This document shows positions 1 to 64,000 of a stretch of 64,000 bases of DNA, piece by piece. Under the pieces are notes generated by a model that was given only the letters and a program-made list of their open reading frames with translations, did not search any database and was not told where the DNA came from. The DNA is from Eledone cirrhosa (Eukaryota). Within the stretch, counting starts at the first letter, position 1. Each line of letters opens with the position of its first letter. The stretch covers positions 1,116,001-1,180,000 of the forward strand of contig OZ024750.1 in NCBI GenBank assembly GCA_964016885.1, written 5' to 3'. A program made the translations under genes and the position numbers.

Positions 1-2
1 GA

Positions 3-44
<42 letters not shown>

Positions 45-111
45 CAGCAGCAGTAGTATTTTCAAAAACGGAGATAGAGAGGAAAGGGAGAGAATGCGGG
101 AGGAATAGTGA

Positions 112-185
<74 letters not shown>

Positions 186-1701
186 CAACTCCAGTACTGG
201 TCTGATACTTTATATATCAACAGATATAAAAGTCCAAGTTGACCTCTACTTTGGTTTTAACTCGAACAACGCAGAGAACTAAAACAAATATTCGATGTTC
301 TGACGACATTGTCACAATTTACCGTCCATATATTATATATTATTTATTTAATTTCAATTTCCATATATTATTTATTTAATTTCAATTCATACACTCACAG
401 CTTGGTGGAGTTAGTGAGAAGAGGAAATTCATGATCTGCTTTATTTTATATGACTTCGTTCGTTGATAGTTGACTGTGTGTTCTGGAGAAGTTCATCGGC
501 CTTTGACTTATCAAAGAACGTATACAGAAACTCCTATATAGATCTTTGGTTTTATATACCTTCTTGCTGACTCCCAGAATAACAACAAAGCTTTTCAAAT
601 AAAATATAGAATATGAGAAATCTGCTATTATCACTGATTTGTATAGTTGGGTAATAATTTTATATCTTGTGATCGTTACTGGAAGAGACTCCTGAAATAA
701 CTCCAGTCCAGTGTCTCTAAGTTATGTGTTAATAATCCGGTTGTATTGATTTCTCACATTAGCACAATGTCACCAGAGAGTTGATTAAATCGATCCCAAT
801 ACGTGCCTAGCAATTACAATATTGAATCTGGAGGGATGAAAAGAAAATGTCGGCCACAGCAGGTTTTTGAACTTAGAAAATTAAGGAATATTTCTAAATA
901 CTTTAAAGAATATAGTTTCTACAATACTCCATTTCTACACTATCTTATGTAGCCCTCACTCTATCTCAAGTATCGGTTGCTTCACACACCTGCGGATATC
1001 TCAACACAAATATTTATAGCAGAAGAGGATTCAGTGCTTTATCATTGTTAGACTAAAGGCGTTTTACATTAACTTATTGTATTTCCATCACTTTTTTTCA
1101 TCACATAAAGTATTAAAATCAAATTTGCCAGCTTTAGAATCTGGAGGAGAAGACTTTATCGTTGATAAAATAAAACAATATTCTTCTAGGAAAACAGTTA
1201 TTATTAGAAAAATTAATTAAGTTAAGGAAAGTGTCAGTATATTTATCTTGACAACTAAGTTTACCATGTTAACCTATTTATTGTAGTAAAATACTGATTG
1301 ACGTAAGTCTATTTCTAAACATGGATAGAAATGAAGTTTAGATTCAAAACAAAGTCAATTATTGGCAGTACGTTATTGCTTGGAAGTTTTTTCTGCTGGA
1401 AATATTTTGTTTTTCTGCAAGATTATAGAAAATAAGAGAAAGAGAAAGTATTTGGTGCGGTAGTGGGGAAGATAATAGGATCAATTAGTGGAGATACAAC
1501 TAAGACTAATTAAAATACTTGTTGAAGACTTTCTAATGAAGGAAAACAAATTTAGACTGATTAAAGTATATGAGAGATATTTTGTCGGTTATAAAGTCTT
1601 ACGGAGAGGATTTATAAGCAAAACATCGATGTGAAGAGATTTATTACTGAATTTAATTTACATTATAAAAATTCATTGATTTATAGTTGTTATTATTATT
1701 A

Positions 1702-1840
1702 TTGATTGGCAGTATCGGTAGAGAGTCGGATAACATGATTTGTGGCATAGAGTTACGTCCATTTACGTTTTGAGTTCAAATCGCAGGACCGATAAAATAA
1801 AGTACCAGTAACGCACTGGGGTCGATTAAATCGACCCCCC
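1702..1840 (+). mobile_element. SINE copy with internal deletion
   Basis: TTGGCAGTATCGGTAGAG...GAGTTCAAATC...CGATAAAATAAAGTACCAG. Confidence 0.8.
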
Positions 1841-1989
1841 TAACCCTTAGATGTTAAACGATCTCAATATTTCATTTAGGGATCAGACAACAACAATGTC
1901 TTCTTTCCTGTGTCTTACACAGACAAGACTTTCCTTAAAAGACTAGCATGGAGCGAAGTATTGAACCCAATGACGTGTGGATGTATTTA

Positions 1990-2045
<56 letters not shown>

Positions 2046-2208
2046 GTGTATGTGTGTGTGTGTGTGTGTTAATGGCAGATTAAAAGTTACGAAGGTCAAG
2101 GAAAACTTAGGGATCCAAGAATCTCCTCAAAGTATAGAATCGAAGAATTATTGAATTAAATATTTTTCACAAGTTACCTATTAATTTTGACGGATATTAT
2201 GCAAGTGT

Positions 2209-2275
<67 letters not shown>

Positions 2276-2400
2276 TATATACATATATATACATATATAT
2301 ATATATACATATAAACATACACATATATATATACATATATATATATATATACATATAAACATACACATATATATACATATATATATATACATATAAACAT

Positions 2401-2463
<63 letters not shown>

Positions 2464-2589
2464 AGATGTTAATAACTTTCATTAAACATTTTATATGTAA
2501 ATATTCATATATATGTGCGTACATATGCGCACGTATATATGAAGCCACTTAAACACACACACATACATTCACACACACACGCACATACA

Positions 2590-2915
2590 CGCAGTTGTAC
2601 AGCTGTATACACATATATACACAGTTGTACAGCTGTATATACATATATACACAGTTGTACAGCTGTATACACATATATACACAGTTGTACAGCTGTATAT
2701 ACATATATATACAGTTGTACAGCTGTATATACATATATATACACACAGTTGTACAGCTGTATATACATATATATACACACAGTTGTACAGCTGTATATAC
2801 ACATATATACACACAGTTGTACAGCTGTATATACACATATATACACACAGTTGTACAGCTGTATATACATATATATACACACAGTTGTACAGCTGTATAT
2901 ATACATATATACACA
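2590..2915. repeat. 30-32-bp minisatellite containing the palindrome TACAGCTGTA
   Basis: ACACAGTTGTACAGCTGTATATACATATAT repeated about 10 times. Confidence 0.95.
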
Positions 2916-3154
2916 CAACGCTGATTTGAATGATAACTTCATGTTTATGGGTCGGAATAGTTTGTTCTGGAAATTTCCCAGCAGATACATCTAAGCATTT
3001 ATAACATCAATGATATTCCCCCCCCCCCACACAACACACACACGTCTACCAAACACAAAGACGTACAAACACACACACACACAGACACACATTCAAACAC
3101 ACGCATACACACACTCACCTCCTCACTCTGTCTCGCTTTATATATATATATATT

Positions 3155-3222
<68 letters not shown>

Positions 3223-3357
3223 TATACACACTCACAATACCTACACTACTGAACACACAAGACACACAAAACCTACAAAATATAAGACGACACTTTATTC
3301 TGTGAATATATATAGTGTCGTTTATCTGGGTTAAACATTCTCACAAGGAGAGAGTGA

Positions 3358-3872
3358 AATATAGAGAATAACAGCAGTAACAATATAGAGAATAACAGCA
3401 GTAACAATATAGAGAATAACAGCAGTAACAATATAGAGAATAACAGCAATAACAATATAGAGAATAACAGCAATAACAATATAGAGAATAACAGCAATAA
3501 CAATATAGAGAATAACAGCAGTAACAATATAGAGAATAACAGCAATAACAATATAGAGAATAACAGCAGTAACAATATAGAGAATAACAGCAATAACAAT
3601 ATAGAGAATAACAGCAGTAACAATATAGAGAATAACAGCAATAACAATATAGAGAATAACAGCAATAACAATATAGAGAATAACAGCAATAACAATATAG
3701 AGAATAACAGCAATAACAATATAGAGAATAACAGCAATAACAATATAGAGAATAACAGCAATAACAATATAGAGAATAACAGCAATAACAATATAGAGAA
3801 TAACAGCAATAACAATAACAATATAGAGAATAACAGCAATAACAATAACAATATAGAGAATAACAGCAATAA
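3358..3872. repeat. 24-bp minisatellite
   Basis: CAATATAGAGAATAACAGCA(G/A)TAA repeated about 20 times. Confidence 0.95.
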
Positions 3873-3975
3873 CTGTTTCTACTTTAGGCACAAGGCCAGC
3901 AATTACCCAGTGCATTACTGGTACTTTATTTTATCGACCCCGTAAAGATGAAAGCCAAAGTCAACCTCGGCGAGT
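3873..3975 (-). mobile_element. 5'-truncated SINE copy within the 24-bp array
   Basis: Reverse complement of the 3' half of the 12708 copy. Confidence 0.8.
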
Positions 3976-4159
3976 AATAACAATAACAATATAGAGAATA
4001 ACAGCAATAACAACAGCAATAACAATAACTATAAAATATAAAGAGAATAACAACAACAACAATAACAATAATAAAATATAGAGAATAAAATAATAAAATT
4101 AAATATAAACAAAAAACAAAATGTGGAGAACAAACGACGTTTTAAATGCCGCATTATAA

Positions 4160-4740
4160 GGTGATGATGGTGATGATGATGTCGATGACGTCAACGACGA
4201 CATGATGTTGATGATAGTACTGATGGTGGTGTTGGTGTTGGTGTTGTTGGTGGTGTTGGTGGTGTTGGTGGTGGTGGTGTTGGTGGGGGTGTTGTTGTTG
4301 ATGTTGGTGGTGGAGGTGTTGGTGGTGTTGGTGTTGTTGGTGGTGTTGGTGTTGGTGTTGTTGGTGGAGGTGTTGTTGGTGTTGTTGGTGGTGTTGGTGT
4401 TGGTGTTGTTGGTGGAGGTGTTGTTGGTGTTGTTGGTGGTGTTGGTGGTGTTGGTGGTGTTGGTGTTGTTGGTGGTGTTGGTGGTGGGAGTGTTGTTGTT
4501 GATGTTGTTGGTGTTGTTGGTGGTGTTGGTGTTGGTGTTGGTGGTGTTGGTGGGGGTGTTGTTGGTGGGGTGTTGTTGTTGATGTTGGTGTTGGTGTTGG
4601 TGTTGTTGGTGGTGTTGGTTGTGGTGGGGGTGTTGGTGTTGTTGGTGGTGTTGGTGGTGGTGGGGTGTTGGTGTTGTTGGTGTTGGTGTTGTTGGTGGTG
4701 TTGGTGGTGGGGGTGTTGTTGTTGTTGGTGTTGTTGCTGT
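4160..4740. repeat. (GGT/GTT)n trinucleotide low-complexity tract
   Basis: Direct reading. Confidence 0.9.
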
Positions 4741-5199
4741 CATTGCTGTCTATCTTCCGGGTATCTCTGGTGAAGTAGAAATATGGTTCAAAGCGTTCTG
4801 GCCGTGACCATACTGACATTTTAGGTGTATATAATGCCACATTATCCAACACCAAGGTCAACAGCAACAACAACAATACAAACAAGGCCAACAACACCAA
4901 CGCCAAGACAACAACAACCCCAGTAATAACAACGACACCAGCAACAACAACAACCCCAGTAACAACAACAACAACAACACCAGTAACAACACTAACAAAA
5001 AGACCAGCAACAACACAATGATAATGATGGTGACGATGACGATGATGCCGATGACGTTGACGATGATGCCGATGACGTTGCAACGTTCACGATACTAATT
5101 AAAAATGAAAATAAAAAAATACTCTACAAAATAAAATGAAAAAAAAACACAAACAAAAACAAAATCAAAAACAAAACAAAAGCCGAGAAAAATATGAAT

Positions 5200-5545
5200 G
5201 GTTTCTAATTTAAGCACAAGGCCAGCAATTATGGGGAAGGGGAAAGTCAATTTATCTCGACCCTAGTATATAACTGGTACTTTATTTCACCAATCCCGGT
5301 GGGATGTGAAGTTAGGACATTAAAGAGGTGTACATTAAACAGTGCAAAGTATTTTGACAAATACTTTAACGATTCTACCCCCACCCTTATTGGTTTCTTA
5401 TATAGCCATAACACCAGCAAATTTAGGGAGGGGAACGGGAAGGCAAAGTTATTTAGTTAAACCCCAATAGTTGACTGGTACTGTATTGATCACAGAAGGA
5501 CGAAAAACATAATAGACCCCGGCACGGTTTGAACTTAGAACAGAA
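5200..5545 (-). mobile_element. Two older, diverged SINE copies in tandem
   Basis: GGTTTCTAATTTAAGCACAAGGCCAGCAA...CTGGTACTTTATT, and a second CCAGCAAATTT...CTGGTACTGTATT...TTTGAACTTAGAAC. Confidence 0.6.
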
Positions 5546-5569
5546 GAAGCCAGATCAGATACTACAAAA

Positions 5570-7596
5570 TGTGTGTGGTGTGTGGTGTGGTGTGTGGTGT
5601 GGTGTGTGGTGTGTGGTGTGGTGTGTGGTGTGTGGTGTGTGGTGTGTGGTGTGTGGTGTGGTGTGTGGTGTGGTGTGGTGTGTGTTGTGGTGTGTGGTGT
5701 GGTGTGTAGTGTGTAGTGTGTTGTGTGGTGTGTGGTGTGGTGTGGTGTGTGGTGTGTGGTGTGGTGTGGTGTGGTGTGTGGTGTGTAGTGTGTTGTGTGG
5801 TGTGGGGTGTGTGGTGTGGTGTGTAGTGTGGTGTGGTGTGTGGTGTGGTGTGTAGTGTGTAGTGTGTTGTGTGGTGTGTGGTGTGTTGTGTGGTGTGTGG
5901 TGTGTAGTGTGTGGTGTGTGGTGTGTGGTGTGGTGTGATGTGGTGTGTGGTGTGTAGTGTGTTGTGTGGTGTGTGATGTGTGTGGTGTGATGTGTGGTGT
6001 GTGTGGTGTGTGGTGTGGTGTGTGGTGTGGTGTGTGTGGTGTGATGTGTGTGGTGTGATGTGTGATGTGTGGTGTGTGGTGTGATGTGTGTGGTGTGATG
6101 TGTGTGGTGTGATGTGTGTGGTGTGATGTGTGATGTGTGTGGTGTGATGTGTGGTGTGTGTGGTGTGATGTGTGATGTGTGTGGTGTGATGTGTGGTGTG
6201 TGTGGTGTGATGTGTGATGTGTGTGGTGTGATGTGTGTGGTGTGATGTGTGATGTGTGTGGTGTGATGTGTGTGGTCTGATGTGTGATGTGTGTGGTCTG
6301 ATGTGTGTGGTGTGATGTGTGTGGTGTGATGTGTGGTGTGTGGTGTGATGTGTGTGGTCTGATGTGTGATGTGTGTGGTGTGATGTGTGTGGTGTGATGT
6401 GTGTGGTGTGATGTGTGGTGTGTGTGGTGTGATGTGTGTGGTGTGATGTGTGTGGTGTGATGTGATGTGTGGTGTGTGTGGTGTGATGTGTGATGTGTGT
6501 GGTCTGATGTGTGTGGTGTGATGTGTGATGTGTGTGGTGTGATGTGTGTGGTGTGATGTGTGTGGTGTGATGTGTGATGTGTGTGGTGTGATGTGTGTGG
6601 TCTGATGTGTGATGTGTGTGGTGTGATGTGTGTGGTGTGATGTGTGATGTGTGTGGTGTGATGTGTGTGGTGTGATGTGTGATGTGTGTGGTGTGATGTG
6701 TGGTGTGTGTGGTGTGATGTGTGTGGTGTGATGTGTGTGGTGTGATGTGTGGTGTGTGTGTGGTGTGATGTGTGGTGTGTGTGGTGTGATGTGTGGTGTG
6801 TGTGGTGTGATGTGTAATGTGTGTGGTGTGATGTGTGGTGTGTGTGGTGTGATGTGATGTGTGTGGTGTGATGTGTGGTTGATGTGTGATGTGTGTGGTC
6901 TGATGTGTGTGTGTGTGGTCTGATGTGTGGTGTGTGGTGTGATGTGTGGTGTGTGTGTGGTGTGATGTGTGTGTGTGATGTGTGGTGTGATGTGTGTGGT
7001 GTGATGTGTGGTGTGTGGTGTAATGTGTGTGGTGTGATGTGTGGTGTGTGGTGTGATGTGTGTGGTGTGATGTGTGGTGTGTGGTGTGATGTGTGATGTG
7101 TGTGGTGTGATGTGTGATGTGTGGTGTGATGTGTGTGGTGTGATGTGTGATGTGTGTGGTGTGATGTGTGTGGTGTGATGTGTGGTGTGATGTGTGATGT
7201 GTGTGGTCTGATGTGTGGTGTGTGGTGTGATGTGTGATGTGTGTGGTCTGATGTGTGGTGTGTGGGTGTGATGTGTGTGGTGTGATGTGTGATGTGTGTG
7301 GTGTGATGTGTGTGGTGTGATGTGTGGTGTGATGTGTGTGGTGTGATGTGTGGTGTGTGGTGTGATGTGTGATGTGTGTGGTGTGATGTGTGATGTGTGT
7401 GGTGTGATGTGTGATGTGTGTGGTGTGATGTGTGTGGTGTGATGTGTGGTGTGTGGTGTGATGTGTGTGGTGTGATGTGTGGTGTGTGGTGTGATGTGTG
7501 TGGTGTGATGTGTGGTGTGATGTGTGATGTGTGTGGTGTGATGTGTGATGTGTGTGGTGTGATGTGTGATGTGTGTGGTCTGATGTGTGTGGTGTG
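5570..7596. repeat. 2-kb GTGTG/GTGAT pentamer-derived satellite
   Basis: Direct reading; it accounts for the spurious 731-aa His/Thr/Pro ORF. Confidence 0.95.
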
Positions 7597-7654
7597 AAAT
7601 GCGTGTAATGTGGAAATATACGGCAAACTGTTGAGTGACTGCAATGTTAGAGAG

Positions 7655-7758
<104 letters not shown>

Positions 7759-7909
7759 TGGTGAGAATTAGGTGAACATTAGATGTAGTAGCATCGTTGT
7801 AGAGTTAGAAGGTGTTTACTAGTTGGATTGGAGAGAGAGAAGACGAGAGAGATGTAGAAAGCAAGAGAGAAAGAGAGAGCGGGAGGAGTAGAGAGAGAGG
7901 AGGCAAAGT

Positions 7910-7955
<46 letters not shown>

Positions 7956-8571
7956 TATATATATGTGTATATATATATATTTGTGTGCGAGTGTATATAT
8001 ATATATATGTATATATACCCTGTTGATTTGAGAGAGAGTATATCTGAAATACTGTAGTTATAGTATTACAATAGAGCTGTACACATGCTCTACATTAACT
8101 CTATGTTATATACGATGGTAAATCATTTGTTTTTTTATAGCGCAGCGTGTTGACATTTTAATTGCTTTAATAACCTTATAATTGGAGAGTCTTGTATGTA
8201 TTATAGACAACTACACAGTGTCTTTGTTTCGGTAAATTCCTTTGTATTAATAGTTACATATTTCATAATGTAACATTAGAAGAGAATATAGAACATTCTC
8301 CTTTTGTCGAAGTCTTATCACTTGTCACCACGAAAAGGCGTGTCATAGCTTTACTGTAACTGCTCTCTATATGTGCTCACATGCACACATACACACATGC
8401 ACACACACATATTCACAGAAATGCATGTACCCTTTCAGAGATTCACCAAAACTTGCCGCTAGGCTTTAATTATCCTTCTGTAACTAGAGGCAAATGTCGA
8501 GAGTTTTATTACGTACAATATTTCGTACATTACCACCGAAACTGTCTACATTCATTGCGTTGATGCACGAA

Positions 8572-8840
8572 ATTGGTTCAGTGTTGAAATATATCATCAT
8601 ATTCTTCCCGTAATCGGAGTGCTATTACTCTCGACGTTCTGGAGATCAGAAATTGCTACTGATCTCTGCACTTCGTCATGCGCAGTAGGGTTCTATTATT
8701 GTGACATTGGTTCAATATAGAAATATATCCTCATAATTTTCCCGTAGTTGGGGTGCTACTCTGGACGTTCTGGAAGTCAGCAATGATTACTAATCCCTGC
8801 CCTTCGTCATACGATGAAGGGTAACATTATTACGACCTCT
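8572..8840. repeat. Old diverged tandem duplication (~135-bp unit)
   Basis: ATTGGTTCA..GAAATATATC.TCATA..TTCCCGTA...GACGTTCTGGA...CTTCGTCAT at ~8572 and ~8707. Confidence 0.7.
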
Positions 8841-10770
8841 CCAACCCTTGCAGTTGTCGGACCCGGATGTTCTTTGTCTGCCTCTTTTTCAACTTCCTTC
8901 AACTGTTCCACCACCATTTTTGCATTCCTCGTTTTGCTTCTACTCTCTCTTATCTTAAATATCATCATCGTCAGCAACAGCAATACCGAATCAGCGAGGA
9001 GATTTGGCTACTATTTCTTGCAGCCAAACCTTCCTATTTGGACGAGAGGTCGTGGCTGGATACATGTCTGAACCAGGGAAGCTTTTGTCTTTACACATTT
9101 ACAAGAAGTGGTTTCTACCTGTCAGAATATTTCATAATTTGCTGTCACACAAATATTATACTACTCGTAAAATTCTCCGTTCACTGATGGAGCCTGCTTG
9201 AAAAACTTGTACCAATGAAGCTTAATTAGACTGAAACTTCCGTAGCTGCCATGTTTTCTACTAGCAAATGTCATATATTCACAATAAGCATGAAACATCA
9301 AATGTTCTATGCATTTCAACGAAGTCGATGTCCCTCATCTATGAAATAACATAAGGGACATTTCTTGAATGTTATATCTAACGTAATGTAGCTAACCAAC
9401 TTTCAATTTCCTTCCGGTATATCTTAGATAAAAAGATAGAAGAGAGAATACATATATATTCGAGTTCTAGTGCAGTATGATTAATGTTATCAGAACAAAA
9501 TCACATCTTATTTCTTTTTCATCTGAAGAGTGTTAAATAATTTTATCAGCAACAGAAAACGGTTATGCACTTTCTTTGGCCGCCATAACCGTTCAAGTAG
9601 AAATTTGACATTCATTAACCTCAACTTTACAACCGAACATCGTAATAGACCTATTTATTTATCTATTTATTTATTTGTTTATTTATTGTCTTTTAGATTT
9701 AGGTACAAGAACTATATTATGAAATGAGCAAAAACACGTACAGAATCGCAAACGCACACGCTTTCGCAAAAACATTCACACATACATACGTGCATACATA
9801 AATACATATATACTTACATACATACATAAATACATGCATAGATAGATAGATAGATACATACATACATACTTAATACTTATATACATTCATACATGCTTAG
9901 ATACATACATAGATTCATACATGAATACATTCATATAATACACGCACTATACAGTTTATTTCTTAGCCAGTCCGGGACAGAATCGCAATATTTGAAAGGT
10001 TAAAAAAGCATAGGCTTTGTTTCAAAGGTTAGGAAAAACAACTTAAATAACGTGTTAAATATCAGAATCACTGGAAATGACTCTCATTATTTAGGTTTTA
10101 TTCTCTTGAATGAACAATGAATATATAACGGTATAGTGAAGATCTTTTAGTGACATGCCTGATGATATCTATGAATGAACAGGCGTGTTCAATAGCCAGC
10201 ACTTTATCATATTGCTATATAAACCACAGTTTTGAAGCAGCTTTATCTACTGAAGTCGTGTTTCTTTAAAGGAATTAATAATCTTTAATAAGGGTTTCAA
10301 TATATACTTCTAGATCATTAGTTTTAATGTCAGAGTGTGACACAGGCTTGCCGAATAATAACCAACATTTACATTATCATATTCCTATATAAACCAATAT
10401 TTTGAAGCAGCTTTACCTACTGAAGTATTTTTTTAAAGGAATTAACCCTATTTCCATCATTTTATAACTTTTGTCCAATAAATACAAGTTTTTTTCTATA
10501 AAATTAAAAAATATATTACAACGTTTCTAATATATGCATATATATTTTTATTGATATTTTCTGTATTTTTTCCCTATTTTTGAAGAGAGCTTTTGGTATT
10601 GGTTGTGGTTTCGGAACTAACTGTTCCTAGGTAGTTATATTTTAATTGATGCAATAACGATGTTCTGGAACATATAATATGTCTGTATTATATTGTATGT
10701 ATATATGTATGTATGTATAAGTATATATATATATGTGCATATAATCTGATTCTACATCTCCCTCTCTCTC

Positions 10771-10772
<2 letters not shown>

Positions 10773-10845
<73 letters not shown>

Positions 10846-11612
10846 GTATATATATGTATATATATATATGTATATATATGTATATATATATATGTATATA
10901 TATATATATGTATATATATGTATATGTATATATATGTTTATATATATATGTATATATATGTATATATATATATGTATATATATGTATATATATATGTATA
11001 TATATGTATATATATATATGTATATATATGTATATATATATATGTATATATATATATGTATATATATATATTTATATTTATATATATATATATATGTATA
11101 TATATGTATATATATATATGTATATTTATATATATATATATATGTATATATATGTATATATGTATATATGTATATATATATGTATATATATATATGTATA
11201 TATATATGTATATGTATATATATATATGTATATATATGTATATATATATATATGTATATATATGTATATATGTATATATATGTATATATATATGTATATA
11301 TATATATATTTATATGTATATATATATATTTATATATATATATATATATTTATATGTATATATATATTTATATGTATATATATATATATATATGTATATA
11401 TATGTATATATATATATGTATATATATGTATATATATATATATGTATATATATGTATATATATATATGTATATATATGTATATATTTATATGTATATATA
11501 TGTATATATATATATGTATATATATGTATATATTTATATGTATATATATGTATATATATATATATTTATATGTATATATATGTATATATATATATTTATA
11601 TGTATATATATG

Positions 11613-11645
<33 letters not shown>

Positions 11646-11658
11646 TTATATTTATATA

Positions 11659-11750
<92 letters not shown>
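10773..11750. repeat. Long interrupted (TA)n array (similar arrays at 29090-29935, 35577-37220, 45468-46155, 46670-47018, 57000-57515)
   Basis: Direct reading. Confidence 0.95.
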
Positions 11751-12599
11751 TGTATGTATGTGCGGTCTATTATACATTATTATTAATGAATTTTAAACAA
11801 AAGACTTTAATAGATAAAATATTTTTGATGTAACATAAAACATTTAATTAGAGTCTCAAAACATTCCTTTATTCCTAAAATAATAAAATATTTACTTCGT
11901 TAATAAATATATTTATTTAGAACTTAATTGTATTTAAACATTATATTGTGTGTATGAATATTAAATTCTTTCGAACAACATACTCGGAAAGTACAGTCCA
12001 ACAGTCTGAGAACTCCTTAGAAACGAACACCCTTAAAAATGTTTTCAGGGAGGTTCCTCATGACAAAACTGAGACAGATTTGGATCTTTGAATACCTATA
12101 TATATATATATATATATATATATGAATTTATAAACACATGTGGTGAATTATTATAGTTGATAATTCTTTCTGTAGTTTCAACATTGTTGCTAGGATATTT
12201 CTAAACCTTACCAATATTTACCGTATTGTAAATAGATACCATAGATAAATAACGTTAAAGTAAACTACAGTTTCACCAAATATTTCGCTGTTTCCACAGT
12301 TAATATAAACAACATCAAACATCTTCAGTTTTTATCTAATTGTAACAACTTTTATATCTTCTCAATGAAATGTGTCATCGTCGAGGGTTAGTTTATCAAG
12401 TTAATGTCTTTCTTTTAAAATAATTGCACAGTAATATATTGCAAGAATGACTAAGTAAAAGAAATAGAAAATAATCGCTCATAATTTCTTATTTACCTCC
12501 GCTTTGTCTTACTTGATTCACATCATTAATAGATGAATGTAAAAGGGACAAAACAATTCAACGTAATACTCATAGCTTCCACACTGAGACACACAATCC

Positions 12600-12666
12600 A
12601 GCCCAGCAATCGAACCCACGACATAATGATCGTAAGTCCAACACCCTTTCCACTTGGCCATGCGAC
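12600..12666 (-). mobile_element. tRNA-like head of a second SINE family (second copy at 52560-52631)
   Basis: Minus strand reads GCATGGCCAAGTGGAAAGGGTGTTGGACT...GTGGGTTCGATTGC (A and B boxes) without an intact acceptor stem. Near-identical motif at 52560-52631. Confidence 0.65.
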
Positions 12667-12707
12667 TGCTCCTCTCTCTCAATACGAATAATTATATATT
12701 TACGTAA

Positions 12708-12893
12708 GGGCGGTGGATTGGTAGTATCGGTAAAGGGTCGGACGCCATGCTTTGCAGCAATGAGTTACGGCTCTTTATGGTCTGAGTTCAAATCCCGCCG
12801 AGGTTAACTTTGCCTTTCATCCTTACAGGGTCGATAAAATAAAGTACCAGTAATACACTGGGTAATTGCTGGCCTTGTGCTAAACGTAGAAAC

Positions 12894-12897
<4 letters not shown>
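12708..12897 (+). mobile_element. tRNA-derived SINE (dominant family in the window)
   Basis: A-box-like TGGTAGTATCGG, B-box-like GAGTTCAAATCCC, body GCCTTTCATCC...GTCGATAAAATAAAGTACCAG, tail GGCCTTGTGC..TAGAAACAATTA. Many copies in the window. Confidence 0.85.
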
Positions 12898-12945
<48 letters not shown>

Positions 12946-13312
12946 GTATCTCCACCTGTTATACTTTTCAACGAAATATAAAGATAACAGTTTAATACAT
13001 GATGTAAAATTTGTTCACATATTTACTAAATCGAGGTATTTGTCCATCCCCGCAAAACTGAAATAGGAGACACATCCTAAGTTTATATAATGAAGCTTTA
13101 AATCCGTCTATTATAAGTATTTCGAGAGCTTCTCAATTTGAATTAAGTCGTCTAAGGATTCTGATGTGTAGTTGCATTGTTTACATTGAGAAAAATATGA
13201 GACTAAGATTATCTGTCAAAGAGAATTTCTAAGTTTTATCACAGATTGTTACTAGAATTGTTGATTGTCACATCTGTCCTCGGTTTAGAAACGTATTTTG
13301 GTTTGGCTATTC

Positions 13313-13502
13313 TGGTGTGGATTGGAAGTATCGGTAGAGGGTCATACACCATGCTTTGACGCATAGAGTTACGGCCCTTGCCAATCTGAGTTCAAATCGC
13401 GCCGAGGTTAACTTTGCCTTTCATCCTTACGGGGTCGATAAAATAAAGTACAAGTAATGCACTGGGTAATGGCTGGCCTTGTACCAAAAGTAGAAACAAT
13501 TA
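13313..13502 (+). mobile_element. SINE copy
   Basis: Collinear with 12708-12897. It is followed by an older related copy at ~13510-13730. Confidence 0.85.
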
Positions 13503-14179
13503 TTTGTATTGACAGAATCGTTAGAGCGCCGAGAGAACTGAACTGCTTTGAGGAAATTTGTTCTAGCTCTTTACGTTTTCAATACAAAACCAGCTCAGAG
13601 CAAAAGTATATTTTATTGTTTCGGGATCTATTAAATAAAGTATCGATCGAATACTGAGGTCGGTCAAATAAATTCACTTTCTCCTTCTCTCAGAATTGCT
13701 GGCCTTGTTCGTAAATAAGAAACCATTATCTGTATAAACTCCTGCTTGTTTTCTGGAGTGTCAAATGAAAGTAGTTAGGAAACTGTCTTTTAGAAGTTCT
13801 ACACTTCAGCATCAGGACCAAACTTTGTTTACATCAAAGTTACTACAAAACACAGGTAATGCTTTTGTTTTTAGAATATCTATATTCAAGTGAAATTGAA
13901 GAGGTTCTGTATTTTCCAATTCTCGCTTTGCAGCCTTTTCTAGTGACTCTTTGGCAAAAGGAATTTTATTATCTTAATGTAAACACTGTCCTGTTAAGTG
14001 GCTCTTAGCAAAATATGTTTGATCCAAAGGCATTACGGTACTTAAACGAAAGGATTATAATAAATGTCAAAGTTCTTCAAATGAGAATGCAATGTTGTTA
14101 TGACACTGTTAGAATCATAATACAAGTACATAAAACACCACGAAACACATGAATGAATTGATTTTATATTGGTATTGTA

Positions 14180-14420
<241 letters not shown>

Positions 14421-14736
14421 ATAAGTAAGAAAGAGAAACAGAAGAATCAACAGAGGAAGAATTAACCCAAATACTAGACTAGTACTTTTTTTATCGACCT
14501 CGAATGGATGAAAGGCAAAGATAAGAATATCAATTCACATTTTGTCTAAACCTACGTTAACGTTGACAGCGAGGCACCCATGCCTCCTCCGTGCCTCATC
14601 TCTCGTAACGTATTCCCTGTGGCTTGTCCTCATGAAACGTCAATCGTCCCCAGGGAAATTTACTCAGTAGAGCTGTATGTTGAAGAGGTATCAAGGCTTT
14701 AGCGTGAGTATCTTCATGAAAAACATTGAGTGGCTT

Positions 14737-14931
14737 CTGCGAGGACAACTCTGCGAGGACAACTCTGCGAGGACAACTCTGCGAGGACAACTCTGCTAGG
14801 ACAACTCTGCGAGGACAACTCTGCGAGGACAACTCTGCGAGGACAACTCTGCGAGGACAACTCTGCGAGGACAACTCTGCGAGGACAACTCTGCGAGGAC
14901 AACTCTGCGAGGACAACTCTGCGAGGACAAT
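14737..14931. repeat. 15-bp GC-rich minisatellite
   Basis: CTGCGAGGACAACT(C/T)-type unit, about 13 near-perfect copies. Confidence 0.9.
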
Positions 14932-15529
14932 TCTCTGCCTCATAGCTAAAACAATGCCTGCTGCTGACGGCATCGATGGCCGGAATAATCAAGTCATGTT
15001 GAAGGAATGCATGAGACGCTCAATAAAAGTCAGACTACTTAAACTGTCCAATAACAGTGATTACTGTGAGTAGTACTATTGTCTACTCCTTTTTTCTTTT
15101 TCTTTTATTCCTTTCGGAATTAAGGAACTCCATGTGCCCCCCCCCCCTTCTCCTTGGGACACAACATTCAAAAATCAAATTCGTTTTTCTCTATGACCGT
15201 TTCGAGGCCTCTCGGTGGCATACACATACATATATACAAACATAATACATACACACATACACTCGCAAATCTATCTATCTATCTATCTGTATGTGTGTAT
15301 GTGTATGTGTTTGTGAATGTGTGTGTATATTTATAGATATGTATATGTATGTAGGTATGTATGTATAATCACACATGCTTAAACATACATCAATATTGAA
15401 CGATTGTTTACGTATCAGCAAATTTACTTTTAATGTCGGCAAGTGTACAGATACACGCACACACACATGCACGAATGCACACACACATACATACCCTCAC
15501 AATCACAATATGAGACACATACACAATGC

Positions 15530-15587
<58 letters not shown>

Positions 15588-16402
15588 TGGCTGCCAACTC
15601 GTTTTCGAGTACGGCCACTACTTTATATCCATGTAGGAGAACTCCTACTGATGCGCTGAACGAGTGTGACTTTTTAGTCCTGCCTGCGACATGAAAACTC
15701 TGGTACAAACACTACACTTGTGACAATTATTGACACATAGTGCTGGGCCCATGGTACCATGTGACGACAAGTGCAGAGAGATCTCCAGATATAAAGCAAT
15801 GCCTGTGCCGTGAAGCTTTTATAGTGAGCAAAGGCACTGCACAAAGCCATATATGTATGTATATATATATATATACATATATATAAATAAATATATATAT
15901 ATATGTATGTGTACATATATATATATAGGTATACATATGTATACATATATATATATAAGTATACTTATGTATATATATATATGTATACATATAGATATAT
16001 ATGTATACATACGAGGCGAACTAGCCTGTCTTTAAATTCCATTTTTGGCATATTCTACAGTGGAATTTGTGGTTATCGTGTTTGAGCTCTGCTGATGAAC
16101 GGTTCCAACCGTGACCATCCCCACTGAAAGTTTCGCGAAATAGTCTTAAGACTATACAGAGCATTTGTAGTTTTTCCAAATTGAAGGATGAGTATTTAGA
16201 CTTTATTTTATTCAGAGTTAAGGCTCTATTGATTTTTCCCTGTATTTCACAAAATTCTATGGATTAATCTATGTCTTCATTCTTTTTTAATTGAGTTTGA
16301 ATTATTTTCCCACATCTTACGTTAACTATTTTCCATTTTGACGTTATAGTCACTTATATATTATGAAATACTGTTGGCTTCACGCTCACCATAATTTCTA
16401 TA

Positions 16403-16463
<61 letters not shown>

Positions 16464-16555
16464 ATACATATGTATATACATGCTCAAGTCCTAGCATATA
16501 TTCAAAATATCGTTACATACCTATGCAAACAGATAAGATAAATTCACACACACAC

Positions 16556-16598
<43 letters not shown>

Positions 16599-17029
16599 CA
16601 CACACACACACACACACTGACACAATCATATAGCGAGGGAAGACATGAATGTGTACTATACTACATACTGTTTATTCACATAATTTTCCATAAGAGGAAT
16701 CTGTCGAAGTGCTTTTTAGCTCTGCCATCATTTGTTTTAGGTGGAATAAGGAAGTAGAGAGAAATAAGCTGTCTTATATATTCCGAGAAACAGTCTAAAG
16801 AGAAGAGCGATAGGAAAGACGTGGATTCGTTGATCTTCTTTAAAGAGTAATATTAATATAATGATGTAGGTTTGGAGAGCAGGGAGGAGAGGAAGTAGGT
16901 TTGGAGAGCAGGGAGGGGGAGAGCAAGTACCGATGGGAACTAGACTGTGTCAAAACATATGGAGCTTCTTTACGGCTATAGTTACTTATGTTGTGAAGAG
17001 GTTGAACAACCTTCAGAATAACTAAGAAA

Positions 17030-17121
17030 GGTGATAGTAGAGATACTAGAGGTTATGGTGGTGGTGTGGTGGTGGTGGCGGTGTGGTGGTGTGGTGGTGG
17101 TGTGGTGGTGTGGTGGTGTGG

Positions 17122-17152
<31 letters not shown>

Positions 17153-18312
17153 GGTGATGGTGGTAGTGCTGGTGGTGATAGTAGAGATACTAGAGGTTAT
17201 GGTGGTGGTGTGGTGGTGGTGGTGGTGGTGTGGTGGTGTGGTGGTGATGGTGGTGGTGGTGGTGGTGGTGTGGTGGTGGTGGTGGTGGTGATGGTGGTAG
17301 TACTGGTGGTGATAGTAGAGATACTAGAGGTTATGGTGGTGGTGTGGTGGTGGTGGTGGTGTGGTGGTGTGGTGGTGATGGTGGTGGTGGTGTGGTGGTG
17401 TGGTGGTGATGGTGGTGGTGGTGGTGGTGGTGGTGGTAGTGCTGGTGGTGATAGTAGAGATACTAGAGGTTATGGTGGTGGTGTGGTGGTGGTGTGGTGG
17501 TGGTGGTGGTGTGGTGGTGATGGTGGTGGTGGTGGTGGTAGTACTGGTGGTGATAGTAGAGATACTAGAGGTTATGGTGGTGGTGTGGTGGTGGTTGTGG
17601 TGGTGTGGTGGTGTGGTGGTGGTGATGGTGGTGTGGTGGTGGTGGTGGTAGTGCTGGTGGTGATAGTAGAGATACTAGAGGTTATGGTGGTGGTGTGGTG
17701 GTGGTGGTGGTGGTGGTGGTGGTGGTGGAGGTGGTGGTGGTGATGGTGGTAGTGCTGGTGTGGTGGTGGTGGTGGTGGTAGTGGTGGTGGTGGTGGTGAT
17801 AGTAGAGATACTAGAGGTTATGACGGTGGTGCTGGTGGTGTGGTGGTGGTGGTGTGGTGGTGGTGGCGGTGTGGTGGTGGTGGTGGTAGTGGTGGTGGTG
17901 GTGGTGGTGGTGGTGGTGGTACTGGTGGTGGTAGTGGGTGGTGGTGGTAGTGGTGGTGGTGGTGGTGGTGGTGGTGGTGGTGGTGGTGGTAGTGGTGGTG
18001 GTGGTGGTGGTTGTGGTGGTGGTAGTGGTGGTGGTGGTGGTGGTGGTGGTGGTGGTGGTGGTTGTGGTGGTGGTGGTAGTGGTGGTGGTGGTGGTGGTGG
18101 TGGTAGTGGTGGTGGTGGTGGTGGTGGTGGTGGTGGTTGTGGTGTGGTGGTGGTGGTGGTACTGGTGGTGGTGGTGGTAGTGGTAGTAGTAGTGGAGGTG
18201 GTAGTAGTGGTGGTGGTGGTGGTAGTGCTGGTGGTAGTGGTAGTAGTAGTGGAGGTGGTAGTGGTGGTGGTGGTGGTATTAGTGGTGGTGGTGGTGGTTG
18301 TGGTGGTGGTGG
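17030..18312. repeat. (GGT)n tract with a recurring 25-bp anchor motif
   Basis: GATAGTAGAGATACTAGAGGTTATG occurs 7 times (17032-17822), separated by variable GGT/GT runs. Confidence 0.9.
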
Positions 18313-19076
18313 AAGGAAGACTGATTTGTATGTGTGTGCTTGAGTATGTATGTGTGTGAATATGTGTGTATATGTGTGTCTATAAGTGTGTATGTATGTA
18401 TGTGTGAGTGTGAGTGTGAGTGTGAGTGTATGTGTGTGTGTGTGTGTGAGAGTAAACTGGATTTGTTGAGGTTGTAGTAACGGTAAATATATCGAACCGT
18501 TGTTCTTTGACGACAAAGAACTTCTCAACAGTGACAGAGGCTTCAGTAGAACCGGATTCCTGGGAAGATGGCCGCTATGATGATGTGGGAGATGGTCACA
18601 TGTTGATATGTATGTGTGTGTGTGTGTATATATATATATATGTGTGTGTGTATGTGTGTGTATGTGTGTGTGTGCATGCGTATGTATGTGTGTGTGTGTG
18701 TATGTGTATGTGTGTGCATATGTGTGCGTACGTATGTATGTATGTCTCTGTGAGTGTTGGATAATGTGGTTGACTATGATGAGTGCAATGTATTAGTGAT
18801 GTTGATGATGACAATGGAGATGATTTCAGGAATGTTGTTGTGTGAAAACAAGATGGAGTTAAAGATTAAGACCAGAAAAAGGAGAAGGTACAAAAGAGAA
18901 CAGATAATCATTGTGGAGGTCACAGAATGTGTGACGAACGAACATTGATGAACTAACCAATAACTAATAATAAAGACAAAGTGAAAAGGTGTAAATCATA
19001 TGTTGTGTGTGTTTCTTTTTATTGGCAATAATAGCAACAAGACCATTCCCAAATATAACAAACTTCATGCAAGAAA

Positions 19077-19274
19077 TTCAAGGGTGGGTTTATAGGCTTC
19101 TATGTGATTCTAGTGATGCTAGAGATATGAAATCTTGAATGCATTAATTTCATCTCTCTTCATTAATAACTGCATTGTTTTTTTTTCCATGGACTATTTT
19201 GAAAGATAAACCTCATTTGGTCATTCCATGAGAGTATCTTGGTCAGCTTATGAGGTTTTCAGCCGACCCTCGTA
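19077..19274 (+). mobile_element. Mariner-type MITE copy
   Basis: Body CCTCATTTGGTCATTCCATGAGAGTATCTTGGTCAGC and right TIR TTTTCAGCCGACCCTCGTA. Confidence 0.75.
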
Positions 19275-19497
19275 AAGAGAATATGAAAAGGATAATCAGA
19301 AGGAATTAATGACGTCATTTCTTGGAATATAATATAAAGAATATGAGACATGGTTTAGGTATATGGGGGGGGGGGATTCTGTTGTGGCTTTATCACACGT
19401 CAGCTTAAATCATACATCGTGCAGTTATATAAATATAGGTATTCCTGGCATGAATATACCATATATATATATATATATATATATACCATATATATAT

Positions 19498-19695
19498 AAC
19501 GAAGGAAATGTGGTAAGGAACCAGATGGACCATAACGTACCAAAGTACTCAATACTTAGGGTAGTAGAGTGGGTAGTAGGAACGAGTAGGACCCCGACAG
19601 CTGAGCTCAAGCCGTTTCGACGGCTAAACATTTTTTTTAGTCCAGAATTAGCCGTCGAAACGGCTTGAGCTCAGCCGGCGGGGTCCTACTCGTTC
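19498..19695. mobile_element. Fold-back element family A copy
   Basis: Same leader; arms 19580-19627 and 19648-19695; between TA runs. Confidence 0.85.
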
Positions 19696-19764
<69 letters not shown>

Positions 19765-20233
19765 CCCTTCAATTCTATCATTCTCTATGATTGAAATACA
19801 GAAAGTTTTGCTGTTCAAGTTGATATAGAGAAGAGTGTTAATTAATGACAAACACAAAGACTCGCTGGTCTCTGGGAAGTTACTTTATTAGTTACTGTAT
19901 ATTAACTGCAAGTAATTATATATATTAAAGGTAGAGTGAGATTTCTGACAGACTGAACAAAGATATCAGATATGATAGATATACAGATGTTAGTAGTAGA
20001 GAAACCGTGAACTTCTATAATGATTGGCTATAGATAGTTTCTATACTACTTTAGAAAATACTGGGTAACATAGTTATATGTAAGTATGTATATCTAGGTG
20101 AATGGTGGACCCATATCTACTGAGGGGTTCGAAAGGGAGCCATAGTCATATACGGCGTGTCTTAAGGCATTTAAAAACCTGGCAGGGTCCATCTCTTCTC
20201 CTGGTCTAAATGTAATATTTTCTTCCAGTGAAG

Positions 20234-20322
<89 letters not shown>

Positions 20323-20729
20323 CAAGAGAGAGAAAATGAGACAGAGATATAGTCATATTGCAATATGAATCTTCCCAATGGATGATTCACAAACCTCTTA
20401 AAAGCCGGTTTCTCCAACACCTTTCATCTTAAAAATGAAGCGACCTATTGAATGGTTCGTTGGACCTCTTTAACACTTTAGTAGTCAGTCCGGCCAAACC
20501 CGGCTAGAACCGGTCAGAATTCTCTTTCTAATTTCTGTTCAAACCGGCTTTAGCCAGCCGTTTGTACCTATTTTAATATATCGTTCTAAAAATATACAAT
20601 AACGTCATCAAAATCTCGTTTACACGAGATAAAGCCTTTACCGCGAATATACAAAGTAAATATAGTAAAACTTGTGATAACATGTGTTGTTTTAATGCTA
20701 GAAGTAAGACCTATTTTTTATACATATGA

Positions 20730-20837
20730 ATACAGAATGTCCCCCTAAAAATGTATACACACTTTGATTACATGTACAGGCAATATTTATAAAAATGCTG
20801 TTGAAGTGTGTATACATTTTTGGGGACATCCTGTATA
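20730..20837. mobile_element. ~105-bp Tc1/pogo-like MITE (second copy at 54323-54432)
   Basis: TA-flanked TIRs TACAG..TGTCCCC.AAAAATGTATACACACTT / AAGTGTGTATACATTTTTGGGGACATCCTGTA. Confidence 0.75.
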
Positions 20838-21404
20838 TGTTTTTTCTATACAAATGTATGTAATCAAAAAATAACCTTTACCTTTCCTGCTCCCATAAAA
20901 TTATTTCATTATTGTCTAATGAAGGTAACCCATTCTAACCAAACTATCACATAACAACCCCTGTCCTTATAGCACTGTGTTCAACATCCAATCAACCCAG
21001 AATATTGATAAAGTCAAGTTTAATAAAAATGTGTTAAACAATGTATTCTTTCATTGTTTTTCTGGGAAAGTATGTTTTTTCTCTTTCCAAAATACTGCAC
21101 TAATTTAAATGATTACTCACAATTAATTATTTTTCTAATCAGTAACATTTTCCAATGTTTATTGCACTGCTTGGGGCTATACAATATTCTTAGTTTTTCT
21201 TTCACGAAATAATAAGAACTGATTTCTCCTGTTTCCCAGAGTGGGAAACAGGAGAAATTTGTATTTTTAAAGAAAAGTATTAGAAACAGCAACATAGCTT
21301 AGGAGCTTCTCGTTCAAGAGATGTTTGCCCCGGTTCTACTTAAGTTCAAAACTGCTTTCTAGAACTATGAACAAACATGGAAATAAATAGCATATGAATC
21401 TTAT

Positions 21405-22895
21405 CTTTCTACCTATCTACCTGTCTATCTATGTATCTATCTACCTGTCTATCTGTCTATCTATCTTATATATGTACCTGTCTACCTGTCTATCTGTCTA
21501 TCTATCTTATATATGTACCTGTCTACCTGTCTATCTGTCTATCTATCTTATATATGTACCTGTCTACCTGTCTATCTGTCTATCTATCTTATCTATCTAC
21601 CTATCTACCTGTCTATCTGTCTATCTATCTTATATATCTACCTATCTACCTGTCTATCTGTCTATCTATCTTATATATGTACCTGTCTACCTGTCTATCT
21701 GTCTATCTATCTTATATATGTACCTGTCTACCTGTCTATCTGTCTATCTATCTTATATATGTACCTGTCTACCTGTCTATCTGTCTATTATCTTATATAT
21801 GTACCTGTCCCACTTTTGTATTTGTACTTGTCCCACTTTTGATGCCCTAGTGGCAAATAAAAGAAACATATCTTATATATGTACCTGTCTATCTGTCTAT
21901 CTAACTTATATATGTACCTGTCTACCTGTCTATCTGTCTATCTATCTTATATATTTACCTGTCTACCTGTCTATCTGTCTATCTATCTTATCTATCTACC
22001 TATCTACCTGTCTATCTATCTTATATATGTACCTGTCTACCTGTCTATCTGTCTATCTATCTACCTATCTACCTGTCTACCTGTCTATCTGTCTATCTAT
22101 CTTATATATGTACCTGTCTACCTGTCTATCTGTCTATCTATCTACCTATCTACCTGTCTACCTGTCTATCTGTCTATCTATCTTATCTATCTACCTGTCT
22201 ACCTGTCTATCTGTCTATCTATCTTATCTATCTACCTGTCTACCTGTCTATCTGTCTATCTATCTTATATATGTACCTGTCTACCTGTCTATCTGTCTAT
22301 CTATCTACCTATCTACCTGTCTACCTGTCTATCTGTCTATCTATCTTATATATGTACCTGTCTACCTGTCTATCTGTCTATCTATCTTATATATGTACCT
22401 GTCTACCTGTCTATCTGTCTATCTATCTTATATATTTACCTGTCTACCTGTCTATCTGTCTATCTATCTTATCTATCTACCTATCTACCTGTCTATCTAT
22501 CTTATATATGTACCTGTCTACCTGTCTATCTGTCTATCTATCTTATATATGTACCTGTCTACCTGTCTATCTGTCTATCTATCTTATATATTTACCTGTC
22601 TACCTGTCTATCTGTCTATCTATCTTATCTATCTACCTATCTACCTGTCTATCTATCTTATATATGTACCTGTCTACCTGTCTATCTGTCTATCTATCTT
22701 ATATATGTACCTGTCTACCTGTCTATCTGTCTATCTATCTTATCTATCTACCTATCTACCTGTCTATCTATCTTATATATGTACCTGTCTACCTGTCTAT
22801 CTGTCTATCTATCTTATATATGTACCTGTCTACCTGTCTATCTGTCTATCTATCTTATATATGTACCTGTCTACCTGTCTATCTGTCTATCTATA
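21405..22895. repeat. CTAT/CTGT/CTAC-derived minisatellite, ~41-bp higher-order unit
   Basis: Recurrent unit ATGTACCTGTCTACCTGTCTATCTGTCTATCTATCTTATAT (e.g. 21472-21512), with variants. Confidence 0.9.
21810..21868 (+). mobile_element. Severely 5'-truncated 3' end of a related Tx1-like LINE inserted in the minisatellite
   Basis: CCACTTTTGTATTTGTACTTGTCCCACTTTTGATGCCCTAGTGGCAAATAAAAGAAA resembles the LINE terminus CCCTTTGTATTTGTCCCTTCTTTTTATGCCTTTATGGTAAATAAAGAAA (~28649-28698). Confidence 0.7.
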
Positions 22896-22905
22896 TATTA
22901 TTTCA
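22886..22905 (+). repeat. 5' copy of the 20-bp target-site duplication of the LINE (3' copy at 28699-28718)
   Basis: TCTATCTATATATTATTTCA is read identically on both sides of the element. Confidence 0.9.
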
Positions 22906-22940
22906 ATCTAGCTGTCGTCTGTTCTACAGTGTGGATGTCA
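22906..22940 (+). promoter_or_regulatory. Candidate internal Pol II promoter of the LINE (DPE-like GGATG at +28 to +32)
   Basis: Taking the TSD-defined first base 22906 as +1, GGATG lies at 22933-22937. This matches DPE consensus RGWYV at the canonical spacing. The motif is short, so partly inference. Confidence 0.4.
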
Positions 22941-23134
22941 TTCACTTCGCACAGAAGTTTTGTTCAAATTTATTGAGGAAATTTTGTGAGTTCAAACTTA
23001 ATTTTGATACAATTGTGTAGCTTGACCCTCCGTCTGAACTGTCAGGCGGTGGGTCAGCTCATCTTTACCCCTCCTAGAGGTGAAAAACCTGTTTTAAAAA
23101 ATTTTGTGTAAAAAATTTCAATCGTCTAACAGAA

Positions 23135-25016
23135 ATGTTAAACGCAGCGAACGAAAATAGTGGTGGGGGGACAGCGGTAAGAGTTGTAAGCTCGCACGCT
23201 TTAGTCCTCCCTTCCTTCCCAACTAACGTCATAGAGAAGGAAGGAAAAATGAAAATAAAAACGGACGAATCTGCGGAGGAAAAAAAATTAAATGACGAAA
23301 ACAACGAAAAAAAAAAATTTGAAAAATTGCATGACAATACTAATAACACAAACAAAGACACAACAAACAAAAAAATAACAGTTGAAAATAACATAATATC
23401 AGAAAACAAAGCAGACGACAAGATTTCTTTTGCACAGAAAACAAAGAAATCTTTGACTTATATAGCGGAAAACATTTCAGATGTGGTACGAAGGATCACG
23501 GACGCAAAACAATACATAAGTGAAGGTGAGAATGGTATTTTATTGGTAAAAATGCCTCAAGAATTCACGAAAGACATTGAAAGCCGAACGGTCAAGTTTC
23601 GGACCATCAACAACAGTACAAAAAAACCTGAACAGCCTTCTCAAGCAGATATCAAAACAGTACTCGCAGAAGTACTGAATGAAACAACTTTCATAAGAAA
23701 AGACAGACTGTATGGAAGCCTAGCAATTATCATGAAGAACGAATCGGCGGCAAAAAAATGTGCTTTGTCACCGATTCGTTCGAAAAATTTCACCTTTTAT
23801 CCATCTTATATGGGGAAAAAAACTCAACGCATATGGCTGGATGCAATGATGCCAGATGTGGACTACTGCTGGCTCATAGCTGGCTTCATCGATCCAGTGA
23901 ATGACAACGTGATTTCCATTGGGAAAACCACAGGCAATGCGTTCAGTGGAACAGGTATAGAGCTGGTAGTACAAATGAAGCCTGAACGCATCGCCCAAAT
24001 ACCCGACAGAATCCTATTAGAGGACCACGGGTATATAAACATTAGCGTGGAGGGGAGAAGGCCGTCCTGCCATATCTGTGCAGGCAGAGGGCACCTGAAG
24101 GCCGCTTGTCCCCAACTCAACAAAAAGAAAACCCTGCTACCAACACCAGCTCCACCACCACCACCACAACAGATAAACAAACAACAAAACTCAGTCCCAC
24201 CCAACCCGTCCCTCAGTAACACCACAACACCACCACAACACAAACAGTCACAACACATTACCCCAAAACAAAATACAGGCCCACCCAACCTCTCACTCAA
24301 TAAAACAACACAACCACCGCAGACACAACACACAACACAGTCTAACATAGTGACATCCATCTCCCCCACAAAGAAAACCAACACGGAAACATTACCAGCA
24401 AACATACCTCTTCCCTCCAACACTGAAGATAACCCAACGAATTCGGAGGAAGAAACGGAGTCCTTCAGACAGATTAAAAGGAAAAAAAGAAAACATGTGC
24501 AAAACACACAAGGACAAACAACCCCCACCCAAATCGCAACACAATCTAACAAAACAGAAAACACCCCTCCAGCAACAAACAAAACCAAACCTGCCCCTCC
24601 CCTCTTCGAAACACTCACACCATCGGAAAAAAAAGACATTACACTATACTTACATCAACAGAAACAATAATAAATTAAATGAACTCATATACAATAATCC
24701 TTCGGTACAAACCGAAGGTGTAAACTTTGTTTCATCAGAAAACCACCCACATTTAAAACTAATAAAAATCCCAATGAACCTCTACCAAAAACTAAAAAAG
24801 GATTTTAAGGAGGACGTAGGACCACCCTCTGTCAAACCCATAAACCGCGTCCTACTAAAAAGCTTTCCCCCTCCCCTTCCCCTCCCCAACACAACTCCAA
24901 ACACCCCAACCCCACCACACACCGACGACCCCACACCACCACAAGACACCCCTTCACCCAACACCCCCGACCCCATGGAAGTCGTGCAACCCGAACCCCG
25001 GGAAGCGGAAAGGTAG
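23135..25016 (+). CDS. LINE ORF1 (gag-like nucleic-acid-binding protein), broken by a +1 frameshift at the A8 run 24627-24634
   Basis: 511-aa ORF 23135-24670 with a CX2CX4HX4C knuckle (CHICAGRGHLKAAC) and a Pro/Thr/Gln-rich tail. Removing one A from the run joins it to the frame running to TAG at 25014-25016 (SEKK-TLHYTYINR...EPREAER*). Confidence 0.85.
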
Positions 25017-25049
25017 GTCTCTACACTCTCCTTTGGCTCTGCCGCCCAC

Positions 25050-28000
25050 ATGGATGTGTTAAGAGTAGGATGTTTGAATGCACGTGGCCTGGGCTCAACT
25101 TGGAAGCAAGCAAAGCTTCTAAATGACCTCAGGTCATGTAGTATAAATGTAATGGTTATCTGTGAGACTCGAATCAGCGTCATGCGGCAGCTGGCCCCCA
25201 CCTTCGATGACTTTGAGGTGCATGCATCTCTCTGTCAACCTGGAGGTGGGGGTGGGGTTGTCGTGCTGCTGCAAAAACACCTGGGTCTTGCCGTACAGGT
25301 TGTGCACTCGGACCCGGAGGGTCGTTTGTTGGTGCTAGACGTTGGCAGTAGTGAAAGTGCGGCCTTGAGACTGGTCGCCGTCTACTCCCCTTTCGGAGCT
25401 GAACGGCCCGACTTCTTCCAGCGTTTGGAGACTTTTCTGGGAACGTCGCGTTCCCTGCTTCTAGCGGGGGATTGGAATGACATCCTAGATGCACGTTGGG
25501 ACTATGCAGGAGCATGTCCTAATAGAGGGGGGTGTAACAGCCTCAAGGGGTTACTCGACCGTTTTAACTTGGTCGATAGATATCGACTAGATTTTCCAAC
25601 TGTGCCTACCTGGACTTGGAGAAACCACAGTGGTCAATCTAGATCGTACTTAGATAGATTCTTAGTTAGAAGTAAGGATAGGGACATATTAAGCTGTCCA
25701 GAAATGCGCACGGTTGGCTACACGGATCACAAATTAGTGACCTGCGTAATCTCGAGAAAACACATAGACAGGGTCCCGGTTACTGGAAACTTAATTTGGC
25801 TTTACCGGCAAAAGAGACTTACAGAAACCGGATTAGCAGATTAGTTAAGGAGAGGTTGACGGGTGCAATCGTCAACAACCGATGGTGGGCATCTCTCAAA
25901 AGAGAGATTAGAACAGAATCAATAAGTTATAGCAAGATGTTAGCTGCCAATAGGAATAGAAACGAGAAAGAATTAACAGGTAAATTAGAAGAGGCAATCA
26001 AGAGCGAAGATGTGGCCAGAGTGCTGGCATCGAGGACGGCCTTGAACCAGTTTTTCGATGCAAAGCATGAAGGCTGCGTCATTCGAAGTAAAATACGTGC
26101 TCTAGGTAATGAGGGGGCCAAAGCCGTTGGATGGGCCCGCGTGACAGAAGCTAAAAGTGGAAATCGATCCACCATCCGGTCGTTGCAAGACGAAGATGGA
26201 CGAGTGATCCGGGAGCCTAAGCAGATGTGCGAGGCCTTTCAAAAGCACTTTGCCCGATTGTTCGGGGGAGGCGAGGGTCCGGGCCGGGGCGTGGATTTCG
26301 GTCCATACCTCGACGGCCTGCCGCGTCTCTCGAACAAAGAGGCAGAGTCCTGCGAGGGACCAATCTCGGCTGATGAGATCGGAGATGCGCTGAGCCAATG
26401 CAGCAGACGCAAATCTCCAGGTCTCGATGGTATACCTTACGAACTTTATTTAGCAATGCCGGTCTTCTTCTCCGAACTCCTCGAAGCGGTCTACTGCAAT
26501 TGGCAGCAGAACGGGAGAATTCCTTGTTCTGTAGCCAAGGGCGTAGTCACGCTGGTGAGGAAGGACGAGAACAAGGGGGATAGTATAAATAATTTTCGGC
26601 CCATAACCCTGCTAAACACAGAGTTAAAGATTTTGGCCAAGGTGTTAGCAAAGAGGTTGGCGCTTGTCGTGGGTGGCCTGGTGGGAGATGCGCAGACATG
26701 TGCTATCCCATCCAGGTCCATTCACGATAACCTCCACCTCATGCGATACATCATAGAGAGGGTTGGCAACAAACCCGGCTTCGGTGGGGCCCTGATCAAC
26801 TTGGATCAGTCTAAGGCCTTCGATAGGGTCGACCATGGTTACCTGGATGCGGTGCTAGCGGCGGCTGGGTTCGGTCCTGTTTTCAGAGGCTGGATCACTG
26901 CCCTACATAGCAACCACATCTGTTCTAGGATCAAGGTGAACGGCTACCTTTCGAAGCCGTTCGAAATCACACGATCCATTCGACAGGGGTGCCCTCTCTC
27001 CTCCCTTCTGTACGTATTGACTCTCGAGCCTTTACTGAGGAAGTTGGAGTTGTTGCAGGGTATCCCCCTGGAACCAGGATTGAGCAAAGCGGTGTCGGCC
27101 TACGCCGATGACGTAACAGTAATGGTATCAACCGACTCGGAGATCGAGGCGATCGGTACCTTACTGGAGGAGTACGAAAGGTTGTCAGGAGCGAAACTGA
27201 ACCGGGAAAAATCCATCGGGCTGCAACTCGGAACGTGGAGAGGCAAACCGATGCCTCCTGACGGTGTCGTCGGACACTGGACGGAGGGCCCGGTAAAGTT
27301 GCTTGGGGTCTGGTTTGGACCGGACCTCCAGGTGGAAAAGAACTGGAACGAGGTTACGAACAAGGTGTTTGCACTAACCCAGAAATGGGCCAAGTGTAAG
27401 CTGTCCCTAAAAGGCCGGGCGGAGGTGGCGAACATTTACATAGCGTCCGTCACTTACTACCGCCTGACTGTCGTGCCTTGCCCTAAGGAAACACTCACCA
27501 CCATGGAACGCATGCTCTTCCAATTTCTTTGGAAGAAGCGTCCTCCTATGGTGAGAAGATCCATCTGCTGCCAACAACCTTCGAAAGGAGGGCTGGGGAT
27601 GCCGTGGTTGATGATGCGTAGGCACGCATTAAGGCTACGGCACCTACAGGTATTCCTCACTGGTCAACCGGTGTGGGCTCCGTTCGTGAAACGAGCCTTT
27701 CCGAGACTCGTCTCACTCACCGAGCTACAGTCCTGGGTCAAGCAAAGATCCGGAAAACTGGGAGACTGGCACACTGAGTGTGCTCAGGCGCTCAGGGCTC
27801 TCTGGCAAGCGGGCCGGGCCATCGGTGGAGAATCCACCTCATCATTCTATAGAGGGCTGGTGGCTAGCAGGGGCGATGACACCCTTGGAGAGTCGCTGGA
27901 CATGGAAGAAGACGAACTGGCCAGCCTGTTCGGTAGGACTTTCGGCCCAGGACCAATGGACAACTTCCAGAAGTCACTGGCCTGGCAGTGCTACCGAGGG

Positions 28001-28483
28001 GCTCTACCCGTTCGAGAGAGGCTCTACAGACACGGGCGCCCGGGCAGGGATCCCTCAAAAAAGATTTGCCCTAGATGCGTGCGTCACGAAGAAACCGTGG
28101 CGCACGCATTGGTGCAATGTCCGGGCGTGGCTGATCTGTGGGGCTACGCCGAACAACTGCTGTCGCGGGTGGCGCCGATTAAATTGACCGCCGAGTCCGT
28201 GATGACAATCAAACCGCCTCCCCTCTTCACAAAGGAAGCAAAGGCGGTTTTTCTGTGCGTAATAGCCATGTTGAAAGAGGTTGTTTGGTGGACACGATTG
28301 AAAGGTCTGAGGTCAGGCAACTTCCTCTCTGGCCATAGTCTGGTCTACTTCTTCCGATATCACTTCGGAAGAAGGATAAGAATGGAGAGAGAGGTGCTTG
28401 GCCACAGGCAGTTTTATGAAAGGTGGGTGATAGTGGCGAGAATGGCTCGTGTAAATGGGCCTTCTCTGTATACCATCCTGTAG
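25050..28483 (+). CDS. LINE ORF2: apurinic-like endonuclease + reverse transcriptase + C-terminal zinc knuckle, with one -1 frameshift near 25745-25760
   Basis: APE motifs: LNARGL, ICETR, GRLL, VYSP, GDWN, TWTW, SYLDRF, TDHKLV. After the frameshift, the conserved linker GPGYWKLN. RT motifs: SPGLDG, FRPITLLN, LDQSKAFDRVDH, RQGCPLS, YADD. C-terminal CPRC-x8-H-x4-C. Confidence 0.95.
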
Positions 28484-28999
28484 GTAAAGAAGTAAAGGAG
28501 AGGGGAACACCTTCTCCATGTGCTCCCCGGGCAAAGGATTGCACACTTTTTCGGGGGTGTGTGCAACCCCCATCACGTCCCCTCCCTTTTGAGGTTATTT
28601 TCGATTATTTTCATGTTACACCCTTTTTACTCGATTATATGTAAACTCCCCCTTTGTATTTGTCCCTTCTTTTTATGCCTTTATGGTAAATAAAGAAATC
28701 TATCTATATATTATTTCAGATGAAAGTGACTTCTACTCGTACATAACCTTTTCATTCGAAAAGGTTATGTACGAGTAGAAGTCACTTTCTTCATCATTTT
28801 ACTATTTTACTGAAATGAAACAGCATTAGTCCTGTAGATGTCATTTCCGTCTGAAATAAATGTATTGTGTACTTTATTCAACTGTTGCCTCTTTCCGTTT
28901 ATTAACGTAAAACCATTCTCTCTCTCCCTTCCCCTTTCTCTCTCTCTCTCTATATATATATACATGTACATACATATATAAATGTATCTATACACACGC

Positions 29000-29220
<221 letters not shown>

Positions 29221-29500
29221 CATTATGAAGAGAGAAGAAACATTTAGATATAATTAGTAATAAAATGTATCATATACATGTATATATATATACACACATA
29301 TATATATATACACACACACACATATATTATATATATATATGTATATATATATACACACATATGTATATATATATATATACACATATGTATGTATATATAT
29401 ATATATATTATATATATATATGTATATATATATACACACATATGTATATATATATATACACATATGTATGTATATATATATATATATATATATACACATG

Positions 29501-29532
<32 letters not shown>

Positions 29533-29566
29533 CACATATGTATATGTATATATATATACATATATG

Positions 29567-29613
<47 letters not shown>

Positions 29614-29643
29614 GTATATATATATATATACATATATACACAC

Positions 29644-29684
<41 letters not shown>

Positions 29685-29691
29685 TACACAC

Positions 29692-29766
<75 letters not shown>

Positions 29767-29811
29767 TATACACATATGTATATTTATATATATATACACA
29801 TATATATACAC

Positions 29812-29858
<47 letters not shown>

Positions 29859-29865
29859 TATACAC

Positions 29866-29937
<72 letters not shown>

Positions 29938-29981
29938 TAGTTTTGCGAGTTTTTTTTATATGAAATCGTGTGTCGAAACAA

Positions 29982-30389
29982 ATATTGTTATACTTGGGGA
30001 GGGTCATATTTGTGTAATATTGCCATAATTAATAACAGAACACACTCACTGTTTGTCTACGCCATTTTTATTCAGTCTGTCTATTTAGACAGACTGAATA
30101 AAAATGGCGTAGACATACAACACAACAGGAGGAAAATATAACACCACTGACGATGTTGCAGATGTGCAACGAAAGATTTATGATAAACTATATATATGTG
30201 TTTGTGTCTATATTGTATCTGTATTATTTTTTGACCGTCGGTCAGTCAATGGCAACATTGAGGACCGAGTAAGTTAGATTACCGATATAAAAGACAGCGA
30301 GAAGCGAAAACCAACCAAACAGTGAGTGTGTTCTGTTATTAATTCTGGCAATATTACACAAATATGACCCTCCCCAAGTATAACAATAT
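29982..30389. mobile_element. (TA)n-embedded element with ~74-bp inverted ends, an internal 30-bp palindrome and a hammerhead-like core
   Basis: 29982-30055 is the reverse complement of 30316-30389 (about 1 mismatch). Palindrome 30054-30083/30086-30115. CTGACGA-T-GTTGCA-GATG-TGCAAC-GAAA at 30147-30174. Confidence 0.75.
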
Positions 30390-30797
30390 ATATATACACA
30401 TATATATATATATACACACACACATATATATATACACACAGATATATATATATATACACACACACATATATATATATATACACACATATATGTATATATA
30501 TACATACATATATGTATATATATATATATAAACTAAAAAGCGTGTGTGAGAACGGACGAAAATGACAGAGGAAAAGATTAAAGAAAGCAATTTCCTCGGA
30601 AATCATTATTTTTGAACTTGAAAGCATCGCATCATTCTGTGCAGTATTGACTGCTTTTAGTGGATGCCATCGTTGTTAACACGTAGCTTGAATATACTGG
30701 AGAACAGCAGTTCCTAGTTAATGAATTACAGAATGTTCCTATTAAACGACAGCAGCTTAACATTTCCAATAGAGACTAAATCATATATATATATATG

Positions 30798-30865
<68 letters not shown>

Positions 30866-31649
30866 AAATACATATATACACGTGTGTATGCATATGAATA
30901 TACATACACATATATATATATATATGTATATTTATGTATATATATGTATATACTTACAAATGTATATGCATATATATATACTTACATGCATACGCACACG
31001 CACTCACACACCCACACACTCATGTCTATATATACTCTCACACACACACACATATATTTATATATATACATATATACATATATATATATATACACAAATC
31101 GGGGTCAAAGAAAAAGATGAGTGTAAGTAAAAACACCCAAAATAATAAAATAATAAAACAAATATAATAATATTGCTTTATACAAATATAATACTAAGTA
31201 TTAGTTGCCACCGACTTTATAGATCATGCTGCTGCTACTACTGATGCTGTTGTTGCTGTTGCTGACACCAACATGTGATAGGGTCTTGCTAATAACGAAT
31301 ACACTCACCATCAGTCTTTAAAACTCAGAATTCTTTTTACTACCCATTTGCACACACCCATCGAAAGGAGACAACAAAAATGCCCCTACTTGGCAACTAT
31401 TTTTTAAAGAAATAGTAGTGAAATTTCTCCTCAAATAACTCGTTACCATCTTGTGAAATATTGGCTTCTGATTCAGGCAGGAGGCTAACAAATTCCTCTT
31501 CAGTTATGAACAGCCGATTTATTTCAGAAAAAGAATGGTAAGAGAGAAAAGAAGAGAGAAAGAGAGAGACAGAGAGGTGGAGAGAGGGAGAGAGAGAGAG
31601 AGGGGGAGAGATAGGGAGAGAGAGAGAAAGGAAGACTCGAATCTTAGTA

Positions 31650-31831
31650 TTTAACAGGTACTTTATCTATCGACCCCAGTGTGTTACTGGTACTTTATTT
31701 TATCGATCCTGTAAGGATGAAAGGCAAAGCTAACCTTGACAGGATTTGAACTCAGAACATAAAGGGACGCAACTCTATGCCGCAAAGCATGTTGTCCAAT
31801 GCTCTACCGATCACTACCAATTCACCGCCCA
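31650..31831 (-). mobile_element. SINE copy
   Basis: CTGGTACTTTATTTTATCGATCC...GGATGAAAGGCAAAG...TTTGAACTCAGAAC...CCAATTCACCGCC. Confidence 0.85.
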
Positions 31832-32879
31832 ACCATCTTATAAAATAATAAGGAAATTTATTTATAATGTAGTTATTGCTGAGATGAATCCATTTCGCAC
31901 GCCTTTCATAATAAATTTGCTTACTAAGAATTAACTATGTGCTAAAAACGTAATAACCTTACCAAAACAATTCCTAAAATAAGATCTCATTTTAACAGTA
32001 CACAAGTTCATAGATACTTTTACAACGCCCAGCTAAAATTAGCGTATTTAATACCACTGGGGATACTACTGGTAACCTGAAGAGATCTATTCAACGTTTT
32101 ACTAGCTATGAATGAAACGGCACCGCCATGGCTCTCACTAGCATTTAGAATTTAGAATGATCAGCTTGCTTTACAGTACAGAAAGTACCAGGTTATAAAA
32201 AAAACTCTGTAGCTTGGCTAGACATCATTTCCATATGACCACTACCATTTCTAACTTCCATATAGAATCATATATCCCCTACTATCTTGAATCAATGCTC
32301 AATTCAATAAGCCAAACTTCAAATATTTCGTTGTTGTTTTCAGATATAATAAAACAAGGAAAAGAATCCACCAAACTCTGAAGTTTATCTCCGGTTATAT
32401 AATCTGTATCCATGACAAATTATTTGTGTAACATATTTTCCTTTCGGGATTTTCTTCCAAAAGGAATTTCTTGGTGATCGAGACATTTATATTTCTTGGT
32501 AATTCTCATCTATGTAGACAAACGCCTAGACAATCCTGGTATTATTTAAATATTGCTAACATCATTTACAGATTGCGTGTAGTAAGTTCAACAACTTATT
32601 ATCAATATCTCTATCGAAGTCTTAGCAAAACCAACTATCTTCTTTCTGCTGATATTATGATTGTTGTTCATTTTCTATCTAAACTTCCAACCTTATTGAA
32701 GAGCCAATGGCTCATTTTGGAAATAGGAATATTTTCCAATTTTTCCAAAATCTCATCATTTTCCCTTCTTATCTAGTTCAAAGCCTCATTGTGGAATGGT
32801 GCTGGGTAAGATATGTCTCGGCTGGAATTGAAACTACCAGTGATCACTTCAAGTCTATTTCATCCAGTCCTGACCATCA

Positions 32880-33097
32880 TACGAGGGTAGGCTGAACACT
32901 TCATAGGCTGACTATAAAGGAGTGATGCTAGAGCTCTGAAATCTTGCATGCATTAACTTCAATCTTTCTTACTAAAAACCTGCATTGTTTCTTTTAGGGA
33001 CTATATTGAAACATAAGCCTCATTTGGTCATTCCATGAGAGTATCTTGCTCAGACTATGAACTTTTCAGTCTATGGACTTTTCAGTAGACCCTCATA
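32880..33097 (+). mobile_element. Mariner-type MITE (~200 bp)
   Basis: TA-flanked terminal inverted repeats TACGAGGGTAGGCTGAA..TTCATAGGCTGAC / CAGACTATGAACTTTTCAG..GACCCTCATA. Six copies in the window. Confidence 0.8.
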
Positions 33098-33701
33098 ATG
33101 TTTAGTCTCTGGGGACCCGTTTTACTGTTGTTAAAGCAGTTTCATGAAATATAGATGAAATATTGAAATATAGACACCTTGAGGAAGTTTCAAGTTTTCG
33201 TTTAATAACAACCAGTGAAGCTCATTGCTAGTGTAGGGTCAGCCATCGCCTGCGGCTAATTTTTAATGTTCAATTTGTCGTTCGTGTATTACCGCAAGAT
33301 TGGAAAGTTTTCCAACATTCAATTATTTTTATATCAACCATATGATGTTTCTTTCGTTGAATATTAGTTGTTTAGATCAGCCCTGACCAAGTAAATATTA
33401 CCAAAGGCGTTTTATAGGTGACATATTCTAACTTTTCTTTGCCAAATATACGCCTGTTGTTGTTGCTGCTGTTACTGTTGTTGTTGCTGTTGCTGTTGTT
33501 GCTGTTGTTGTCGCTGTTGATGTTGTTGTTGTCGTTATTGCTGCTGTTGTTGTTATTGCTGTTCATATCATTGATTTTATTACTGAGAATATTTAACGAC
33601 ATTGTTGTGTTACTCAGGGTCTCCATTTTGAAATTGTTATCGCAGCTTCAACATTTTCTTTGTTGCTGCAACTGTTATTGTCATTATTTGACTTCTGCGA
33701 A

Positions 33702-33916
33702 AGCGGTGGATTGGCAGTATCGGTAGAGTGTCGGACACCATAATTTGTGGCATAGAGTTACGGCCCTTTACGTTATGAGCTCAAATTCCGCAGAGGTTAA
33801 CTTTGCTTTTCATCCTTACGCGGTCGATAAAATAAAGTACCAGTCATGTACTGGGGTCGATTTAGTCGATTCCTCCCATTCAAATTGCTGACCTTGTGCC
33901 TAAAGTAGAACCAATT
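33702..33916 (+). mobile_element. SINE copy (long-tail variant)
   Basis: Same head and body as 12708, plus the GGGGTCGATTTAGTCGATTCCTCCC segment. Confidence 0.85.
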
Positions 33917-34190
33917 ATTTGACTTTGTCAGAACAATCTACTGTTATTGCTGTGGTCACTAACCTCACACAGTACACCTTATTACTGTTATCGTTGTTAT
34001 TGGTAACCAAGAAAATGTGTAACTAACGTTTATAGGCTCGAGCGAAACCTCTACTGGCGAGAAACTTCTTAGTAAAGAAGACTTTATGAATAATTTGGCT
34101 GTGAAGAATATTTGAGACCTAACAATGTGACTATGTAAGTGTGTGCGTGTGCCTGTATATATAGATAGATATGTATATGTGTAAGTGTGT

Positions 34191-34231
<41 letters not shown>

Positions 34232-34339
34232 GATAGATACGTATATATGTGTGTGTGCCTGTATATATATATAGATAGATATGTATATGTATAAGTGTGT
34301 GTATGTGTGTGCCTGTATATATATATATATGTGTGTACG

Positions 34340-34535
34340 TGTGTGTTTCGGCTGTAAAGTTCTTAGGCTGACCAATATACTCTCATGGAATGTCCAATGA
34401 GGTTAATTATTCAACATAATCTCTGGAAAGAAACAGTACAGTTATTAATAAGAAGAGTTGAAATTAATGCATGCAAGATTTCACAGCTCTAGCATCGCCC
34501 CATCATAGTCAGCCTATAAACTTTCCAGCTGACAC
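34340..34535 (-). mobile_element. Mariner-type MITE copy
   Basis: Reverse complement of the same body (ACTCTCATGGAATG...TTTCACAGCTCTAGCATC). Confidence 0.7.
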
Positions 34536-35403
34536 TATTATGATATATAATGTTTTACTTATTAATTTTGTTAATTTTATGTCGTCATCAAAACTTAGAA
34601 GTGTTTCGAAAAAAATCAAATAAAAAAAAAAATATTTATCCAATGTAAAATGTTGGGAAAATTCTGTTGTGATGTTTCTGGTGACAAACTCCGGTAACTA
34701 TGGTAACTAAGCTGGCTTTACGTAATCAAAATATCACAGAACAAATATTTAGACCAACCGCCATTGTTTTATTTTTGCCTTGATATTTACTCCGACCACC
34801 ATCACCACCACCACCACCATCTCTACCACCACTACCAAAACCATCGCCACCACCACCATCACTACCACCACCACAACCACCGCCACAGCCATCACCACCA
34901 CCATCACTACCATCATTATTACCAAAATAACAACAGCAACAACATTTCTTTTCTTAATTTTGCAACAAGAGCTCATTCATACGCACCAAAAAGATGTTAG
35001 GTGCAACAAAACCAGAGAGGGATATAGAGACAAAGTTATATAAATCCGAGACGAGGGGGAAATATTTCATTGTCTATTATATTGAGATGTATTACAGTGT
35101 TTTAATATATAAATAAATAAATAAATATATATATTTCCAAAATTAAATTAAGGGTGTCATGCCAGAGAGACATTGAGATTTGGCTACTGTGGTTTACCGA
35201 TCGATTAATGGTGAAATATATTTCTTTAATGAAATATATACAAGGAAGATTAATCAATTTATAAGGTATCTATTTTTAAAGTTCTAGTTAAACTTTAATT
35301 AGATACCTACCTGGCTATGTGTGCTTACACACTTTTACAAATTATTCCCTGTGATTGTTTCATATGTTTATTTTATATATATATATGTCAATCAAATTCT
35401 AGT

Positions 35404-35445
<42 letters not shown>

Positions 35446-35615
35446 CAGTTAGTTCACCATACCGAGAACAATTGTTTCACCTTAGCGGAGCCTCAGCTCG
35501 GAATCCTTCTACCTAACTCGTCCCATGGACTGAGTGCTCTACCACTACGGATATTACCTTCCAGTGTCCCACCACTATATATATATTTATTTATATATAT
35601 AAATATATATTTATT

Positions 35616-35649
<34 letters not shown>

Positions 35650-35863
35650 TATTTATATATATAAATATATTTATAAATATATATATTTATTTATATATAT
35701 AAATATATATATTTATTTATTTATATATATATATTTATTTATATATATAAATATATATATATTTATTTATATATATAAATATATATATATATTTATTTAT
35801 ATATATATATATATATTTATTTATATATATAAATATATATATATTTATTTATATATATATATA

Positions 35864-35905
<42 letters not shown>

Positions 35906-35971
35906 AATATATATATATATTTATTTATTTATATATATATATATATTTATATATATAAATATATATATATA

Positions 35972-36062
<91 letters not shown>

Positions 36063-36291
36063 TTATAAATATATTTATTTATATATATAAATATATATAT
36101 ATATTTATTGATATATATATATATATATTTATATATATAAATATATATATATATATTTATATATATAAATATAAATATATATATATTTATTTATATATAT
36201 AAATATATATATATATATTTATTTATATATATAAATATAAATATATATATATTTATTTATATATATACATATAAATATATATATATTTATT

Positions 36292-36324
<33 letters not shown>

Positions 36325-36551
36325 TTATTTATATATATATATATTTATTTATATATATATAAATATATATATATATTTATTTATTTATATAAATATATAA
36401 ATATATATATATATATATATTTATTTATATATATATATATTTATTTATATATATATAAATATATATATATATTTATTTATTTATATATATAAATATATAT
36501 ATATATATTTATTTATTTATATATATATAAATATATATATATTTATTTATT

Positions 36552-36584
<33 letters not shown>

Positions 36585-36751
36585 TTATTTATATATATAT
36601 ATAAATATATATATATATATTTATTTATATATATATATATATAAATATATATATATATTTATATATATAAATATATATATATATTTATATATATAAATAT
36701 ATATATATTTACTTATTTATATATATATATATATATATAAATATATATATA

Positions 36752-36783
<32 letters not shown>

Positions 36784-36842
36784 AATATATATATATTTAT
36801 TTATTTATATATATATATATAAATAAATATATATATATAAAT

Positions 36843-36873
<31 letters not shown>

Positions 36874-36981
36874 AATATATATATATTTATTTATATATAT
36901 ATATATAAATATATATATATTTATATATATATATATATATATATAAATATATATATATTTATATATATATAAATATGTATA

Positions 36982-37024
<43 letters not shown>

Positions 37025-37035
37025 TTATATATATA

Positions 37036-37176
<141 letters not shown>

Positions 37177-37217
37177 ATATTTATTTTTATATATATATAT
37201 TTATATATATATATATC

Positions 37218-37930
37218 TATATCCAAAATTAAGATAAATTAAATGAATTTAATCTAAATCAAAATTATGGGTGTCATGCCAGAAAGTCATGCGCCATATC
37301 ACCCGGAAAATAAGCTCCAAGATTCTATCGAGTAGGTCCGAGCATTTTATAATAACTAGAAATTGATTAACACATAAACATGAATAATCACAGGAGATAA
37401 TTTTTACAAGTGTGTAACCACACATAGTTAGGTAGGTAACTAAATAAAGTTGACTAGAACTTCAAAAATAGATACCTTATAATATGATTAATCTTCCCTG
37501 TATATATTCCATTAAAGAAATATATTTCACCAATTAATCAGATGGTAAACCACGGAAGTGGAGATTTTGGATTTTCAACAAGGAAGAAAATTTCCAGCAA
37601 TCCGTGTTTACACTACAAGTTCAAATCTGCAACTGGCTATTACCACGTGTTTACTACACACATCATAGTAGCTTCGTCCCAGTGGCGTGAATAGGGTTAT
37701 CGACAACTAGAAACAGCAGTCGAGTCCTTTCAACAGAGTTAGCTCTACAATTAAGGAGCCGTATTTATATATCTATATCCAAAATTAAGATAAATTAAAT
37801 GAATTTAATCTAAATCAAAATTATGTGTGTCATGCCAGAAAGGCATGCGCCATATCACCCGTTACACACTTGTAAAAATTATCTCCTGTGATTATTCATG
37901 TTTATATATATGTTAATCAATTTCTAGTTA
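37218..37930. mobile_element. Complex direct + inverted repeat element (Penelope-like remnant); diverged relative at 35130-35405
   Basis: 37218-37304 is repeated directly at 37773-37861. 37353-37417 is inverted at 37861-37930. 37353-37553 is a diverged reverse complement of 35190-35405. Confidence 0.6.
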
Positions 37931-38024
37931 TATTTATATATATATATATATTTATATATTTATTTTTATTACATATCTAAAATCATGTCTTTATATTTAA
38001 TTTAATTATATTTGTGTATGAATG

Positions 38025-38238
<214 letters not shown>

Positions 38239-40356
38239 CATTCATACACAAATATAATTAAATAAAATATAAAGACATGATTTTAGATATGTAGAGACGT
38301 GAAATTCCGCCATGATCGTACTTGAATAAGGAAATGTTACATTTTATCACACGCCTCTATAACATCCATTTTATCTCTGTTAGGTCACATATATTTAATT
38401 CCTATACACTGATAGCAATGTAAACAGAAAAAAAAAATCCTGCTTGTTCTGTATGTATTGCTTATAACAACACCTCACTCTTTAAAATAGTTTTGTTGTC
38501 TTCGTTTGGCAAAAATGTGTGTTTGTGTATGCTTTGTTGTTGTTACAAGTATTATTGATTATATTAACGTTTTTATAGGTTTCAGAATCATTATTTTTTA
38601 ATCTAACTGTGAAACTGAATTTGTCCTATTTGTATTTTCTTATTTGTTCATCATGAGGTTACGTCCCTTATTGCCTTTTTGAGTGAATTTATTTACCCCG
38701 AAACCATTTTGAGTTAGATGTAAACAAAAAGAAAACGCAAAATTAACCCAAATCTGAAATGATGTACAAAGTATACCGACCTTATGTCTCCCCCGGTATG
38801 GGGGTAGACGTCCAATGAATTCCAGATGATTCCTTGGTGAAAGATATTCCCCAAAGAATATTGTTCATCCTTTATTAGGTAAAGAATCCCAAATGCTCGG
38901 AAGGTTTTGAAACACCACTGTACATGGCAACAACAAGATCAACAACAACAACAACAACAATGATAATAAAAATAATATACATATAGTATATATATATATC
39001 ATACAAAATATTGACAGCCTAATGAGTTCCATCTTCAAAGTGTCTCGGTAAATAACATATACGAAGATAGATTGAAAATAATGGGAAGAAGAGTTTCACA
39101 ATATTTAGACAAACAAAAGGTTGTCGGTTAAGAAGTAAAGATATGTTAAAAGATGTGAAAAGGTTATGATTCAAGTCAGAAGATCAATGGTGAAAATCAT
39201 GTAAACAGAATATATTTGTTAGAAAACAGAGAAAATATTGAACACATCCCCACTGAAACCGCCCTCAAATGTGAATAAAAAAATGGTTGGAAACCTGAAA
39301 AAAAATTGAGATAAAACCAGACAAACATAATACATAGCTGGGAAAAGGTTAGGTTTGGTTTGGTAGAAAACTAAAGAAACTTAAAACCATTATTAAAGGT
39401 AGACAAGCGCAATTAGCTATAGGTGAATTGATATGGAAATATACGATTATGTTAAAGAATATTATTAGTGTCTGATCAAAGGCGTTCCAAATATGACCAT
39501 TTAGTGAGAATCATCTCTTATGAAAATGCAGACAACATTGAAAACTTATATATGTACGCAGAGCTTCCGTTCGAGATTTAGGACTGGAGGGACTTAAGTA
39601 TATATATACTGTAAATATGTACTATTACTATATATCATAACCACTCAAACACAGCTGATATACCCGTCTACCACGAAACCCCCTCTCCTTCACTAACCAC
39701 ACATACTGAGCCCTGTCTTCAGATTTTCCTTCTCCCAGCTCAGCACTAACTATATTTTGTCCTTTTCTATATCTAGAATGAAATCATACAACGTGTCTGT
39801 CCCCCTCCAAACCATCCAGGAATTTGCTGCTACTTTTAGTATAGCAAACGATCACGTACAAGGTTCTGTGTTAACTCGTGATTATGTTTTGTACAAGGAG
39901 GAAATTGTGATCTCGCCTTTGGTCAAATATGTTCTTGTTAAGATTTTAACACGCGATAGTAATGTTGGAAGTGGCTATATAACCAACTCCAATTGGTACA
40001 TCTTGTGTTGTCCAACGGAGTAATAATGTATTGGAATCTGATTTTAAAATGTGTGACATTGTACTAACTAATATGAAACATGACAGAAGTCTCATTAATA
40101 TATGCAGAAACTCTACCATGTTAATCTCAAGTGTATTATCACCGAGACTGATGTGAAATGCTAGCAGCAAATAAAACCAACTTGTTGATGTCGCTCACTA
40201 GTAGCTAATATTTGCTTTCTGCTACTCTTCAAAATTACCTACACACACACGTGCACACATACATACACACGCACACAGATACACACAAACTTACACACAC
40301 GGTCACATGCTCACACACACGTATACATATACAGATTCATCAATTTCTCTCTTTCT

Positions 40357-40390
<34 letters not shown>

Positions 40391-41009
40391 TAATGTTGTA
40401 GTCGAATATCATACGATGGTGTATATGAAACATTTGTAAAACATTATTTTATATAAAACTCTTCCAAAGTTTAGAGTCAAATGGTTTTATATATATTTAA
40501 TGCAGAATACATTTCTCCCTGCTCCTTTGTGGAACGACGTGACTATTTTCCTTCGATTTCTATATGAGTTATGAATACTGCTTCTGTCATTAAACATCTA
40601 TGTTGTGTGGATTTTTACTGAGTTTAGATGTTCTTATCTAGTTTTCGTGTTATGTGAAGTAATGCATTGCAAGTTCTCTGTTATAACCAACTGCATAGAC
40701 AGCCGTTAGGAGACTTGTTTTTACAAGGTCAATATAATAGTTGCAGTCATCATTTCCACATCAGACATGCCAACCTCTAAAACCGCAAACGGGGAGTACC
40801 ATGAAAAAAAGTGCCACAAAAGGGGGTGAAATGAGGCAAAATGGGGAGATTTTACATAATGAAAGCTATAGCCATTTTCACAAGACAAGACGTTTCTCAT
40901 CCACCCCAAAGTGGGTGGGAGATCTCCCCGTCAGACAGGGAGAGTTGACAGGTCTGTTAACGTTTTTTAAGGCCAATATAACATTTGGAGTCATTATTTC
41001 AACATTTGC

Positions 41010-41230
41010 CCGGGGTCATTCCAGATATCCCTGTCCTCCATCACTGTTTTCAGATTTTCGATTGTCAAAACCAACATCTTTAGTCAGTTGGTCGATATAA
41101 GTCATTCGATGACGCCGGATGCAAAAGTGTCATTGGGTTGGCACCTCAACAACAAAAAATACTACTAACAAGCTCGTCTTTGCTTCATTCGCAGTACCTA
41201 GCATATTCCACATTTACAATCGACCTCATT
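41010..41230 (-). mobile_element. Decayed RTE/RTEX-like LINE 3' fragment
   Basis: Minus-strand pieces SKDELVS..., RHRMTYIDQLTKDVG, LKTVMEDRDIW, across stops and frameshifts. Confidence 0.55.
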
Positions 41231-41752
41231 AGTTATATTAATCATTAATTCATGGTTCATATTTATGTTTATTTTTTCATATAAATTAGAATATCTTTAA
41301 TTTTATTTATTTTCCCTCTAATATGTTATTAACATTTGTTTATGACTTGTAAAACATTCTCTATTCTGTTTTATGAATGTTTGATGTGTTCATTTATTCT
41401 ATAATATGTATTTGAGTCAGATAGACATGCCATAGAACCATATACAACAGTACAGACACAACACTAATTAAAAATAAAAGAAAACTACATAGAAATAATT
41501 GAATTATATGGATTAAATGCATGGCAACTCTAGAATATATGAATGTATTATCATAAATCTCATAAACATAATATATTGTAGTAAGCCATAAGCTAACACT
41601 AATAATATACTGCAAAATCAAACCACTATAATTAACACATTTGTTAATGATAGACCACAAACTTGTAAAACTTCGAACGAGCTATTATAACCAATGTAAT
41701 TTATATATTCGATATAGCAACTAACAAACCACCTCACACCCCACCCCCACCT

Positions 41753-41795
<43 letters not shown>

Positions 41796-44136
41796 TAGAT
41801 AGATAACGAAGGAGTTGTGGTAAGGAACCAGATGGAATATAACGCACCAGAGTACTCAATACTTAGGGTAGTTTTTATATATATATAGATAGATAGTTAG
41901 ATACATATATATATATCAGGGGCGGTGGAAATGGGGAGGCCAGGGGGGCGGTAATGCCGCCCCCCCATAATTATATTTTCTCCCCAAACTACAAAAACAC
42001 ACATCTATTTGGATATGTGCTACAATTTATGTACAATGATATATTTATCGCATATCGAAGTTTTCTGACCATTTTAGAGTGCAGAGCTAAACAAATCACT
42101 ACAACTAAATTGTCAAAATGTAGCCCTCGCAACAATTCAGAAATATATATATATATATGTTTTATTAAGCAAACGTAGGGAGTGCTTAATATTTGTGTTA
42201 AAAGTATGAAATGTCGACTGATTTTCATTAATAGGCCGACACATTATCAACTGGTACAGCTGCGGCTCTTAGTTTCTATAAAGGAAGCTACTACTCAACA
42301 GTGTTAGTTGGTGACAGATCTAGCAACATAGAGTTAGGACGATCTGGAATAAATATCTTAACGTGTCAAGTTTAGCACCTATTAAACTAGGAACTACTTT
42401 GAATTATATCAATCCTACGTTAATTCAGTGCCTTCTAATAATATATTATTATAGTCACGCCAATCAAATATATTCTATTGCGTTTAGAATGGAAGGTGTT
42501 TGCTTCTCTGGTGGAAAAAAAGGACAAAATAAAACCAAAACAAAACGAAGCCAGAAACGTCACCAACAAAATAAATTATATAAAGGCTGTCTATAAGTAA
42601 ACTAACTCATAAATATTTACTTCTACACGTTTATGAATATGTGGGCATGTATTATTGGCAACGGCACATACATTAGATTATCGAATATAATTCGATAACT
42701 TCGGCTGTATTGTAAAGTCACATTTAAAGAAATTCGAATAACACTACAAATGAAGGAAAGTAACGGCCATTATTTTGAGGTATTCAGAGTTGTTGGGGGT
42801 CAATATAACAATTGTAATGCATTGATTTATAGCAACTAACACTCTTAAGTGATTCAACTTATGTGAGAATATTCTTACTTCCTTCCTTTCTTTCTTTCCT
42901 TCTTTCCTTCTCACTTTCTATATTTTTCTTTCTTTGCTTGTTTGTTTGTATGTTTGTTTCTTTCTTTCTTCTATATCGTAATTTGTGAACAATAGCGTCG
43001 GTGTTTACACATGTCAGAGCTGGCCACAGGTTTCTCTATCTCTATCTCTACCAGTGTATATATAGTTATTACACACTAAACATCTGGAATGTTTTAAATA
43101 TTTTTATACTTCCATTAATGGACTGTACATGGAATTTCCAGTCAGTGGTTCATTTGATTTCTGGTGGCGAGAATGGCGGCGGAACGTCTGCAACTCGGTG
43201 GAAGTCGTTGGAAAAAAACAAACTTTTTTGTTCTTAATTACATCCTTAGCCGCTACACAGCGAAAGTTATACATACGCATGCGCACAAATATAGTGTATG
43301 TATAAAAACGTATGTATGGATGGATATATGTATGCATGTGTGTATGTATGCATGCATGCGCGCGCGTGTGTTAGTGTGTGTGTGTGTGTGTATTTATGTA
43401 TGTATGTATGTGACATCAAAACAGGCTTCCATCTTTTCTGCTTACTAAATCCCAAGACATCAAAATCTACTGATTACGACAAGACTAGACACTTCCACAA
43501 TTTCCACACAGTTATTGACTTCGAAACCATGTGATTTTAAAGAAGCCAATTTAACTAACAAGCAAGGTATTCAAAGCTAATACTGTGCTTAAATGAAATA
43601 TAATTTTCTTGAATAAACATCTCTTCGAAAATATTTATTATATCTGCTTGACAAATTCAAGAGTATATTAATTATTTAAAGTGTGTACCTGATACATAGT
43701 GGAGAGTCCTATTAATTTTGCGATTGGAAGATCAAACTTCTATGCACCTGTCATCAAGTAGACATTATAATATCTTTAAAAGCATTATATTCTAACCCTA
43801 TCGAAGCTCAGACACACATTAGAATGGTGTTAGAGCAGATTATAAGACTGATAGATAAATCACGGTATAGTAGTATTAGGAATTATCTAAAATATCTTAT
43901 AACATAATACTAGTGTCTACTATATATCTGAGACATATAGTGAACAATAGAGTGGAGCTTGGAAACATTTCAGTGTCTCATAATCAAACATCATGTGTGT
44001 GCAGACAATGAAACGTTTGCATGACAAGCTGAGATGCTTTTTATTTATTGTATTCCTGAAATAATATTTGTTTTAGAGAAGATAGCAAAAAGTGGATGTT
44101 GTAGTTAGTAAACCTGCGGAGTTACTCAATATATTG

Positions 44137-44170
<34 letters not shown>

Positions 44171-44555
44171 GTACGACACAAGATTCCTTTCTCTAATAGA
44201 AAGGGAATTTAAGACATTCATAATATATATACGATGAATAGAGTGAGAAAGAGAGAAAACACAGAAAAACGGAGACAGAGAGAGTGAAAGATGGAAAGAG
44301 ATAGAGAGAATGAGTAAGAGATACAGAAAGGTAAGGAAGAAATAGAAAGAATATTGTGAAAAACAAGTATGGGTGTAGAAGAGAGAGTGTGTTAGAGAAA
44401 GCATAACCGAATAAGTGCAAAGGGGAGATAAGCAATATACAAAATTTGGGGTTGACTGTGATGGTGGTAAAGGTTTATATATCTTATAGCAAACAGGTTT
44501 ATCAAGAGGAATGACAGTTAACAAAGTGTTTCAGGATTCAATACATATATATATA

Positions 44556-44718
44556 TGGACCATAACGCACCAAAGTACTCAATACTTAGGGTAGTAGAGT
44601 GGGTAATAGGAACGAGTAGGACCCCGACGACTGAGCTCAAGCCGTTTCGACGGCTAATTCTGGACTCAGAATTAGCCGTCGAAACGGCTTGAGCTCAGCC
44701 GTCGGGGTCCTACTCGTT

Positions 44719-44723
<5 letters not shown>
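44556..44723. mobile_element. Fold-back element family A copy
   Basis: Same leader (5'-shortened); palindrome centred on GACT at ~44663-44666; between TA runs. Confidence 0.85.
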
Positions 44724-44767
<44 letters not shown>

Positions 44768-44797
44768 AAAATGTGTGAGATCCTTCGTACAGTTAGG

Positions 44798-44963
44798 TAT
44801 ATTTGAAAAAAAAGGAAAAGAATGACTTCACTTGTAGTTCTAAATAATTTGATTTAATTTTATAATATTATAATATTATATTCAACTCACAATATTATAA
44901 TATTATAAAATTAAATCAAATTATTTAGAACTACAAGTGAAGTCCTTTTCTTCCTTTTTTTTT

Positions 44964-44970
<7 letters not shown>
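44798..44970. repeat. ~80-bp-arm palindrome between TA runs
   Basis: TATATTTGAAAAAAAAGGAAAAGAATGACTTCACTTGTAGTTCTAAATAATTTG... mirrored after a short loop at ~44880-44890. Confidence 0.85.
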
Positions 44971-45048
<78 letters not shown>

Positions 45049-45464
45049 GTATATATATATATTCTATTTTTTTTTTACTTTGAAGTGATGTGCATATATA
45101 AATAAATAGTGCTAAGTATGGTATAGAAGAAGGTGCCATAAATAAAGGGACGACAGGGTATTGACTTCAGAACGACAGGGTGGTGCCAATTTCACAGCGA
45201 CAATAGGGTTGTGACTGTTTTTCACTTATGTACTTACAGCAAGACTTGGCCGCGCCCGCCACTTAATAGAGTTGGATCGTTCTCTCGGCGAGACCTAGGT
45301 AAAATATAAGCCACATATTAATGGAATATTTCTTTGTACAATAATATCCAGGTGGCTATTTTTTATTCAGAATAGATTCAATATTTTTCAGAAACACACT
45401 CGTCACTTTCTGCTTAATGAAACAAATATGTAAATAAATAACAACAATAATAAAAAAACGATGA

Positions 45465-45561
<97 letters not shown>

Positions 45562-45806
45562 GTATATATATGTATATATGTGTGTATGTATATATATGTA
45601 TATATATGTATATATATGTATATGTATATATATGTATATATATGTGTATATATATATATGTATATATATATGCATATATATATGTATATATATATGTGTA
45701 TATATATATGTATATATATATATGTATATATATATATGTGTGTATATATATATATGTATATATATATATATGTATATTTATATATATGTATATATATATA
45801 TATGTG

Positions 45807-45837
<31 letters not shown>

Positions 45838-46014
45838 GTATATATATATATGTATATATATATATGTATATATATATATGTATATATATATATGTGTATA
45901 TATATATATATATGTATATATATATGTATATATATATATGTATATATATATATGTATATATATATATGTGTATATATATATATATATGTATATATATATG
46001 TATATATATATATG

Positions 46015-46045
<31 letters not shown>

Positions 46046-46068
46046 CTATATATATATATGTATGTATA

Positions 46069-46153
<85 letters not shown>

Positions 46154-46239
46154 GTAGGAGGTGAGTTTTATTGTAGTACATTAAAACAATGCAGATATCG
46201 GATAAGTAGCACTCTACAGTTTGTAGGACTGGAGTATAA

Positions 46240-46677
46240 ATAATATATAAGATCAAAAGATGGTTAAAAGAGTTCCATGTATTTTATTATGCGCATTTCA
46301 AAAACAAATATCATGCGATGACATTTGCGTTTTCGTCAGATAAAATAGGGAGACATGATATGAAGGTTAAAAAACACTTGTGAATAGTGCAGTTTTAAAT
46401 CAACATATGAAAAGTAGTTTTAGATTGATGTGTGATATTTGGGAAAAAATTGAGGGGTGGGGGTTGGGGGGTTGGGAAGGATGAAAAAGAGGAGGAGATG
46501 AGAGTAAAGAATGGAGGGGGAGGAGTATAATAAGGAAGTGTTTTTTAACCTTCATATCATGTCTCCCTATTTTATCTGACGAAAACGCAAATGTCATCGC
46601 ATGATGATATTTTTTTTGAAATGCGCATAATAAAATACATGGAACTCTTTTAACCATCTTTTGATCTTATATATTAT
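46240..46677. mobile_element. (TA)n-embedded element with ~140-bp inverted repeats
   Basis: 46240-46379 is a near-perfect reverse complement of 46536-46677; G-rich spacer. Confidence 0.8.
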
Positions 46678-46764
46678 ATATGTATATATATATATATATG
46701 TATATATATATGTATATATATATATATATGTATATATATATTTATATATATGTATATATATATG

Positions 46765-46799
<35 letters not shown>

Positions 46800-46860
46800 G
46801 TATATCTATATATCTATATTTATATATATATGTATATATATATATATGTATATATATATG

Positions 46861-46907
<47 letters not shown>

Positions 46908-46968
46908 GTATATTTATATATATGTGTATATATATATATATATGTATATTTATATATATGTGTATATA

Positions 46969-47018
<50 letters not shown>

Positions 47019-47022
<4 letters not shown>

Positions 47023-47219
47023 GAAGGAAATGTGGTAAGGAACCAGGTGGACCATAACACACCAAAGTACTCAATACTTAGGGTAGTAGAGTGGGTAATA
47101 GGAACGAGTAGGACCCCGACGGCTGAGCTCAAGCCGTTTCGACGGCTAATTCTGGACTGATTTAGTCCAGAATTAGTCGTCGAAACGGCTTGAGCTCAGC
47201 CGTCGGGGTCCTACTCGTT

Positions 47220-47222
<3 letters not shown>
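47019..47222. mobile_element. (TA)n-flanked fold-back element, family A (also 19498-19695, 44556-44723; partial copies 41804-41871, 61299-61400)
   Basis: Shared ~80-bp unique leader, then a ~55-bp near-perfect palindrome GAACGAGTAGGACCCCGACGGCTGAGCTCAAGCCGTTTCGACGGCTAATTCTGGACT plus its reverse complement. Confidence 0.85.
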
Positions 47223-47297
<75 letters not shown>

Positions 47298-47904
47298 TAA
47301 GTTTATCCCGGGTTCAATCGGAGGTAATCACAGTAAGGTACTCAATACAAAGCAGATGTACTCTCCTACCATAAGAAAAGATATAAATACCACCATATTA
47401 CTTGGACAGTTAGCTGTATATATACACATTTTTTTCATTATTTTACTGGTTTGATTAATTAGACTGTTGGAGTATTACCTTCAAGAGTTTTAATCAATCA
47501 CATCGATCCCAGTATTTATTTTCAATCGCCAAGTTACAGGATATAACTGGACTACACACACACACACACACACAGAATCACACATACATCTATAAAGAGT
47601 AGCAGACAGCATCACATTAAAATAAAGCAATATATAAGCATAACGCTTAAAATCAAAGATTAAAAATGGTTTCACGTTTCGGAAGGTAGTCTTTCATCTG
47701 AAAGGAAAACAAACAGAAAGAAGAAAAGAACAGACGAAAAAAAAAAAAAAAAAGAAAGTAGAACGAGTACGTGTCGTCAAATAGCAGCTATGTTAGACAA
47801 ATAGTGTAAAAGAGAGGGCTGAACACGATATTAGCCTTAGAGAGGGCGGAAGGGAGTTAATACGACTGGTTTAAAAATATTTGGAGTGTGTTTCGGCTTA
47901 TCAG

Positions 47905-48102
47905 TGTAGGAGCGTAAAAGTTCATAGGCTGAAAGGTTGAATAGCTGACCAAGATACTCTCACGGAACGACCAAATGAGGTTTCTTTTTCTACCTAGTTC
48001 CTGAGAAGAAAATGAAGTTATTTATAAGAAGAGTTGAAATTAATGCATGCAAAATTTCACAGCTCTAGCATCACTCCTTCATAGTTTCAGCCGACCATCG
48101 TA
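47905..48102 (-). mobile_element. Mariner-type MITE copy
   Basis: AAAAGTTCATAGGCTG...GATACTCTC...CAGCCGACCATCGTA. Confidence 0.75.
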
Positions 48103-48799
48103 TGTGTATGCCTGTCTATGGACATGTAAGAGAAAAGAGTAACGTGTCATACAACAACAACGAAACAAGAAGGGATATAGACAATTGCGAAAACAATGAA
48201 TATTTAATCTAAAGAAAACACAGATAGAAACGTAGGAATGTATTGGTAAATGTTGGCACAGAACACCAATACTGTTGTGTTATGTAGAATGGTAACACAC
48301 TGTTGCACATTGGCTTGTTGATGGCTCTCATATATGTTAGAGATAGATGATGAGAATATGGATGAAAGAATGAGTTGTAAAAGAATATATATATATACTA
48401 CAGCTAGAACAAGGAATATATATATATAGAACACACAATCGAACATGACTTTGTAGTATGTACCATGCTTTCACTAAGTGTTTTAAGTACTCATGCAGTC
48501 ACGACCACACGCAGACACCATCTCGACCCGTCCTCGATCCAGTGGAACATCCAGAATTTGGAAGGAGAGAGAGGGCAGAATCAGAACTGGGCTGCTACTT
48601 TATTTATCAAAAGGATAAAAGTAATGTGAACTTTGGTGAGACTTTGGTGAAACTTTGGTGAGACTTTGGTGAGATTTTGGCTCCAAATTTCAAGTTTGTG
48701 TAGCATATGCCTTAACTAATTTTGAACGAATTGGTTATTTACATAAGACATTTTAAAGCCGGATTTACCAAAGTGATCAATCGAAATGTACAGATGACT

Positions 48800-48940
48800 G
48801 AAAAATCGCTAGATATCGACACGGGATGGTCCTTGGCTGAAAGTTTTCGGGCCAAGTCTCCGGTTTGAGGATATCTTCCACCTTTTCCCTTACAAATCTT
48901 AGATGACCTGTAAATATTCGTGGACACAGTCCTTCTCATT
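48800..48940 (-). pseudogene. Possible decayed LINE (CR1/L2/Jockey-group) ORF1 C-terminal fragment
   Basis: YRSSKIC..., then (frameshifted) EKVEDILKPETWPEN, resembling the S-F-K-[IV]...L-x-P-x-x-W-P motif of such ORF1s. Confidence 0.35.
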
Positions 48941-51900
48941 CTGACAAAACAGTTAAAATCATTCTCAGAGTCGACAGAGAGTCTACAAAGCTTATGGTGT
49001 TGAACAACTTTGAATTAAAATGTTTCAAATTTATAAACGCAAGAAAAGCTGCCAAAGCCAAAACAGTCTTTGCGCGTCATAACTATGACGTATATCTTTT
49101 CTACAAGATATCTTATCTCTATAGTTCGTTTCTATATTGAACTTTAACTGATTCCCCACCTACCGCTTAACTTCCATATAAACTAATGACTTTCTGCGCG
49201 TTCTTTTTTATTTATCTCAGCACCGTGGATATCTGCTTCCACCCCTTAAACTTCTTAAACTCTTTCTTGTTTTCTTTCCTTTCCTCATCGTTTGCCTTGA
49301 TTCTTCTTATCTCTCATCCTTCAGTCAAACTTTACAAAAAACATCTAACACAGAATTATAAGCAGCATTTCTGAAGCGATCATATCGATAAAACACATTT
49401 ATAAACCTGTAAAGTATTGTGTAAATAATGTTATTTAACTCCACTTATACTACTTATAATGTACCAGTGACAACAAATATGTTCATCTAAAATATATTGG
49501 AAATGATAACAGTCAAAATATAGTAAAGTTTTAAATACAGTTATTTGCTCGTATAATACGGACGTGTTTCTTTCTAATTTTAAAAATTAAACGAACTATT
49601 AAACTATGGTATTTTGGTTATGTGATCAAGGCCCAATATTTGACTGAACACAATGGTGATAGTGTTACCACGTAGTAGGATCAGCTATTTCACCCCACGA
49701 GGATCTTTCCTCAAGCATCATACAACCATTATGATTTGGTGGAGGAAACCTGCAGTCCAGGGACCCAGGAGAGAGGAAGTTTCAATGGTGACGAATACAA
49801 AAAGAATTGGTCAACCAATGTCTGGTATTTAAACAGTATTTCTGAAGAGAATGTTGATAAGATAAATTAAGAAACCTAAAAACTCGTGTATAAATAAATT
49901 AATGTAATCCAACTCTACTTCTAATGCACCTATACCATAATGACGGCGAATGTCTTTATTTAATTTAAATGTATTGAACATGATGATAGAACAGAGTTGA
50001 AATCTAATAAACGACATTTACACGTATTTCTAAATACAATTATTTACTCTTACAATACGAATTCCTGTCGTCCATTTCCCATAATTTGGACATTAAGAGG
50101 TCTTCTATACAATGTACCTTCAGTTTTTAGTTGAATTCTTTTTGATGTTCTTTCTTACATAACTCCCCTCATGATATTTGCTTCTCCCACAGTTTAGTTT
50201 CAATATCTGAACGATACCTCTCTGATATATATCCCTCAGTTTTACATTCCTTCAATTTATTACTTCCTCGGGTTCATTTTGGAGTCTCCAAGTTTCTCAA
50301 TTGCACCCTTTTTTGCGTATGTTCGTTCTTTCAAAGCACTGGAATATCCTCGTCTATTTATCTCTCTTCTTGTTTCTAACTGTTCTTAGTACAAGCCTGA
50401 TCGATACCTTCGAACTTATTTCCTCGCTAATCTTTTTTCCTTTCAAGGGGAATCTTTATGAATTGGAAATAGAAAAACAAATCAGTTTTTGCTTTTGTTC
50501 GCGAAAAATTTGCTTAAATATATTTAGTACATAACAGAAAAACGACATAACATGACCTAATATAATAACATTAACTGACAAACAACTTAATATTGTTTTT
50601 TACTCGGGTCTGTCCATTATGTTTCAAGTGAACTTTAGGTTAATTTTGAAAAAGAAATAAATTAGTTCATAGAAATACATTCTTCAAAACGAGTTTATAT
50701 CTGTTTCTGAATTGTTAAATACTTAGATGAATGTGTGTATCCGTATGTATGAATGCATGTGTGTTTGTGCGTGTCTTCGCGAGAGTCTGTGTGTGTGTGT
50801 ATATGTGTATATGTGTGTGCATATGAGCGAGCATGTGTGAGTGTGCGTACGTGTGTGCCCGTGTGTGTACGTGTGCGTGTGGTTTTGATATATGTTATTT
50901 CAAAAAAGGAAGAATTATCTATTTAAATAGGTAATTGATTGCAGCTGTAATAACTCAACTCGAGTAAAAATAATAATTTCAAGTAGAATTTGGTAGAAAG
51001 TTTCTTGCTGGAACTTATGACACTTTTTTCATAGCTGTGTAGAAGAAAGGGATTTACTTGTTCTACGCCTAAAATTCGTAGACAACACTAATAGAATTTG
51101 GAAAGAATTTCCTGCTGGACTTTATAAAATTTTCATAGAATGATGGAATGTAGTTATTCCGTTACACTGAAAATACCGTTATTGGACTCTTAGTATTTTT
51201 GAATTGATTATTGTAAAGTATAGACACAGTGATAAATGTAAGACTGGATATGTCATGGATAGATACAGAGATAGTAAAAGCGTGAATAGAAAGTTGGTTG
51301 AGAATTGCTGCTCAAGCTCTGCCGAAGAGGAAAATACGGTTTTAGTGCCATGAGAAATTTTACATATAGATTAACGACTTAGTAACATATTCGAAAGAAA
51401 TTTTCTAAAGTAATCCATTTTGTTTTTAAAATCTAGCTGAATTCTTTGGGGATTGCGATAAATGTCGATACTTTATTAAAGAATTCAATTTACCTATAGT
51501 TTTGTCGTAGGCTATTTGATAGTACGTTTGGTAATATCCTTGTTTCAGGTCCATATAATAAAGTGAACCATACGTAACAATTACTAATCTTGTTCTGATT
51601 TCGGTTTCAAATAACTTTCTTCATTTCGCAATCCTTCTTTTATATTCCTGCATCATATTTCCCATTTCTGAGTGTATATATATCCATATATCCTACATCA
51701 TATTTCCCCTTTCTGAATATATATATATATATATAGCCATGGTATGTTATCTTTGGTGTCTATTCAATTAACTTTCCTTCATTTGTAATATTTAATTTTA
51801 CTGACTGTTGTTTCGTTTTGATTATCATTCATTTTTCTTTCTTAACATTAATTTCCATTTCATAAGAGATTCTTTTCTCAGTTATTGTAATTACAAGGCT

Positions 51901-52490
51901 CTGTAGGTAATCGTTGTTGGAGATTAATAATGCAATGTATGGTCCAGTCAACGTAGCTGATACATGAACATTAATAATCAAATAGATTACAAGTCTTTAG
52001 ATGTGGGCATAAAGAAAATTCTGGAAGATAACATTGACAAGAAGACAAAACCAACGGTGAAGTATGGAAAATGGTAAAAACTAAGAAAATATTCTGAGAA
52101 AGCATCGAAAAGAGGAATATAAAATAAATATTACGGATATCTAATTAGAAAATATAAAGATGGTTACTAGAGAATATTAATACAAAGCAAAATAGATGGG
52201 AAAAAGAAGTAGAAAGAGATCAAGATTTACGTGAATGAGTACAATAATAAACCAGAGAGGCTTGAAATAGAGGGAAAATATAGGAAGAGCAAAAATATTA
52301 GGGCAATCCATGGTATTTAACCAGCTGCGAGAACTCGATGGATCATGATAGGACTTTTTAAAAGGGCAACATGGCTGCGCTGGTGTGTTTATTTGTTTGT
52401 TATTATTTGTGATACCCACACAGACAATTCCATATATGGAGGGCACATGTTAATATGTTAATATCTATCCATATACTTTCGAAATCAGTA

Positions 52491-52540
<50 letters not shown>

Positions 52541-52630
52541 TATACACATATTTGTTTCCAGTCCCGCAATCGAACCCACGACATTATAATCTTAGGTCCA
52601 ACACCTTTACCACTAGGCCACGCGCCTCCA

Positions 52631-52741
<111 letters not shown>

Positions 52742-52971
52742 CTACATACATCACTAGGCTACATGCCTCCACAAGTAAAAGTGACCCTACTACAAAAGAT
52801 TCCTACACTTAAGAAAGCAGATACTCCTACACAACAGTACACTAATACATCAATGGCAGCTGACAATCTGTGTAGAGTAATGTCTCCATTATGATAAATA
52901 TAGTGAAAACACAAAACTAGACAGCAGTATTTACACCTGTCCGCAGGAGCTAACATTATAACATACACAAC

Positions 52972-53153
52972 GGTGAATTGGCAGTATCGGTAGAGGGTCA
53001 GACGCCATGCATTCTAGCATAGTTATGTCCCTTTATGATCTGAGTTCAAATCTCGCCGAGGTTAACTTTGCCTTTCATCCTTAGGGGGTCGATAAAATAA
53101 AGTACCAGTAATGTACTGGGTAATTGCTGGCCTTGTGCCAAAAAGTAGAAACA
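52972..53153 (+). mobile_element. SINE copy with 17-bp TSD
   Basis: Same family; flanked by ATTATAACATACACAAC at 52955-52971 and 53154-53170. Confidence 0.85.
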
Positions 53154-53316
53154 ATTATAACATACACAACCAATGGTATACACAACATTATAACATACAC
53201 AACCAATGGTATACACAACTTTATAACATACACAACCAATGGTATACACAACTTTATAACATACACAACCAATGGTATACACAACTTTATAACATACACA
53301 ACCAATGGTATACACA
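53154..53316. repeat. 33-bp tandem repeat (about 5 copies) starting at the SINE 3' TSD
   Basis: TTATAACATACACAACCAATGGTATACACAAC(A/T) repeated. Confidence 0.9.
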
Positions 53317-53615
53317 ATCCGTATACAAATCTGAGAATCTATATATAGATACCAAACACAGAAAAACACAACATATACACACCGAAAACACGACATCCAC
53401 CTCTGATAAAACATTAACATACACAAAAAACATCTGCGTATATAGTTATTCCCCAAATAAGGTAAAAGACGATAACCCGACAAACCCATGACAAAGACAG
53501 ACATTTGCCATAGGGTGAAACATCTACAATAACACGCACAGTCTCCACAGCACCACAGACTTGTAAAATACAATTTTCGTTTGAGACTAATTTCTATCAC
53601 AGCTCCGATACTATA

Positions 53616-53850
53616 GGCATGTGGTTAGAATGTTTCAAGAAAGAATAGGTTGATAGATTTGACGGGCAAAACCAACTGGCAGGAGACCTCAAGGGTAGAT
53701 CCCGAGCAAGATGGTTGGATAACATCCATGACCTTGGCTGGTCTCGCTTGGGGATCCAGCCGGATCAATTAGAGACCGTTACTTCTGACAGGACCATCTG
53801 GAGGGAGTGCCCCCACGACCCCACAGATATTAAGTGGGCGAAACATTAAA
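53616..53850 (+). mobile_element. 3' fragment of an RTE-clade LINE
   Basis: Frameshifted translation gives HVVRM..ER...AKPTGRRPQGRSRARWLDNIHDLGWSRLG...DRTIWR, the typical RTE ORF C-terminus. Confidence 0.75.
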
Positions 53851-53985
53851 TATAACAGGTTTTGATTAGTATATCTATCTTATCAAACATTAAATATAAC
53901 AGGTTTTGATTAGTATATCTATCTTATCAAACATTAAATATAACAGGTTTTGATTAGTATATCTATCTTATCAAACATTAAATAT
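53841..53985. repeat. 44-bp tandem repeat (3 copies plus a partial) at the RTE fragment 3' end
   Basis: AAACATTAAATATAACAGGTTTTGATTAGTATATCTATCTTATC at 53841, 53885 and 53929. Confidence 0.9.
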
Positions 53986-54275
53986 TAATCGTATACTCTG
54001 TGAACATATTTTCTGTTTTTAATCAAGTGAATTCAGTTGAACCCTGACCTTTTGGCCTCTACTTCCACCTTCACCACTGTTATAAAGATGGATATATAAG
54101 AAATTTTGAGAATTCTTATATATTCAAACTACTCACAAAATATACTAAAAAGTGTTTCTTAATATTTAATAAGATTGATATAACAGCTTATATTTAATGT
54201 TATATTTATAAAGGTATCCTTTCTGTCAGATCAAAGAAAACAATCTTTAAATAAACTTCTGTGCCTTTTCACTCT

Positions 54276-54552
<277 letters not shown>

Positions 54553-54836
54553 ATGTGTGTGTATGTATGAATATATTTAAATATATGAGAAAATATATGA
54601 GAAAGAAATGGTTCTGGCAGTGTAATATTTTCTTTGAACCGCTAAGATAATTATAGTTTGACAGAGAGGAGAAACGCTATTGGGTGTAATCAATGTGTGA
54701 TATCTCAGAATACAACAGATACTAGACCTGATTATTTTTCAGTTCCTGTTCTCTCACTTTTCGTCGTCAGTGTGTATTATGTCTGATATAACGAATACTC
54801 CCCACTCGCACACAAACACAGAAGAGCACGCACCTG

Positions 54837-54896
<60 letters not shown>

Positions 54897-55047
54897 GCAT
54901 ACACACTCACACACCACTATAAACCTACGTTTTGGTAAATGATATTTTTTCACTGTACACTGATGATATAAATCTGGGATATCTGATATCCTATGGACAA
55001 AAAATACCTACATAAAGACTGTCTTGAAAAATAAACAGCATTTGGTC

Positions 55048-55541
55048 CACAAGGGCATTCTGGAAAGTCCATAGATTGACTATGAAGGAGTGATGCTAGA
55101 GCTGTGAAATCTAGCATGCAATAATTTCAACTCTGCTTATTAATAACTGCAATGTTTTTTTTTCTAGGGACTATGTTGAAAAATAAACCTCATTTGGTCA
55201 TTCCATGAGAGTATCTTGGTCAACCTATGAAGGAGTGATGCTAGAGCTGTGAAATCTAGCATGCAATGATTTCAACTCTTATTAATAACTGTATTGTTTC
55301 TTTCCAGGGACTATGGAGAAAAATAAACCTCATTTGCTCATTCCATGAGAGTATCTTAGTCAGCCTATGAAAGAGTGATGCTAGAGCTGTGAAATCGTGC
55401 ATGCATTAATTTTAACTCTGCATGCATTAATTTCAACTCTGTAATGTTTCTTTCCAGGGACTATGTTGAAAAATAAACCTCATTTGGTCATTCCATGAGA
55501 GTATCTTGGTCAGCCTATGAACTTTTCAGCCGTTCTTCGTA
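55048..55541 (+). mobile_element. Mariner-type MITE with its internal segment triplicated
   Basis: CTATGAAGGAGTGATGCTAGAGCTG...GAGAGTATCTTGGTCA recurs at ~55080, ~55225 and ~55365 between a single pair of TIRs. Confidence 0.8.
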
Positions 55542-56055
55542 CATTTTAATTTAGATTAAGTTTGTTCTATATTTCCTGTCTAAATATTTATCTCATAAGT
55601 AAGTTATTTTTGATAAGTGTTTAATCTTCATATCTTTCTCTGATTCGCTATTTCGTTTCATCGAAGACTATGGCGGCATTATTGAAATGATGTTCTTGAT
55701 ATTGGTTACCACAAGGATAGAATTATGTAAGTCAATAATCTCTGCTAATAGAACAACAACATCGCAACAATCTAGTTTAAAATGATAACTAACAAATGTT
55801 TATATAAATCCCCCAACTTCGATATTGATGAACATTATCCCTCACTCCATCTCTATATTCTTATTTACCAGAGCTTTATATTTATGAAGATGTTTGCAGT
55901 TCAAATATAAATGAACATCTTTCACAGTGAAATCCGTCGATCTGTTGTTTTTGCAACGCCACACGTTAATGGAGCTAAATAAAGTAAAATGATATTTATT
56001 TGGAATTTTTTCTTCTTGTTTTTCATCTCGATTTCCCCCAGTTCTATTTACTGTG

Positions 56056-56215
56056 GCAGGTGAATTGGCAGAATCATTAGAATGTCGTATAAAATGTTTT
56101 GCGGTATTTTTTAAGGCTCTCTGTACTTTGAGTTCAAATCCTGCCGAGGTCACCTTTGCTTTCATCCATTCGAGGTCAATAACAAAAAGTACCAGTCCAG
56201 TACAGGAGTTGATTC
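56056..56215 (+). mobile_element. Diverged SINE copy
   Basis: GGTGAATTGGCAGAATCATTAG...GAGTTCAAATCCTGCCGAGGTC...AAAGTACCAG. Confidence 0.75.
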
Positions 56216-57014
56216 TTCCTTTATACCTTTCTCATTTCCTCACCATCACTCTATCCTTTTCTGGAAGAAATCTGGTGTATTCAAACGTGGAGAGGAGATG
56301 GGTTCCGCTAGGTTTCAAATTGTTTTTACAAAAGCCGTTTGTCAATATGGCACCCCTAAGATTTCCCCAAGTGTTACGGGTCCAGGCATACAGTTACTGC
56401 ACCTCGTTTTCTTATAGTCAACAGTAGCATTCTTAAAATTTGTTACAGAATATTTCCCCATACTTCTATCTTTCTTTTTCCTGTATTCTTACTTTTTATT
56501 TTTTATCTCATCGTTATAATCTTCACTCTTAAACCTCTACCACCATAAATTCTCTCTCTACATCAGAATTTTTACCTTGTCAATCTGGTCATATTTTATG
56601 ACTTTAATTCATGTTATTCAATATCATTATATCCAGAACTATAATCATTATATTTGTAACCCTACATTTACACCACATTTAATACAACAAACATTGAAAT
56701 ATTATGTAAATGAAGTGTTGAAAGTAAAACACTAACTGTTATAGATATAAATAACATAATAGTGATTTTATTTCCAAGCTGTCTGAGATGAATTTCTATA
56801 GTCAACAGCCTGAGTTCCAACTGTTGCTATCTCTGTTTCTCTAGTTACTGCTGTTGCCATCACTGCACCAATTATCACCATCAATATCACTATTACTGCA
56901 GTCTACATTCTATTAACCCTATTATCTTAGTTACGTCAGAAAGTGTATTGATATTGATTTTTTTCTAAACATTTAAGACAAAAAAATTAATAAGATATAT
57001 ATAATATATATGTA

Positions 57015-57046
<32 letters not shown>

Positions 57047-57047
57047 C

Positions 57048-57126
<79 letters not shown>

Positions 57127-57179
57127 CTTATATATATATATATATACATATATATATACATATATATATATATACATAC

Positions 57180-57210
<31 letters not shown>

Positions 57211-57309
57211 CATATATATATACATATATATATACATATATATATACATACATATATATACATATATATATATATATACATATATATATACATATATTTA
57301 TATACATAC

Positions 57310-57364
<55 letters not shown>

Positions 57365-57381
57365 CATACATATATATATAC

Positions 57382-57414
<33 letters not shown>

Positions 57415-57950
57415 CATACATATATATGTACATATACATACTTATATATATATATATACATGTATATATTCAGACATATATACAGACATACATATATATA
57501 TATACATATATATATAACTGTCTGTTTCATCATTAACTTTTCATTTGTTGTACTTGTTGTTGTTGCTGCTCTTTTGTTTTGTTCATCATTCAGACGTTTA
57601 TAGAAATAACAGAGCAAATACTTATATAGATATCATCCACACTGGAAACAGTGATGAATCATAATTCTACTTGTATTAATCTACTTAGCAAAAATATCGA
57701 ATATAATATTGAGTTAGTGTCGCAGATAAATGAACATAGGATATCATTAAATAGAATAACGCCCACCAAAACTCTGACAGTTCTAACACATTTATAGAGT
57801 ATCTAAGTCTCTAAGTCAAAGCAAAGACTGTGTGTTGTTAAACTGTGTAATATATGTTTAGTTTTTTTACACGTTTACTCCTTTATTGGTGTCAGACATT
57901 GAAGTTACATGTTGGGGCACCGCCTTTGTACGAGAATGTCCATAGAGAAT

Positions 57951-58155
57951 GTACAAAGGTTGGCTGAACGGTTATTAAGCTGACCAAAATACTCTCATGG
58001 AATGACCAAATGGGGTTTATTTTTTCAACATACTCCCTGGACAGAAAGATTGCAGTTATTGATAAGAAAAGTTGAAATTAATGTATGCTAGATTTCACAG
58101 CTCTAGCATGATCCATCCATAGCCAGCCTATGAACATTTAAGCCTATTTTTGTAT
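57951..58155 (-). mobile_element. Mariner-type MITE copy
   Basis: GCTGACCAAAATACTCTCATGGAATGACCAAATG...TTTCACAGCTCTAGCATG. Confidence 0.7.
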
Positions 58156-58244
58156 TAAAATACAGTCGTCAGTTTAAAATGGCGTCTAAATAAGTCTCCT
58201 AATTATTTCAAAACATTCGAACAACTATTCAGAAGTTCTGTAAC

Positions 58245-58420
58245 ACTTTACGACATAGAGTTATGGCACTTTACGTTCTGATTCAAATATCGCTGAGGTT
58301 AGCTTTGTCTTTCATCCTTACAGGGGCGATAAAATAAAGTACCAGTAATGCACTGAGGTTGATTTAATTGACTCCCCTCCCCAAGAATTGTTGGCCTTGT
58401 GCCTAAATCAGAAAACATTA
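58245..58420 (+). mobile_element. 5'-truncated SINE copy with (TTA)n tail
   Basis: CATAGAGTTATGGC...CGATAAAATAAAGTACCAG...GGCCTTGTGCCTAAA, followed by (ATT)n. Confidence 0.8.
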
Positions 58421-59130
58421 TTATTATTATTATTATTATTATCTCAGATAATTCCACGAACATATTAGCCAATTGATAACGAGGTCCGAATCTGATAACT
58501 TCATGTGCTCTAATGCCCTCTATCGTACTTCTATATGAAGGACCCTAATGTAAACTTTAATATCTGTGTTTTATCGCTTCTCATATCCACATTTCACGAT
58601 ATAGATACAAATATAAAAATACAGTTGCTATTTCTCATATGACCATTTTATGGAGATCGAAGAATCTGATAAAGAATTGATTTGTTTTAATCATTGATCT
58701 CCAAGGAGCGGGTATTATTCATTGTCTGAGAAAATAACAAAACAATTGGGTGTTTAAGTGAGATAAATATTAGTATTTATTTAGTATTTATATTAGTATT
58801 TATCTCACTCAAAGTATATCGCAGCAACATATGCGAATAAAAACTTTCTTTATAGAAAATATGATAACCTCAAATCCTCAGAGGTTTGGAAGAGTTTGTG
58901 GAATATTATGCAATGGACTGAACCCATTTTAGGTCACACTAAGGAATGAAGTTTCATCGTTCACCAACAACTTGTAGCATCAATGGTGGTGCTCCAGCTT
59001 GGCCTCAGCCTGTGGGCAATAGAGTTACCTCTTACTCTATTTCTTTATTTTACGTATCGTTCCATGAATGCATGCATGCATGAATATATGTATGTGTGTG
59101 AGTATGTGTGTGTGTGAGTGTGTGAGTGTG

Positions 59131-59203
<73 letters not shown>

Positions 59204-60081
59204 TTCCCCCAACGTATTTCGGCGAGAAAAAGGAAAAACCAGTGTTTTAGGAATGAAAACCGTTGAGATTTTCTATGCATTTAAATAGGCTAAATGTATT
59301 CCTCTGTATTTGATCTTCAGAGCAATTAATAGTTAACAATTGATAATGTTTCACATTCTTTCAGTTGTATATTCTTTTCATAAATTATTCTGAAAACAAT
59401 TAATCAGAATACTGTTTCTCTCAGCCTAATGTCCTCTAAAAACCATTAAAAACCATAGAAACATCCTTCCACACATGGTTCTTACCAAATTTATATCTAC
59501 TAACAGCGGAATATAGGTTTACAAATGTATGAAATGTTTAATTGATTGGTCTATCAGATCAATGAGATAAGTATATGCATTGATAATAGATTGCTGATGG
59601 AAAATTCTAGGAAGAAACAGACTATAAAAATATATATAAAAATGAGAAATGATGTCAAATCGATATGTGGGTAAATCAATAGATTCTGTTAATACTCTTT
59701 CGTCTCAGTAGATATATATGTCAACATGATTTTATCATATGGTCGTATATATCAGTATATTTGTACTAATATATTAAGAAATTATTGTTATACTAACATT
59801 TATATAACAATGTTCAATATATAATAATTTATATTACATACCCAACAGTTCAGAAAAATTAATTTTTCAAAATTTATGTGTCTAAAGAAAATATTTGTTT
59901 AGAAAAGAAATGTCTGCGTTGAAATAAATTTGAATGACTAAACGTTTTGTACTTTAAATCTTTTCATGGCATATATCCCAGAAAACTATAGCCTTCACCT
60001 GTTCAGGTTCGATAAATTGTAACCAGTGATATAAGTTAATCAAATCTATCTGGTACCATTTAATTATTTCATTTGAACAAC

Positions 60082-60221
<140 letters not shown>

Positions 60222-60535
60222 CTTCCCCTCTCTCTATCTAGCTATCTGTGCGAAATTACGTATATGAATATGAATTTTAGTGTCATTTTAGCCGCAAAGA
60301 AGGTTTTCAGTGAGCAATACCAGATGGATTTACTTTTCCTAGTAGTAGTAGTAGTAGTAGTAGCTATGGTTATGTTGGTACTTGTAGGTCACCAATATAA
60401 TAATTAGAAGATACCATAAAGATCTGCTGATTTGTAATTAGATTGGTTAATCTCAGAGAAATATTCTTAAGAAGGTTATTAAATTTATTTTTAGGTTAAT
60501 TGGTATGTTTCTAAATGTATATATATATATATATG

Positions 60536-60658
<123 letters not shown>

Positions 60659-60699
60659 CTATTAGTTTTGTGGTAAGAGTAATATAATGAATTATGGAG

Positions 60700-61190
60700 G
60701 TTCCAGGTAACATCAAAGATGTTGATAGAGATGAGGTTACTATCAATATTCATTTGAAAAAGACAGGTAATTTTCCTCAGTATTTGTCGTGGGTTGAGGT
60801 TTAAGCTACTTAACAAGAATTGACCATCGCCTCCATAAATGTCAAATTTAATTGAGCGAAATTTAGATTTTAAATTGGATAAGATAGAATGACAACATCG
60901 CTAACTTCTGCTGAAACTTTAGAAGAGCGACATCTTTAAGTATCTCTTTTAATGGGGTCCATAAATCTAATAGACGGGTTTAAATCTGGGTTTACCTTTG
61001 AATGTCATAAGAATATGACATTCAAAGGTAAAGTATGACTGTTCAGGTGTGATGCATTCGATTCGTCACTAATGTTTTCAAGTCCAGTCGTAATATTTTC
61101 TTAGGTCTTGCTGTAATTCAAAGTGTTCCTGTTTATTTATATGTTACTTCTTAAATTAGATTAAAAAATCTGCCGTTTCCTACATAATGA
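60700..61190 (-). pseudogene. Possible highly decayed CR1-like RT fragment
   Basis: Minus-strand peptide INKQEHFELQQDLRKYYDW resembles the LQxDLxxLxxW RT motif; LSSLNLNP lies further downstream. Confidence 0.3.
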
Positions 61191-61201
61191 ACGTCCGTGA
61201 A

Positions 61202-61300
<99 letters not shown>

Positions 61301-61405
61301 CGAAGGAAGTGTGGCAGGGAACCAGGTGGACCATAACGCACCAGTGTACTCGATACTTTGGGTAGTAGAATGGGTAATAGGAAAAGAGTCAGGACCCCTC
61401 TTTTC

Positions 61406-61438
<33 letters not shown>

Positions 61439-62130
61439 CATGTGTGTGCGTGTATGCGCGTGCGTATAATTGTGTATATATGCATATCACAGAGACATAG
61501 AAACGACCCCTATATTTATACGCTCATATTAAAACTAGTTTATTGTAGGTCATTGCTGTTGAGTTTTATAATTTATATAACGGCCTAGCGTACTGCGTCT
61601 TGTGCTATGTGTATATGGTGTGGTGCACCATAATGATATTATATCATAATTCATGTAAACAGGAATAAATAGAGAGTATCAGCAGACCTTCAGTAAATAT
61701 TGATCTACTTGTTACCAACGCAACAACCGCTAGAAAAGTGTCATGTCACTGAAAATATGTATAAAACTGAAACAAGAGAAAAGTAAAAATCCAAAAAACA
61801 GACAAACATGAATAGTTATTGTAGTAAGTATCTAGATTGTTGTCAGCTACAGACTGAGAAAATAGAAAAGTGAGAATGTGAAATATTAGCTGCACGATCG
61901 GGGGAGTGAACCAACATATACACGGACGCAATCAAACGCATACACGCACATACATACATACACATACATGGACACATATATACGTATATATATATATATT
62001 GAGCTGTTGATTTATATATTTATTTGTGTGTGTGCATGGTCCCGAAACTCCCGAGGGAGTCTTAAGGGCGTCATTTTCACATACAGCATCTCTAGGACAT
62101 CTTTTAAAGCCTGATAGAGCCCCTCTTCTC

Positions 62131-62203
<73 letters not shown>

Positions 62204-62471
62204 AAAGAGGGAAACTCTCAAAAAAGAACCTACGGCTTCGGAAGCATCCGATGATGTTGACCAGTTCTCCTTTTCGGGTAGTGTTTTCGATGCTCAGAGA
62301 GTGGGATTGATCGAGTGCAAGGCCTTTCCCCACTTTAAAAAAAGCCCTTCAAAGCGCAAACATTGCTTTTCAGGATCTTTTACAGGTTGTGTGGCTGGCC
62401 GTAGCCTAAAAGTGCACCATTTTCTGTAATCTGACAAGAGATTGCAATACTCTTAGCAGAATTTGCAGCCA

Positions 62472-62553
<82 letters not shown>

Positions 62554-63327
62554 ACGTATGAACGGAAAACTTTATCCCTGTTGAAAATAGTTCCTGTCAA
62601 TTTTTCTTTTATTCGTCCTTATATGTAACATAGTTTATAATAGGTGTTTATAAAGTAACACTGTTTTATCAAATGATTCTACTAGCGGCTTCATATGAAT
62701 ATAATAGATCTTAACAAGATGACAAAAGTCGATACAATTCTGACGTTTTAGATTATATAGCTTCACTTTCCAAACGTCTGTTTTCTGCTTGTTGAGCTGT
62801 TGATTTGTACATTTATTTTACTCGAAATAATTCACTTCTTTCCCTCAAATTCTTTGTGGATATTCACACTATTTTCTTATTCCTGTTTACTAAGTAATAA
62901 TCTCGTTGAAACGAGAATATCAACAACAACAATTACAGCAATGACACCCAGACGTTTGAGAGTTATAAAAACCCAATAAAATAATATAAATGATATATAA
63001 AAGAAACGAAACATTAAAAGTGGAAGAAAAAATATGTAATGAAATTGAGAAATAATAGAAATTGGATTATTTCAATAGAGAGAAAACGAAATCAAACTGG
63101 GTGAACTTTTGAATTGACTAAAACGAACCTTTGTTTAAAGTGAGTTCGATGAAGTGAAGCTATCCTATTACTTCAATAGAAACAACAAAAAGGTTAGACG
63201 AGACAACCAAACAGGAGAATTTTCTACATGAACGTTTGACATGTTAGATGTAACAACCAAATGCCAAATCTCTGTAGAAATCACAGATCTCAACTTTACA
63301 TAAAGGCTTAATTGTTCAATGTATTTC

Positions 63328-63377
<50 letters not shown>

Positions 63378-63541
63378 TTTTAAAATATAGAAATGGCTTC
63401 TACAGGACTAAATCTGTTTCATTCGAAGGAAATCATTAGGAAAGCCGACTGTCAATATGATATGGTGGTATTTATACATTTTCTGGTGTTAGGTGATTCG
63501 AATGGATGGAGGTCATTGGCTGATCGATTAAAATAATGGGA

Positions 63542-63643
<102 letters not shown>

Positions 63644-64000
63644 TAAAATATATATATACGTTTTGTGAAAGAGTGTGTACGCTTATGTTTTTCTCATTTT
63701 GGCAAATCTATAAGAAAGTAATTTGGTCATAGTTTTAGCTTTCTTTCTAGTCTCTGTTTCCTGTTTTCGTCTTTTATTTACATGATTTATATCAATATTT
63801 CTCGAGTGTCTGATAATTGGTAGTACTTAAAAATATTAAAAATATTACAGACTTTCTCTATATTGATTCAACATAAGAAATCGTTAAAAATACATTATAG
63901 TAATATTCTATGTATTATTGTAAATTGTAAAATGATTAAAATAGGCATTTCTTTCTATTTTAAAACAATGTTTAATCGTCCAAATAAAGAGATATATGTT

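Follow-up and report, generated by a model that had tools for sequence, protein, structure and literature searches.

Sister-family LINE insertions in one GATA-type array of Eledone cirrhosa point to a Tx1-type lineage with a fixed TATC register

The window analysed here, a stretch of 64,000 nucleotides from Eledone cirrhosa, contains a GATA-type array that has received two separate insertions by the sister LINE families A and B. The features of this locus are the following, with positions counted from the start of the window:

21405 to 22905, no strand assigned: 41-bp minisatellite of TATC/TGTC/TACC units and TTATATATG, host of both insertions
21789 to 21809, plus strand: left copy of a 21-bp repeat flanking the family-B piece, the last 10 nt resembling TGTACTTGTC of family B
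21810 to 21868, plus strand: extremely 5'-truncated family-B insertion, in which 21821-21868 exactly match the 3' end of B of the CA-ending type
21869 to 21889, plus strand: right copy of the 21-bp repeat, beginning with TATCT
22888 to 22905, plus strand: left target-site duplication, TATCTATATATTATTTCA, preceded by TC of the target
22906 to 28700, plus strand: full-length family-A Tx1-type LINE, 5.8 kb, no poly(A) tail
23135 to 25016, plus strand: ORF1, 626 aa in unbroken copies, one CCHC knuckle, frameshift near 24634 in this copy
25050 to 28483, plus strand: ORF2, 1,145 aa in unbroken copies, with APE endonuclease, reverse transcriptase and C-terminal zinc motif, frameshift near 25747
28484 to 28700, plus strand: 3' UTR with AATAAA at 28689-28694, ending in GAAA and two subfamily-specific bases (TC)
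28701 to 28718, plus strand: right target-site duplication

TRF delimits the minisatellite at 21408-22894 with a period of 41, 37.4 copies and 86% matches, and 127 of the 381 TATCT sites of the window lie within 21405-22905. Both the full-length element and the 59-bp piece have the same orientation and each of them runs into TATC. Exactly two occurrences of the sequence TCTATCTATATATTATTTCA lie in the window (22886 and 28699), and the left one ends the 41-bp minisatellite. The first-pass annotation had let the target-site duplication start with this sequence at the end of the array; the position holds, but the TC that opens the 20-bp repeat is most likely element sequence, which leaves 22888-22905 and 28701-28718 as the duplication proper. 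The last A of TATCTATATATTATTTCA may be the first base of the element. A downstream hairpin was also considered as a target within another repeat and was dropped because the hairpin is single-copy.

Family A is young, and the window copy shares 99.6-99.9% identity with many other full-length copies. The two frameshifts are private to the window copy and absent in 23 of 23 near-identical copies, and the ORFs are open in many other copies of the lineage. ORF2 contains PF03372, PF00078 and, just under the cut-off, PF13966, which is the APE architecture of the L1 group, and target-site duplications, a fixed 3' end and 5' truncation likewise agree with an APE non-LTR element of this group. The best PDB match of ORF2 is human L1 ORF2p (E 1.5e-50, compared with 1e-20 for R2 proteins). 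Using phmmer, the bit scores were 363 for Tetraodon Q76IM5, 328 for Tx1L and 300 for Polyodon YTX2, and 175 for human L1. In ORF1 one CCHC knuckle is visible, with Pfam zf-CCHC remaining below the cut-off (E 0.32 and 0.051), and the Pfam search of ORF1 returned neither an RRM match nor Transposase_22. Its neighbours in the atlas (0.90-0.92) have zf-CCHC, RRM_1 or ZCCHC3 RNA-binding domains; no confirmation of a link between ZCCHC3 and Tx1 was found in print, and look-ups of protein clusters for relatives gave mostly unnamed proteins. The ORF1 of the Tx1 clade is described as RRM/CCHC type rather than Transposase_22 (PMC5203782). At the level of sequence comparison, an ORF2 closer to the Tx1 references than to vertebrate L1 together with an ORF1 of probable CCHC type supports the assignment of family A to the Tx1 type. 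In a quick RT tree of 43 rows, which includes Tx1L and no vertebrate L1 row and in which the base is open and the outgroup sits on a very long branch, the lineage falls outside a 100%-supported group of Tx1L and a Tetraodon pol-like protein. This position suggests that microsatellite targeting arose independently in the lineage, in a tree without labelled Kibi or Koshi.

The interruption of 59 bp had been noticed before as lying in the same array and orientation with a 3' junction into TATC, which we confirmed in the window, and it had been taken for a diverged copy of the full-length element. An alignment of the piece with the last 47 nt of that element reaches a score of 45, which ranks first among the non-self matches in the window and was attained by 0 of 10,000 shuffles (maximum 29). 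Nevertheless, the last 48 nt of the piece are base for base the 3' end of family B, and therefore it represents a separate insertion and not a decayed A copy. The earlier reading had been made to depend on an alignment of 21810-21868 with a Tx1 3' end, and the piece does align with that of a related Tx1-type LINE. One of its 37-mers is found without mismatch 1,893 times in the genome. The segment 21810-21820 repeats part of 21821-21868 (TRF match with period 23 at 21796-21841), and the resemblance of the last 10 nt of 21789-21809 to family B is likely a 5' microhomology.

With regard to the 59-bp piece only, we consider it quite unlikely that array recombination shortened a longer B copy to its present size, as opposed to a primary truncated insertion. 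The tandem array is unstable, the units on either side of the piece are irregular and a 20-bp deletion would also account for the 21-bp flanking repeat; the array register at the piece is 80 (59 + 21), which, owing to the array period of 41, is compatible with a 20-bp target deletion as well. Against trimming, the 21-bp repeat begins with TATCT and has a length that suits the duplications of the family, the 5' junction shows the 10-nt look-alike and the short internal repeat expected of 5' joining, and further very short B copies occur, for example L076 with ~70 nt. Trimmed or primary, the piece is a separate B insertion.

The first-pass annotation had also proposed to tabulate the 3' flanks of all copies. 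Genome-wide, two element-encoded bases followed by TAT[C/A]T were found at 1,346 of 1,386 A ends and at 1,841 of 1,893 B ends, the motif being missing at 40 and 52 ends, respectively. Thus, ~97% of some 3,300 A and B copy ends share one register of TAT[C/A]T, compared with 12,937 of 398,936 positions (3.2%) in a background of 20 stretches at round coordinates, and the flanks are not random. The longer motif NN-TATCTATCT follows 905 of the 1,386 A ends (65%, a repeat count inflated by tandem re-insertion next to older copies) and has a 9-mer count of just 17 among the 398,936 background positions, about 0.004%. A share of 65% far exceeds the value of >20% of flanks used as a criterion for repeat specificity (PMC4494074). 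Among the first 100 listed sites the ratio of TATCT to TATAT is 90:10 for A and 83:17 for B, although TATAT outnumbers TATCT 20-fold in the background. In the best 40 matches to family A, all of them 99.8-100% identical copies, TCTATCT opens the flank in 39 cases. Single TATCT sites preceded by C and some (TA)n sites also serve as targets, and one of 20 copies chosen for lacking NCTATCT (L101) is located in (TC)n. A target of the Kibi/Koshi type, (TC)n or (TTC)n, was rejected because the junctions start with TATCT or TATAT. The CTAT preference suggested for the lineage therefore stands as far as the strong enrichment of the flanks is concerned, but the target is looser than pure (CTAT)n.

Both junctions were examined in 110 copies. 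An anchored duplication of 13-24 bp, mostly 16-21 bp, was found in 40 of them, while 54 were too repetitive, short or long to anchor, five had no 5' junction and 11 had no duplication, some of the latter being script misses at subfamily switches. In 40 of the 40 anchored copies the TATCT or TATAT that opens the 3' flank recurs at the 5' junction, which indicates that the motif is target and not tail. The duplications begin at TATCT and extend into unique DNA (e.g. L022, L039, L052, L058, L099 and L137), and TATC-like repeats continue on the non-duplicated side. As the target carries TC at 13 of 18 anchored sites of TA-ending A copies, the two bases before TAT[C/A]T are derived from the element. 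The base before the duplication is C at 12 of 18 TATCT sites whose element does not end in C (background 19%, p 1.5e-5, a value inflated by repeat context because TATC lies upstream at 9 of these 12 sites); among non-repeat sites it is C in 7 of 11 (p 1.6e-3 against the same 19%). In family B, in which 4 of 30 copies could be anchored, this base is A, not C, in three of the four. The junction register is fixed with best offsets of 0-2 in most rows, and the copies are stacked in tandem, frequently truncated at the 5' end and constant at the 3' end.

The sister families sit at one TATC (GATA) register genome-wide, probably owing to the APE endonuclease of ORF2, which would nick the GATA strand of (GATA)n with a bottom-strand cut at 5'-AGATA/G-3'. 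The 3' end freed in this way would prime target-primed reverse transcription, the second strand would be cut ~18 bp downstream, and the RNA may end in a few UAUC bases from read-through, which could pair with the primer and aid the start. The target preference would then be carried by the endonuclease. The APE catalytic motifs of ORF2 align with L1-EN, and the isolated endonuclease of Tx1L nicks hardly any sequence other than its own target (PMC1950540).

Most of the selection could instead take place after a loose endonuclease has nicked many AT-rich sites, with insertions arising only from those 3' ends that pair with (UAUC)n of the RNA. Conservation of the target is indeed highest at +1 to +5, exactly the bases to which an RNA with UAUCU at its end would anneal, and the flank differs with lineage among the sisters, as an inherited read-through tail would also give. 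The absence of a poly(A) tail and an AATAAA just 6 nt from the end fit this as well, since such transcripts likely read into the flank. On the other hand, an RNA carrying A or T at the position before the duplication could not pair with the target base there, which is still C at the 12 of 18 and 7 of 11 sites, and pairing in a tandem repeat should allow slippage by whole units, which is at odds with the fixed register. We regard selection mainly by pairing as unlikely.

It is very improbable that the element itself adds the TATC runs as tails and thereby seeds microsatellites at untargeted sites. A repeat does follow nearly every 3' end, and in L055 and L129 a TATC run at the 3' end has no counterpart at the 5' junction; the 40 anchored copies, however, carry the motif at the 5' junction in a duplication that runs into unique DNA, and the TATC-like repeats go on along the non-duplicated side. 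Random insertion with survival limited to microsatellites by selection or low recombination has a precedent in Drosophila, where Waldo-A/B were proposed to accumulate passively close to (CA)n (PMC3812793). Here, the pattern is already seen in copies of 99.8-100% identity, the register is exact to a single base, the orientation is fixed and the far commoner (TA)n is avoided, which makes this account hardly credible.

Families A and B share 84% ORF2 identity, and a third group with 67% ORF2 identity and 6,357 ends lands in (ATT)n. The TATC-targeting families form one clade, and the target label tracks the ORF2 tree. Since sisters with 67% identical ORF2 use different repeats, the determinants of specificity are open to direct comparison. 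Between A and family D, which is expected to nick (AAT)n, surface segments of the APE domain (about residues 1-240) differ around residues 21-22, 62-64 and 114 and at the hairpin tip near 192. It is possible, and we put this forward tentatively, that these co-active octopod Tx1-type sisters, with ORF2s differing by about one third, represent a natural specificity switch and read (TATC)n or (ATT)n via a few surface residues of the APE domain. If this is true, a code of microsatellite recognition could be mapped by domain swaps, and thousands of target duplications and re-entries would multiply GATA and ATT loci in a very microsatellite-rich genome.

Compared with known systems, human LINE-1 has an ORF2 co-linear over residues 8-855 and also shows target-site duplications and 5' truncation, but it possesses a poly(A) tail and a Transposase_22 domain in ORF1, neither of which was found in family A, and its target TTTT/AA is loose (PMC1950540). 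Tx1L of Xenopus laevis (YTX2_XENLA, P0557) likewise combines two ORFs, an APE-RT-zinc ORF2 (30% identity over 910 columns with that of family A) and sequence-specific insertion, whereas it inserts at a site within the DNA transposon Tx1D and has an ORF2 of 1,308 aa and a hairpin loop with two additional residues. That Tx1 elements aim at simple repeats has been known in principle since 2004. Among other non-LTR elements Dong belongs to the R4 clade, and Waldo and Mino belong to the R1 clade. They also target microsatellites, namely (TAA)n for Dong, DongAg and DongBg, (ACAY)n for Waldo and (AC)n for Mino (PMC3812793). Dong shares the repeat class of the ATT sisters, but all of these are members of other clades and none is listed with a GATA target in the parts of that paper used here (PMC3812793).

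In the octopods, 13 recently active L1-Tx1 families with 421 insertions, out of 80 families in all, have been described for Octopus vulgaris, and they may include relatives of the present lineage (PMC13282606). The main text of this report does not use the terms "target site" or "microsatellite", nor does one supplement use "target" (PMC13282606). Our literature search, carried out outside Repbase, Dfam and subscription journals, found no TATC/GATA-targeting LINE. The closest parallels are Kibi and Koshi of teleosts on (TC)n and (TTC)n and the crocodilian Tx1 families on (TTCC)n/(TTTC)n (PMC4494074, PMC3812793). Further targets may be listed in the target figures and Fig. 3 labels of PMC4494074. 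Like the present lineage, these families are Tx1-type APE LINEs inserting into a microsatellite, whereas the target here is TATC/GATA (ATT in the sisters) and not a pure pyrimidine repeat, and the host is an invertebrate. How APE-type LINEs recognize microsatellites has been called poorly understood (PMC3812793), and the lineage described here offers thousands of young insertions for a base-level target profile as well as many copies with open ORFs. GATA and ATT thereby join the targets of Tx1-type elements, in a relative of the microsatellite-rich octopus, which ranked first for microsatellite number among the eukaryotic genomes of a survey (PMC6387519).

The window lies in a 3.0-Gb, microsatellite-rich genome and holds two pieces of Tx1-type LINEs in one minisatellite:

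About 21405-22905: minisatellite with a 41-bp unit, host array of the insertions
21810-21868, plus strand: 59-bp piece of family B
22906-28700, plus strand: 5.8-kb element of family A

The 5.8-kb element encodes ORF1 and ORF2, the latter carrying APE, RT and zinc domains, and is bracketed by a 20-mer that starts at 22886 and 28699 and nowhere else in the window, which confirms the flanking repeat that the first-pass annotation had placed at the minisatellite end. Two private frameshifts break this copy. In the listed set of 25 TC-ending full-length A copies, a sample that leans young because it was selected as best matches, the 1,145-aa ORF2 is open in 23 and the 625-626-aa ORF1 is open as well in 19. 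An RT-domain search gave 100% identity in every one of the best 124 candidates scored. Family A is very young, and we infer that it is still mobile. The Pro/Thr/Gln-rich part of ORF1 holds an 84-bp tandem duplication (24165-24339), and directly 3' of the right target duplication lies a perfect 32-bp inverted repeat with a 4-nt loop (28722-28789, z -17), which is single-copy in the genome.

The 59-bp piece had been regarded as a diverged version of the element's own end. It does align there, with a score far exceeding 10,000 shuffles, but its final 48 nt match the 3' end of family B exactly and not a diverged A. A 37-mer taken from it has 1,893 genomic copies, and in 29 of 30 fetched places the upstream sequence is ORF2 or 3' UTR with about 80-84% identity to the window element, the 30th being a 70-nt stub; full-length B copies are present, with a 1,145-aa ORF2 84% identical to that of A. 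Two different families thus inserted here, both in one orientation, and the earlier proposal of two independent insertions into one array stands. A 21-bp repeat flanking the piece has a length consistent with target duplication; owing to the array period, a 20-bp deletion is formally equivalent. Full-length B copies in four stretches (L142, L143, L149, L157) have TATC...TCTCT in common just before their unique 5' start, which suggests upstream repeat carried along with the element or used in 5' joining.

The preference for CTAT repeats suggested at first sight is borne out genome-wide. With NN denoting the two bases after the terminal GAAA, NN-TAT[C/A]T follows 1,346 of the 1,386 exact copies of the A terminal 30-mer and 1,841 of the 1,893 B ends; NCTATCT follows directly in 768 and NN-TATCTATCT in 905 of the A copies. 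The background, 20 stretches of 10 kb at round coordinates (398,936 positions), contained 12,306 starts of TATAT, 631 of TATCT and 17 of TATCTATCT. The loose motif is thus enriched 30-fold, and the 9-mer at A ends by roughly four orders of magnitude, a rough figure given the background n of 17. TATCT:TATAT ratios of 90:10 (A) and 83:17 (B), counted by hand in the first 100 listed sites each and tested, reverse the 1:20 background. Related ends picked up with a looser pattern number 138, including 18 from further subfamilies, and in 135 TAT[C/A]T follows within four bases. Head-to-tail stacking of copies is frequent. A pure (ATCT)35 array at 60082-60221 of the window adjoins no related element end and represents an unoccupied potential target.

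TATC runs at 3' ends could also be tails seeded by the element. Both junctions were fetched for 110 copies (80 A, 30 B). An anchored duplication of 13-24 bp, reaching unique DNA, was found in 40, none in 11, and 5 lacked a 5' junction; in the other 54 the match was too repetitive, too short or too long for placing. In the 40 anchored copies the TATCT (35) or TATAT (5) that opens the duplication stands at the 5' junction too and runs on into unique DNA, so the motif predates insertion and tail seeding is close to excluded. Passive survival of insertions is likewise close to excluded. For the first 40 rows, a free-offset search mostly put the best offset at 0-2. GAAA is followed by two bases that track the subfamily: TC in the youngest A copies (median identity 99.8%), TA in older ones (96.7%), and CT, CA or TA in B. 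As the target shows TC in 13 of 18 TA-ending A copies, the duplication begins at TATCT, and the bottom strand would then probably be nicked at 5'-AGATA/G-3'. C precedes the duplication at 32 of the 40 anchored sites. Outside repeats it does so at 7 of 11, versus 19% in the background. Coverage of B is weak (4 anchored copies) and its target looser. In full-length A copies (L035-L066), 1-5 variable extra bases (TA, CA, ATA, AG) between duplication and element start are possibly untemplated additions.

The established insertion route of this LINE group is target-primed reverse transcription, which would start here from the likely bottom-strand nick. PMC3812793 outlines the process. We consider it probable that C|TAT[C/A]T is read mainly by the endonuclease; that RNA-primer pairing is the main filter on insertion sites seems rather unlikely, and both may act together. 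According to PMC1950540, the Tx1L endonuclease shows sequence specificity in isolation. The hairpin loop of the enzyme influences target choice, but loop grafts brought no modular transfer of target specificity.

Two background stretches, L165 (67% ORF2 identity) and L173, contained relatives ending in GAAA-TC-(ATT)n:

L165, 2824-8848: element of a sister Tx1-type family in (ATT)n

The L165-type terminal 31-mer has 6,357 copies, 5,751 of them followed by NN-ATYATY, with ATTATT in all of the first 100 flanks listed; the L173-type end is present in 55 copies, and the 30 flanks examined were ATT-rich. Nine of 20 longer stretches reached the 5' start, and every one of the nine shows (ATT)n there. 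Target rather than tail is less well supported for this group, since anchored duplications were found in two copies only (L242, 18 bp; L282, 16 bp). Head-to-tail arrays spaced by about 6 kb occur, e.g., at C1:55,423,680-55,449,641. A quick tree was built from the C-terminal part of ORF2 (25 rows, 12 of them locus rows picked by clustering). The six TATC rows group as a single clade in it (SH-aLRT 100%), and the six ATT rows fall outside this clade, joined only weakly (81). In seven of the 20 ATT-group copies (L272, L273, L274, L279, L283, L286, L287) similarity to L165 stops at about 2,266, near the ORF1 end, which suggests a subfamily whose ORF1/5' region differs.

The closest named relative is an Argonauta hians protein (63-67% identity), which makes an octopod the likely host. 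In two other organisms (X5, X6) the element end is followed by TCTATCTAT... in one or two contigs each, which is only suggestive. Runs from five other organisms (X5-X9) contain 21-53% of the element's sampled words; X5 and X6 contigs are 99% identical to its 3' part, as close species or recent transfer could explain. In the Patella caerulea (P0215) and Metynnis hypsauchen (P0258) clusters, the locus tags of distant ORF2 relatives on a single contig almost follow one another, an arrangement that tandem, site-specific insertion would be expected to give.

ORF2 aligns co-linearly with human L1 ORF2p (175 bits) but scores higher, 328 bits, against Xenopus Tx1L. A CCHC knuckle is present in ORF1, which is similar to CCHC/RRM proteins, a type that PMC5203782 associates with Tx1. 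No LINE with a GATA target was reported in the literature searched, a scope outside which Repbase, Dfam and key supplements fall. Tx1 elements on TC, TTC, TTCC and TTTC repeats are already described in PMC4494074 and PMC3812793, and the evidence supports TATC/GATA well as a real, new target variant for Tx1-type elements, for which the TATC families and their ATT sisters offer a useful natural comparison.
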